From the human T2T-CHM13v2.0 reference genome, Homo sapiens, in the NCBI RefSeq assembly GCF_009914755.1, contig NC_060931.1: 64,000 nucleotides of DNA; one strand, written 5' to 3'. A program made the position numbers and the translations under genes. This document shows, one piece after another, positions 1 to 64,000 of this stretch; positions within the stretch are counted from its first letter, which is position 1; every line of letters starts with the position of its first letter. The notes below the pieces were generated by a model. It was not told where the DNA came from. It saw nothing but the letters and a program-made list of their open reading frames with translations, and made no database searches.

Positions 1-2744
1 GAAAATGCATATTATGTCCTTTGTAGATATAGCTTAGGGATATTCCTGATAGTGTCTTCTTTTATTTTCCAAGGACCACTAAAAAGTACTGGGAAAGTTG
101 AAGTAATATAAATTAATCAGAAATGAAAATGTGCTTTATACATTTAGTTAAACACACAGGCAAGGAACTGATACTTTTGTGCCAGAGTCATTTCAAGTCA
201 TAGGTTTTGTCCTTTATTATATATTCCATGTGCTAGGAATGAAGGAGCTTGTTGGAGAGCAGGAAATGTCCTTTCTTGGGGTCACAGAGGCCCAAGTTAA
301 AATCTAGGCTCTGCCGATTATTTGTTGTGTCAATGCCCCCAAGTTAACATGGCATTCCTATCCCCCAAGTTAAGTTTCTGAAATGCTGTTTTAACCTTAA
401 TCTGATATTGATCTGCTGACGAATTAAATTTCTCTATTCCTACATTTATTTTTCTTTATGTATAAATCCACACTTGCAATTTTATGTATTTAACATCCTC
501 AATTTCCTCATCAGGAAACTGGCATCAGCTATCAGATAAAATTGTTATAGGGATTACATGAGATGATGAAGGTGAACCTATAACACTTGGTACAATTTAG
601 GTACTAAGCATGGCAATGTTTTCTCTAGGGGAAAAATTTCAACTGGTTACTTCCCAGTGAGAACTGGCAGAAGTATGTAACTTCATAGAAAACACACACC
701 TCAGTTGTACTTCAGTTTCATCTATGGGTAACCATGCTGCACAAGAGAAGTATGGCCAAAGGCCAGTTAGTCTGTAAACATCACAGTTGAGATAAGGACT
801 GGTTACTTACCATCTTTGCATCCATATAAATAAAAGCCTCACAAGCATGTTTTAGGGGATCACTTATTTAATTCAGATTTCTCCTATTTGGATTTCTCCA
901 TTTTGTCACCAGAAATAGCCTATGGGTATCGTCCTCTAGGTGGTACAGAACAAAAAGAAACAAAAACACTCAGCTGAAACCTTCCTCCCAGCTAAGAAGT
1001 CATCAAGTGAAAAGAAATGTTCAAAAGAAGCCCTCAGGAAAGAGACTATGCAAATATGAATAGGAAAAAACTAGACTTCTGTCTATGGTATATGTTTCCA
1101 AGTTATCCTCCAGCTGATTACTTGGGCTAGTACAAACCATAAATTTACCCAAAGAAAATGATGACAGCATGATGCAAAATTACAGGTCCACTGACTATAC
1201 CCTACTTTTCTGGGTGATGGGCTGATCCTGTGTAATAAACACTCATATTACATTCCACAGTCGAGTACTATAGGTAGAGATTATTCACCATTGGTTTGAG
1301 TTTAGGCTTGAAGGAATAAATATGTAATCATATGGCAGGGAAAGGAACATGTAACTTTTCCTCTCTTATCACAGAAACTGCCATTTTGCTTTGGAGTTTA
1401 CAGATTACACAGAAGTCACCTAATCTTTACTGAAAACATTTACCTCTGGAAAAGGTCGACATTTTGATACAGGACAAACACTGTCACTAACCTTGGCACT
1501 AGACTTTAAATATTTTCCACCAAATATCAATAATATCAGTAATAAGTTTCATTTCTCATGAGGCCAGCTATTGACCATCTTAGGTATGCTTGACCCAAAT
1601 GAACTTGATGTAAGCAGAATCTCAGATTTGTTGCCTCAACCTTAGATTCTACATTTATTTACTTAGAAGTGTTTTCTACTTAATCCTAACATCAAATCTC
1701 ACCTTCAAGTAACAGTTGATAAATTACATATGTGGCCTATTATATGTTATTTTAGTAATGAAACTGTTCTGTTCTCCATGTAGAAATCATCAATTTTCTG
1801 ACAAGTTTTCTTAAAATGTAAGTCAAAGAAAAGGGTATAATTCATTCCCAGAGCAGAAAATAATACTAGATTCTAGATGAACTTAAGTATCTTCCAATTA
1901 AACATTCTAAGCCTAGGAATAAGCATCAAATTTCTCCGTCTTTTTTACTTCCATGGTACCACATCTCTACATGACTCTGATGAATTTTGCATCTTCATGT
2001 GACCATGCATATGCAAAGAGTGATTGAGTGGACAGATAATTTTCTCAACTCTTCCAAACACAGGATGCCTTGATCTATAGTTCCAAAGCCATGGCTCATT
2101 AATTAGCACAGTTCTGCATAGCACATTGCTGCCAAACCAGTTAGCAGCCAGATAAAGAGATGCAAAGCTCAACTTCTGTGGCATTTTGTGTTTCCCTCCC
2201 ATTCCTCAAAAAAGATAAGGACTAGAAGTAATGAATAAATAGGTTAAAAAGACAAATAAAAGCTAATTTCACTTTACAAGGTTTATGTTTATGATCTTTT
2301 CTTCTCCCAGTGGTTTTCTTAGCTTGGCTAGGATATGCCATGTTACATTAGTAACTATCAGTTAAAAAAAATAAATTGACTCCTAATCTGTCTGTCATAA
2401 ATAAGACTCCCTGCTCATGCATGCTCTGAGAATGAGAACTAAATTTACTGTCGTCTTGCCCTTTCAGCAGATTACTCATGGAGGCATAAGTAGGTATACA
2501 CAGAATACAAGGAAATGTCCTATTCAGAGTAAAAGTCTGAACTTTATTGCGTATATCAGGAAGCAATTGTATATGTACCTGATGCCTGTGGAATCCTAAC
2601 TTTTGTTTAGGATTAAGGAAAGAAGTGGACCTCAATCTTTATTAAAGAAGCCAGATGATCATGACAGTTGGATTGTAGAGCCCAGTGTGTCTCAGTCTTC
2701 TGGCAAACTTCTGTAAATAAACAGGCACACAGAGCTAGATGTTC

Positions 2745-3078
2745 TCTTGTCACTTAAACTGCAATTCCTATCAGTGGGTGCTGAAGTCTTAAAATGACTT
2801 ATATTTTATTAAATAGAATACTGGTAATACAGTCTTTTTTCAATTGGTGATAATAAGCAATAGGTGATAATAAGCAATAGGTCAATCAAAGACAGTTCTT
2901 TAAAAATAACAGCAAATATATTAGAATAGAAAGGTAAAGAAAGGAAAAAACATCAGAGTGCGTCATATACAATAATGCTTTTATTTGTTGAAAATTTAAG
3001 TTAAATATGTGTCTGTACATTGGGTCACAATTTTAAAACTATTTGTTAATGAAGGTCACAGTCAAAAAATGTTTGCAG
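2745..3078. mobile_element. Degenerate hAT-Charlie-type element
   Basis: catcagagtgcgtc...ttgggtcaca...ggtcacagtcaaaaaatgtttg resembles Charlie-family ends; family uncertain. Confidence 0.4.
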
Positions 3079-3164
3079 GAAAACGATGTTTTCAAGGCAC
3101 TTGTAGTAAGTGATGTAATAATCTTGCAGCATTTAAACCTCTAAATGTGTTAATAAAATAATAG

Positions 3165-3440
3165 TATAATAAATTAATTATAAAAGTGTTTAAAAGTATG
3201 TGCTATGTGCTAGGCAATGTTCATAGTGAATTATATGTATTTTATCAATCAGTCCTCACATTAACCCTATGACATGTGTATTTTTAAATTTTACGCTCTG
3301 TGTTTTAAATTTTAAAGTGTGTGCTCTGTGCCAGGCAACAGTCATTATGAATCATATGTATTTTGTCAATTAATCTTCACCTTAACCCTATGACACACGT
3401 ATTTTTACTTTCCATTTTGTATAGATTGAGCTACTGAGAC
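3165..3440 (-). mobile_element. MIR with internal tandem duplication
   Basis: ctatgtgctaggcaatg...cctcacattaaccctatga...ccattttgtatagattgagctactgag. Confidence 0.6.
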
Positions 3441-6400
3441 ATTTCTCAGGAGCTCTTGTAATAATATTTTGATTGAGTTAGTGTAAAATAATGCATGATT
3501 TCATAAGTGAATAAATGATTCTGACTCTTCATCTATTAGAACACAGCTAGTAGTGTTAGAATTAGCCACCTTTCTCACCCTTGTTTTCTTAAGGAAACAC
3601 AGAAAGCATCTTCTTAATTAAAAAGTACCCTAAGAAAAAAAGCAGTTTTCCAAAATTATAGTCAAACTATGGGAATATTTTCAGTTAATAGAAGCATTTG
3701 ACTAAATTTTCCAGAAAACACAGCATACACAAAATACTCTTTCTCCTTATTCTCTCTATTGATGTTTCTCTTCCCATTTAGCTCTTTTCTACCAAATTTA
3801 AGGAATTCCAAGATTGCAAACCACAATAGATTGTTCAGTGTGGCCATTGGAAAAGGCATGTCAAGGTTAGCTGAGTAAATCCAGGAATAATCAAATAAAA
3901 AAGAAGGCACAGGAGAACAAACATTTATTTTCTCTCACACTGGGCTGTACATATTTGGCGAAGTGGCTTCCATGGTTCTCTCCTTCTTTATAGCGAAGGG
4001 TTATTTGTGTTGAATAACAACTCTTCCAGGTCAGTAAAAGTTGGATCAGGAATTGAACATACTCATTGTTCAAGAAACAAACAAACAGAAAGAATAACTA
4101 GGTGTGAAAGAAGTGGATAATTATACTGAAGTTTACCAATTAAATTCCATGTAGAAAAATCATATTGTTTTCCTCTGAAAGCTGAGAAACACATTATTAC
4201 ATTACAATGAAGTTTCATTTGTGAGGGAATGAAGATTCAAAGATCTCCTTGGAAATGGAGATTCCAAGTTTATACATGGAAGACTATTCTACAAGGATAC
4301 TCCAAAACTTAGTATTTGTAAATTAAATAGTACAATAGCAATTCTAAAATATGCAGGAAAAAAATGAAGAATGCCTAAAAATAATTTTAATGCCTCTCTT
4401 TCTAAATGGTTTTACTCAACTTAATTAACTGCTAACAAGTGTTTAAACTAGTTAGAAATAGATATATATGAAACATAACTCATATACACACAACCTGCTG
4501 TTAAGATTTTTTCTTTCCTTCTTTCTGTCTCTCAAAGCAATAGAATTTTGATTTGAGAATTATATATTTTGTATAGATTCTTGTTTAAAATGGAATTCTA
4601 TTTTTGCTTAAAAAATGTCTAACTTTTGCTGCTTACCTAAGCTACAGCGTTATTTGAATTAGAGATATTTGGATTTAATATTTCTGCAGAAGCCCAGACC
4701 CCCATCCTTATTTCACTGGAAATAAAAAACCACAAGGGTCTATTTTCCCTCCTTAATCCTCATCCCTGAACTTTCCAGAGGGATGAAAAACAGTAAATGA
4801 TGGACGCTTTATTACATGAAAGCCAGTTTGTAAATATCAAAAGGCAAATCAAATTTCTCTTTGTTCTGCAACCATAGAAAGACAGCAACATTTTCATTAA
4901 GGTACGAAATAAAAATCTGGGAGAAACCCATATACCTTAGAGTGATCTAAATTGAAATACTAAGATTCTAGAAAGAGGAGAACCCATCAGGACTTGATAA
5001 CGATGTCAGTGAGAGAGCAGAGAGGAACATTCCTGACAGACCTCTCAATTAGAACACTAAGTTAACATCAATACTACTTACCCTTCTTTCTAGCCATACC
5101 TCCTGCCTTTTCCATTTTTTCCCTAAAATTCTTGCTGTCTTACAATATGTCACATGCTTCCACACACAAGGATTTGCACATGGCATTCCTTCTGCCTGGA
5201 ATATTCTTCCTCCAACTCTCTCCACCCATCTTGAATGCCCCTGTGACTGTTCTAGTCCCCAGGTGCCATGTCTAATTCATATCTGGTGAGCACATAGCAG
5301 GTGATGATAATGAAGTAGAGATTAATAGGTAAACAGGAAATTACAATGTAGGGATTCAAGGACAATGATGGGAACACACAGAATGTCATGGGCATCCTGC
5401 CCAACCCTGCTCTGTGGTCCTGGCAGACATCCACATTCCTTTAAGCCACAGATTCCTGCTTCCCTACTTTATTGTTCCTACTTTATTGTTCTTGGTTCTA
5501 GGCTTTGGTAACTTGGAACTCAGCTCTGACCCTGGAAAACTTTTCTCACTAAATTCTTCAGTGAAATAATCAGACAATCCAATAGACTATACAAGTAGGG
5601 GTTTTTTTAAATCTTTATATGCCTCATGTTATTCAATTCTTCTTATTGCCATTCATCTATATCACCACTGCTTGCCTATGGCATTCTCTATACTGGTTCC
5701 TGTTCCTCTATTTCTTCCTTACTCCAATGCCTTATGTATATGGCTGTCCTATTTGTCTTTCTGAAGAAAAAATCTTATTACATTGCTTTTATACTACTAC
5801 TACTAAGAAAAACAGAAAAAGCGTATGTAATACAAACGTAAGACAATTACAAAAACACAGAACCCAGAAAACAAAAGCACAAAAATACCCTGAGTGGTAA
5901 CGAATACCCTTTATGAAATAGAACCACCTTTCTCACCTTACATTCTATTATTCCTATCATAAACTCCTCAAATCTCTTCCTTCTGAAAACAGCTCACTTC
6001 CCCAAGAGTTCCATTTGCTAATTCTTTTTCGTAGTAATGTGATAAGAGAGAAAGCTAACATTTATTAACACTGATCGTTTGCAAATATAGTGCTAATTGA
6101 CTTTATGTACTGAGATCCACACTTGACTGATTCAAAGGTCTGATTGCAGGAACGCTATGAAAGCAATAAAGGTGATAGTCTCAGGCAGAGGTGGGTGTGT
6201 GAAAGACGGCCTCCTCGCAGAGGCTAGACTCTAGCCCGTCCTTTGAATAACCACATGCACTGGGATTCTCCCTTAAGTGATCTGTGCTTTTCCTTTTCTT
6301 GAGGAACTTCCTCTGCTCCTGTTACAGCACATTTTGTTTCTCTATCCTTCTATTTCTACATGGTGGGACTTCCATTATAAGTGCATTCCTACCTCTCCTC

Positions 6401-8159
6401 ACCACTCCTACCACCACCTCACCCTCCATTTTCTGCTTTCCATGGGGAAAGGAGTAAATTTAAGACAAGGAGTGGCACAGTGCCAGAAAGGCCCTTTTTC
6501 TTTTTCTTTATTGGAACCAACCTTTCAGCAAGATGGAGGATTCTGATCTGTCCTGTGACATCTGGCCTGCCTCTGTGGAGACTTCTATCCACTACTAGGA
6601 GAATATATCTGTCTAATTCCACAGCAAAGTATGAGGGAGCCCATTTTGCCTGTTCTACCCTTCATCCATAAAACAACTGCTTCTACACCTACCTGTTTGA
6701 TTCTTGTCTCTTGCTTGGTTCCAAACTAAGAAGTAGATATGAAGTATTATTTTTTGGTCCTTTCCCTGCTCTAAACTTCCATGTCTTTAACTAACACTTT
6801 CATATCAATGATCCAAGATATATCTCATGGGGATATGGTTTCTATGATATTTTTTGTAAAGGGCTTTCAGAGTACCTTCTAGATAATCCATTCTAGGATC
6901 TTTGTTTAGTCTACGATTTCCAAAATTCAAAATTTCATCCCCTGAAATTCAAGTGAATGACCCTTCTCAAAACTAATCTCTATGCACAAAGATTATCACA
7001 AATATATATGCAATCATTATGGAAGTAATTTGCATAAGAGGAAATGTAATTTCTCTGGACCAGACCCTAAACACCAGTTTGTAGAGAGCATGCTGCATCC
7101 TCTCTTGAGAACAAGTTAACTTTATTTGATATATAGTATAGCAAATGCAAAATTTATGAAAGAACTAAAAACCTCTTGTTTCTGCAGCACAATTTGTATG
7201 CGATCTGAGGACATTTATTTAATAAAGGGAAGCTCTAAACAAATTTGAGTACATTTAAATTTTGTTCCCCCACCCAAATTGCCTAACCTGTCTACATAGA
7301 TACATATACATAAAGTTTGATCTATGGTTATTTCATTTCTGTGTTAAATCTGATAATGTGACACATATTATCAGATGTGTCACAGGCCACATTATTGCCC
7401 TATTAAAATATTTGCAGCTTGAATACTGGTACATTCTATAGTTTTTACAAATCATTTAAAAGTTGCATTCCATGGAACTAGCAGGTAGTGCATTCAAGCT
7501 AGTGTCTACCATTAAACAGTGTACAATTGTCATAATTATCTACATTATTTTCCTTTAAATCATCAATCTCTGACTAAATTGCTTTAATCCATAGGTCCTG
7601 ATATAGAATTCCTCTACTGAGCACAATTTTTTTAGTATAAGAAACTGACCAAATTATTAATTGATAAGACATAATTATAAAATCCACAGTCCCTTTAAAG
7701 TGGAACTTATAGAGCTCTAAAACATGTTTTTAAAAAACAAAACAATATAGTCCTAGTGGCACATTTGGTCATGATTTTGTCCAAATAAGACAAAAAGTTT
7801 GGGCATGCAGAACTTTGAATTTTATTACAGTATTTTTCTTTCCCAACATGTTTTAAACATATTATGGATACTGTTGAAATAGGGACAATTATGAAAAACA
7901 AAAAGGAAATAAAAAAAAGCATCAGACAGATTTATTACTTTATACAAATTGAGAAATTTTATAGCTGCCATTGAAAAAAGAAGAGCAGGACTATGTATTT
8001 TCTCTATAAGCAATATCGTGTGTGTGTGTGTATGCGCTCATGTGTGTTTTTCTTAAGTCCACAGAAGGCCAAGTGTCTCATTTTTCATCCCCCAGAAAAG
8101 GTAAGCCTTTTGATTACCTATTTAAAACATAGATTAGCAAATTTCTCTACTTCTTTATT

Positions 8160-11001
8160 CTCTTCTCTGGGTTCCTTCTATCTTCCCACCTTAACTAAAA
8201 CTAGACTGTCTCATATGGTCTCTGTTTCCTCCCACCCTACGCCCTTGGAGTTCTCTCAGGTGACTTCTTTCTCCTATACTAAATGAGACTCAGTATCTGG
8301 AGACATCAGCCTTCATTGTTCTGATAGATTTTCTATATTGTCTGTAGGTCATTACTTTTCTACTCACTTTCATAAACTCCTTTGAAGCTCATTATATTTG
8401 GATTTTGTTTGTGATCATTTTTTCAATTTCATAATTATACTCACTCTCATTAATTGATAATTTGCAAAACTTACTTACTTTTTTCACTGATATCCTGTCA
8501 TTATCTAAGGTACTTCCATGTCCACATGCAACACATGGATCGCTCGGTCCTTTTGCTTCTGCATCATGCCCAGTGATCCCCTCAATGAGTTATTTTTCTC
8601 CTCCTCAACTCCACTCCAGTCATTAGAACTGTGGCCACAAACCAGGTCTACTCCACATTTCACATAATAAAATCTTTAACTTCAAAACTCTATTCTTCTA
8701 GAAATCTCACTCGGTGATTTCCAATGCACTAGTTCTTCCATATTAACAGGGCCTTATAGATCAATGGGGAAGAGGCCATATCTGTTAAGTCTACTAAAAT
8801 AGCCCTGAACCCTATACATAAACCTAAAAAATAATAGTTGCTCAATAAATATTTATTGAATGAAAGGATGAACCGTTCTACTTTCTCCTTAACTATAACT
8901 CTGTATTATCTGTCCTGAATGAGATTAGATTTCATGCTCAAAGATAAGTATTGGTTTATCTCAGAACTAAACTTCCTTGCTCAGCCCTCCTTTTGTCACA
9001 CCTGCATGGCATGACTGCAAATAAGCATGGCTTAGTGCTTTTTAAGAACACATTCCAACACATTGACAGGGGTACGATATAAATACATTTTGAACGTCCA
9101 TAGATCTTTCACCACTGCCCCTAGAAATCCTATTTTGTCTTCTTACTCAGCTCACACAGCCATTCTCTACCAGAAAACTGTCAAACCATTTCCACAAATC
9201 ATTCCACCTCCTGAACTTTATCCTCAGTATCTAGCTTCATCTCACAACACAAAAAGTAAATAGAACCCATCAGATGGGAATCTCTCAACTTTTCATTGTC
9301 ACACCTACTTTCTACAATGTACATTCCATATGGGAATGAACTTGCCCCCAGTATGCTGGATTCCATCTCTGTTTTCTCAGGAATATGAATTTATTGATGA
9401 TCACCATTCCCCCATGCTTAATCTCTTTCTACTGGCTCCTTTCCATCAGCCTTTAAATATACTGAAGATTCTCTCCTCTTAATGAAGCAAAACAAAACAA
9501 GCAATACTCTCCCTAATTGCATGTTGTGTTTCAGTTTTGCCCTAACAGATTCCTTGCAGTTTAACTCTTCCAAAGTTGCTTTTTTCATTTTCTTTTTCCT
9601 CTATCTATAAGGAACCTACCATCAACTGGTTCTTATCTCCATCACTCTCCTGAAACTGCTTGCACCATGGCTACTATAGACATCTACATTAATAAGCAAA
9701 GTGGATCCTTCTCAGGCCTTATTTGCTTGAATGTTCAGCAGTGTTAGACATCTTCACAACTGTCTCTCCTCTAAACATCATTTTCCCTTGTGTTTCAGAT
9801 TTTCATAGTTTTGACTTTTACCACTCGGACTGCTCCTTCTCTCTGCCCTTTGCTGGTTCCTTCTACTCTACCCACCCCTTAACTGATGGTATTCTTTAGG
9901 GCTCTGTTTAGTCCTCTTCTATTTTTGCTCTGTATACTCTCCACTTGAGTGATTTCATATAATCTTGTGCCTTTGATTACGGTGCATTTGTTTATTAATT
10001 ACACATATGCCTCTCAGGTTTCTGATTTAATCTCTAATTTGATTTGATTAATATATTAAACTGTTAGAAAACTCCACTTTCTACTTGTAATTGACAAGCA
10101 CAAAATTAAACTTATTTTATCCTAGTAATCTAGTCCTAAGGAATCCTGAATTGGGTCATGGCCCTGCATTCCCACTACACTACCTGATATGGTTTTAATT
10201 TGTGTCTCCACTCAAATTTCCTGTCAAATTGTAATCCCCAATGTTGGAGGAGGTGGCTGGTGGAAGGTGATTGGATCATGGGAACATATTTTCCCCTTGC
10301 TAATCTTATGACAGTGAGTGAGTTCTCATGAAATCTAGCTGTTTAAAGGTGTGTAGCATCTCCACTTTTGGTCTCTTTCCTCCTTCTCTAGCCATGTAAG
10401 ACATGCCTGCTGCCCCTTTGCCTTCTGCCATGACTGTAAGTTTCCTGAGGCCTCCCCAACCATGTTTCCTATACAGCCTACGGAACTGTGAGTCAATAAA
10501 ACCTCTTTTCTTAATAAGTTACCTAGTCTCAGGTAGTTCTTTATAGCAATGTGAGAACGGACTAATACACTAACCTAAAGCAGCCACTGATGCCTCTCAT
10601 CTGGATTACTACTGATAGAAGCTGCTAACTCTTTCTTACACCTAGTATTTCTCCCCTTTAATTCATTCATCCTTGCCTCTCTTTAATTGTTGCCATAGTG
10701 ATATTTCAAAACTGGAAAACTGATTTTTACATTTGTATTTTAAACACTGCAATGATTTCCCAATGATTTTAGGTAAGATCTAAAATTCATATACTATTCC
10801 AGGCCTTCCAAAATCCAGCCCCACTTATATCTCTACAACTTCATTTGGAATCTTCCTCTTGCTCTCTATGCTCCAAATATATTGAACTCTTCTTATATTT
10901 TATGCACCCCTTCCCAATTCCTTTAATACGCTCTTTCCCTTGCTTCAAAACATTCTCATCCTCTTGGTCTGGTTAGTTTCTACTCAACTTTTCACTCATT
11001 G
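8160..11001 (+). mobile_element. Degenerate L2 LINE fragments (host of MSTA and LTR8B)
   Basis: L2 3' end ctcaataaatatttattgaatgaa at about 8841-8864; L2-like ccatcactctcctgaaactgct, tctcatctggattactac. Boundaries approximate. Confidence 0.6.
10185..10569 (+). mobile_element. MSTA-like MaLR solo LTR
   Basis: TGATATGGTTT...GAACGGACTAATACA termini; near-TSD ctacc/ctaac. Confidence 0.9.
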
Positions 11002-11615
11002 TGAAACCACCTTTGCAAAATTATAATAACAAGAGGACTCTAGCATGGCTGACACCATGTTGTTTCTAGCCTCACAGTCTGGCTGTCCTTGTTAATACCT
11101 GGGCATAGGCCTAGCTAACCATAGGAGGAATTTAGTTTATAGGTTAACTTTAAAGCAAGAATGAAAACGGTCCCTCTCTAAAATTAAGCCCCTCCTTGCT
11201 CAGGAACTGAAGTCCCCTTTGTAAGACTAATGAAAGTCTACAAGATTAGGATTATGGGAAGGGGGTGAATACTGCTAAGATGTAGGTGCAGTTTGCCTTT
11301 CTATAATCATTTACTGTGCCAGATGTCACACGATTTGTTACTTTTCCAATTGCTCCTATGGATAACATCAGTATTGTGGAACATAAAATTGGTCTTTTGA
11401 GATGTTTCTTAGACTTTTGCATTCTGGCAACCAAGTGACTCTGCCTGAACACATGACTCATGACTCAACTGGTCCTGTGGCCCCCACCCAGAGGCTGACT
11501 TAGCACATGAAGACCATTTTCCAAACCACTGTGATTTTATCCACAACTGATCAGCAGCATCCATTCCCTAGCCTCCTGCCCACCAAATTATTTGTAAAAA
11601 CCCTAGCCTCTAAGC
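11002..11615 (+). mobile_element. LTR8B-like ERV1 LTR, 3' end missing
   Basis: Starts TGAAACCACCTTTGCAAAATTAT; contains TCTAGCATGGCTGAC...CTAGCCTCACAG as in LTR8B; stops abruptly at the L1. Confidence 0.8.
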
Positions 11616-12461
11616 TCAACAAGTGGGCGAAGGATATGAACAGAAACTTCTCAAGAGAAGACATTTATGCAGCCAAAAGACACATGAAAAAATGCTCATC
11701 ATCACTGGCCATCAGAGAAATGCAAATCAAAACCACAATGAGATACCATCTCACACCAGTTAGAATGGCGATCATTAAAAAGTCAGGAAACAACACGTGC
11801 TGGAGAGGATGTGGAGAAATAGGAACACTTTTACACTGCTGGTGGGACTGTAAACTAATTCAACCATTGTGGAAGTCAGTGTGGCGATTCCTCAGGGATC
11901 TAGAACTAGAAATACCATTTGACCCAGCCATCCCATTACTGGGTATATACCCAAAGGATTATAAATCATGCTGCTATAAAGACACATGCACACGTATGTT
12001 TATTGCGGCACTATTCACAGTAGCAAAGACATGGAACCAATCCAAATGTCCAACAATGACAGACTGGATTAAGAAATGTGGCACATATACACCATGGAAT
12101 ACTATGCAGCCATAAAAAATGATGAGTTCATGCCCTTTGTAGGGACATGGATGAAGCTGGAAACCATCATTCTCAGCAAACTATCGCAAGGACAAAAACC
12201 AAACACCGCATGTCCTCAATCATAGGTGGGAATTGAACAATGAGAACACATTGACACAGGAAGGGGAACATCACACACTGGGGCCTGTTGTGGGGTAGGG
12301 GGAGGGGGGAGGGATAGCATTAGGTGGTATACCTAATGTTAAATGACGAGTTAATGAGTGCAGCACACAAATATGGCACATGTATACATATGTAACAAAC
12401 CTGCACACTGTGCACATGTACCCTAAAACTTAAAGTATAATAAAAAAAATAAAAAAATAAA
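11616..12461 (+). mobile_element. L1PA4-like LINE-1, 5'-truncated (ORF2 C-terminus, 3'UTR, polyA)
   Basis: ORF2 peptide [18 protein letters not shown]; 3'UTR aatgttaaatgacgag; A-tail. No TSD found. Confidence 0.95.
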
Positions 12462-12464
12462 CTG

Positions 12465-13200
12465 GATACATAAATAAATTAAATAGTATGTTAAATAGTA
12501 ATAAGTACTAAGAAAAACAAGCAGATATACCAGGCAAATTCAAAATGTTCATATTATGTATTTGTTGGTTAGTTGATTGTTTTTGCAATTTTACTTGGAG
12601 CTATGTCCAGTTGGTTCTCCTTTGCTTGAATATATTTAGGAGATCAGGAGGCTAGCCACTTATCTACATCAGGGAAGAGCATTTCAATAGAGGAAATAGC
12701 AAGTTCAAAGGTTCTGAAAAACAACCGTAAGTATTGTGTTTCTATCATAACAGGGTCAGTAGGGCCAAAGCAGAATGAGCAAGAAGATTGGTAGAAAATA
12801 AATTCAGATAGTAAGTAACTGGGCCAGACCATATAGACATTAACAGACATTGGAAGGATGTTGGATCTTACTCTGAATGAAGTGGGAAGCTACTGGATGG
12901 TTTCATGCACTCTAGATGCTGAATTGAGAATAGACCCAAAAGCAGTAAGGATGGAATCAAGGAAGTCCGTTAAAAGGCAATTGCAACAACGCAGGCAAGA
13001 ACTTAAATAAAAATAATAGGAGTGAAGATGGTGATTAGTTGTGTGATTGGGGATACATTTCAAAAATTGAGCTCTTATGATATGTTAAAAGAATATATGT
13101 GGGATATTGGAGTAAGAGAGGTCAAGAATGTCATCAATATTTTTTGCCTAAGTACATAAAAGAATGTAGCTGCTACTTAATGAGATGTGACATGAGTCAG
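12465..13200 (-). mobile_element. Degenerate L2 fragment
   Basis: gggaagagcatttcaatagaggaaatagcaagttcaaaggttctga...ttactctgaatgaagtgggaagctactgga. Confidence 0.65.
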
Positions 13201-13892
13201 AAAGTTAGATTGAATATAGTTCTGGAGCTAAACTATATCAATTTCTAGTATAGGATTCAATGTAGTGCAAAGTCTTCCTGCAGCCAAGCCAGGGTAGCTC
13301 CATTTTGGCATATGTTGCACCAATGTTAGACATATCCCTTTATTAAACACTTCTAAGTAATTCCCCTTTGTTCTGACTCTGCAGTATTGACAGCAGAGAG
13401 CTCTGTACTGATTTTATTGCTTATAATCAGTCATACAGAATGTTACTGTGGATCAAGACCTAGGCAAAAATTTAATGAAAAGAAAATAATATGTGAATAT
13501 CTGTGTGTATATACACGCACACATACCCCCACACCTACAAAATGTATTTTACCTAAACAATGTATTATCGAAGTATCTAAATTTTGATACTTTGATACTG
13601 GGAAGACAAAAAAACAGTTTTGAACTTATTGCAGACATTTAAGAAAATCATTTTAAAATGGAAAAAGTCATTTTTAGATTTAAGAAAAATTGCCATTTTC
13701 TTTGAAAACCACCATTACATATACCAGAATACACAAATCAGTGCATAAATTCAAGGAGAAACATATGTATAAGTAGATGTAACAGCTTAAAGCCATGGAT
13801 GAAATGCCTGCTGTGGAGGCTGAGTGTGGTAATCAAAAGTAAATGCTGCTGAGGAGTTTCTCCCAAATCAAACCAGGGAACTAACCTCATCT

Positions 13893-13917
13893 CTTCTTCT
13901 TCTTCTTCTTCTTCTTC
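13893..13917. repeat. (TTC)n microsatellite
   Basis: About 8 units; explains the poly-E in ORF 13738..14016. Confidence 0.95.
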
Positions 13918-16900
13918 GTTTTTTAAATTCTTATGGATAACTCTGATGCAAGACTTAAGCAGTGCCTCAAAATTAAGAGCAAAGAAATAGAAGAGAAGAT
14001 CCACGTAACTCTTCATTTGTCTGTAAAAGTTAAAATCCTACTCAAACACAGCTAAATAAGATTCATTCAAAAAATAATATACATTTACATTTGAGTTTTA
14101 ATAGCATTTCTCTGCTCTTTTATAACAAAATGCTGAAGTTTTAACAACCAAAACAATTAATTAAAAGTAAATCCTACTCTTTAATTCTCAGGGATGCCTG
14201 ATACCATTTGTTTAACATGGAATGAAATAGGATAAATGGGATGTACTTTTATACTCTGATTTGAGATGTCTTTAGTAGAAACTTACATTGTGACTGAGCT
14301 TGCTTATGCTTTGATCACAGTTCCTATGGTGAAGACCCGTACCACACATTTTCAGAAATAGTTTTCTGGAATCTTTTTGTTGTTAGGGTTATAAAAGACA
14401 TACCTATCTTGTTTGGCTTTGAATGGTAGTGAATCTGCTAAGATTCACTGCTTTCTCACGCTATAAAGTAATTTGCCATTAACGTAGATCCAGATGAAAA
14501 AGCGAAATGTCAATAGGACCATATAAAAACAGAAAATGATTTGCAACTTTTATGATGGATCTTTATTTGGTTAATTAGTTTTTAAAATAAACTGTCATGT
14601 ATTTTAAATAGACTTATATTGGTATATGTTAAGATGTTAATGGTATCTTCCATGTTTATACATGGCCATGAAATAGAGATGCTTGTATATATTGTATTGA
14701 TTTAAACATAGGCAGTTGTGTAAATGTGGGTGCAGATCTCTAGCTTTCCCTGAACCAAACTGTAGATTCAGTGTTTCTTTACTGGGACTCCTAAAGGGAA
14801 TTATTTATTCTCAGTGGATCTGTTTTTAATCTATAAAATTGGGATAATAATAACTAATATTGTTGCAACATTAAATTTTACAGTATGCCTCTATTACAAA
14901 TATATTGAAAATAACTTGGAAAATGAATCTTATGAATTAATATTACAAGAAACAAAGCTCACTAATTTGAATTGTTCTTTCATTGTGTTATCAAACAGTT
15001 TTATCACATTTTAACTATTTAAAAAATAATTTACTTTTGCTTTATAGAGAAACAAGATGATGTAAAATAGTTTCCATAAAAGCTAAATTTAAAAGGAGTT
15101 TGATGTATGCACTGCCAAATATCCTACACATTTTGGCAAAGTTATGCAGCACTGAATGATACAGTCGATTTTGGCAGCTGGAACCAGAGTTGAAAAGGGA
15201 GCTCTGAATAAAATATTTTACTTTATATTTCTAATAGAAAATGAACCTTTCTATTAATAATTTGACAATGACAATCCATCACGCCTCACCTCATCTACAC
15301 CTTCTACCACACATCATCATTTTAAGTCGCAGAAACAATGATTAGGTGCAGCTGTAAAACACACTGATTCATAATGAAAGGTTCATTAGTCAGCTAACAT
15401 GAGCACCATCAAAAAATTGCACAATGAAATCCGGGATTTCCCTTTTGCCCACTTTTTGGTACTCAGTCTGTTTTGGCCTGAGGTCTGCATGCAGACAGAT
15501 GCCCAGAATTGATTTTTTTTGCACCCTAATGGTTCCCTTTCCCCTTTTGCATTAACTTGATTGAGGTGGACAATGATTGTGCTGATATTCTAAATGGATT
15601 GTGACTCCCCCGTGGAATACCTGAATCAAGGAGAAATGCAATTTGGGCCGACATTTTTTCCACATTGGCTGTTTTATCTGCAAATACCATGTGAATCCTG
15701 AGCAGGGTATGAGTAGTGCTGAAATTAACTGTTTCCCACTTACATCGTCTTCAGTAGTCTGAAGAAAATAGCACTGACTTGGGAATCATAAAACATAAAT
15801 ACCGCATCCCTAGTGGGTCTCATGTTTTCTAGATTACCCTTTCAGTCATCTAAGAATAATTCCTCAGGTCCTGGCCCAGTCTCTCTCGTAATGAAAACCA
15901 GAGGTTTGGCACACAGCTCTAGGCAAGGCTGCTGGAGCTCTGACAAGAGCGACGTGATACATGCACCACGAACAGGCAGCAAGAGTTCCCAGGCTCACTT
16001 CACAGGCATCCAAATTACTTTTGCATTTAATCTTACACCCCTGGTGCTGATATTATTTTACATTATAAGTATTGTCTTTCCAGTGAAAATGTAGGCTGTC
16101 ACGGAGAAGAATATTCTTATTTTACCAGGAATGAAGCAGGCAGGGCATACATATTTGCAAATGTTGGGCCTTTGAGATTCTTGCCAGTATCACCAGGTAT
16201 TCAATTTTGACTCTCTTGAACCTCTCATTCATTCCTTTCCCAGCATCTCTATGCCTTTCCTCCTCTTGTTTGCTCTCTTGTTCTTTTCTAGGCCATTTTA
16301 CTTTTCATTCTAATAACAGCAATCCCCCTTCTTGATCCCTTTTACCCTACAAAGAGTTTGAAATCACAAAATGATAACACTCATAATAGGAGAAGGAAGA
16401 GTTCAAAACAATGATCCAGTGGGGAATAAGTTAATAAATAAATCACCTATAGAAATACTTATTATAAGATAGACATTCATTTACTACTCTTTCTCAAAAT
16501 TCATTTGGGGCCCAAAATGTTAAAATAATTGATAAAAACTCTTACCAACTTTGGACAATGAGTAGATGTGAAATACTATATAAGAGTTTCCTGTTTCAAG
16601 AAAGTGAAAAACATAAAATTGTTCAAGAAAATATACTTAAAAGTACATTTGATATTTCTAATATTTTAAATAAATGACAGAGAAACATCTCAAAACAATA
16701 ATTATAGGTATTCCCGTATCAATACGAATTGTTTATTCATAATAAGATTAATATTTCTCTGAGGATACACCCATTGCTTTTTATTTCCATTAACAGTCTA
16801 ACCCTCTTTACCTCATTACTGTAAGAGCTTAGTTATCGGTATCTCATTCTTTGGTCCTTAAAATAAACTTGATGTTTATTTTGTCTTTTAGAAAACTTTT

Positions 16901-16988
16901 AAATGACACTCCATGTCTACAGCTGTCTTCAAACTGAAAGCAAGCTTCCTAAGGTGTTTGTAAGAAGTTCTGAAGTGTTGTAAGAACT

Positions 16989-17135
16989 TGTTACTCCAAG
17001 TATGGTCAAGGGACCAGCAGTCTCAGAATCATCTGGTAGCTTGTAAAATGCAAGCTCTCAAGTTTTAACCTAGGCCTGTTGCATCAGAATCTGCAAAATG
17101 TTTTCCAGCTGTTTCATGTGCACATCAATTTTTGC
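16989..17135. mobile_element. MER5A-like hAT MITE
   Basis: tactccaagtatggtc...ggaccagcag...atcagaatctgca. Confidence 0.65.
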
Positions 17136-20100
17136 TCATATATTTTTATCTAGAAAATAAGAACTACATTAAGCAGTATTAATTTTTAGTGCAACAATTG
17201 ATAGTGGAAATCTCACTCACTTCATTTGGTATATATACTATTCTGTAGGCAGGTCAAGATTAACCAATGCAAAGCCATGCTCAACCTTTTCATATACTGG
17301 AGTTTAATGTATTGGAGTTTTCCTATACATTGATAAAGAGAAGGCAGGAGTATATAATCTAGAGTGGCACAAGCCAATTTTTCCCAAACAAATATATGAC
17401 TTGAAAAGTATATAGAAAACATGAATTGAAGGCTGGACAAAGTGTGCAAACTCAAATGAACAAGAAACTGACAAAGCTGATTCATTTTTTCCTGGTAAAA
17501 ACTCTCTTTATGCCATATTATGGGGTAGAAGACAATGACAATCTAGCCATAGCTAATGAGAAATTGATAAAAAATTAAATTAGAGAATATTATTTGAATT
17601 ATGATTTGCATCAACTATTACTATATAAATGCATTTTGTACTTTGAGGTTTGCATTGATCAAATCCTAATATTCCCTGAAAATATTATATATACCAAGTA
17701 GACTGAGAGAGGCTGCCAGTATCAACTTGTATACTAAATATTAGTAACACGTAATGTGTTTATTTTCTAATAGTTTCAGGCTTCTCAGTGAGCAAGACAG
17801 TTTAAAACTAAAAATTTTATTAGTAAAGACCAATTGCTTCCACTTTTCTAATAATATTAAACAGCATAATAAACCATCACTTATCACTTTACAGAAATTT
17901 CCTAAAGTAAATAATATTTTGAAGTATATTTTCTAATTTCTACCTTAAAAATGAAATAAATAAAAGATGAAACCATATCATTAAAGAAACATTTCTTCTG
18001 CCCTGGTCAAAAAAAATGACTGAAATGATATCTAGACAACACTATCATAAAAACTTAAATAGATTTGTGAGTAAACTTTATGTGGAGGAAGTTACACAGA
18101 CAACGTTGCTGAAGAGACAGAAGAACCAGCATATCAAATTATATAATTTGGGAAGGTTGTTCATTGTGGGATGCAAAAACAAACATTTATATTGTTTTAG
18201 CTTATGAAAAACATCATTTGAGCTAGTAAAAAGATGTGTGGAGGAAGTTATGTCCTTAATCGTGTATGACACTTAACAAAAGTGGTGTTTTGTGGTGAAA
18301 AAATTACTGTTAGAGTAGCCACTGATGAAGTAGATTCTGGAGTAAGGTTACCGATACACAGCACCGCAAATAACATTCTCTCATTGTATTCCTGGACAAT
18401 AAATGCAGGAGAGAAACTGAAGCAAGAAAGGCCCCAACTGCTACAGGCTATTTTAGAAATATTTAAAAATAAACAAGCAAGCAAACAAAAAACACGATCT
18501 ATACTAAATTCTTAATTATACTCTGTAATAATAGTGGCAGTGAACACAAGCATCATTTATACTACAGGTTGTTTTGTTGGTTTTCTCATGTAAATAACTT
18601 AAAAGAAGCAGATTTAAAGGTAGCAGATTTAAAGATCTAAAGATTGAACCGTTGCCTTTTATAAGGAAAGAAATCCATTCATGGCCTTCTAATAGAATGT
18701 TACTTAGCAGGTGATACGGAAATACTGGAAACACACTTAATCTGTTTTTCCAAGGCAATATTTTTAAGCAACTGAAGTACCCATGGATACCATGTACACT
18801 TATGTTTGGAAACAAAATTTTTTCACTTGTTTAAAAATATTTTAGATAAAGTTTAGTAGGTTTTAGATGCATTTGCTTAAAGTTCAGAAAAAAAAGTCTT
18901 CCAATCCTTTTGCCAAATAACTGATTGACCTTAGCAAAGATAAAACATAACTAGCTTAGGAAATGCTGAAATTTTCAACATCAACAACATCACTTTCTAC
19001 AATTGGTGAGTGAATCTGAAATGACTGTAACGATTTAACAAGAATGGAGAATGAGAAACTTTTTCCATTTAGATTTACCTGTTTTGTTGTGAAATTATTT
19101 TGCACACAAGACAGCTTGCACCAAAATTTAACTGAACTCAGAACCAGAACTTTGAAATATTGTATTACAAAATGTTTAATCAGAATTAAAATTTAAAAAT
19201 GAAGCATATTTTTAGAAATCATAATTGATATTTAAATTAATGATTAACAAAATCGAGTAATATTCTTGTAATTTACATTTTTGTATTTCTCTTCTATAAA
19301 GCAAAGAAAAATAAATGGAGTTCCTGGGGAATACTGAATGCACTCTGAACTTCACAATCTTCCTTTTTTCTTTTTAATTTATATTTATATTATTGTCTTA
19401 TAAAAGTTCATGTTTTAAAATACAGTTAAAGCGTTATTTACGTAATGTATTATAATAAATTTAATTGTGATACAAATATTCTAAAATTAGTGTTTGACTA
19501 TCATTATGTTTTTATTTTCTCATTGCTTTATCTTTGGTTGAAAATATGAATACGAACTGTTTTCTTCTGCATCTTACTCTCTTCACCCAAACATTTTAGC
19601 TAAGTAAATAGTTATCCACCTGTATACTGATTGGCAGCCATAACTCATGTTCAGTTCTTTTATCATTGAATCAATGCTCTATTCATCACCGGCAGCCTTC
19701 TAGGAGTCACCCATTTTTGAGCACTATTTTCTGTTGAATATCCCCTTTATATTTTCTTTTCTGTCTCCTGAGATTCACTTAATCCACTGATTGTTCCTCA
19801 GATTTATCTTGTAACCCACCAATTTGTCCTCAACAAGGTGATGGCAGTTGACCTTTTTATTCATATCTCTTTCTGTCCGCTATGACAACTTTCAATTTCA
19901 GTTAGCTACTCTACTGCAGCTTCCTCAACATATACCATACATAGTCTTATTTTGCAGTTTGCTCTATTTCATCCTTAAAAAATGTTTTTTCTTGGCCTCT
20001 CTGCATATATAAATTGTTTATTTCCTTTAAGACAGTTTATATTTAATTTTGTCTCTTTTCAATATACTGAACTTATTTCCTTTCCTTAAATCCTATAGTA

Positions 20101-23100
20101 TTTATTCCCTATATTGATAATTTGACAGTAAATCCCTTATTTCCTTATGCTATATAGTGTCATATTTTACTGTTGCCCTATTACAGACATTGATTATTTT
20201 ACTCTTTATTTTCTTAACTTTCATAATCATAAGCTTTTTCTCTATGAGGTTTCAACTTCCTTGAATGTAGGTAACTCCCCTGATTATTGTGCATTCCCAA
20301 AAGTACCTACCATGCTGTTGACAGAAAATAGATTCTTCTTAATAAGGTCTTATTAACTTGGAAGAGATTTGTCAAGTAAATATAATAGATATGCTTATTT
20401 ATAAGTCATAAAATTAAGGGCTTTAACTACTTCCATAATGTCTCAGAGTTACTAATAGAAGTTACATATTTATGGTAGATTGTTAACGTCAATTGCTTGA
20501 GTTCAAAAATTGATCTTATTTCCAATATCTCAAGACAATTTTTTACTGTTTTATCCTGCAGTGTATTTTATATCATGTGTGGAGTTTGAATAGGTTCTAA
20601 TTGCCTGATCTAAATAAATAATGCAAGCAATAAGCCAGGCAGCAATCAATGCACCTATAAATCAGAAACATACTGTAGTTGAAATGATGGAGGAAATCAA
20701 GGTATAGACTAAATCTCACACAGCCTTTGCAAAAGAATCTAATTTGTGTTTGTGGGAACAGAGAAATCTTGTTGATAAAAGAAGAATTATGAGACATGGC
20801 ATTCCATCCCTCTGCTTTAGAAACGTTATTTAAAATCATTGTATATTTGCTGATTTTGTTATCAAAATTACAGAACCCCAAGTCCAGCTTATTTTAGCAT
20901 CAGAATCCTTAGTACACTAGTGTTTATGACATGTTGCTATGTGTTCCAGGCATTTTAGCAAAATTAATAAATGAATATTCACACATTTATGCATATATTA
21001 AGAACAATGCTACTTATTACTTAAGGATTTAAAAAAATGTTTCTCTAAAAAAGTTCCTTACTGTGTAGATATAATATTAGCTGAAAAAAGAGATAATGCT
21101 GTTTATTGAGCATCAGATGCATGAGTACATGTTTGTTCTTTTGAAAAATGAACACATATTTTTATTTTAATAGAAGATCCACACAACACCCTTTGGTTAT
21201 CCTACTGGAGTGAGATTTTGAAAAATTTACCATGCATTACTTCAAGTATGAAAATGCCTAATCTTAAAATGTAAATAGATGAACTCCAATTCAGAAATGT
21301 AAAATACAATGATGAAAACCAAGTTCAGTCAGCCATGTGGCATACTGCCGGACGCATAGTGCAAAGTGAGTGAAATCATGTTAAACATGAAAATAATTCT
21401 TATTCATAGGCTTAACCCTAAAGGGATTACTCTTCCAAGCTTGTATATCAGTGTCCTTTTACTTTCAAAATATTCCAGCACGTTTTAGAATGAATTGTAT
21501 TTTACACTGTGCCGGTATTATATAGTTTATGTATAAAACACAAAATAAAACATTTACACATACAGTGAAGAGTTTTCAATTATTTATAAAACCACCACTT
21601 CCACCACCACCACCACAATAGCAAATTTGTTTTCAACTCTATCTTATCCAGAGTTAATTATCTTTACAGCTTTGAAAGTAGATGTAAGGGTTGTGGCAGT
21701 AGCCTTTGTAAGATTATCAAATAGAGGTTAGGGCATATGAACCATGGCTGAAAGCTTATTTCTTTAGATGATTCATTTTCAAAGTTTGTAACCTATATTC
21801 CTCATACAGTTTCTTTTAAAAATGCTTTCAAACAATGTAATTTCAAAGAAACATGTGCATTGGGATGACCCTGGACCACTTATTAGCATTGAACTGCCAT
21901 ATACCATAATAAACTTTTCATAAACATAGTTTATGGAACATAAATATCTAAGTAGTATTTGGTAATGTTACCCAGAAATGTAACTAACATACTAGTATGA
22001 GAATATATTGACAGCCTCTGGAGATATTTCTATTATTTAGTCACCAACTAACAAGTCAACCCCATCTCACGTTTTCAACAATACAGTGATTTCTTTCCTC
22101 TGCTGGATCCTGTCCTGCAATAAAAATCAATCAGTGAATTGGTGTTTCCTATAGAAGCAACTGAATGACAGGAATGAGTCTTACATACTCATGGACTGTA
22201 AGTGTAAGCTATTCCACTTTATATTATGTCAGTATCAGCCCTGTTGTTATCCCCATGAATTTTCATTTGATAGAAATTACATCTTGATTTATATACAGTG
22301 GTCAATACATCATTATGTTGATGTTGGGGGTTCTTAAATGACATTTAATGTTAAAAATCCAGAAAATATCTATGCATAAGGTGTGTGAAAAAAGATAAGA
22401 TATATGGGTTCAAAAATAATGGAATTTCAAGAGTTTTGGATAACTTTATCTGATCCTTTATATCTTCCATTTAGGTGTTTTGAGGTAGAGAAAAGTGGCA
22501 ATGGGATTGATCTGGCTGATATAATGACTGTGACTGTGTAGAAAAATGCACCCTGTGGTAGACAAGAGGCAGCGTCTAAACAGAAGGCAGGAAGTGAAGA
22601 TCTGAAGCATTGGGTCCTTTACTAAATCAGTGCTGAGAGCTCCACAATGTTGACAAAAATGTGGGATCTGAATAAGAACAATTAAGAATAGATAGCTCCA
22701 TAGAAGGCAGAAATTAAGGTCACAAACATCTCAAGCAGTGTGGTTTCTTCTCATAGTAACACTGCTCATGATCTAGTTGATATACAAAGATATTTTTCAG
22801 TTCATATTTAGAAAAAATTTATACATTGTTAATGACACTATGGATTGCAACCTTCTCTCCCTCTACACTCCTATGTCTGGCTACTATATTACCTTCCTTC
22901 TTTTGTTATATTTCCCTTCACAGACCCTTTTCCTTTTCACCTTCTTAAAGGCATATTTCTAGGGGCTCTATTCTTTGTCTTCCCTTCTAACCTCTTTCTA
23001 GGATCTCTCCCTTGGAGACTCCCTTGAGTGATCTCTTCAACCCCTTCCTGTTGATTAGATGTCATGTCCAATTAGCCCCCAAATCCAAGGAAATTCAACT

Positions 23101-24269
23101 ATAAAATGTTTTGAGAAAATAGCTTTCTTTCTAGCGTTATTTCTGTAGTTAAAACATTACTTAATTGTTGCTCTCTTTTAATGGCCTCTAACTTAAAATT
23201 TTGCCTCGCCCCAAACCATGCACACACCACAGGCAGGTGAATTATTCCCGTTGCACAACCTCTAATCATTGGAACAAAAATTTCCTGGATCTCTATTACC
23301 TTAAAAATAAAGTGCAAATTACTGGTACAAAATTAAATATGTCCATAACCTCAATTCAAACTATTTAATTTAAAGGCTTTTCATCCTCTACACTCCAGAA
23401 AAATAAGAACCAATGTCTCACATACGTGGTCAATCTTTTTCCATATCACTCCTCCAAAATATCTGCCTTACGTTTTCTTGATAATTTTTAACTATCCAAT
23501 AAAATTAGCACCTCCGTAATTAATTCTTTGCTATTTTCCAACCTGACATGTCGTATCTCGCTCTCTCAAACACCTGTAGTATTCTTTTGTTTTCTGTCTT
23601 AGAACATTGTTAATGACCTTATTTTGCTACTATTATTTGTATAAACATTATTTTCTTATTCAGAATGTAAACATCCTAAAGAAAATTTTTTTCCCCATAT
23701 TCAGGGATTTCAACTTTTCATTTCATACAAGGCATAACACAGTGCTTCACCATATTTCCTGAAAAGTATGAAAGCTCAGAAAAAGGGAGAAAGTAATTGA
23801 ATAAACCCATTTTTTCAACAATGCATTTTCCAGATGATTTTATAGTCATTTTTTAGGATTTTATTTTGGTCAACGAATTTATTGCTTAGAGGACCAGATT
23901 TGATTATATTATTTTTACTGAAGACTGTACTTATGGGACTTGCCCACCTATATAAGTTGTAACATTTTTCTGTAAGAACCCTCTGCTTCTTCAAATAAGT
24001 CTTCTTACATGTTCAAATTCCGTTTCTGAAATGCCTTCTAACTTCTAGTTGATTATATCACATATAGTTCCAGCTCAAATTCTTAGTACTCTTGGAGTGT
24101 CACCAAATCATCCTGGGCAGGATTTTTCTTCTCTTCTATAGTCACAACACTTTGTCACTTATTTGGCACTTAAGAATATATTAGTTGGTGGTATTTTTGG
24201 TGTTCTATGGTGTTATAGTAATATAACATTTTACCCGTATATTAAAGAGAGGAGGGAACAATATAATTA

Positions 24270-24607
24270 CAGGTTGAGCATCCCTAATACAAAAAATCCA
24301 AAATCTGAAATGCTCCGAAATAGAAAACTTTTTGAGTGCCAACATGATGCCACAAGTAGAAAATTCCATACATAAGTACTTAAACAAACTTTGCTTCATG
24401 CACAAAATTATTTGAAATCTTGCATAAAATTACCTTCAGGCTATGTGTGTAAGGTGTATATGAAACATAAATAATTTTTATGTTTAGACTTGATACTATT
24501 CCCCAAGAAATCTCATTATGTATATGTAAGTATTTCAAAATCTGAAAAAATCTGAAATTCGAAACATTTCTGGTGATAAATATTTTGGATAAAATATACA
24601 CAACTTG
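24270..24607. mobile_element. Tigger4b (Zombi/MER46B-like) DNA transposon
   Basis: TA|CAGGTTGAGCATCCCT terminus and matching ...CAACTTG end; typical aaatccaaaatctgaaatgctcc interior. Confidence 0.85.
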
Positions 24608-25278
24608 TGGTATCCTCTCAAGCACAAGTTTTATGAACTAGAGCCTCAAAACTACTTTCTGTTTCATCTAAATGTGTAAGAAACGAAAGTTGAAACAGTC
24701 TAATATAATGCTAAAATTGTTAGCATTCATAATTGGGTAGATAATGGCAAGTTTGATTTATGGGAAAACATTATGAGGAATGCTTTATTATAATATAAAT
24801 TGACATACTTAGTAGACATGGAAAATTGACATACACATGAAAATATTCTTCATTATGTGAAAAATATATGACCAGAAAAATGAAATCAATACTACTGGAT
24901 GTACTGTACTTAAATGGCAGTGTATTTACTTCTAGTGTTATATTAAACATATTTAAATATGTTGTTTTAGATACCCACATATTAAATACTTACATAGTTC
25001 TAAAAGTTCAACAATGCATTTCTAATATTCCTAATGTATACTAGATTTTCATATTAATATCAAGGCAAAGAACCACAAAATACAGTGTTTATAGATATTA
25101 AGTGAATATTTTTCTAAAGATGCATATGTAGAGAGAGAAAATAAAGCTTATTTGGCTAAATTTATAGAAGTATCTATGATATTTTGAAAAATAATAATTA
25201 GCTATAAAAATAAACTAGGTCCACATGATAGGAGTAAGAGCAAATATTTTCTATTTAGTAATATTTAATATATTTGAT

Positions 25279-25415
25279 GGCCAGTCATGGTGACTCACAC
25301 ATGGTAGTCCCAGCTACTCAGGAGGCTGAGGCAGGTGGATCACTTGAGATCAGGAGTTTGAGGCTACAGTGAGCCATGGTGGTGCCACTGCACTCCAGCC
25401 TGGGTGACACAGCAG

Positions 25416-25448
<33 letters not shown>
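25279..25448 (+). mobile_element. Free right Alu monomer (FRAM-like) followed by (TG)n
   Basis: Single right-arm-like monomer ending cagcagactctgt, then (TG)~14. Confidence 0.8.
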
Positions 25449-25451
<3 letters not shown>

Positions 25452-25748
25452 AAATAAATAATATTTTCAAGACAGGTAAACATGTTAAATATAGAACTCA
25501 GGCTTTTATTTATAGGACTATTTAAAGCTATTGTAAGGCTATAATAAGAAAGTTCTGAACAATGTTTTTATCTTTTCTGTACCCAAATCATAAGGAAAAC
25601 CATCATTTATGTTGAAATGTAAAATAAAGGGCTAAGCATACCCTTGTATCCTCCTGTATATAAGTGGAAAACTTAGAAGTCCCAAATGATGAAGAAAAAC
25701 ACATTCTGGCTTTCAAAGAAAGTGAAAAACTGACTCTTTGAAAGTACT

Positions 25749-26126
25749 TGATATGGTTTGACCATGGCCCCACCCAAATCTCATCTTAAATTGCAGTTCC
25801 CACAATCCCCACCTGTCATAGGAAGGATCTGGTGGGAGATAATTGAATCATGGGGGCAGTTTCCCCCATCCTATTCTTGTGAAAATGAGTAAATTCTCAC
25901 GAGATATGATTTTTTATAAAAGACTTCCTCCTTCTCTGGGCTCTCATTCTTCTCTCTTCTGCTGCCACGTGAAGAAGGACATGTTTGCTTTCCCTTCTGC
26001 CACGATTGTAAGTTTCCTGAGGCCTCCCCAACCATGTGAAACTGTGAGTCAATTAAACCCCTTTCCTTTATAAATTACTCAGTCTTGGGTATGTCATTAT
26101 TAGCAGCATGAGAACAAATGAATACA
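25749..26126 (+). mobile_element. THE1C-like MaLR solo LTR
   Basis: TGATATGGTTTG...AATACA termini; perfect 5-bp TSD GTACT (25744-25748, 26127-26131). Confidence 0.9.
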
Positions 26127-26994
26127 GTACTTTAGTATTTATTTCATTTTGCTGACATAAGGAGGAGAACATTTTATACACCTGAATACAAGAGGACTGG
26201 GAAGGTCAGATCAGACTGAGAGAACTGGCTGCTTCTGAAGACAGAAGCTGTTTTATGTGTGGTGGGTGGTGAGGGATGAAACTGGTGACACTTCTTTTGG
26301 GCTTAACATCAGCATAGGGCACGGTGAGGCTCTTAGCCAGGCTTGATGTGTGAAAGGTCACCAGGCAGAATGGATGGAGTAAGGAAGAAGACAGAGGACT
26401 ATGCAAGACCATTCTGATGCCATGCCTGTGCCCCGTCCTAGAACTAAATTTACTACACTCACGCAGTTCCTGGAATCAGTAGATATTTTACAGAAACTCT
26501 GTGCAAAGGTGCCATTTTATGTTCAGGTGCTCAGGGAAACCTGAAACAGTAGCAAACAAGTCATAAACTAAGGACAGGGATCCAAACTTTCATAGGCCAT
26601 AACTTTGTGTCATATTTGTCATATTCTCCAATGAGCAAGTTCTAGAAATTTTGGGGCTATATATTATAGTTTCATCATTTTCTATGTATAAATTAAAACA
26701 AGTTTAAAAATGAAAGATATTTCAAAAGATACCCACAGATCTAAGAGCAGAGGGTGACTCCAAACATTTCAAGTTCTATAGAGTAGAAAATGATAATTTT
26801 CAAAAATATTGTACTAATTAGGGCAGCCAGTATGATCAGTGAGTATCACTATTTAGTCATAAATGAACAAATAAATATAAGCCATGACTCATCAAGGAAC
26901 CTCAGTGGAGTTGGGAAAATGGTAAACTGCATCACTCTCTCATTATTCTAGATGCTTACATCACTTAATGTATTTCATTTATGGTATTTATATA

Positions 26995-27020
26995 TCTATA
27001 TCTATCTATCTATCTATCTA
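26995..27020. repeat. (TCTA)n microsatellite
   Basis: Visible directly in the sequence. Confidence 0.9.
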
Positions 27021-27103
27021 ATAGTTTAATTTGATATGGTTTATCTTTTCTGTTGCAATCTAAGTTTATTGAGTGCTAGATCTATGTTCAATTAATCATT
27101 ACA

Positions 27104-27326
27104 CAGACTGAGTATCCCTTATACAAAATGCTTGGGATAAGAAGTGTTTCAGATTTTGGATTTTGGAATATTGGCACTATATTGATTGAGCATCCCAAAT
27201 CTGAAAATCCAAAATCTAAAATGCTCCAGTCAGTATTTCCTTTGAGCATGATGTTGGTGCTCAATAAGTTTTGTTTCTTCAAGCGTTTCAGATTTCAGTG
27301 TTTTCTGATTCTGGAGGCCCAACTTT
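27104..27326. mobile_element. Tigger4a (MER46A-like) DNA transposon
   Basis: CAGACTGAGTATCCCTTAT terminus; internal ttgagcatcccaaatctgaaaatccaaaatc. Confidence 0.85.
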
Positions 27327-27581
27327 TATTCATAATAGTTCTTAGAGTATTATTTTACGATATATGTAACACAATAGCATCTCAGCAAACACTGGTTAAC
27401 CCAATATGAATCAAAAGAATATAAGTAAGATAGTGCTAGCAGTACTTTACTCTTCTTTTGAAGTGGCAGTATGATGTAGTTGTTAACCATGTTAAGTTTT
27501 GGAATTCTCCACTTACTAGCTTAAAGTTAAGTTTCTTAAATTCTTTGTGCCTCAGAGTCCTCGCTCTAAACTGGTGACACT

Positions 27582-27949
27582 TGTGGTAGGCAGAATAATG
27601 TCTCCTCCCCGCAATCCCTATGATCTGTGATCACAAAGTTCATTTAAACTGGAAGGGGCAGAAGAGGTCAGACAGGGAGATTTGAAGATGCTATGCCACT
27701 GGCCTTGAAGATGGAAGAAAAGGCCACTAAACAAGGTATGTAGGTGGCCTCTGGATGCTAGAAAAGGCAAGAAAATGTCTTTTCCTCCAGAGCTTTAAGA
27801 GTAACCAAAGTCCTGCCATTACCTTGATTGTTACACAGTGAGACCCACTTCAGACTTCTGACCTCCAAAGCTGTAAGATACCACATTTGGGTTCTTTTAA
27901 GCCACTAAATTCATGTTAATTTGTTACAGCAGCATGGGAAACTAATACA
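27582..27949 (+). mobile_element. MLT1D-like MaLR LTR inserted in a MIR
   Basis: TGTGGTAGGCAGAATAATG...GGAAACTAATACA; near-TSD acact/atact; MIR-like flanks at about 27465-27581 and 27950-28040. Confidence 0.8.
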
Positions 27950-28534
27950 ATACTAATGGATGCATCATAGTGACGTTTAGAGGAATCATAAATGTGAAGC
28001 ATGTAGATCAGTGTTGGCCTCATTAGTGTAATTATTTTTATTCGGTGGCCCAAGTAACAAATGTTATACTCTTCATGAAGAAAACAAACCTTGAAAGACA
28101 TACATAATTTGACTATGGAGAAAGTAATAGCATAAGGAAAAGTGAAATCCTAGGGATAAGAACATACTTTAAGAAGCAAGGAAATTATAATGTTTTAAGA
28201 AACATGACATAAATTTGGATAGCTTTAATAAGGCCAGTGAATAAGAGCCTTGAAATATAGACAATGGAATTAAAATTTAAGACAGTGTTAACTTGAAGGT
28301 CCTTAAACACTTCTATGCATGGAATAACACTTATAAGTATTTTAGAAAGTGGGAATAGACTAAAATAAAGAAAACTATTTATGAGAGCATTTCTGTCTTA
28401 CAGGCTAAAATATGCATGTAATATAAGGATGAAGAAAGTGGAAATGGAGAAAGAATATATTTAAATTAATTATTGATAGCCAGATGAGTACCATTCACTA
28501 TCAGCCATTACATTCTAAAACATCATCATCTCTT

Positions 28535-28691
28535 TCTTTAAAAATTTTTTTTAAATTTGTATTTTTTTTTATAGAAAGAGGGTCTCACTATGTTCCCAGG
28601 CTTGTCTTGAACTCCTGGTCTCAAGCAATCCTCTCACCCTGGCCCCCAAAGTGATGAGATTATAGATAGGCATGAACCACAGCACCCAGCC
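28535..28691 (-). mobile_element. Free left Alu monomer (FLAM-like)
   Basis: Left-arm sequence with T-rich tail; 14-bp TSD catcatcatctctt (28521-28534, 28693-28706). Confidence 0.85.
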
Positions 28692-28752
28692 TCATCATCA
28701 TCTCTTGCCTGGTCAACTTCCTAACTGGTGTTTCTACTTTTCTTCTTACACC

Positions 28753-29307
28753 TGTCGTACCCTGCTTTCCCCAGAAAGCAGAGGTAGGACCAAAGCTTAT
28801 GTGCTTCTCTTGTATCAGAAGTGCAATGCCAAGGATGCAGGAATAAGGGAAAAGGTAGGTGAGGCAGAGAAGGTGGAAGAGCTAATAAGAGGGTGTGTTA
28901 ACATGCTAGCTTGGTATCAAAACAATGGATTGCTTATTCTTCTAAGGTGACATTTTAAGAGACCACAAGAACTCCACCATCTCCTGACAGTCTGTCATGA
29001 GGGAGGAAGAAACTTTTATTCACTGGCTCCCTTCTAATGATCAAAGATTCAACTTGGACACGTAACTCTCCTACAACTCCAGATTATGCTTACAGGGACA
29101 CTAGTAAGATCCCACACGTCTCACTCCTCAGTGGCTTCAAGGTAGTCCTAGGACAGTCATAAGGCACAGGCAAGAGGAAGGCAATGCTGGGCTATACCCA
29201 CATTAATTTGGAAGCCATGATGGCCGGGACAAAATGAGTGGTCAATGATCCCAGAGACGGGGACAGCTGAGCATATCTGACGAGGTACATGAGAGAAATT
29301 GTATACA
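28753..29307 (-). mobile_element. Old ERVL-type LTR (LTR16/LTR33-like)
   Basis: TGTC...ttccccagaaagcagag...ctaataagagggtgtgtt...TACA, inserted in L2-like sequence. Confidence 0.5.
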
Positions 29308-29329
29308 CCTCCCTGCACTCCTCTATCTA

Positions 29330-29900
29330 CATTGCACAGTGATCATTGTGGAAGCTAAATGAAGATTGTGTCAATCTCCAATAGCTCCCTTACATCTGTA
29401 ACACAATTCGGATCTCTACCTTGACACCAGATTCTTCAGCTACATCTCCTTTTTGCTTAATATTCTCCAGCTGTGGTGGTCTTTTTGCTGTTTCCCAAAC
29501 ATGCTGAGCTTCTTTTCCCCCTCAGCAGCTGGACACAGGTGTTCCCCTTCCTGGATATAGCCTGACCTAACATACTTAAATCTTAGCATGCCTCCCTTGG
29601 GTCATTCTGGTCTTTTCTCAAAAGTCACCTTTTGAGAAATGCTCTCCCTGTTCAGTGTTTATATACCTTCTCCCAAACATTTTATTTTCCATTACCTGTC
29701 TTTAGATTATGCTATAATATGTCAGTACCAGAAAGTATATTGTGTGTGCATTTGTTTCCTTCAGCATCTGCTTCTCTCCCTAGAACACAAACTACATCAC
29801 TTCTGGAAATTTACTTGTCTTGTTCCATAGCATATTAGTCCTGGAACATAGTAAGCACTACATAAATATTTGCAGTGTTTGCTGAATTACTGAACATGTG
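29330..29900 (+). mobile_element. Degenerate L2 3' fragment
   Basis: tctccctagaacacaaactacat...cctggaacatagtaagcactacataaatatttgc. Confidence 0.6.
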
Positions 29901-29959
29901 AATTACATAATGCTGTTTATGTGAAAAATACACCTCGGTAGAAGAAAAGGTCTTTTATG

Positions 29960-30105
29960 TATTAAATGGTGATCATATAAATTATTTTTCAAACTGAGAC
30001 ACTGAAGAGAATGCCAATATTTTGCTAGGTACCTGTTAATCGATGATATAATTAATTGTCCAAACTGGAAAAGTGTAAGGGGGAACTCTTAATAATTACA
30101 CTAAT
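29960..30105. mobile_element. hAT-Blackjack (MER81/MER94-like) remnants
   Basis: ggtgatcatataaattatttttcaaactgagacac, plus a second tataattaattgtccaaactgg...taataattacac. Confidence 0.4.
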
Positions 30106-33100
30106 ACACTAATAATTACACATTGTATCCTAGGTACTCTGCCAGGTGTTTAAACATGTCATAGCTTTTCCTCCCGAAGGTAAAAAATGTTTTCACTATA
30201 TTAGAGTACTTTGCTTTGTGGTTTTGACTCAGGAAAAAACTGTTTTCAATAACCTCTGGCAGGAAATTTACTCCGTTTAAGAGATCCAAAGGGGAAAACA
30301 TTTCTCTTAATCTAAAAGATTCATGCCATGCCAAATTCCAAGTGCATATTTATTCATTATCCTTCCTGCACTCTGCCCTCTCTTCCATTGGTCAAGTATT
30401 AAGACATAATTTATGGTTAATTTTGTGGGAATATATATGCTATATATGCACTGAAAAAATAAGTGTTGGAAATAAACTCACGAGTGGTTTTTTAGTCAAA
30501 TTCTCTAATGTTGCATTATTTTTATAATAGATGAAATATCAGGGAATATTAGACAAGTGAAACTTAAGCATTGTTTTCATTAGATTTATAACTGTGAGCA
30601 CTCCTTGGTTGAAAGAAATCAGAAGTAATAAATATTTTTAAATTATAAGGTTAAAACTTTAGGAGGGGAAAAGTATAAAGTAAGATAAGTCAATTTTTGA
30701 ATAACTATGTTGATGACCTAAACAAAGAATATAGTTAATAAATTCCCATATTATCCACAAACTATTTGTATCCATAATTTTGCTCTTTCATAGGCAATAG
30801 TATTTATAAAACTACCTTAAGTTTGTATACCATTTAACTGCTTCCAAAGCTCATGTATATACACTGTTTCATATGGTCCTCACAAAACATCCTCACATTA
30901 GGTAGTGCTGACATGGTCACTTTTATTATATAGATGTGGGTACTGATCCTCAAGGATAATTGACTTGTCCAAGGTTACACAAGGCTTAATTTAGGACTGA
31001 AACAAAGGCTTCCTAAATTCACACTCCTTTTATTCCTTGAAGCAAAGTCTTTAACTTTTCATTTTAGGAATTCTAAAGAAGTGTTGTAAAATCAAAGCTG
31101 AATCTTACTACTTCTTGCTTATCATCTGGTTGTGATTTTCAGTGGAAGTTGTCATATTCAGAGGCAGTATAAGAACAGATATAAATGGAAAAATATATGA
31201 TCATATTCAACAGTCTTTGATTGTGACAATTAGGGTGAGAGAAAGGAAAATCATTAAATTCAGGTTTTGTCTAGTCATTTAAAATTTAATTCCCCTTTCA
31301 AGTATTCAATTAGTAAAAACAAACAACAACAACAAAAAATACGCCCTTTGCCTATTGCCTCAATTTTCTTTCCATTTAGAGGACAATAACTTGACAATAA
31401 AGTGATTTTTTGTTGTTTTAAGAATATAGCTACTAGATGTAAAATCCTCAATCTAAATCATTATGATAACAGCTGGATGTGGTGATATAGCATGTTCCAA
31501 GAACCTTTATGTTGTCTAATTGATGAAGTGCTCAGATGCATGACTCAGAAATGCTATATCCATTTCTAAGAAATTCTCATAAAAAATTCACGTCCTTTCA
31601 GCTAAGAAGGAAAACCTTTGTGCATGTCACTTGCACTTGCAGTGATTGCCAAGAGACTGGGAGGTTGCTATTAATAAGGATCCCTGCTGTTGCTGCACTC
31701 AGTGATTTATCACCTTCACATCTCTAAATGGGAGGAGGTCAGATCAGACAGAGGAAGCCATTCATTCAAAGGTGGCATTTCCCTTTCCACTGCCAGTGCT
31801 TTAAAATACAGTAATTCATACTTAATTAATGGCTGTCTTTTGTGGCATTATGGTTCTGTTCATTGAGGTTTACAATACAAACTGCTACTTTCTAATATAA
31901 TTATTCAATGATATTACCATCAATGTTAGAAGTGTACCACTGCCATCAAGAGCCCTGGCTCCTCTCCCTTATTGAAGAAATCTGCTACTACATCAAGGTT
32001 CATTCAGTGGATAAAGATTAAGGAATCTTATAATTTAAAATGCTATACTACTTATTATTGTCTTTCTAAACTCTAATTTATAGTCAGTGACATTTGTTTA
32101 CCTATTCTTTCTCATTAACATTTACGAACACATACAATTATTTTATGGCCCTAATAGATGAGATACTTAGCAATGCGTTATTGACTTTTGTTATCTTTAC
32201 AAGGCAGCTCAATAATAAATAGTTGAGGTCCTTAGAATGTAACATCAAACCTGATTTACCAGTACTGGGTTTTCTTATGTCTTAAAACTGAAATGTATAG
32301 CAATTGAAAATAAATTTATCGTCCACTGAGAATATTCATCTTGACCTGAGACATCAAATTTACATGTTTTTCTTAGGTATCCCATCAATTTTTGGATAAG
32401 GCCAATGGATAGCAATGTTTCTTTGAAGAATATCTGATAATTAAGAAAAAATATTCCCCTCTTTTTTGTAGTCTAATACTATGCATTCTGGTTTCAGATT
32501 TTCTTTTCAGTTACTTCATTTTAATATATCCTTCTTAGTACATTTTAATATATCCTTCTTGGAAATATTATCATTTCATTTTAGAGGCAAATTATCACCA
32601 GGTCACATGGGGACTGAGTGGAGGAAAGTGATGTGAACACATACTTATTAACTCCAGGACAATACTCTTAAGTTGTGTTAGTAAATAGAGGTCTGTCCAA
32701 TTCTATGCTATGGTGATAAATCAATGTCTGAAAGGCACTTAGGAAAATTATCAAGAAAGCCCCTTTTGCCTATTCTGTGTGATATTCCAGCTGTTCATAA
32801 AGAATTACAGGAGTCTTGACTTTTTAAAAAGTTTTGGATCCAAGTAATGAATCATAGCAATGTACTTGAACATTAAGTGGGCTTTGCGCATATTGCTAAC
32901 TTTTAATTAGCACTTACCACGTTCTTCCCAATAACATCACTTCAAATATAGACCAGTGGTTAGACACTTAATACAGACTAGACTGACAGTCTTCTGATGC
33001 CATATAGCAATTTCGTGGTTCTTATGTTATTTCCTTCTAGAGATGCCCTGATTTTTAAGGAACCCAAAATGAATCTACAGGCCTTTTATGATTTTTCATA

Positions 33101-33391
33101 CCATGTTGGATACCTGCATGTAAATGTTTTCAATGCAAAACTGTCCTGCTAATGACAGTCTAGAAGGAGATCTCTTTTTTGACCTTCATGTCATTGACTT
33201 GTTGGATTAAAATCAAACCCTACATTTCTCCTGAGATACATACTGACTGATGTACCAAATCAGGTGGTGGCAATAAACTTCAAGAGAAAGCTTTACCATT
33301 ACATTAAAAGATGAAATAACAGATTTATTTGTTTTCACTTAAAATAAGTAGATTATCATGTGCTTGTATCAATTTTTATGATACCAGGTTT

Positions 33392-35084
<1,693 letters not shown>

Positions 35085-35159
35085 TTAATCAACCTTTTAA
35101 TTAATTGAAGACTATATTCTCTTGGAATTTTTAATTGTTGCATTTGCCCTGATATTTTG

Positions 35160-35880
35160 TATTTAAACATTTATTTTGGAATAATTACAGAAAAGTTGCC
35201 AAGATTGTATACAGAGTTCCCATATAGCCCTCACACCGTTTTTCCTAAAGTTAACATTTTAGCAAAACTAAGAAATTGGCAAAACTAAGAAACCAACACT
35301 GGTATATTACTATTAACTGAATTCCAGATTTTATTTGGATTTCACCAGTTTTTCCACTGATGTCCTTTTTCTGTTCCAGGATCTAATCCAGAATCCCCCA
35401 ATGCATTTTGTTGTCATATTTCTTTAGGATAATCTAAAAACTGTGACAGTTTCTCAGACTTTCCTTGTTTTTGATGACCTCGACATGTTTTGAGGAGTAC
35501 TGGTCACATATTTCATAGAGTTTTCCTCAATTTGGGTTTGTCTAATGTTTTCTCATGATTAACCTGTGGTTACTGGTTTTGTGAACAGGTACCCCAGAGA
35601 TGGAGTGGTCTTCTCATCACCATATACAGAGTATATTAGATTAACATGACACTACTAGTGATCTTAACCTTAATCATCTGGTAGAGGTAATATTTGCCAG
35701 GATATTCCACTATAAAGTTATTATTTCCTCTTTCCATACTCCCTTATTTGGAAGTGAGTCATTAAATACAGTTTATACTCTAGAGGGTGCGTTAAACTCT
35801 ACCTCCTGGAGGGGGAGGAGTATCTAAAAGATTATTTTAAATCTTCTATAAGGAAGATTGGTCCTTTCTCTCATTTTTTG
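35160..35880 (-). mobile_element. Old L1M (L1MC-like) 3' fragment
   Basis: ttttatttggatttcaccagtttttccactgatgtcctttttctgttccaggatc resembles the L1MC 3' end; boundaries approximate. Confidence 0.65.
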
Positions 35881-36489
35881 AAAGATAATATTGACAATAG
35901 AACCACTATCCCATGACTTTTACCCTGAAGTGGATATCATTCACTCACATGTGAGCATATCCACATTAAAAAGTAATATGGAATAAAAGTTATTTTGATA
36001 GTCTCATCAATTACCGACCTCTTTAGCTTTCTATAATAGAAAAGACATGTATTTTCACCTTTGGAAATTACTAGTTTTCATATTTTAATGAAGAGAGGTT
36101 GCACTTAAAAGTGAGAATTTAAATACTATTAGGAGACATGATTATTTGTAATGAGAAAGTCACATTAAACCTGTTAAATATTTTTATAATGCTTTGTATC
36201 TTTAGCATTTCTTACAATCACTTTTATTCATGGTTCTTCCTTCAAAGATGCCCTGTGAAGTAGCCCTATGGATGAGAACAAAGAGGTGCACTTGGCCTGC
36301 TTCTCTAAGCCTAGGTGAGTTTACTTACAATTCTACGAATTAAAATTCCTCTCCGTTAAGTGAGTTTAAATTGAAAATAAAGTGAATTTGAGAATACCAA
36401 AATACAGAAAAATTCAATCAAATTTTAAAGTTGGTACTAATTATACTTGTTATTGGAATGTAATTTAGTTTTCTTAATTTAGTTTCTAA

Positions 36490-37350
36490 TGGTTTATTCA
36501 TTTATTCTTTTATACCATAACTTTTATGTCTAGTACAGTACACGTCAAGCTCTGTGTTGGATGCTTATAAATGGATATAGAAAAGACAGTCTCTACCTGT
36601 AAAAAAATGACTATCTAGCATGGATAGAAAGACATATGGCTGAATCAACAATAAATTGACAGTGCATATGTGCTGCTGTAGGGATGGAAAAGGGGTGTTT
36701 GTGTGGCTCAAAACCTGGAGAGTTTAATTTCTTTGGAAGGCCATGGATAAAGTCTCAGAGGAAGTAATATTTACTTTGAGCCTTAAGGAGTACATTTACC
36801 GAAAGGACAATGGACAAGTAGAGATTCTTGGCAGAGATCAAAGTGTATAAAAAGGCACAATGATATTAACATAATAGGCCACTTTCAGGGAAATGGAAAC
36901 AATTTTTGCATGACAGAATGTGTATGCAGGTTGCTGATAAGAAGGCAGGAGAAGAGAGCAGTGAGGAAGAGAAAGTGTTTATGCCACGTTGATGAATTTC
37001 TACTTTAACCTAAAGACTAAGGAATTCTAAATAGGGAAGTTATATAATATTTCTTGTATTTTTAAAGAGCAGCCCAGCACAGTGTCAAGACAAAGAGGCC
37101 AGATACAATGCAACTGCAGGAGAGAATGTGTGAGGGCCTGAGTATCACAACAGGAATGGAGATGGGTGGGTCATTTGGAAAATTGTTTCAGAAGGCAAAA
37201 ATGATGGAGTTACTGACATGATTAAATTTGAATAGTAACAAACAGGTTTCTCTTTGGGCAAAGCTTGGGTAACAGGAGAGTGAGATGAGGTTTGTTGTAA
37301 ATAAAGAAGGTGACTCAAACTTACTCATGAAAATAATTAGTAGGCGATTG
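36490..37350 (-). mobile_element. Degenerate L2 fragment
   Basis: ttattcatttattc start, cagaggaagtaatatttactttgagccttaagga, purine-rich plus strand. Confidence 0.55.
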
Positions 37351-37887
37351 GAGATAAAACCATTCCCCGATTATCAAAGTTTGTTCTTGAAAACTCTTCT
37401 TAGGGAAAAGTATTAAAGCAGTCTAAAAAGTATTTGTCACAAAAATTGTTAGTATTTAAATAATGGAATATTTTAAAGATACATGTATATATTCTCAATA
37501 TTTCGGTAATTTAAACCTTATTCACCCTTCCCCTAAAAAACCCTCAGAACAAAGTCAAGAGACATCATGAAAAGTCACATAAATGGTGTACAAGATTATT
37601 AAAGCTATAAACTTCCAAACTATGTACAAACTATCATCAGAGTCAACCTCATAATTCACAGGACTTCTTTTTCAGAAACCAAGACGTGCTATTAAAGGTA
37701 CTAAAATATAAATCTTTTACTTTTAAAAATATTTTCTTATAAAATGAAATAGGGCAATAGTGATATACGAATAACAATACAAACTTATAAATTATTTTAA
37801 AAAGTCTCTTTGGAGTCGCACGTTGTTATAGTAAAATAAATCATAATACTTTGTTAATGTGATATATTTATTGATCATAAGATTTTT

Positions 37888-38317
37888 TGCAGTTTATAGC
37901 TGCAGCGAACACCGGGAATGAAGTATACAGACAATTCCAGCTGAGCGGGGAGGGGAGCAGCTCCTCTGAGAGAGTGTCACCCCAAGATCCGTCCACCAAA
38001 TATTATTGAGAGAGCTTGTTTAAACTACAATTCAAACAAACAAGAGACATCCACCAGGTGGCGATTTGTGGTCCGGTCATGAGGCACATATGGCCCATAT
38101 GGCCTTGCTTATTAATCTAAAAGCACTTAGATCACATTCTCCTGAGGCTGTTTTCAGTGCTCCTTATCACACATTCTGCTCCTTGCCCTGTTTTCAGGGT
38201 CAAGGAGTTTCAGTCTTATGTACAAACAACATGCACACAGTGCCTCAGTATTTTTCCATGCCCCAACCTCAAATGCCTTGTACATAAGCTTGAATATATT
38301 GCTGTGCACCCCCCACA
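37888..38317 (-). mobile_element. 3' LTR of provirus (MER95-like by recollection)
   Basis: Copy of 40914-41335 with about 40 substitutions and a 9-bp duplication (catatggcc x2, 38087-38104). Directly preceded on the minus strand by the PPT. Confidence 0.9.
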
Positions 38318-38332
38318 TATCTCCCCCTTAAT
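38318..38332 (-). promoter_or_regulatory. Polypurine tract of provirus
   Basis: Minus strand ATTAAGGGGGAGATA directly abutting TGTGGG of the 3' LTR. Confidence 0.85.
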
Positions 38333-40213
38333 TCTTAGAGCATGTTGGTTATCTAATGCAAGGTAAGCTTCTATCATTCTTCCCTAGTCATAAATGTGTT
38401 GGGTGGCAGCACAGAGCTATTTGTAGATGTCTAGCAAACAGATATAAAAAAGAATAAGTATAGCGGCCATCACCCAAATGTGTATGTTTGACTCAGACAA
38501 CCAAGTATTTGGGTTTAACAATTAAAAGTCTTCTTGTAATTGCTGAAGGGTATTTGTTTATAATTACTGTGACCATTCTTCATGTTGTTTCTTTAACTTG
38601 CACTCAAGAGTGGAAACTTGAGAAGATAGGTGGTCGTGATAAGTCCCTTGTAGGTATGCTTTCACTCTCTTCCAAGCATACCGGGAGCTATCATATGGCA
38701 AAGGTGTAACACAGATAGAATTATATTGCCAATCACAATGTAAATTTTGATGAGTAATGAATGCCTGTGGTTGATCTCCTAGCCATTCAACGGCGCTTCA
38801 AGGGCCTCTAGGTGAGACAAAATACTCTTATCAATGTTTACTTGTTCTTGAAATTCATGGGTTACATTGCATAGCATGTGGTTCACCACTGAGGCTGTAT
38901 GAACAGATTCTGTCAAACAGATAGCTGTAGTAGTGGCAGTTGTTAATATAATAATAGCTGAGACTAAAAAGGCAATTAAAGTGGCCAGAATTTTTTTTTT
39001 TTTTTTTGAGTATGAGACAGTGCTTTTCTAAATAACTGCAGGGTGGAATCCCTTCCCAGTTCCTGGTAAAATTTACAGGGAGCCACAATTCTGTATGCCA
39101 TTTTAAGATTATGACATAGGTTATATTTAACTGTATAATATTTCGATGAGACAAGCATGTAGCATACCAACGACTGGAAGAGACTATAAAAGGATTATTA
39201 ATTACTAATTATTATTAATACTATAAAAGATTGATTCTGCTGTATGTTAGGAACACCTTGCCCAAACAGAAGTATATAGGGGTGCGTAGTACAAATCAGG
39301 ACGGTATCAGTAACATTATTGTGCAAGCAGAGGGTATAGTTGTCACTGCTATTAGTGTAATCATCATGTGAAAGAATTCGTTCGAAAAAAGGAAGTCCTA
39401 GTCTCCAAATTCAGGTATGAGCAGGGCTTAAAGCTTGTTCCCTTTTTTAATTGTAACATTGGTCCTGAAAGCTCATATTCTGACCAAGTGATGGCAATAT
39501 TGGAGGGACTGCCAAACCCAATAGTCTGATTTGCAGACACGAGATTACCATGGGGACCCCAATCAAGTAAGGTGCCATTATCAAACAGAGGCCCCTGACG
39601 TGGCGCAGGTTGTCTGCACGGGGACTACTGGATGGCCTCAAACTTATATGGCCAGTCTCTACTCAGACAGCATATAGGAAGATCCGGCACTTGTACAACT
39701 TCATTAGAGACCTCAGTAAGACTAGTCTAACGGCAGAAATAAAGGACAAATTTGCAAGCTTAGCATCCCTTTTGGGCTGATAGTAAAGATACTCCTGAGG
39801 AATGACAGTAATACACTTATTGTGAGTAATTGTGGAAAAACAAGTCAGGGGATTACTAGACAATAGAGTCAAAGAGTCACTGAGTTTAATCTATCCTAAA
39901 TTTCAGTTAAGGGGTAAGACAAGGGCATCCATCTACCTCCTGTCCAAGAAGTATCATTAGATGACAAAGGCGGGTCTGCATCCCACCACATAATCACATT
40001 AAAAACAGGGGGATTCAGAACATGACTCCAATAAACATGTTCTTGAGCTGAGTCCACCTGGCAAAGAACAAGAAATACCAGCCACCCCAACACCCATGTC
40101 TTTCTTACTTTCTCAGAAGCTTTCCCAATGACCGCCAGATACATAAGAAACTGGTTCTGTGCAGCTGCAGGGGCTCCCCTGGCCGTAAGCCGGATAGTTG
40201 TCTGTTGGTCCAA
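38330..40213 (-). pseudogene. Degenerate, near full-length betaretrovirus-type env (signal peptide-SU-TM)
   Basis: YWSHVLNPPVFNVIMWWDADPPLSSNDTSW (HERV-K [30 protein letters not shown]); GTLLDWGPHG (GTIIDWAPRG); LWLPVNFTRNWEG (VWIPVSMDRPWEA); hydrophobic fusion peptide; CDWQYNSIC CX7C loop at 38711-38737 (CDWNTSDFC); LNPNTW plus membrane span. Multiple stops and frameshifts. Confidence 0.9.
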
Positions 40214-40770
40214 CAGATGCAGGTCTTCTTAAGGGTGGAGGAAAAGAGGGCAATGGCTTTTCTATTAGGGGAGGAAAAGAGGGCAATGGCTTTTCTATTA
40301 GGGGAGGAAAAGGCTGCACTCTGTCCTCATCAACACTAGAAAAAGTGTCTTCTTTATGCCCTACTGAATGGAATGAAGTGGGGGGAGGAGCCCCTCCCTG
40401 TTGTTCTGGTTCCTGCATTCTCTTCCCCTTTAAATTTTCTGAATTACCTTCAGGTGAAGAAAATGGGCGCTCTGACTCACCATGATCTGGCATATAAAGA
40501 GAGTACAACGCAGAGTGTACCAGAGTCCAGGTGGTCAAAATGGTAACATTAGTAAAATGACCCTGCTCAAATCTTCTTTGCAGGCAGTGACCCACCTGAT
40601 CCCATAACTCCTAGTCTAATCTTGATCAGAGAAACAAGGGCATTCCTGTCAAATTAAAAATGTAAGCTTATGCAAAGTTTTAGACTTTACGGTACACTGG
40701 ATAGCCTTAAGTAATTGTTGCACCGTTTAAAAAAAAAAACTTTCTGCTCTTTGGTCAATTTCTGACCCAG
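40214..40770 (-). pseudogene. Degenerate gag 5' part (beta-type matrix p10 plus proline-rich spacer), truncated before capsid
   Basis: (M>L)GQKLTKEQKVFF/KTVQQLLKAIQCTVKSKTLHKLTFLI*QECPCF...LWDQVGHCLQRRFEQGHFTNVTILTTWTLVHSAL parallels the MPMV/HERV-K matrix (MGQ...CPWF...W..VG..L...W..I). Start codon is CTG; frameshifts and a stop present. Confidence 0.85.
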
Positions 40771-40866
40771 GATAACCCAACCCCTGGTATTATATGAATC
40801 GGTCCCATCCTCCTGAAATGGGTCGGGACTGTCCCTTACTGACACTCCCCAAAGACTGATGAGTTT

Positions 40867-40872
40867 ACTTAC
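40867..40872 (-). promoter_or_regulatory. Probable proviral major splice donor
   Basis: GA|GTAAGT on the minus strand in the leader between PBS and gag, the usual position. Confidence 0.55.
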
Positions 40873-40892
40873 TCCACACATAATTTTAAGGC

Positions 40893-40911
40893 AATCATGT
40901 CAGGGTAACCA
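40893..40911 (-). promoter_or_regulatory. Primer-binding site, tRNA-Trp type
   Basis: Minus strand TGGTTACCCTGACATGATT, 2 nt after the LTR end. Matches the complement of the tRNA-Trp(CCA) 3' end, TGGTGACCCCGACGTGATT, at 16/19. Two of the three mismatches are CpG-type transitions. Confidence 0.8.
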
Positions 40912-40913
40912 CT

Positions 40914-41335
40914 TGCAGCTTATAGCTGCAGCGAACGCTGAGAATGAAGTACTCAAACAATTTCAGCTGAGCAGGGTGGGGAGCAGCTCCTCTGAGAGAG
41001 TGTTGCCCCAAGATCTGTCCATCAAATATTTATTGAGAGAGCTTGTTTAAACTACAATTCAGACAAACAAGAGACATCCACCAGCTGGCGATTTCTGGTC
41101 AGATCATGAGGCACCTATGACCTTGTTTACTACATATAAAAGCACTCAGACCACATTCTCAGGAGGCTGTTTTCAAGGCTCCTTATCACACATTCCGTTC
41201 CTTGCCCTGTTTTCAGGGTCGAGGAGTTTCAGTCTCATGCACAAACAACATGCACACAGTGCCTCAGTATTTTTCCATGCCTCGACATCAAATGCCTTGT
41301 ACATAAGCTTGAATATGTTCCTGTGCACCCCCACA
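40914..41335 (-). mobile_element. 5' LTR of provirus (MER95-like by recollection)
   Basis: Minus strand begins TGTGGGGGTGCACAGG and ends GCTATAAGCTGCA. Contains AATAAA (plus-strand TTTATT near 41030). About 90% identical to 37888-38317 by eye. Confidence 0.9.
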
Positions 41336-41609
41336 TTTTTCTTCTCATTTTTCTACAATTTATACTTTTCTACTTCTTCATTCCAATTAAACTGAAAGCA
41401 ATATCAGTCCTTTTTGGGCAATGCAAGATCATTTTTAGTACATAATTTTTGATAATTGTTCATTTAGGGAAGAATCCACTGATGCAACTGTTACTAGAGA
41501 TAAGATTATTTTATAGAGTGTGATATTAAGATCAATTTTGATTATTTTATAACATAAATTTTAGTACCTCTAGGGCTAATGATTCAACGTTTAGAAGTTT
41601 CTAAAGACC

Positions 41610-41928
41610 CATCTCAGTGGCTCACACCTTTAATCCCAACACTTTGTGAGGCCAAGGTGGGAGGACTGCTTGAGCCCACAAATTCAAGACCACAGTGGGC
41701 AATATAATGATACCTCAGCTCTCCAAAAAATAAATTAAAAAAATTCTATTAGCCAGGTGTGGTGGCATATGCCTGTAGTCCCAGCTACTCAAGAGGCTGA
41801 GTTGAGAGGATTGCTTGAGGCCGAGAGGTCAAGGCTGCAGTGATCCATGATCACACCACTGCATTCCAGCCTGGCCAACAAGAGTGAGAGACCCTGTCTC
41901 AGTCAATCAATCAATCAATCAATCAATC
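41610..41928 (+). mobile_element. AluJ with (TCAA)n tail
   Basis: AluJ diagnostics (ggaggactgcttgagccc, gtcaaggctgcagtga); (TCAA)n at 41903-41928. Confidence 0.9.
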
Positions 41929-42508
41929 ATTTCTAAAAATATTTAACTCTTTACATAGTTCAATTTTGTGTAAATCTGAATTTAATTAAAGTGTTAGTTT
42001 ATAAAATAAAATTTTAATGTTTCCTCTGAAGGCTCCTGTAACTATGGAGGTTATATAAGAAACCAAACATGGCTTTATAGCATGTGTATAATTCAAAATA
42101 TCTATTTATATATCACTGCATCTTCAATTACAGAAAAAATTAATTTTAAAATTGTCTCTTTAATCAATTTGTTTGTTTGAAGCTTATATGAAAATTATTG
42201 TTTTCCACTGAATGTGATGATCTTTAAAATTAATTTGCATTTCTAAACTTGTAGATATATGTTTTGCAGTGTTGTAGTTTTCAAAACTAGAGATTCTGAA
42301 GTCAAATTGTAATAACTCGCTGGTATGCATTATTGCAATGTCTACTTGTACACTATTATTTTTTAATAACTTATAACAAAGCTTGCTACCTGACAGCCTC
42401 TCCCAGCACTCAGGCCACAGTGTTAAAATTTGCTATAGCTTAAACTTAGGGGGTGGAAAGTCAAACTGTCTTCCCACTATGGGTCCCAACACTGCTTATA
42501 TATGCAGC

Positions 42509-42512
<4 letters not shown>

Positions 42513-42543
<31 letters not shown>
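42513..42543. repeat. (TC)n microsatellite
   Basis: About 15 units. Confidence 0.95.
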
Positions 42544-42546
<3 letters not shown>

Positions 42547-42739
42547 GTGGCTGTAACTACTGCCCCTACCATTGTTTCTGCTACAGCTGTCACTGTCACT
42601 ACTGTTAATCTGGGCCCAGTTCCCAGTCTGGCTGGCCTGCCCTAAGACCTGAGACCATACATATGAAAAACACTTAAGAAAGTTGCTATTTGGAAAAGAT
42701 TAATGCACTTGCTAAATTCCTAGCACAAACAATGCAATG

Positions 42740-42781
42740 GAGAGAGAGAGAGAGACAGAGAGAGAGAGAGAGACAGAGAGA
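42740..42781. repeat. (GA)n interrupted microsatellite
   Basis: GA repeat with CA interruptions. Confidence 0.95.
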
Positions 42782-42899
42782 AACATAAATTACCAATATT
42801 AAGAAAAAGAATTATCGTCAGTAATTTAAAAAGAATTAGATCCAGATTTTACAGAATTCACTTATGAATACCACAAAACAGAGGCATAGAAACTCAACA

Positions 42900-43240
42900 A
42901 AAACAACAGCAACAACAACAAACAGACACACTATGGAAAGGACAAAATCTAATTTCCAGAACGGCCACTTTATATTAAATGTCTATTTTTAACAAAAATA
43001 CTTAGAAGATACATAAAGAAACTAGAAAGTTTGGCCTTAATATAAGGAAAAAAGCATTCAATAGAAACCATCTCCCAGGAAGCCCCTATTTCAGATTTAC
43101 TAGAAAAATATTTTAAATAATCTATTACAAATATATTCAAAGAAATCAAAGAAACCATGTCTAAAGAAGTAAAAGTATGAAAATGTTGTCTCTGAAAAAT
43201 AGAGAATATCAATAAAGAGACTGAAATGATAAAAATAGAG
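42900..43240 (+). mobile_element. Old L1M 5'/ORF1 fragment
   Basis: A-rich sequence resembling L1MC/MD ORF1 (caatagaaaccatctcccaggaagcccc...atattcaaagaaatcaaagaaaccatg). Confidence 0.55.
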
Positions 43241-43751
43241 AGTAACGGAAGTGAGAACTCGAGGTAAGAGGATGTTATGATTGTACAAAGTTCTTGGGTT
43301 TAACAGCCTGCACCACAATGGAGAGGAAAATTCACTGAAGTGACATTGTGGAGCCATACATGGGACTTAGTAATTGGTAGATTAAAGGGAAGGAAGCAGA
43401 GAAAATACATCCTTTTAAGCCTTAGAAAATATTATAATTGAAGAAATTACATGTTTACTACCTGACCACTTTTAGCATGAATCTTTCTTCTGCTTCTTGT
43501 CAAGATGGTCCCCTTGGAAAGCGCTTTTCTTAATGTACTTTTATTTCTGCTTTTATGATTTAGGTCATGCAATTATTCTTGCCTCACAGTTTTTCTATTT
43601 AAACAAATTCTTGTTATTCTTCAAAATCTGTACAAGTGCAATCTTTTAAAAAACTTTCTATTTCAATTGTAATGGCCATATAATGTATTTCCTAGGACAT
43701 GGTTGATTTCAACATACAATGTAGTTCCTTTTTTGCCATCTTTGATGTTTT

Positions 43752-44021
43752 CTAAATGTATTATATAGTTTATGTTGAGTAAAAAATGTTTTATTCCTTA
43801 GGCATAAGAATATAATAATAGAACTATATATTGACAATACGCAGACACTGACACCAACAACACAAATTATATACATGATCAGTGGTTCTCTAACTGTATT
43901 ATATAGTTTATGTTGAGTAAAAAAAAGTTTATTCCTTAGGCGTAAGAATATAATAATAGAACTATATATTGACAATACGCAGACACTAACAACACAAATT
44001 ATATACATGATCAGTGGTTCT
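43752..44021 (+). repeat. Direct tandem duplication, 138 + 132 bp
   Basis: 43752-43889 and 43890-44021 are nearly identical apart from a 6-bp indel and a few substitutions. Confidence 0.95.
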
Positions 44022-44211
44022 TAACCAGGGGTCACTTTGCCTCTGAGAAGCCACTTGGCAACTTCTGGAGACAGGAGGGCAGTGCTACTGGTCTCTAGGG
44101 GGCGGAGGATTGAGGGCTGCTTCTGAAAGTCACACAGTGCATAAGATGGCCCTCCAAAACAAAGAATTATCTAGTCAAAAATTTCAACAGTGCCAAAATT
44201 GAGAAACCCTC
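44012..44211. mobile_element. MER20 hAT-Charlie MITE
   Basis: CAGTGGTTCTTAACCAGGGG...ACAAAGAATTATCT...TTGAGAAACCCT. Confidence 0.85.
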
Positions 44212-44378
44212 ATTTAGGGACATGGTATATGATAGGAAGACATTTCCTACAAATCCTGACAAAATTATTTCTCAAAATAGCAAATACCTATATTATTACA
44301 ATACCAATTAAAAGCATGAATATGCAAACTATTTGGTCATAGGCAAAAATCCTAAATCCAAGAACCCCATTATGAAGT

Positions 44379-44705
44379 TGTCCTAGTTAAAGTCCTCCAT
44401 GATTGGACACTACAAGATAGTAAATGGGGAGAAATGCTTATGAAAGCCAAAAGGGAAGGCTTGGAAAGTCAGGGAAGGCCTTCAGACCCTGAGGCAGCTC
44501 TGTCACCTATGATAGAGATAGGGAAGGAAAGATCGGGTAGAAAGAGCCTCGGATGGCAGCACAGGTCGAGGAAGTCTCTGTCAAGATGATGGGAAGTCTT
44601 TGGACCAAAAATGCCAGCTGGAAGTACCTCATGTTGAGCAGAAAGTCTTGGCTCTAGTGTTCCTGCTGTGCACAGTCACTGGCTCAGAGCAGACCAGGGG
44701 AAGGG
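44379..44705 (-). mobile_element. Old ERVL-type LTR (LTR16-like)
   Basis: ggccttcagaccctgaggcagctctgtcacct...gggtagaaagagcctc...cagtcactggct. Confidence 0.6.
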
Positions 44706-46879
44706 TTGTTCATTTTGCTTGTTTTAGTATGAAGTTAGACATAACTTTTGATAAGTTTAAATTTCAAAGAAATACTGCTTAGAAACAGATCTAGATGTAT
44801 TCACTTAAATAATTTAAAATAAAGCCAAAAGGAATTAATGTGTAATTTTGTGTCAATAACAACTTTTAGAGAAAGGCAAGGAAAAATACGCCGTATACAT
44901 TCTAAAAGTAGTTCTGAAAAGATTGCCACTTTGAAAATACAATTTTTATGTGCACTTATATTTCTAAGTTTCAGCTAAAAATCTACTTAATGATAATAAA
45001 AGACACTTATCTCATAGCAACATTATCATTGCATCTGCTTTTAAATGTCACTATATTCCAGTTTCTTTATTTGCAGAATGTACCAGGTTATTCATCCTGG
45101 GTCCTTTTATACTTTCTCTTTCTGTCCCTTCCACATCTATTATGTTACTAAAAGCCTGGAAATCCCATCTTCTTAATTACTCATAAATCTATTAATTTAA
45201 ACATTTTGAGGAGAGCAACGAGGTAATAAATGTTGTGCATACAAAGATGACCAAACATTTTGGAAGGTGACTTCTAGGGTCAAGACTGGATGTGTATAGA
45301 AAAGTCAGGCGTGATAAGCAGTAGTCCAAGTCTAAGGTGGTGAGAGTGGAGAAGAGGAGGAGAGAAAGAATGTGGGAAATACTTGGGGAGTAACTGAAAT
45401 ATCTTGGAGAAGTGGGGAGAGAAATTCTCTGAGAAGTGTCTAATACGCTTTTTTCTGAGAAGTGTCTAATGCACTTGTTTGGTAATTAACAGGTCCTCAG
45501 TGACCTGAACAAGAAAGGCTTTAGTAAAATCACGGGGACAGAAAGCAAATCACAGGACAAGAAAAAAAAAATGTTCATTTAGTAAACCTGATCATAAAGA
45601 AAAAGGAGAGAGATGTGATTAGATAGGGCAAGTAGGTTGCATGGATTTGCTTGTTTCTATCGGTTTATTAAGCTCTGCAGTAAGCTGAGAATATTTATAT
45701 ACTGGAGAAAAGCAGCCTCCAGAACTACAGAGTTGAAAATACAGAAAGGAAAGGCAATAATCAAAGAAGTACAGTAGGCAACAGCAAGTGAGAAATTAAA
45801 TCAAAACAGCATTTTGTTTTAAAGAGGACATTTTTAGCCTGAAGTTGTTTCTAGGGTTTTGAGATTATTTTTAAGGAAATAACATGTTCTTTAGTTATTG
45901 CATGCTGAATTCTGGCATCAAGTGAGTTTAGATTTTATTCATCTCTGGTGTGCAAGCAGAGCACATAAGTTTCTTAAGGCCATAGTGTGTCTAATTAAAT
46001 AGATATTCTTTTTAACTTCTGGCATAATGTTTTACATCTAGTGTGTGCTCAGTAAACATTTATTGATCTCTATATATGTATTTTTAAATATAAAGCCACT
46101 GCAAACGTGAAGGTTACTGTTTCACAAAAGTACTGAAAAGATACTAAAAGCACAATGGTAGAACAGCATTGTAATTAGAGTTTGGAAATACTATTTAGAC
46201 AAAACTTGGTATTTATCAGATCTATTTTCATGTTTAACCACATTGGTTGGCACATATTTAATGACTGTAACCAGAATGAGATCTATGATATGGATGCATG
46301 ACGCTCAGCTTTTCCAAAACACCAATAACAACAAATGTTAAGGCATTTAGCAATGCTACATACTTTCAGAATACCTTTGTATACTTTCACAACACAATAA
46401 GAAAGGAAGTATTACTGATCTCATCTTATCAATGAAAAAAACAGAAGCAGTGAGGAACTGCCTCACACAAGTTACAGATCTAGCCCTGTAAATCCTGGGA
46501 CTTAAATTCAGATCTTCTGGATACTTACTCATTATTTAAGTAATACTAACTCATATTTAATCCTCTAAATAACTACCATATAAAACTCCCCAAAATGAGT
46601 AAGTTGATTGATATTAGAGGTATTTAAGAAAAGTAACTGACAGATTATAAGTTCTGTTTTTTGATTCTCCAGAATGTTATATTTGTATTCCCTTTGTCCA
46701 TTGTAACATGACTTATGATTTAGAGTAAATATCTTTAATGGGCTTTTATAAAGTGTCTGTAATACATGAATATTTGATAATTATTCTCTTACCCTCAAAG
46801 GCTAGTCAAGTGTTAATTACTAATGTTCAGATTCTAGAATAAATGACTGGAACATAGGCTTAATTAAAAATGGAATAGG

Positions 46880-47170
46880 CCAATTTAGTAATAATAATAA
46901 CAATGATTATAAAATTTTTTATTGACCACTTACTGTTTTTGAGCACTGTGCTAACATTATATATACATATGCATTCATATATATATATATATATATAATG
47001 TTTCACTTTAATCATCACAAAGCCCCTAATAAATAAGTGCATTATCTTTAATTGGGGAAATAGGAACCTAATAGTGATTGAGTAAAAACGAAAAGTCACA
47101 TATAGAGAAAATGGTGGAACCTGAACTGTTTGCAGCAGGCTGAATTCAAAACCAGTAGACTTAAACTACA
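46880..47170 (-). mobile_element. MIR with internal (TA)n
   Basis: tattgaccacttactg...gcactgtgctaa...tttaatcatcacaaagcccta...ggggaaataggaacct. Confidence 0.55.
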
Positions 47171-47711
47171 CTATCTTGAGGGAAGAAGTGTAGTTTGAGA
47201 TAATCCCTAAAATAGGTTATGCTCTATATTTGGTAATATGGTGGAACTGATGTCTAGAGAAATCCTCTTAGCGTAGAAAACCTTTAAATGCTAGATAAAA
47301 TATAACATGTTTATTTTCTTAATGCATGGCCGAGCTGATATCAGAGGAACTCAGATGCAGAAAAAAATAAGAAAGCATGAATGCAGTGAGAAAAGTAAAT
47401 GCTGAAATCTGCATTTGCCAGAGGTATATTTTTGTTCATCTTGGCTGGTGCAGGGTTTGGCTGTAAAAGTTACGAGTGTACTGAACATATGACAAAACCC
47501 CAAAGCAGCTCAAAATGGGGAGTAAAATTAAGGACTTCTATAGGATGCCAGGACTCCCACAACGTGAATGTATCCGTAACTACAGACAGAGGGCAAAGAT
47601 AATTTTCTGTCTTATCATTGTTTCTATTTGGAAGGGAATAAGCAAAAAGTATCCTATGAGAGTTCAAAGCCACAATCCTATCTTTAAAGGAATGGATGAT
47701 ATGGCTTAAAC

Positions 47712-47926
47712 TAGTGGTTATCAAAGTTTTTCTGTAGATGACCGGATAGTAAATATTTTAGGCTCTGTGAGCCACATGGCCTCTGTTGCAACCACTCAAT
47801 TCTGCCATTGTAATGGGAAAGCAGCCAAGGACAAAACATATATGTAGCTGTGTGCCAGTAAAACTTTATTCATGAAAGCAGGCAGCAGGCTGAAATTGTT
47901 CTGCAGGCTGTAGTTTGCTAAGCCTG
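47712..47926. mobile_element. MER58A hAT-Charlie MITE
   Basis: tttttctgtagatgaccggatagtaaatattttaggct...ctgtagtttgctaagcctg. Confidence 0.85.
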
Positions 47927-47959
47927 GTCAAAAAAAACTTAAGTAAAAAAATTAGCTTT

Positions 47960-49200
47960 AAATTGCCCCTTCTGGTAAGGATCCAGGGACCTGGAAAAAG
48001 TAAACACAAATTATCTCTGGAGAAAATAAGCCAAAAGACGTCAAAGAATTCCAATAGCTAATGTTCCAAGAAACACGAATTCAACAGGAAAGGAGCAACC
48101 ATGAGTGAAAGTCAGTAAAAAAAACACATTACAGTTGAAGCGGGCAAAAACAGCAGAATTATACAACAATAAATATAGCCTAAGAAGATTTATTTGTTTA
48201 AAAGAATATCAATATGTAGTGAAAGTATGCTAAAGGAAGAGGCAAAAATGACCATGTAATTTGAAAAAGAACCAATGAAATGATCACAACTAAAAGGTAT
48301 GGTTGTTTAGAAATTCATTGAGAATATTAAACAGCAGATGAGATACAGGAGAAGAGATAATAAGTTGAAAGATATTAATCTGTAGAAATCATTCACAGTG
48401 TGGCACACAGACATATGAATATGTGACAAGGACAGAAAGAGTGAGAAGATCTAACATATCTAATCAGTGTTCTGTGCAGAGAATATAGAAAGAATAAGGG
48501 AAGGCAATAGAAGAAATAATAACTAAATTTTTCAGAATTCATGAAAGATATCAGTTCTCATATTCAGAAAGCCAAGCGAATTTCTAGAGAGGTGTATACA
48601 CATACACATATACACACACACGATTACCTAATCACACCTAGAGAGCAGAATGCCAGATACAAGAAATTTATTAAAGTTTCTCAAAATGCTATGAGAAAAA
48701 TATCTGTCAACCTAGAATTTTATGCTGGGCAAAGCAGTCTTTCATAACAATAGTGAACTAAAGACATTTCAAATATCAACAAATTGAGATAGTTTACAAA
48801 CTGCATATTCTCATTAATAGAACTCCTAAAGACTATGTTGCATAGAGAAGTTAGTGACCTAAAGAAGTTTGGAGAAACAGTACATATATGTGAGTGGATC
48901 TAAGTCACCATTGACTGTATAAGGAATTGATAAGAATATCTAATATTAAGTGATACAAATATACACAAACAAAATATGAGAAGCAATATTACACAAGTTG
49001 GGAGGGGTGGTTAGATTTAAAGCATCTCAAGGTACTTATTGGGAAAGAAGAGAAAGATGATGATAGACACCTTAGGATTTGTTCTGATAAATATTTCCAA
49101 TAAAATGCCCATTGTATCCACTGAAAGAATTGTAATAAAATGAACTTCCAAACTGGAAGATTCAAAAATTAATGGAATGATATTTGGGAGATTTAGATGG
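47960..49200 (+). mobile_element. Very old L1ME/HAL1-like ORF1 fragment
   Basis: Degenerate ORF1-like motifs (ttaaacagcagatgagatacaggagaagagata, tgtcaacctagaattttat); boundaries approximate. Confidence 0.5.
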
Positions 49201-49396
49201 ATACAAGTAAAGTTAAGTACATTTGCACTGAGGCAAGAATAAATATAATGTTTGTTGTAAGAAAGAACATTCAGTAACGTTTAATAGATAGTGCTTCAAA
49301 AATATTAAAGAAAACAAATCTGTAGTGGGCAAAAAAAAGAAATAGGATGTATTTTTGCATTTGATTATAAAGAACAGTATGGCAAGTAAGAATGGC

Positions 49397-49450
49397 TGTT
49401 CCTCATTATGTGAATATTCCTCATTATGTGAATGTTCCTCATTATGTGAA
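49397..49450 (+). repeat. 18-bp tandem triplication
   Basis: t(g/a)ttcctcattatgtgaa x3. Confidence 0.95.
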
Positions 49451-50700
49451 CGCAAAGTAACAGCCAACAAATGTAAACGTTGTGAAATCCAATCTTCTTG
49501 TTCGCTGAGCTTCCAGGAACAATTGCAGAACACCAGCCTCACAGGATGCCAATTACAGCAATATAGCCTCTAGGCTCACATAATCACAACATCTGTAAAA
49601 GTGCCCTTCATGGATGGTTTACAGTAAATTTTATTACAGCTTTCATGTTGTACCAGAGGCTTTAGCACATACTATGTTAATAATATCAGCAAACAACCAG
49701 TTTAAAACCATATAATCAAAATAATTACTTTTAACTGAAAATAATTTGTGAGGTTTAAATTTGTTATGATAGAAAATAAAAATAAAATCTTAAAATTTGC
49801 TTTTAAGAACATTTTAAAAATCCATTATCATACCACAGGGCATAATAATTATCTACTAATGTTACATATTTTAAAACACAAATAAAAATTACTGGCTATA
49901 ATATTTATAAATTATAAATTATAATTTATATATTTATATATAATTATAATTTTTATAAATCGAATACAAACATATTGCTAAGATGCTGATAAGCTATAAA
50001 TATGTCAAACCCAAAAGTATAAATATGTAAAACAAACAAAAAATTTTTAGAACAGCCCGAAGATTAACTGCTGTTTCTAAAACTTGAAGACAACTTTGAT
50101 TACATCAAACATCTTTTTAGATCTTTATATTCAATTTTTAAAAAAGCAAATTCATTTTGAAATACAGAATTTGCCCTGGGTTTTCATTAACACATATTCA
50201 TTAGTGGTTAAACAGATATAAAAATCAATACTTCTTCTGTGGGAAAGGGAAATCCAACATCTGTTAACTGAAGGTTGAAATACATATCATGTCATCCACC
50301 ACCAAAATTCTGGTCAATATATAATATCTTTGCAAATAGAATCACTTATACAGTAACATACTTTCTTAGAGCTTTATTTCATAAAGATGTTTTCATCATG
50401 CATATCTTTTTTCATAAAGGGCATCATTTCATTATATGTATGTATATGTGTATATTATACATACATACAATGTATATATATGTAATGCATACATTGTGTG
50501 TGTATATATCTACATGTATAGTGTTTTCAAGAGGAGGCTGTGTTAACATGTGAATGACAGTTTGTAGTACTTCTTATCATTTACCATCTATGGTTGCAAA
50601 TACCTTCCAAGTGACTTGCAAATGTCAATTTCTAACAACCCTTTAATCTTGTCACAAACTCTCTTTTAAACTGCTATTTTGATATCAGAATTGCATTCCT

Positions 50701-51966
50701 TTCTTTCTTTCTTTAAGGTTTTATTTTAGATTTGGGGGTACACGTGCAGGTTTGTTACATGAGTATGTTGGGTGATGCTGGGGTTTGGGCTCCTAGAGAA
50801 CCTATCACCCAAATAGTGGACATAGTACCCAATAAGTAGTCTCTTCAACACTTGCCTGCCTCCCTCCTTCCCCCCTTTTGGAGTCCTCACTGTCTATTAT
50901 TTCCATCTTTATGTTCATCTGTACCAACTGTATACCACTTACAACTGAGAACATGTAGAATTTTATTTTCTTTTTCTGCATTAATTCACTTTGGATGATG
51001 GCCTCCAGCTTCAATCATGTTGCTGCAAAGGCCATAATTCCATGCTTTTTATCGCTGCATAGTATTCCATGGTGTATACCTACCACATTTTTTTATCCAA
51101 GCTACTGTTCATAGACACTTAGGTTCCCTAACTTAGGATTGTAAATAGTGCTGTGATAAACATACAAGTACATGTGTCTTTTTGATAAAATGGTTTCTTT
51201 GGGCAGGTATCCATTAGTGGGATTGCTAGGTTGAATGGTAATGATATTGTTAGTTATTTGAGACACCCCCATACTGATTTTCATAGGTGTTGAATTAATT
51301 TACATTTCCACCAGCAATGTCTAGGCGGTTCCTTTCTTATTCATCCTAGCTATGATTTATTATTTTTGACTTTAGTAACAGCCATTCTGACTGGTATGAG
51401 ATGGTATCTTATGGCTTTAATTTGCATTTATCTGCTGATTAGTGATATGGAGCATTTTTATATGTTTGCTGGCCGCTCAGGTGTCTTCTTCTGAGAAATG
51501 TCTGTTCGTGTCCTTTGCCCACTTTTCAATAAATCAGGTTATTTGTTTTATTCTTGTTGATTTGTTTAAGTTCCTTATAAGTTCTGGATATTAATCCTTT
51601 GTTAGATACATAGTTTGCAAATATTTTCTCCCATTCTGGAAGTTGTCTGCTTACTCTGTTGATTGTTTCTTTTGCTGTGCAGAAACTCTTTAATTTATTT
51701 AAGTCCCATATGAAGGTGAAAGATCTCTACAAACTACAAAATATTCATGAAAAAAATTATAGATGACACAAACAAACGGAAAAACATTCCATTCTCATGA
51801 ATTAGACAATCAACATCATTATAATGACCATATTGACCAAAGAAATCTACAGATTCAACACAGTTACTTTCACGTTACCTATGTCATTTTTCACAGAATT
51901 AAAAAAATTGTAAAATTCATATGGAACCAATAAAAGAGCCCCAATAGCCAAACAATCCTAAGCAAA
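50701..51966 (-). mobile_element. L1PA15/16-like LINE-1 with 5' inversion (minus part 50701-51710, inverted plus part 51711-51966)
   Basis: 3'UTR and ORF2 on the minus strand switch to upstream ORF2 sequence on the plus strand at about 51710. Degenerate TSD cagaattgcattcct / cataattgtatttct (50686-50700, 51967-51981). Confidence 0.85.
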
Positions 51967-53257
51967 CATAATTGTATTTCTAACGTATAAACTAAAAAGT
52001 CATTTCATTGCTTAAAATTCTTTATTGGGTCCCTATCACTGACCAGAAAAAGACAAAAGCTAACAACCCCCCACACTTTGCCATAGCACAAAAGGCCATT
52101 CCAAATTGTTTTTCTTTCTTCTTTTCCAAGTATTCCCTTAATATAAACTGTACTTCCATCCCACTGGTAACCAAATCATCCTGCAGCCTGACATATTCAA
52201 ATGCTGCTTCCTCCACCTGGGATGCCTTCTGTCATCTCTGTCCTCATCTACCTTACCAACTCTTTTCAATTTTCAGGTCTTAGCTAAAATATCACTTCTC
52301 AGGGTAATACTTTGCTGTCCATATCTTGACTGAACTAAGTTAGATGCTCTCTTCATTGTGTTTACATACATCAAAATAGTTTTACATTGTTTTATCTGTG
52401 CATGTATATCTAAATGTATATGCATATATATCCATGTACACATATATACACATCTATATACACATACACATAAATACATATAGATATATCTGTGTATATG
52501 TATTTTACATATACCTAAATCTTAGCATAATGCCTTAAAACAATCAACTCAAAAAATGAAGTAGATGAATTAATAAGACTTCTTAGTGTTTATAACTTAA
52601 ACAGTAAGAAATTAGGTTAGTTTTTTTAATCACAATAACTCATTCTTTGAATGTCATTTCCCTTAATGATTATAGCAATATTTGTAGCTGGTTATTAAAT
52701 ACGGTTCCTGCCTTTCTAGGAAAATGATATTTAGATTCCTGCTCTAGCTTTTCTCAAAGCTCTTATTTATTGCTCATTTCCTCAGGATTTAAAGGTGATA
52801 TGTTATATAAAAACATATTAGTTGGAGCTATAATCTAAAATTCCTCTGTGGAGTAGTTAAAGTAAGACTATGATAAGTATTAAATGGGGATAAGTAAGTA
52901 ATATTTTGTAAAACTCTTAAAAGAACTCAAACTGTTTGATCAGCTATCCATTATATTATTAAGTTGCATCATCCTTTCTCTGTTTTTCCTTTCTTCCAAT
53001 CAAAAATCAGAAAAAGAATGTAAATAAATCCTGCAAATCTTCATAATTGCCAATGTATTGTTCTAAGAAACCAAATTTTATATAGCCCAATTATTCAATC
53101 CTACCTTAAATTAAATGACTCACACTAAGGTAGAAAGAGTATGAACTTGACAGGGTCAGGGCTTGACAACACAGCTGTCATAAAATACCAACTGAAATTA
53201 AATTAATGGTATTTACAAATAGTCTATAGTATAAAAATAGATAAATTTAAAAGTAAA

Positions 53258-53544
53258 GACCGGGCATGGTGGCTCATGCCTGTGATCCCAGCACTTTGGG
53301 AGGCCGAGGCGGGTGGATCACGAGGTCAGGAGATCGAGACCATCCTGGCTAACACGGTGAAACCCCGTCTCTACCAAAAATACAAAAAATTAGCCAGGCG
53401 TGGTGGCAGGCGCCTGTTGTCCCAGCTACTCGGGAGGCTGAGGCAGGAGAATAATGTGAACCCAGGAGGCGGAGCCGAGATAGCGCCACTGCAGTCCGGC
53501 CTGGGTGAAAGAACGAGACTCCGTCTCAAAAAAAAAAAAAAAAA
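53258..53544 (+). mobile_element. AluY (AluYk-like tail) with 11-bp internal deletion
   Basis: AluY diagnostics (ggatcacgaggtcaggagatcgagaccatcctggctaacacggtg); tail gcagtccggcctgggtgaaag; long A tail; TSD aaaagtaaag at a TT/AAAA site. Confidence 0.95.
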
Positions 53545-56189
53545 GTAAAGGGATGAGAATGAAACTACAATTACCTTAGTTTCTCATGAAAGCATAATCA
53601 GATCAATAATTTAAAATATTTTTAAAACCTAAATTCTGGTTTTATCATAATTTTTAGTAATTATGGAATGAGCCAATTTAGTAAACTAATGGATTATATT
53701 AGGATTATATTACTTGGAAGACTTCAATAAGTCAATTTATTCAATTTCAGCCCTTGGAAAATACAGTAATTTGAATAAAACAATATTTTAAAATTGAAGT
53801 GAATTTTATAATTCATTAAATTATAAGGAAAAACTATGAAAAATTAGGATATGGATTTTAAGAGGCTAATCTGTCAAACTCTAATGTAAGTAGAAATGGT
53901 TTAAAATCTGTAACAGTATAGAAACTCTTAATGACAAACCTGAGAGATAAGGAAGATATAGTAGACACTGATTAAATACTTAAAAATATGTGGCATAAGA
54001 AATGTATAAATCTTTTTATTAAAAGTGATAATTCAAAAAATCTACCAAAAATGAAAATTCATTTTTGAGAGAAACTGATACTGGAAAATGTGTAAATAAG
54101 GTATAGAAAAATATAGGTTCATTCACAGAAAGTAGTTCAGGGACTTATTTAAAAGTTCACTATAAAGGAGAAAAATAAACTTTATTTCATCATGCTGTTG
54201 CTCATACATACATGAACTTGTGATGCGAATATTTAAGTTTGCTATCTTAGGATACTTTCTCATAGAATTATGAATATGCTTTAAAATTACAAAAATCTAG
54301 AAAAGACTTGTCCAGCTTTGGCATGTGTTAATGAGATATACTAGGTGATATCCAGCTGAATAGCATTTCTTACCAGTACGATAGGTTACCAGGTGCCTAT
54401 GAAGAATAACAAATTGTACAGGTCAAAAGCAACAAATGTTTCCTTCCTTGGAAGTTGCTTAGACTAGTTGAAATAAATATGAATAGTTAAAATATATATG
54501 GTTTGTATAATAATTTGTAGAGAAAAAACTTTGACTATCGCCAACTTAAATTTTATTTTTGAATTACATTTTCTTCATTCATTTTAGTCACACATTCTGT
54601 CACTAAGTGAGATTACTATGCATTTCCCCTGCTTGGATTTCCTGGGAAACAAGCTGGTTCCCTTGAGTAGTTTCATGTAAGTATACAGTAGTGGTATTCC
54701 ATCTTCTTTCCAAACTGGTTATGGCCCTCTAGTTCTGTCCATTGCAGCCTGTACATACCCTGAACATGTACAGCACTATCAGAAAATAAATCCAATTTTC
54801 CTTAAAAATAGGTCAGAACCTGAGCAACTTAGCATAAAAATAATTATCTGAGTCTGAATTCCCATCTCAAAGAATATACAAAAATTATTTTTTATCCTGT
54901 ACACAAATCTAAACAGTTTGACTTTATAATTATTTGGCAAAACATATTCTCACCTTTGAGTGTACACAGTGTCAATTCAGTGACAGTGGACTCTAAGTAA
55001 ATAGCTAAAAGTGAAAAAAATACAACTACATATGTGTGGAAGGGCAGTGAATTTTAAAAGCTGTTTGAAGTCTCATGCCCCTTGACCTTCTCTCATTATT
55101 ATTGCCTGGTGAACCTTTTCAAGATGAATGGTGTATATCTTTAACTATGACAGTCCATTTAGCAATCACAATATTTCCTATAAGTTAGATAAATTGACCA
55201 GTCACTTAACAAGAAGAAAGGCCAGCATCAGTTGCAGCAAAGGTCACTCAATCTAGTTTTGTTCTATATTAAATTGTCATCAGATCTGAACAGCAATTTT
55301 ATCAATAATACATCTAACTAGAATTTTGCAAAATGTAGAAATCAACTGCCTTCCCTATGGGATAAATGAAGTAGGTAAATAAGACACAACTCTCCACGAC
55401 AAACTCACAGGGTATTGAACCAATATTCTCATCTATCACTTAAACTAAAGATGACTTTCAGAAATAACTCTATTGGTTCAAACGTTTATCCTTATAGAGA
55501 TTAAACAAGTGAATGTCATGTGGACTTGGTAAATATGTTTGACTTTTCTGCCTAGCCAAGCAATAAATATATGAAACAAGCAAAATATATTCTGATATTA
55601 TGAACTGAATATAATAATAAGGAGGCTATCACTCAAATCCAGAATAAGGAGTGATCTACAGTACAATTGACCTGAATTCAAGATTAAATGCCATTGAGAA
55701 CAGAGGCAGGCAGAGGACTCAGATTGGTGGAGAACAGGGAGAAACAGTTTAGCCAATGCAACGAGTGGGGTTTGGTTTACACAGGATTAAAGAACAACCA
55801 CAAAGCTAAAAAGGACATTTTGAAGAAAATCTGGGAAATTTGAAAATGGGGGAAATTTCAAAACTGCCACTGCATTAATGTTTATTGTCTTAGGTATGGT
55901 AATGATGATGTGGCAGAGTAAGAGAAGGTCTTTGTTTCTAGAAAATGCAAATTGAAATGGTTAAGGAGGAGTGCCATGATATTTACAGAAAACTTCTTTT
56001 AATGATTTGGGAAAGTGTGTGGGTGTGTGTACATGCATGTGCATGTATGTTTCTGTGTATAAACAGCAATTGTGGGAAGAAATCAATAGTTCATGAACAT
56101 AAGGAGAAGTAAACAGGGGTACACTGTACATTCAATGTTTTTTGGGGTTTCAGAAAATTCAATTTAAAAATATCAGAACATATTATTCC

Positions 56190-56705
56190 TCTGCCCCAAA
56201 CCTTGTACCAGAATCCCATTTTATTCGCAACCAAAGCCAGTCATTATGATGACCTACATTATCTGGTTCTTCATAACGTCTCTAACCACTGTGTGTGCAA
56301 TTCTTCCCTTGTGGTTACTTTCCTCCAGTCACATCAGCTTTTTTACTGTTTCTCAAACATACCAAGCATGTGTCTGCACTGCCTGTTCCCTTAGCCAGGA
56401 ACATTAATTAGTCTAGATGTATTAATTCTTTACTTAAATACACATTAACGAAATCTACTTTAACCACCTTGTTTAAAACTGTAACCCTGCTACAACACAT
56501 GTTAACTTTCCACATGATTTTTAATATAACTTTCAAAATTATTGTATATTTTATTATATAGTATTTTCATTTTATTATCAGTATCACCCCAAAGTAAGTT
56601 CCAACAGGAATAGATCTTTGGGTTTTCTGTTCACAGAAAAACCTAGAAGAGTTGCTGGCATATAATTGGTCCTTAATTAATTCTTGTTGAAAGTTGAATG
56701 AATAA
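56190..56705 (+). mobile_element. Degenerate L2 3' fragment
   Basis: ctgtttctcaaacataccaagcatg...cctagaagagttgctggcatataattggtccttaattaattcttgttgaaagttgaatgaataa. Confidence 0.6.
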
Positions 56706-57812
56706 AGAACACCTCTCCTTGTAGCCAGAAAATGAAAGATCTGAGTGCAGTTTTGTTGTAGAAAACAATGGGTTGAGGACAACAGAAGCTCCAACAAGGA
56801 AACAGCTCAGCATAAAAGAGTATCAGTCAGGGAGAACATTCAAGGAATAAGGACTTAGAAGGAGAGATGACTTTAAGACATCATAGACATTTTCTTACTT
56901 TAACAATATGAATGAGGAGCTGAAAAGGGATCAAAATAAATATATTAGCTATTCTTTAAATATCCTGTAATCTAGGAGTGATCATTTACAATAAAAGGAT
57001 TTAGAATAAATGTAAACCAGTGAGATGTGTGTGAAATATCTGATAAGTAATGTGCAAGAAACATGTAACCTGAGTTTAAATAAGAAGACCATACTTGGCA
57101 GGACTATTCAGTATCCTAATCAAATGATGGTTCTTATGTTAATATTGAGGTTGTTATTTTCCTTCTAAACTCATTTGCAAAAGACCTTGGGCCATTATAA
57201 ATGCTAGTTGTCCAACAATATATCAGGATATATTGGCAAACGGAATCATATGTTTGTCATAAGGCAAAACCACCTAATAAGTTCTCCGTGTTTCAAGAGC
57301 TAACATCATAGAGGCAATCACAAACTGGCTTGACACCATAGGATATATATAACAATTGGCATGCAATCTTTGTGGCAACATGGAGTCATTTAGACTGTCT
57401 AGGAGTCGACAGAGATAGGAATCTTGAGGTTGAAAGTCATGAGACTGAAAGCCTCTTTACAGGTTTTTCACCTTCCCCTTTCTAAGTACTACTGGCGTAT
57501 TTAGGTAATTAGCGATGGGTATGGTCAAAAGTGATCTCCAACTCTAGTCCATGTGATTGTGAACTCAGGGATAGACCTCTTGAACTAAGGACAGTGAGTT
57601 CACAGTTTCATTAAAAAGGTGTCGGCAGACTTCCCATGTGTAATATTTTATACCTTAGTTTGATAAGAAAAGATATCATTAAGGACAATTTATTCTACGT
57701 TGTTAATTTGTTATATAAAATGCATTGTTTTTGAAGCCTTATCTAAGAATATGATATTTAAATTTAAAAGTACTTTTATTTCAATCAGTTGACTTACAAA
57801 CAAATTTTCTAG

Positions 57813-58262
<450 letters not shown>

Positions 58263-60603
58263 CATTTAATGGATTTGAAAGCAATCACCTGTAGAGCAGC
58301 CTACTCTGGAAAATTAATTGCAAAGATATTTGTAACCAAAGAATAGTTAATTATTAAATCATCAATTGTGTTGATCCCTTGGCTGGGACTTAAGGCAGTG
58401 AGTCTGTAAGGTCACCAGTGGGCTGCCATTTCATAATAACTTGTGATGATAAATGAGTTTAACTAGATATTTATCTTTTTTTTCAAGAAGCTGTGTCTCA
58501 AGAAAGGGTCCTTAGGGAAACACTTTTCTAAGCAAAATTCTGATTATGTTTATCTAGAAATATCTCTGGTATTCACACCCAGACATTCACTTTTCCCCAT
58601 GTAATTTTGTCTCACCTGATTTATTAATGTTGGCTAATAGTTCCTACTATCTAGAAGTACTACCTGAAGCTTTTCCTTCTATTTATTTATATCCAGTTTA
58701 TTTTCAGTAAACGTTTGCATTTTCAGTTTTATTTGTGGCAGTTAAATTCTAAATAAGAAATATTTCAGTGAGTCCTCTTCTTAACTTTAATCTAAAAGTA
58801 TCTGTATGATTACTTGCAATATCTATAGCAGTGATTAATTTCAAGTATCTTGAAAATTAAATAACGTAAATAAGCAACATTTTTGAAAACTGACATATAA
58901 TTTATATTATTCTAATCTTAAATTTCACTTTCTTGTCACTATGGCATTTGTCAAAGACAAATTTTAGAAGCTGGCTTTGAATAGTGGTGATTCATACCAC
59001 TATTCCACATGTTCATTATTTTACCTATTGCATTGACACTTAATTCTGTGATCTTTATGTAACCAGAGCATAAAAACTTGAAAAAATAACCAACTTTTCA
59101 TCATACATTTTTTAATAAAACTATTTTGTTTTCAATTCTTAGTTGAATCACCCTCTATTATATTTAAAGATCTATTTAATAAATAAAAGAATCATAGTTA
59201 AATCATAATTTTAAGTAGAGTTTAAATAATGTTGCACTCAGAAGCCAAACCAAATATTTAGTTTGCTAATAGAAAATAATAAAATTTCAAGAATTATATT
59301 TTAATTGCAATTGCCATAATCTGGTTTAATCCTAGGTTTGCTCAAAATGTGATCTTAATGAAACCATTTAGTACATGAAATTACAGAATTTATTTTCTGT
59401 TTATCTAAAGTCAAGAGTATAGTTTAAAGAGCAAGGTTAATTCTGACAGTGAAGCCACATTTACCAGTGTTTCTGAGGCAAAGGGCTAATGTTATCAACT
59501 GGAAACTGACAAATGATTGTTTCAGTCTAACTTTTGAGCTTTATCATTACCCACAACTTCTTTGAAATCTCTCTTCTACTTCAAGGACTACACATAGCAT
59601 GAAAATTGAATCTTCGGTAGGATTCACAACCAATTCTAGATTGTGTGATTTAAATTATTTGTTCTAAACTTCCATTACTTTGAGAAAACTATGCAAAAAA
59701 ATTAATGCTAAAGTAAGGTCAATATTTGTGGAATCACATTCTTTAACTCCAAATCTACTGACTATACTGAAATATATCAAGATTTTTTGGCTACGTAGAA
59801 GTATTTATGGTAAGTAAAAAGAGAAATCTTTTCAACGTATTTTACTTTTTAAAAAATCAAAAATAATAGTTATATGTGAAATGAAGAAATCCATTAATAT
59901 ACAATAAATTTGCCTAATAAATATATAAAATTTTAATATTCATGAATTTTTTGATACATAGAAGACTAGAAAAAGATAATTTCATCATAAAAGTATCTCA
60001 TACATTCTTTCTTTAAAAATTTTTTTCTCATAGATCAATTTTTCAACTTAGAAAAATATATATAGAAACATTGACTATTAAGAGATTTTTCATCATAATT
60101 AATATAAAATATGTTTATGATTTATAATAAAGAATCCCATAGATATGTTTATAACAATTTCTCCTCAATTATAAAAAATTTACATTGGAATTTTTTAACT
60201 TGGTAAATATTGAATACTAACTATCATGTAGGCACATCTAATAATAAAGATGAATAAGTGATCACAACGATCAATAATCTTTAACACTTATTAGAAAAAT
60301 ATAAAAACAGTTGAATATGAAGCCATTGATGTTATAAATACAGAGAGAAAAGTTTGACATGTGAACACTAGGTATACATTTATAATTAAATAAATAGAAA
60401 ATAAATAAAGCCAATGCAAAATATGTAATTTTAAAACATTGAGAAATGAAGTGGTAACCATCAGATAACAATCTCTAAGTTATGAGATTTGGAAGTTTGA
60501 TATAAGAAAGATATCAGCTATTGCTAAATTACTTTATGCAATTTCAATATATACATACCAGGTTTTTTTTTTTCCTGGAGTAAATAGTAATTGTAAAGTT
60601 CAT

Positions 60604-61847
60604 CTTTCTCAAAAGAAGTCATACATGTGGCCAAAAAGCATACGAAAAAATACTCAACATCGCTAATTGATAAGGTTTGGATCTATCTCCTCACCCAAAT
60701 CTCACGTGGAATTGGAATCTCCAATGCTGGAGTTGGGGCCTAGTGGGAGGTGATTGGATCATGGCGGTAGATCTTTCATGAATGGTTTAGCACCATCTCC
60801 TTGCTGCTGTTCTTGTGACGGTGAGTGAATTCTCAGATCTGGTTGTTTAAAAGTGTGTTGCACCTTTTCTGTCTCTCTCTTGCTCCTACTCTGGCCGTGT
60901 GATGTGTGTGCTCTCCTTTCACCTTCCGCCATGGTTGAAAGTTTGCTGAGGCCTCTCAGAAGTGAAGCAGGTGCCAGCATTCACGCTTCTTGTACAGCCT
61001 GCAGAACTGTGAGCCAACTAAACCTCTTTTCTTTATAAATTACCCAGTCTTCAGTATTTCTTTAAGCAATGTGAGAACAGACTAATACTCTAATCGTTAG
61101 AGAAATGCAAATTCAAACCACAATGAGATACTATCTCACACCAGTCAGAATTATTATTATTAAAAAGTTAAAACAAAAAAAAACAAAACAAAACAGATGC
61201 TGGCAATGGGGATCTGGAGGAAAGGGAATGCTGGTGGTGAGAATGTAAATTAGTTCAGCCACTGTGGAAAGCAGCATGGAGATCTCTCAAAGAACTTAAA
61301 ACAGAACTACCATTTGACCCAAGAATCCCATTACTGGGTATATATGCAAAGGAATATAAATCATTCTTCTAAAAAGACACATGCACCCATATGTTCATCG
61401 CAGCACTATTCACAATAACAAAGACATGGAATCAATCTAGATGCCCATCAACACTGGCTTGGATAAAGAAAATGTGGTACATATACACCATGAAATACTA
61501 TGTACCCATAAAAAAAGAAATCATGTCCTTTACATGGATGCAGCTGGAGGCCATTATCCTAAGCAATTAATGCAGAAATGGAAAACCACATTCTGTGCAT
61601 TCTTACTTAAAAATGGGAGCTAAATGTTGAGTATACATGGACACAAACATGGGAATAATAGATACTAGGGCCTACTTGCCAGGGGGAGGGTAGAAGGAGG
61701 GTGAGTCAAAAAATTACCTATAGTGTACTCTGCTCACTACCAGGGTGATGAAATCATTTCTAAACCAATTCCGGTGACATGCAACTTACCTATGTACCAA
61801 ACCTGTACATGCAACCCCTCAATCTAAAATAAAAGATGACAAAAAAA
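60604..61847 (+). mobile_element. L1PA15/16-like LINE-1 3' fragment, interrupted by MSTA
   Basis: ORF2 C-terminal and 3'UTR similarity; TSD aaagttcat (60595-60603, 61845-61853). Confidence 0.85.
60668..61089 (+). mobile_element. MSTA MaLR solo LTR nested in L1
   Basis: MSTA-like body with perfect TSD CTAAT (60663-60667, 61090-61094), splitting L1 ORF2 sequence that is contiguous across it. Confidence 0.9.
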
Positions 61848-62217
61848 GTTCATTTTGATAAATAAAATCCAACAACAGTCAAGATAATTTCAAACGTGGG
61901 CAGCAATGGTGACAAAATGTGTTTTTAAAAAATACTAGAAGAAAAGAAACTACAGTGATTAACACTGATAGTCATACAGAAATCAACAATAATATTAATG
62001 AAATAGAATGAAGAGCCTAAGAAACCTCTGTGTACCTAAGAATTTGGTATATAATAAAGGCCCCATCATATGTTTGCTTGGAAAGAAAGGATGAATATTT
62101 TTAACACTGAAAGATGCTTCCTTATAGACTATGCTAACAAAAAATGCATATTTATGGAATTTTACACATCAATTTAGTAGTTAAATGTAAAGTCAATACC
62201 TAAAGAATAACAGAAGT

Positions 62218-62542
<325 letters not shown>

Positions 62543-63104
62543 TTATGGTGGACAGTGAGAAATGACCCAAAGGGAAAACATCAAACATATTTGAATACAT
62601 AAGACTTTGAATTTCTTTTTTAAAAAATGTTTAATTATTATGGATTCATAATAATACATATTTGTGGGGTACATTTTTTTTGATACAAGCTTACAATGTG
62701 GAGAGTGATTAGGAGAGTGATTAGTCAAATCAGGGTAATTGGGAATTTCTACATGGTAAACTCATTTTAAAAATTAAAAATAAAAAATTGCACATAAGGT
62801 GATTAATAAAAAGCCTGTTATTAACAATAAGAAAAAACAATCTAACCCACAGAAAACAATGAACAAATGGCATGAAGAGACAATTTACAGAAATACACAC
62901 ACAGACACAGATAAATGGCCAGAAGTTATAAATAACCCAAGTTTACCTAATAATAATCGGGAAATTAAAATAGCATAGTTCTTCAACAGTAGAATTACCC
63001 AAACAGTAATAATCAATATTGGCAGCATTTGGTGATAGTGGCTTTTTCACAATGCTAGTAGGAGTATAAATTAGAGTGATAACTTTGTAAAATAATATGC
63101 CAAG

Positions 63105-63449
63105 ACTTATTATTCAGCCTTAAGAAAATAAGGAAATTCTAACATTTGTAACAACATAGATGAACCTGGAAAACCTTAGGCTAAATGAAACAGTCCAGTT
63201 TCCGAAAGACAAAAACTGTATGATTCCATTTATATAAGGTATTAACAATAGTCAAACTAATAGCAGCAGGCAATAGGATGATGGTTGCCAGGAGCTGGGG
63301 GAAGGAATAAATGGGGAGCTGGTATAAAGCTTAAGTTAGGCAAGATAAATCAGTTCTAGAGATGTGCTGTACAACATACTGCCCATAGTTAACAATGTGA
63401 TATTGTGCACTTAAAAATATGTTAAGGGGTTAGGTCTCATGTTAAGCAT

Positions 63450-63489
<40 letters not shown>

Positions 63490-63660
63490 ACACAAGAAAA
63501 GTTTTGGAGGTAATGGATATTTTTATTACCTTAATTGTAGTCTTGGTATAACAATCAAGCACATGTATGCCTATGTTCAAACTATCAATTTGTATATATT
63601 ATGCGTGTGCAGTTTTTGTATGTCAATTATAACTCAATAAAGTTGTTAAAAAATAAAAAT
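63105..63660 (+). mobile_element. L1MB-like 3' end with internal (CA)n
   Basis: tattattcagccttaagaaa...ttctagagatgtgctgtacaaca...aattataactcaataaagttg. Further older L1M pieces likely at 61900-62210 and 62580-63100. Confidence 0.7.
63454..63485. repeat. (CA)n microsatellite
   Basis: About 16 units, inside the L1MB-like element. Confidence 0.95.
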
Positions 63661-63732
63661 CATACAATTAGCTTTGCCTTTATGCTAGTATATTTCTATC
63701 TGAATATGTAGCCTAAGAAACTAAAGACATAA

Positions 63733-64000
63733 GGCCAGGTGCTATGGCTCACACCTGTAATCCCGGCACTTTGGGAGGACGAGGTGGACAAATCACCTGA
63801 GGACGGGAGTTCGAGACCAGCCTGGCCAACATGGCGAAACCTTGTCTCTACTGAAAATACAAAAATTAGCTGTGCGTGGTGGCATGTGCCTGTAATTCCA
63901 GCTACTCGGGAGGCTGAGGCACGATAATCTCTTGAACCCAGGAGGCAGGGGTTGCAGTGAGCCATTGCACTCCAGCCTGGGTGACAGAGTGAGATTTGTC
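63733..64000 (+). mobile_element. AluS, runs off the window end
   Basis: Dimeric Alu with an 11-bp deletion near 63963. Confidence 0.9.

What the first reader, a model, noticed from the sequence alone, without database searches (positions are those of the whole stretch)
37888..41335. Betaretrovirus-like provirus with MER95-like LTRs: possibly an uncatalogued class II ERV lineage
Seen: a two-LTR provirus with PBS, PPT, beta-type matrix and beta-type env (CX7C loop CDWQYNSIC; no CKS-17-like immunosuppressive domain that I can find). Established: human class II ERVs are grouped as HML1-10 with LTR3/5/13/14/22, MER9 and MER11 LTRs. Inference: these LTRs match none of those as I remember them. They resemble MER95, which I recall as a poorly classified LTR lacking a well-known internal consensus. 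If so, this locus ties MER95 to a betaretrovirus-like internal sequence and would reclassify it.
Basis: partly seen in the sequence, partly recalled or inferred. Interest (0 to 1): 0.85.

Follow-up and report, generated by a model that had tools for sequence, protein, structure and literature searches.

The report
Deleted provirus of an overlooked HERV family
This is a dead, internally deleted copy of an ancient retrovirus in an intron of THSD7A, and it belongs to a small family of HERV-K-like elements that fits none of the ten named HERV-K groups I could compare it with.

Summary
Window 37888-41335 is a two-LTR provirus on the minus strand. It has 5-bp target repeats, a primer binding site (PBS), a polypurine tract, a fragment of betaretrovirus-type matrix, and a beta-type env with a CX7C loop. 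About 4.5 kb is missing: capsid, nucleocapsid, protease, polymerase and the env start. Every remaining frame is broken.

It is not a one-off. The human genome holds about 15 proviral loci and about 19 solo or partial LTRs of the same family. Three copies keep pro and pol. Relatives carry Gag_p10, dUTPase, RT, RNase H, integrase and a GP41-type TM.

The family is sharply separate from other human ERVs:
- Outside the family, pol DNA matches only 135-435 nt of the RT core, at 66-77%.
- TM identity is 74-82% inside the family, 37-46% to HML5 (the nearest human group) and 32-33% to one HML6 locus.
- The LTRs show no similarity to HML5 or HML6 loci.
- The PBS is tRNA-Trp type, not Lys, Met or Ile.
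- Target repeats are mostly 5 bp.

So "betaretrovirus-like, not HML1-10" is supported. The MER95 link and "uncatalogued" could not be tested, because no Dfam or RepeatMasker library was available.

The parts
37883..37887 (-). Target-site duplication, 3' side (AAAAA in sense orientation)
   Evidence: Read directly. The same pentamer lies at 41336-41340.
37888..38317 (-). 3' LTR (430 bp; TG...CA ends; AATAAA signal; a 9-bp tandem repeat at 38083-38104 accounts for a 9-base indel against the 5' LTR)
   Evidence: The LTR pair differs at 9.5% of sites.
38320..38329 (-). Polypurine tract AAGGGGGAGA
   Evidence: The same position upstream of the LTR is seen at the chr2:232.87 locus.
38219..39000 (-). 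env TM remnant: fusion peptide, heptad region, CX7C loop (CDWQYNSIC), membrane span and tail. The tail frame runs into U3 of the 3' LTR. Several stops and frameshifts.
   Evidence: Pfam GP41 E 8.4e-11. tblastn map against relatives. Alignment to solved HERV-K (HML-2) TM structures through a relative.
38991..39007 (-). Run of 17 A (sense) at the SU/TM cleavage-site region, where the frame shifts
   Evidence: The chr8 relative reads QKKRF at this place.
39001..40210 (-). env SU remnant. It lacks the start of env and is spread over three frames with stops.
   Evidence: tblastn against SU frames of the chr19 and chr8 relatives, 75-81% identity over the N-terminal SU pieces. Shares VYWSHVLNPP and LICTTHPY motifs with HML5 consensus Env printed in the supplement of PMC4724089.
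40210..40211 (-). Internal deletion junction (gag after the matrix/phosphoprotein region joined to env). TGG microhomology. About 4.5 kb missing relative to full-length relatives.
   Evidence: Alignments of both sides to the chr19, chrX and chr11 copies. No capsid match in the element.
40211..40827 (-). gag matrix plus downstream proline-rich region, in three frames with stops. Contains an exact 33-bp tandem duplication at 40237-40312.
   Evidence: 67% identity to the chr19 matrix, which hits Gag_p10.
40894..40911 (-). Primer binding site, decayed tRNA-Trp type
   Evidence: exact form in the chr11 and chrX copies; its 15 nt after TGG are complementary to the 3' ends of three tRNA-Trp(CCA) genes.
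40914..41335 (-). 5' LTR (422 bp)
41336..41340 (-). Target-site duplication, 5' side (AAAAA in sense orientation)

Best explanation
The element is a fossil provirus of a small, discrete family of betaretrovirus-like (class II) endogenous retroviruses.

Shown:
- The family primed reverse transcription with tRNA-Trp.
- It mostly made 5-bp target duplications.
- It carried the betaretroviral gene set: Gag_p10 matrix, two zinc knuckles, dUTPase in pro, RT, RNase H, integrase and a non-covalent beta-type Env.
- This copy sits in sense orientation in a THSD7A intron.
- It lacks capsid through the env start. The deletion junction shows a 3-nt microhomology.
- It later gained a 33-bp duplication, and all its frames are broken.

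Inferred:
- It integrated roughly 23-40 million years ago, from LTR divergence.
- It is now inert DNA. At most its LTRs keep promoter and poly(A) motifs.
- The deletion arose either by template switching before integration or by deletion afterwards.
- Among human ERVs the family is nearest to HML5 (HERVK22), but it stands at the rank of a separate group.
For: Anatomy of this copy.

Family membership. The internal DNA matches copies on chr1 (three loci), 2, 3, 8 (two loci), 11, 12, 19 and X (two loci) at 82-85% for env and 77-84% for leader and gag. The same LTR family flanks them.

Gene content of relatives: Gag_p10, Gag_p24 with Gag_p24_C, zf-CCHC and zf-CCHC_5, dUTPase, RVP, RVT_1, RNase_H, Integrase_Zn, rve and GP41.

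Separateness:
- TM search of the genome: 323 candidates, 150 scored. Ten family loci score 66-100%. All other listed matches are 49% or below, and 43% or below for matches over 60 residues.
- The four best outsiders fetched carry the HML5 motif LLLQQGID[QK]K.
- Search with 2.5 kb of pro-pol DNA: 85 candidates, 40 scored. Family loci match at 83-88%. All others match only 135-435 nt, at 66-77%.
- blastn of this element against four HML5 loci and one HML6 locus found nothing. For the chr19 copy, HML5 loci matched only in RT at about 65%, plus Alu.
- Amino-acid identity to HML5: RT core 55-62%, RNase H-integrase 38-42%, SU 27-33%, TM 37-46%.
- TM tree: family clade 100/99, HML5 clade 99/96.

PBS.

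Target repeats. Of 19 elements with both ends, 9 have an exact 5-bp repeat that does not extend to 6, 3 have an exact 6-bp repeat, and 7 are unclear.

Age. LTR K2P distance is 0.103 here, and 0.054-0.142 in seven of the eight other proviruses measured.
Against: - No repeat library could be consulted, so the family may already have a Dfam or Repbase name, and even an internal consensus.
- My labels 'HML5' and 'HML6' for comparison loci rest on motifs printed in the supplement of PMC4724089 and on one coordinate match by inferred offset to a RepeatMasker HERVK22-int. They do not come from a repeat annotation of those loci.
- HML1-4 and 7-10 were excluded by printed consensus Env motifs, LTR starts or lengths, and by the genome-wide identity gap. 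Labelled sequences of those groups were not placed in a tree.
- A short RT piece does not separate the groups: 66% to HML-2 against 68-76% within the family.
- Genome searches score only the best candidates, so copy counts are lower bounds.
- The one class II HML5 example in PMC1779541 has a 6-bp repeat, but two other class II examples there have 5 bp. Repeat length alone therefore proves little.
Confidence: 0.85

Rival explanations
1. It is a divergent member of HML5 (HERVK22 with LTR22-type LTRs), not a separate group.
For: HML5 is the nearest human group. It supplies the best non-family TM hits. The env shares motifs with it (LICTTHPY; IDK.IL.HLEALEA against IDQKILA.LQALEA) and so does the matrix (ELWEQVG). 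No G-patch hit was found in the fragments scanned, and the supplement of PMC4724089 lists HML5 as lacking one.
Against: No nucleotide similarity was found outside about 400 nt of RT, at 65%. TM identity is 37-46% and SU 27-33%. The two form separate, well-supported TM clades. The PBS is Trp, against Met (PMC1779541) or I, K, p (PMC4724089 supplement). The LTR start differs from the HML5 consensus start, and no LTR similarity to HML5 loci was detected.
Confidence: 0.07
2. The family is already catalogued. Its LTR is a named RepeatMasker/Dfam LTR (MER95, or another). Only the link to a class II internal sequence is missing from the HERV literature, or it too is already recorded.
For: Human repeat libraries are very complete, and an LTR with about 50 copies is unlikely to be absent (my knowledge, not a call). 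[quoted passage not shown]
Against: That review files MER95 under ERV1. This family is class II by every gene and mostly makes 5-bp target repeats. Ten paper searches found no description of a Trp-primed HML-like group. Those most directed at this point were.
Confidence: 0.6
3. It is a mosaic or recombinant of different HML groups, for example an HML5-like env on another backbone.
For: PMC4724089 reports that mosaic HML forms are common.
Against: The same relatives match this element from LTR through gag and from env through LTR at similar identity. The full-length relatives are equally distant from other groups in pro and pol. So the whole genome, not one segment, defines the family.
Confidence: 0.03

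Closest known systems
HERV-K(HML-5) / HERVK22 with LTR22A-C
   Same: Nearest human ERV group by Env and Gag motifs and by TM search. Both have a beta-type TM with an aberrant, non-'LANQINDL' region before the cysteine loop. Both have dUTPase. No G-patch was detected here, and HML5 is listed as lacking one. Both are old.
   Different: Identity is only 37-46% in TM, 27-33% in SU and 38-42% in RNase H-integrase. DNA similarity is detectable only in about 400 nt of RT, at 65%. The LTRs are unrelated. The PBS is Trp instead of Met or Ile. Target repeats are mostly 5 bp, against 6 bp in the single printed HML5 example. There are about 15 proviruses, against about 100.
Horse (Equus caballus) endogenous retroviral Env, UniRef 'Retroviral envelope protein GP41-like domain-containing protein' (P0002)
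   Same: 47% identity over 89% of a 287-residue Env fragment of the chr8 relative. The ALEAAVEWLG stretch is identical. It falls in the same well-supported TM clade as the family and HML5.
   Different: It comes from a different host order. Branching order among the family, HML5, horse and turtle sequences is unresolved. Only Env was compared.
HERV-K(HML-2) Env TM, solved structures 9nnd, 9mla and 9mlk
   Same: The relative's TM aligns from the fusion peptide through the CX7C loop at E 5e-19. The same non-covalent, two-cysteine beta-type fusion subunit is therefore expected.
   Different: About 35% identity in the TM piece searched. HML-2 has a Lys PBS and 968-bp LTR5 LTRs (recalled).
Avian sarcoma/leukosis viruses, for tRNA-Trp priming
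   Same: The same 18-nt tRNA-Trp PBS. The ASLV sequence is recalled, not from a call. Complementarity to human tRNA-Trp genes was tested.
   Different: Alpharetroviruses have a different gene set and an avian gamma-type Env.
MER95 (Repbase/Dfam LTR)
   Same: Listed as an LTR without a known internal part.
   Different: It is filed as ERV1. No MER95 sequence was available, so neither identity nor difference is shown.

Membership tests
Betaretrovirus-like (class II) ERV | Gag_p10-type matrix | tested here: met
   The matrix of the chr19 relative hits PF02337 at E 1.4e-12. This copy's matrix remnant is 67% identical to it. This copy alone gave no Pfam hit.
Betaretrovirus-like (class II) ERV | dUTPase encoded in pro, and two zinc knuckles in nucleocapsid | tested here: met
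   PF00692 at E 4.1e-17; zf-CCHC and zf-CCHC_5 in the chr19 relative. All are deleted from this copy.
Betaretrovirus-like (class II) ERV | Beta-type TM: two-cysteine CXnC loop (n = 4-7), no CX6CC, no recognisable immunosuppressive domain (definition read in passages of PMC3758190) | tested here: met
   CDWQYNSIC in the frame 38564-38797. PF00517 hit. Alignment to HML-2 TM structures.
Betaretrovirus-like (class II) ERV | 6-bp target-site duplication (recalled as typical of MMTV and most HERV-K) | tested here: inconclusive
   Of 19 elements, 9 have an exact 5-bp repeat only, 3 an exact 6-bp repeat and 7 are unclear. PMC1779541 prints 5-bp repeats for two class II elements.
HML5 / HERVK22 | Within-group nucleotide identity in pol and LTR22-type LTRs | tested here: not met
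   65% over about 400 nt of RT only, with no LTR match to HML5 loci. The LTR start differs from the printed HML5 consensus start.
HML5 / HERVK22 | PBS for tRNA-Met or Ile | tested here: not met
   The PBS is tRNA-Trp type. HML5 is given as Met in PMC1779541 and as I, K, p in the PMC4724089 supplement.
HML5 / HERVK22 | Env motif LLLQQGIDQKIL... and TM clustering with HML5 copies | tested here: not met
   The family reads EFQEQVNIDK.ILSHLEALEA. The two form separate clades, 100/99 and 99/96.
HML1-4 and HML7-10 | Env region LANQINDL/IVNQINDL...VIWMGDR, and the group-specific LTR | tested here: not met
   The motif is absent. LTR starts of HML1, 3 and 10 differ. LTR lengths are 812 (HML4), 865 (HML7), 1,079 (HML8) and 583-588 (HML9), against 387-446 bp for the family's intact LTRs. 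No pol DNA match above 77% over 135-435 nt anywhere outside the family. Labelled sequences were not placed in a tree.
HML6 / HERVK3 | Env motif LQNKINTELQTEVAMLK, and LTR3 | tested here: not met
   One locus carrying a near-identical form of that motif (chr2:136.5 Mb) is 32-33% identical in TM and falls outside the clade. The LTR start differs, although LTR length is similar at 428-431 bp.
HML-11 (Subramanian et al. 2011) | Close cousin of HML-2; proviruses at 17p13.1 and 8p22 | tested here: not met
   Passages of PMC3228705. This family's loci and its nearest relatives are different.
MER95 | Sequence identity of the LTR to the MER95 consensus | not testable with these tools
   No Dfam or Repbase sequences were available. 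Only the ERV1 listing was seen.

The most novel reading that the evidence does not exclude
The family is an unrecognised further HML-rank group of human class II endogenous retroviruses. It is primed by tRNA-Trp, makes 5-bp target repeats, and belongs with HML5 and with horse and turtle ERV envelopes in one deep beta-type Env clade. Its LTR would be an orphan library entry, possibly MER95, now misfiled as ERV1. The ten-group HML scheme and that LTR's class would then both need correcting.
Probability: 0.3. Interest if true: 0.55.

Novelty: new member of a known kind. Interest (0 to 1): 0.45.

Why it matters
HERV-K-like elements are treated as ten groups (HML1-10, with an occasional HML-11) in expression, disease and evolution studies. 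If a further discrete group of about 34 loci is missing from that scheme, three things follow:
- Reads and peptides from these loci are unassigned or misassigned.
- The deep history of betaretroviruses in primates gains a lineage with a different primer tRNA and a link to ERVs of other orders.
- An orphan LTR family may get its internal sequence and correct class.

The locus itself has no sign of function. It is an inert fossil in a large THSD7A intron.

Tried and rejected
- HML-1 (HERVK14 with LTR14A/B) was my first guess, from memory. I dropped it after reading the HML1 consensus Env and LTR start in the supplement of PMC4724089.
- HML-9 and HML-7: the HML-9 paper gives a 588-bp LTR14C and loci that do not match. 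The HML-7 paper's text holds none of the family's cytobands.
- HML-11 is a different thing.
- Locus-name searches found nothing. I tried the HML1, HML3, HML4, HML5, HML6 and HERVK11D name forms at 7p21.3, HML1 names at the relatives' cytobands, and cytoband combinations.
- A search for a dedicated HML1 paper found none.
- The papers of Flockerzi 2005 and Lavie 2004 are not held.
- The per-locus table of PMC4724089 is an old .xls file and unreadable. It may well show how these proviruses were classified.
- The supplement of PMC12884080 holds only per-family counts.
- A 100-residue RT piece did not discriminate between groups.
- A search for longer Pol relatives returned no informative names, with 40% identity or less.
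- Earlier findings of this scan were not open.
- No structure prediction or complex job was run, because the questions were about sequence relationships.
Full report
**The thing itself**

Window 37888-41335 is a provirus read on the minus strand. Its LTRs are 40914-41335 (5') and 37888-38317 (3'), with TG...CA ends. They differ at 40 of 420 aligned sites, a K2P distance of 0.103. AAAAA (sense orientation) flanks both ends.

Two bases after the 5' LTR lies an 18-nt primer binding site (PBS). The tract AAGGGGGAGA lies two bases before the 3' LTR.

Between them are two coding remnants:
- About 620 nt of gag. This is matrix plus a proline-rich stretch, spread over three frames with stops. It includes an exact 33-bp tandem duplication.
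- About 2 kb of env, also spread over three frames. It lacks the env start, and a run of 17 A sits at the SU/TM cleavage region.

The TM frame hits Pfam GP41 at E 8.4e-11. The provirus lies in the same orientation as THSD7A, inside an intron and away from the listed exons (hub table).

**The deletion**

Relatives match this element over sense positions 1-1066 and 1123-3449. Between those two parts they carry a further 2.7-4.9 kb, or about 12 kb in the chr3 copy, which has a large insertion.

Alignment of both sides puts the junction at window 40210|40211. It joins gag just after ...ASVGP to env at ...KKLDQQ, and TGG is shared by both sides. No capsid match remains.

None of the ten related proviral loci fetched and compared has this junction. 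Whether it arose before or after integration cannot be told from one genome.

**It is a family**

A genome search with the internal DNA found relatives at chr19:24.10, chr12:70.43, chr8:79.08, chr1:160.04, chr1:159.86, chr1:86.34, chrX:70.13 and 70.21, chr3:188.38, chr8:29.59, chr11:60.71 and chr2:183.25 Mb (T2T coordinates). Env matches at 82-85% and leader plus gag at 77-84%.

Two LTR searches each had 46 first-look candidates, of which 40 were scored. Together they give about 15 proviral loci and about 19 solo or partial LTRs, at 72-94% identity. There are two LTR subtypes. These counts are lower bounds.

Only three copies keep pro and RT: chr19, chr12 and chr8:79. Five share one uniform deletion and two share another.

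Frames from relatives hit Gag_p10, Gag_p24 with Gag_p24_C, two zinc-knuckle models, dUTPase, RVP, RVT_1, RNase_H, Integrase_Zn, rve and GP41. No G-patch hit appeared in the pieces scanned. This is the betaretroviral gene plan.

**Primer and target repeats**

The chr11 and chrX copies keep the PBS intact. Its 15 nt after TGG occur at ten places in the genome: three are these copies and seven lie elsewhere.

I fetched five of those seven. ARAGORN finds a tRNA-Trp(CCA) gene at three of them (chr6, chr17, chr12), with its 3' end at the match. It finds no tRNA at the other two. The copy in the window differs from the intact PBS at 3 of 18 positions.

I examined 19 elements with both ends. Nine have an exact 5-bp repeat that does not extend to 6, three have an exact 6-bp repeat, and seven are unclear. 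The family therefore most likely made 5-bp repeats.

**Age**

LTR-LTR K2P distance is 0.054-0.142 in seven of the eight other proviruses measured, and 0.103 here. That gives about 23-40 million years for this copy, at 2.2e-9 to 1.3e-9 substitutions per site per year (rates recalled).

The chrX copy is the exception at 0.005. I take this for gene conversion.

**Where the family stands**

I first guessed HML-1. The supplement of Vargiu et al. 2016 (PMC4724089; I read passages of its supplementary files 1-3) prints consensus Env, Gag and LTR starts for the HML groups, and these showed the guess to be wrong.

The env here resembles only the HML5 type:
- LICTTHPY is shared.
- VYWSHVLNPP compares with LYWAHILDPP.
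- IDK.ILSHLEALEA compares with IDQKILA.LQALEA.

The matrix resembles HML5 and HML6.

The distance is nevertheless large:
- TM search. A 77-residue TM piece finds ten family loci at 66-100%. Everything else is at 49% or below, and at 43% or below for matches longer than 60 residues (323 candidates, 150 scored).
- Labels of the outsiders. The four best outsiders that I fetched carry the HML5 motif. A fifth, at chr2:136.5 Mb, carries the HML6 motif.
- An independent label. Another outsider at chr6:32.877 Mb coincides, by an offset I inferred, with a HERVK22-int annotated by RepeatMasker in PMC8193847 (passages).
- Protein identity to HML5. Over 122-157 aligned TM residues the window's copy is 74-82% identical to the other family copies and 38-45% to the four HML5 genomic copies. 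For the chr8 copy the HML5 figure is 37-46%. Identity is 32-33% to the HML6 locus and 43-49% to two horse-type Env proteins. RT core is 55-62%, RNase H-integrase 38-42%, dUTPase 45-46%, matrix 33-40% and SU 27-33%.
- DNA level. This element has no blastn match to the five outsider loci. The chr19 copy matches HML5 loci only in a 330-420 nt RT stretch at 65-66%, plus Alu insertions and a few short weak hits.
- Genome-wide pol search. A search with 2.5 kb of pro-RT-RNase H finds family copies at 83-88%. Nothing else exceeds 435 nt, at 66-69%, or 135-157 nt at 75-77% (85 candidates, 40 scored).
- Tree. A maximum-likelihood TM tree of 19 rows (one short HML5 protein row left out) gives the family 100/99 and HML5 99/96. 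Both sit with horse and turtle sequences in a 99/97 clade whose internal order is unresolved.

One result cuts the other way. A 100-residue RT piece does not separate the groups: 66% to HML-2, against 68-76% to the two family copies that keep it.

**LTRs**

The LTR starts TGTGGGGGGTGCACAG. This is unlike the printed consensus starts of HML1, 3, 5, 6 and 10.

Printed LTR lengths are:

| Group | LTR length (bp) |
|---|---|
| HML4 | 812 |
| HML7 | 865 |
| HML8 | 1,079 |
| HML9 | 583-588 |
| HML6 | 428-431 |
| HML5 | 477-497 |

These come from the table of PMC1779541 and passages of PMC9178832. The family's LTRs measure 387-446 bp where intact. The chr1:160.04 5' LTR is split by an insert.

**Literature**

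- Polavarapu et al. 2006 found ten class II families in the chimpanzee, all mapped to the ten HERV-K names (passages and table).
- HML-11 of Subramanian et al. 2011 is a cousin of HML-2 at 17p13.1 and 8p22 (passages).
- The Repbase review lists MER95 under ERV1, among LTRs with no characterised internal part (passage of its Table 4).
None turned up a description of a Trp-primed HML-like group or of these loci. The library lacks most subscription papers, and the per-locus table of Vargiu et al. could not be read.

**What remains open**

No Dfam, Repbase or RepeatMasker library was available. I therefore cannot say what the LTR is called, whether it is MER95, or whether an internal consensus exists.

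I judge it likely that the LTR has a name, and fairly unlikely that the family is recognised as its own HML-rank group.

**How it works**

The element does not work now. It is the relic of an integration by a betaretrovirus-like virus with these properties:
- It primed minus-strand synthesis from tRNA-Trp.
- It primed plus-strand synthesis from the polypurine tract.
- It entered cells with a non-covalently associated SU-TM envelope. The chr8 relative's TM aligns to the solved HERV-K (HML-2) TM structures 9nnd and 9mla at E 5e-19.

All its frames are broken, and the enzymes and the env start are gone. The LTRs keep an AATAAA signal and a TATA-like motif (read). Whether they act on THSD7A transcripts was not tested.

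Noticed in passing
L057 (T2T chrX:70.130-70.1366 Mb) and its twin at chrX:70.212-70.2185 Mb: Two copies of the family lie in opposite orientation about 80 kb apart and give identical search scores, which suggests an inverted segmental duplication. The LTRs of the fetched copy differ at only 2 of 392 sites, against 5-13% in the other proviruses. I take this for LTR gene conversion.
   Followed up: partly
T2T chr3:188.3748-188.3916 Mb: In this family copy, gag and env are about 12 kb apart. Between them lie HML-2-like pol and env matches with long open frames (969 and 489 residues). An HML-2 provirus seems to have inserted into it.
   Followed up: no
L033 (T2T chr2:232.8725 Mb): One LTR has env 3' sequence and the polypurine tract upstream, and a Trp-type PBS downstream. 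This fits a remnant of tandem or recombined proviruses sharing one LTR.
   Followed up: no
P0014 (UniRef, Pelusios castaneus): A turtle protein carries a beta-type TM 44% identical to the family's TM and falls in the same clade. The review PMC3758190 states that beta-type TMs had not been found outside mammals. It could be real or a contaminant.
   Followed up: no
T2T chr9:130881141-130881155 and chrX:135099453-135099467: These are exact matches to the 15-nt Trp PBS core. They are neither tRNA genes (ARAGORN found none) nor known copies of this family. They may be PBS sites of other elements.
   Followed up: partly
L054, near its 3' end (T2T chr8:79.0838 Mb): Another HML-type sequence (...NYTYWAYIPFPPLIRPVT, the env start of the LANQINDL-type groups) lies next to the chr8:79.08 copy of the family.
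   Followed up: no
L051:2089-2952 (chr19 copy, env N-terminus): There is a weak Pfam match to HERV-K_REC (E 3.9e-4, below the curated cut-off) over the env leader with the TWGQLKKL motif. This is the region that encodes Rec/Rem-type proteins in other betaretroviruses.
   Followed up: no
window 37888-41335 within THSD7A: The provirus lies in the same orientation as the host gene. This is the less common orientation for intronic proviruses (recalled).
   Followed up: no

What the first reader, a model, noticed from the sequence alone, without database searches (positions are those of the whole stretch)
40893..40913. tRNA-Trp primer-binding site on a betaretrovirus-like genome
Seen: TGGTTACCCTGACATGATT 2 nt after the 5' LTR, 16/19 to the tRNA-Trp complement and a poor match to tRNA-Lys PBSs (TGGCGCCCGAACAGGGAC, TGGCGCCCAACGTGGGGC). 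Established: HERV-K/betaretroviruses mostly prime with tRNA-Lys (HML-5 with Met). Trp priming is typical of avian alpharetroviruses and gave the gamma-like HERV-W its name. Inference: an unusual primer for a primate class II ERV, supporting an independent lineage.
Basis: partly seen in the sequence, partly recalled or inferred. Interest (0 to 1): 0.75.

Follow-up and report, generated by a model that had tools for sequence, protein, structure and literature searches.

The report
Tryptophan-tRNA primer site, unclassified HERV-K-like provirus
A dead, internally deleted retrovirus fossil in a THSD7A intron belongs to a small betaretrovirus-like family that was primed by tryptophan tRNA instead of the lysine tRNA usual for its relatives, which is a modest taxonomic curiosity rather than a new mechanism.

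Summary
On the minus strand, 2 nt after a 422-nt LTR, sits TGGTTACCCTGACATGAT (40911..40894). It matches the 3' end (+CCA) of human tRNA-Trp(CCA) genes at 15 of 18 positions. Two of the three differences are CpG-type transitions. It is the only site in the window within 3 mismatches (0 of 100 shuffles). Fifteen of 15 related LTR/PBS junctions elsewhere in the genome are Trp-type, and three are exact (18/18). The best other tRNA in a 72-sequence panel reaches 12/18 against the window copy and 14/18 against the intact copies.

The element is a 3.4-kb deleted provirus (LTR, gag fragment, env, LTR; LTR divergence 0.10) of a low-copy class II family. Fuller copies carry Gag_p10, two zinc knuckles, dUTPase, protease, RT, RNase H, integrase and a GP41-type TM. 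Its RNase H-integrase is at most 46% identical to any other human ERV. One published survey lists three members as "HML8?" or "Unclassifiable" and mistypes their PBS.

The Trp primer is not unique to this family. Two canonical HML-5 proviruses, a group described in print as Met-primed, carry the same PBS. Repbase/Dfam naming could not be checked.

Verdict: interpretation supported, moderately interesting, and a variant of ordinary retroviral tRNA priming.

The parts
40914..41335 (-). 5' LTR (422 nt, TGTGGGGG...GCTGCA); AATAAA at 41034-41029
   Evidence: Direct repeat with 37888-38317; 420 aligned columns, K2P 0.103. Genome search with it gave 46 first-look candidates and 43 matches.
40912..40913 (-). 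2-nt spacer (AG) between U5 end and PBS
   Evidence: The spacer reads AG in 14 and AA in 1 (L026) of the 15 related junctions.
40894..40911 (-). Primer-binding site, decayed complement of the 3' 18 nt of tRNA-Trp(CCA): 15/18
   Evidence: It differs at PBS positions 5, 10 and 14. Positions 10 and 14 are CpG-transition type.
40213..40893 (-). Leader and 5' part of gag (MA and Pro-rich region), frameshifted; gag start codon lost (40770-40768); 33-nt tandem duplication near 40245-40310
   Evidence: Aligns to L031 638-1817. The relatives' corresponding ORFs hit Pfam Gag_p10. Translation.
40205..40220 (-). Approximate junction of a ~2.9-kb internal deletion (rest of gag, pro, RT, RNase H, most of IN) relative to the chrX full-length relative
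   Evidence: provirus positions 6-919 and 941-1131 align to L031 638-1817, and positions 1125-3447 align to L031 4744-7019.
38331..40212 (-). End of pol and env (SU + TM), with many stops
   Evidence: 82.6% identical over 2348 nt to L031 4744-7019. ORF list.
38564..39027 (-). env TM region, Pfam GP41 (PF00517) type
   Evidence: E 8.4e-11 (38564-38797) and 0.0034 (38779-39027).
38320..38329 (-). Polypurine tract AAGGGGGAGA, 2 nt before the 3' LTR
   Evidence: Read.
37888..38317 (-). 3' LTR (430 nt); polyA hexamer altered
41336..41340 (-). Possible target-site duplication AAAAA (partner 37883-37887); ambiguous because it is low-complexity
   Evidence: flanks...GAAAAA|LTR and LTR|AAAAAT.

Best explanation
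The site is the primer-binding site of an ancient, now defective provirus (window 37888-41335, minus strand). The provirus belongs to a low-copy betaretrovirus-like (class II, HERV-K supergroup) family that used host tRNA-Trp(CCA) as its primer.

Mechanism, from established retrovirology and inferred for this family: the 3'-terminal 18 nt of the tRNA anneal to the PBS, 2 nt downstream of U5, and prime minus-strand strong-stop DNA. The PBS is re-copied from the tRNA at each cycle, so young or well-kept copies mirror the host tRNA exactly.

Shown here:
- Position and sequence of the PBS.
- Exact identity of three relatives' PBS with the human tRNA-Trp 3' end.
- Trp-type PBS in all 15 junctions found, across three LTR-end subtypes.
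- Betaretroviral domain content.
- Large sequence distance from every other human ERV group sampled.

Inferred:
- The founding virus already used tRNA-Trp.
- The window copy drifted from it by three substitutions after insertion, some 22-40 Myr ago.
- The window copy has no function now. It lacks about 2.9 kb of gag-pro-pol, has lost its gag start codon, and its env is full of stops.
For: Anatomy of the window copy:
- LTR pair, AG spacer, PBS and PPT.

PBS is Trp-type:
- The window hit is unique and absent from 100 shuffles.
- Genome search with 301 nt across the junction gave 32 matches. From the 30 loci, 15 junctions reach past the PBS. All 15 score best with tRNA-Trp. The scores: 3 at 18/18, 6 at 16/18, 3 at 15/18 and 3 at 14/18. 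One of the 14/18 ties with Thr.
- The exact 15-mer occurs 10 times in 3.1 Gb. Five are the 3' ends of tRNA-Trp(cca) genes, 3 are family copies and 2 are chance sites lacking TGG or an LTR.
- Panel of 72 unique tRNA sequences covering 20 anticodons. The best non-Trp score is 12/18 for the window copy and 14/18 for the intact copies.

Class II identity:
- Pfam hits are Gag_p10, p24, zf-CCHC, zf-CCHC_5, dUTPase, RVP, RVT_1, RNase_H, Integrase_Zn, rve and GP41.

Separate lineage:
- Family loci are 50-100% identical to the chrX RNase H-IN ORF. The best non-family loci are 46, 46 and 44%.
- The LTR family is small, with 46 candidates.
- Vargiu 2016 Table S1 prints the same PBS strings for the chrX pair and the chr12 copy with score 0 and type 'R'. 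It labels them 'HML8?' and 'Unclassifiable... [quoted passage not shown]'.
Against: - The window copy itself matches only 15/18.
- One relative (L009) ties with tRNA-Thr(tgt) at 14/18 when the tRNA ends are allowed to slide.
- The tRNA panel is incomplete. It has no Pro, Val, Asn, Tyr or SeC genes and not all isoacceptors.
- No experiment shows that tRNA-Trp was packaged or used.
- The family's name in Repbase/Dfam could not be looked up, so 'unclassified' rests on one 2016 survey and on the group papers I could read.
- Protein identities come from decayed copies read through stops, and so understate true relatedness.
Confidence: 0.88

Rival explanations
1. The family is an already named Repbase/Dfam entity, for instance a divergent HERVK22 (HML-5) or HERVK11 (HML-8) relative with its own LTR name. 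Its consensus would already carry this PBS, so nothing here would be new except that nobody remarked on the primer.
For: - The HML-8 preprint says its three proviruses and the Dfam reference have a 'tryptophan (W) PBS type'.
- Vargiu tagged the chrX pair 'HML8?', and for the chr12 copy the best gag match was hervk11.
- Two canonical HML-5 proviruses carry the same PBS.
- The gag N-terminus is 13 of 23 identical to HML-5.
Against: - The Vargiu similarity image against the RepeatMasker library is empty for the chr12 copy, except for an MST insert.
- The LTR is 422 nt, against 897 nt (MER11D), a 10,485-nt MER11A reference and 587 nt (LTR14C).
- There is no nucleotide similarity to HML-5 LTR, leader or gag-pro beyond 24-53 nt.
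- A locus that I map, by coordinate offset only, to a Vargiu HML8 chain is 38% identical in IN.
- The preprint's reasoning is weak. It cites conservation of TGG and a 'PBS amino acid' logo.
Confidence: 0.35
2. The Trp PBS is secondary. The lineage descends from a Met- or Lys-primed ancestor and switched primer once. A mis-primed cycle copies the new tRNA into the PBS. Alternatively it acquired the U5-PBS region by recombination with a Trp-primed virus.
For: - The nearest known group, HML-5, shows both PBS types. Trp-type strings appear in 2 proviruses, and TGGTG(C/T)CCCG(T/C)GTGAGG-type strings appear after similar LTR ends in at least 3 others.
- The literature calls HML-5 Met-primed.
- PBS heterogeneity within ERV families is documented (Vargiu text; Polavarapu).
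Against: - Within this family no copy has any other PBS (15 of 15), across three LTR-end subtypes. Any switch therefore predates the family.
- The direction of a switch (Met to Trp, or Trp to Met) cannot be told without a rooted tree.
Confidence: 0.4
3. The PBS belongs to another tRNA (Arg-TCG, Glu or Thr) and only resembles the tRNA-Trp complement after decay.
For: - The window copy begins TGGTTACCCTGAC, which resembles the Glu-type PBS start. Glu(ttc) and Arg(tcg) each reach 12/18.
- One relative ties with Thr at 14/18.
Against: - Three copies are 18/18 to tRNA-Trp, and the best rival reaches 14/18.
- Most differences from Trp across copies are CpG-type transitions.
Confidence: 0.02
4. Chance resemblance with no PBS function.
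For: None beyond the 3 mismatches.
Against: - The site is exactly 2 nt after the LTR's terminal CA, starts with TGG and is conserved in 15 copies.
- 0 of 100 shuffles gave a hit.
- Genome-wide, the 18-mer at 2 or fewer mismatches is rarer (33 sites) than its reversed control (213 sites), and 12 of the 33 lie at ERV LTR ends.
Confidence: 0.01

Closest known systems
HERV-K(HML-5) / HERVK22 with LTR22
   Same: - Class II ERV.
- The best non-family RNase H-IN match (46%, chrX:92.94 Mb) is flanked by LTR ends of the type found on a canonical HML-5 provirus.
- The gag N-terminus is related (13 of 23 identical).
- Vargiu's consensus image shows faint con_hml5 signal.
- Two HML-5 proviruses (chr5:37.34 Mb, chr19:30.27 Mb) have the same Trp-type PBS 2 nt after the LTR.
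   Different: - No nucleotide similarity in LTR, leader or NC-dUTPase-PR beyond 24-53 nt.
- Segment protein identities are 35-58%.
- HML-5 is described as Met-primed, and other HML-5-like LTR ends carry non-Trp strings.
- The HML-5 LTR is abundant (359 first-look candidates) against 46 here.
HERV-K(HML-8) / HERVK11 with MER11A-C
   Same: - Vargiu et al. tentatively wrote 'HML8?' for the chrX pair.
- HERVK11 was the best gag match for the chr12 copy.
- A preprint assigns HML-8 a W-type PBS.
   Different: - The HML-8 reference provirus is 10,485 nt, built as MER11A-HERVK11-MER11A. Here the LTR is 422 nt and the full copy is 6.4 kb.
- The NC zinc-finger strings differ.
- A locus I map to a Vargiu HML8 chain by coordinate offset only is 38% identical in IN.
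- I could not read an HML-8 PBS myself.
Other HML groups (HML-1, -2, -6, -10 Lys-primed; HML-11)
   Same: Same supergroup and domain order.
   Different: - The PBS strings in Vargiu rows are Lys(CTT)-type for an LTR14B/HERVK14 element and Lys3-like for HERVK3/LTR3.
- HML-10 is Lys.
- HML-11 is defined by the 17p13.1 and 8p22 loci, which are not among this family's loci.
- Loci with long pol ORFs that I take (by recall) to be HML-2 are 42-43% identical.
Alpharetroviruses (avian leukosis/sarcoma group), classic tRNA-Trp users (recalled knowledge, not tested)
   Same: Same primer tRNA species. Alpha- and betaretroviruses are sister groups.
   Different: Gag_p10 MA, dUTPase before the protease and a GP41-type TM place this family with betaretrovirus-like ERVs. 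No avian sequence was compared.
HERV-W (named for a supposed Trp PBS)
   Same: The name only.
   Different: The string that Vargiu Table S6 lists as ReTe 'R' / Leipzig 'W CCA' (row 4601) is 18/18 the end of a gene ARAGORN calls tRNA-Arg(tcg) (L089). It matches the Trp(CCA) complement poorly. HERV-W is class I.

Membership tests
Retroviral PBS for tRNA-Trp(CCA) | About 18 nt complementary to the tRNA 3' end including CCA | tested here: met
   Window copy 15/18. Relatives 14-18/18, three of them exact. tRNA identity by ARAGORN on 5 genes.
Retroviral PBS for tRNA-Trp(CCA) | Lies immediately (0-3 nt) downstream of the 5' LTR and starts with TGG | tested here: met
   A 2-nt spacer after the terminal CA in all 15 junctions, reading AG in 14 and AA in 1.
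Retroviral PBS for tRNA-Trp(CCA) | No other host tRNA fits as well | tested here: inconclusive
   Met within a panel of 72 unique tRNA sequences and 20 anticodons (best rival 14/18). Pro, Val, Asn, Tyr, SeC and some isoacceptors were not sampled.
Class II (betaretrovirus-like, ERVK/HERV-K supergroup) | Gag_p10-type MA and two NC zinc knuckles | tested here: met
   PF02337 in three relatives. zf-CCHC and zf-CCHC_5 in the chr12 copy.
Class II (betaretrovirus-like, ERVK/HERV-K supergroup) | dUTPase encoded upstream of the protease | tested here: met
   PF00692 (E 3.5e-20) followed by PF00077 in L034.
Class II (betaretrovirus-like, ERVK/HERV-K supergroup) | GP41-type (non-gamma) TM | tested here: met
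   PF00517 in the window copy and in L031 and L032.
Class II (betaretrovirus-like, ERVK/HERV-K supergroup) | 6-bp target-site duplication | tested here: inconclusive
   The flanks are A-runs. AAAAA matches 5/5, while a 6-mer matches only 4/6 in register.
Class II (betaretrovirus-like, ERVK/HERV-K supergroup) | G-patch at the protease C-terminus | not tested
   No G-patch hit was listed at E<=0.001. No motif search was done.
Class II (betaretrovirus-like, ERVK/HERV-K supergroup) | Lys-tRNA PBS (the historical 'K') | tested here: not met
   Lys(ctt) at most 9/18 and Lys(ttt) at most 11/18.
HML-5 (HERVK22/LTR22) | Nucleotide similarity to the HERVK22 internal sequence and LTR22 | tested here: not met
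   Only 24-53 nt of blastn similarity to 2 kb of two HML-5 proviruses. The whole HML-5 genome was not compared.
HML-5 (HERVK22/LTR22) | Pol clusters with HML-5 | tested here: inconclusive
   The best outside match (46%) is an HML-5-type locus, but HML-2-type loci are at 42-43%. No tree was built.
HML-8 (HERVK11/MER11) | MER11-type LTR and roughly 10-kb genome | tested here: not met
   LTR 422-430 nt. The full chrX copy is 6382 nt. The reference length comes from the preprint.

The most novel reading that the evidence does not exclude
The human genome holds a small, so far unnamed class II ERV lineage of about 14 proviral loci and about 15 solo LTRs. Together with a subset of HML-5 (LTR22B1-type proviruses), it forms the only HERVs with a genuine tRNA-Trp(CCA) primer site. 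If so, primer switching between Met and Trp happened within or at the base of the oldest HML clade. The literature's rule 'class II = Lys, HML-5 = Met' would then be incomplete. 'HERV-W' would be the misnomer, and these elements the true Trp-primed HERVs.
Probability: 0.45. Interest if true: 0.5.

Novelty: new variant of a known kind. Interest (0 to 1): 0.42.

Why it matters
Primer tRNA choice is a lineage marker for retroviruses, and it gave HERV groups their names. A Trp-primed betaretrovirus-like lineage in catarrhine genomes would have four modest consequences.

- It adds a branch that published surveys left as 'unclassifiable'.
- It shows that automated PBS typing mislabelled the site (as R, score 0).
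- It suggests that HML-5 is mixed for primer use.
- It matters a little for PBS-directed host silencing by KRAB zinc-finger proteins or 3' tRNA fragments, since these would need a Trp-specific arm. That last point is speculation.

For the locus itself nothing functional follows. The copy is dead and intronic.

Tried and rejected
Family naming:
- I tried to name the family through the literature. HML-1 is Lys in a Vargiu row. HML-6 is Lys3-like. HML-7 has an 897-nt LTR. HML-8 has a 10.5-kb MER11A reference. HML-9 has a 587-nt LTR and none of its 23 loci matches, except a possible 2.5-kb cross-match at 8q21.13. HML-10 is Lys. HML-11 has other loci. None fits.
- The window locus is not in Vargiu Table S1.
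- Pisano 2019, Flockerzi 2005 and Lavie 2004 are not held.
- Reading HML-8 PBS strings from Vargiu rows failed, because the LTR ends there are mispredicted and the PBS scores are 0.
- The preprint's tables are not in its held text.
- The large protein database search gave only unnamed near-identical fragments and hits of about 40%.

Literature searches:
- The search 7p21.3 + HERV-K found only a nomenclature paper.
- One search was wasted on a loose 'PBS' term.

Sites examined and dropped:
- A minisatellite at chr8:0.80 Mb that hits the Trp 18-mer is unrelated.
- Two exact 15-mer sites are chance.

Limits hit:
- No tRNA gene lies in the window.

Full report
**What is there**

Read on the minus strand, the window holds a short provirus.
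- A 422-nt LTR at 41335..40914 runs TGTGGGGG...GCTGCA.
- It is followed by the dinucleotide AG and the 18-mer TGGTTACCCTGACATGAT (40911..40894).
- About 2.6 kb of internal sequence follows.
- Then come a polypurine tract (38329..38320) and a 430-nt second LTR (38317..37888).

The two LTRs align over 420 columns with 28 transitions and 12 transversions, giving K2P 0.103. That corresponds to 22-40 Myr at 0.0023-0.0013 substitutions per site per Myr. The flanks are A-runs, so the target-site duplication is ambiguous.

**Is it a tRNA-Trp site, and more than chance?**

I took the PBS as it stands in the best-kept relatives (see below) and searched the whole assembly for the other strand of its last 15 nt.
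- There are 10 exact sites, against 5 for the reversed control.
- Five are the last 15 nt of genes that ARAGORN calls tRNA-Trp(cca), on chr6 (2), chr12 and chr17 (2).
- Three are copies of this ERV family.
- Two are chance sites with neither TGG nor an LTR.

The three differences lie at PBS positions 5, 10 and 14. Positions 10 and 14 are CpG-type transitions. The 19th 'match' is likely a decay product, because intact relatives read C there, inside a CpG.

In the window this is the only site within 3 mismatches, and 0 of 100 shuffles gave any.

As a test against rivals I collected 82 ARAGORN calls from loci found with Rfam RF00005 and with PBS-type patterns. They comprise 72 unique sequences, 20 anticodons and 16 amino acids. 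Each 3' end was allowed to slide by several bases, which favours the rivals.
- Trp scores 15/18 for the window copy and 18/18 for the intact copies.
- The best others score 12/18 (Arg-tcg, Glu-ttc) and 14/18 (Arg-tcg) respectively.
- Lys(ttt) reaches at most 11/18, Lys(ctt) at most 9/18 and Met(cat) at most 10/18.

**The multi-copy test**

A 301-nt query spanning the LTR end, PBS and leader found 32 matches. From the 30 loci returned, 15 junctions extend past the PBS. I dropped L015 and L025, which duplicate L016 and L011. I also dropped the loci that match only the LTR end, which are solo or 3' LTRs.
- All 15 junctions have a 2-nt spacer after the terminal CA (AG in 14, AA in 1), followed by a Trp-type 18-mer.
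- The scores are 3 at 18/18 (the chrX pair and chr11), 6 at 16/18, 3 at 15/18 and 3 at 14/18.
- Trp is the best panel match in 15 of 15, with one tie with Thr at 14.
- The chrX pair is a segmental duplicate, with identical IN ORFs. There are therefore at most 14 independent insertions.
- Three LTR-end subtypes share the PBS, so the primer choice predates the family's diversification.

**What kind of virus**

The window copy keeps a gag 5' fragment and env. Its TM hits Pfam GP41 at E 8.4e-11.

Against the 6382-nt chrX copy it lacks about 2.9 kb, covering the rest of gag, pro, RT, RNase H and most of IN. It has also lost its gag start codon, and env is broken by stops.

Fuller relatives carry these domains:
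- Gag_p10, p24, RNase H, integrase Zn and core, and GP41-type TM.
- In the chr12 copy, also two zinc knuckles, dUTPase ahead of the protease, RVP, RVT_1 and RVT_thumb.

This is the betaretrovirus-like (class II) layout.

**How separate is the lineage?**

The LTR is rare, with 46 first-look candidates and 43 matches. That amounts to roughly 14 proviral loci and 15 solo LTRs.

The 388-aa RNase H-IN ORF of the chrX copy was searched against the genome in six frames. Of 2354 candidates, 106 were scored, giving 108 matches.
- It finds the family at 50-100% identity, in 11 loci.
- Next come 46% (chrX:92.94 Mb), 46% (chr12:42.40 Mb) and 44% (chr15:47.65 Mb).
- After that comes a long series at 42-43% with long open frames. 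By recall I take these to be HML-2 loci such as the 7p22.1 pair.

These identities come from decayed copies and so understate relatedness, but the gap is clear.

**Literature**

I saw passages found by term search, one table section, and searches inside supplements, never whole papers.

- Vargiu et al. 2016 (PMC4724089), Table S1, holds three members.
  - The chrX pair (rvnr 5465/5466) is 'noncanonical HML8, comment HML8?'. Its best pol match is an HML6 consensus.
[quoted passage not shown] Its similarity image against the RepeatMasker library is empty except for an MST insert.
  - Their PBS strings are printed but scored 0 and typed 'R'.
  - No other of the 3173 chains has a PBS beginning like the Trp complement, apart from one HERVH string that continues differently.
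  - The window locus itself is not listed.
- The same table shows a Lys(CTT)-type PBS for an LTR14B/HERVK14 element and Lys3-like strings for HERVK3/LTR3.
- The other group papers rule out HML-7 (LTR 897 nt), HML-8 (10,485-nt MER11A reference), HML-9 (LTR 587 nt, locus list), HML-10 (Lys) and HML-11 (17p13.1 and 8p22).
- Polavarapu et al. 2006 state that all class II families are Lys except HERV-K22, which is Met. The words Trp and tryptophan do not occur in the text.
- A search for HML + primer binding site + tryptophan + HERV-K gave 16 papers. Only the HML-8 preprint claims a W-type PBS for a class II group, on weak grounds.
- The 18-mer as a text string occurs in 4 papers, of which 3 are listed. 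None concerns HERVs, judging by title.
- Lavie 2004, Flockerzi 2005 and Pisano 2019 are not held. Repbase and Dfam are not available here. The claim 'undescribed' is therefore limited to these searches.

**An unexpected second case**

A genome-wide search for the 18-mer with up to 2 mismatches gave 33 sites, against 213 for the reversed control:
- 10 sites in 9 family loci
- 2 at tRNA-Trp gene ends
- 1 chance site already seen
- 4 in a chr8 minisatellite that proved unrelated
- 6 in a repeated block at chr5:70-72 Mb (not examined)
- 8 singletons (not examined)
- 2 new ERV sites, at chr19:30.27 Mb and chr5:37.34 Mb

At both new ERV sites the Trp-type 18-mer lies 2 nt after a different LTR's terminal CA. 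A gag start follows about 130 nt downstream.

The chr5 element is a canonical HML-5 provirus. Its second zinc finger, read, occurs once in Vargiu Table S1, in rvnr 1812. That chain is at hg19 chr5:37086510-37094092 and is classified HML5, LTR22B1 + HERVK22. There the PBS was mispredicted from a wrong LTR end.

That LTR type is abundant, with 359 first-look candidates. It also flanks the chrX:92.94 Mb locus, which is the family's best outside IN match.

Other LTR ends of the same general type are followed by different strings of the form TGGTG(C/T)CCCG(T/C)GTGAGG. I did not type these against a tRNA gene. The literature calls HML-5 Met-primed.

HML-5 therefore appears mixed for primer use and is the closest known group. 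Even so, the family shares no nucleotide similarity with 2 kb of HML-5 sequence beyond 24-53 nt. Segment identities at protein level are 35-58%, and the gag N-terminus is 13 of 23 identical.

**Mechanism and verdict**

The site worked as any retroviral PBS does. Host tRNA-Trp annealed by its last 18 nt and primed minus-strand DNA synthesis. Exact copies of the tRNA end in three proviruses are what repeated re-copying from the primer predicts. That step is inferred from general retrovirology and is not shown for this family.

The window copy is a dead fossil in the same orientation as THSD7A, and nothing suggests a present function.

- The 19th base is not an ancestral match.
- Trp priming is not exclusive to this lineage.
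- HERV-W's PBS string is Arg(TCG)-like in this genome.

I rate it a new variant of a known kind (ordinary tRNA priming, unusual primer, poorly catalogued lineage) and of moderate interest.

Noticed in passing
L107 (G000:C19:30273850-30274350) and L108 (G000:C5:37336480-37336980): Two HML-5 proviruses carry a Trp-type PBS 2 nt after the LTR. The chr5 one is canonical HML5, LTR22B1 + HERVK22, in Vargiu Table S1. HML-5 is described in print as Met-primed. Other HML-5-like LTR ends carry a different PBS string.
   Followed up: partly
L089 (G000:C17:75926700-75927100) against Vargiu Table S6 row 4601: The PBS string typed 'R' by RetroTector and 'W CCA' by the Leipzig lookup is 18/18 the end (+CCA) of a gene ARAGORN calls tRNA-Arg(tcg). 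The paper says this string is typical of HERV9 and HERVW chains. It is not the tRNA-Trp(CCA) complement.
   Followed up: partly
L011 (G000:C19:24101656-24104869), around C19:24103348-24103409: In this family copy the 22-nt unit made of the LTR end plus the PBS is present in three tandem copies.
   Followed up: no
G000:C3:188374787-188391551: A family copy is split by a minus-strand provirus with an exact Lys(CTT)-type PBS (C3:188386564) and a long pol frame. This is a nested insertion of a younger HERV-K-type element into the older one.
   Followed up: no
window 40245-40310 (minus strand): There is a 33-nt tandem duplication in the proline-rich part of gag (PPLIEKPLPSF twice). The same region gives repeated alignments in the chrX relative.
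   Followed up: no
window 37888-41335: The provirus lies in the same orientation as THSD7A, inside an intron. The 5' LTR keeps AATAAA (41034-41029), while the 3' LTR hexamer is altered. NCBI's mask does not cover the element.
   Followed up: no
G000:C5:70459694-71695315: Six copies of a near-match to the Trp 18-mer (2 mismatches, starting TAG) lie in a repeated block on chr5.
   Followed up: no
window 43747-43994: A 110-nt direct repeat pair, 93% identical and 138 nt apart, lies outside the provirus.
   Followed up: no
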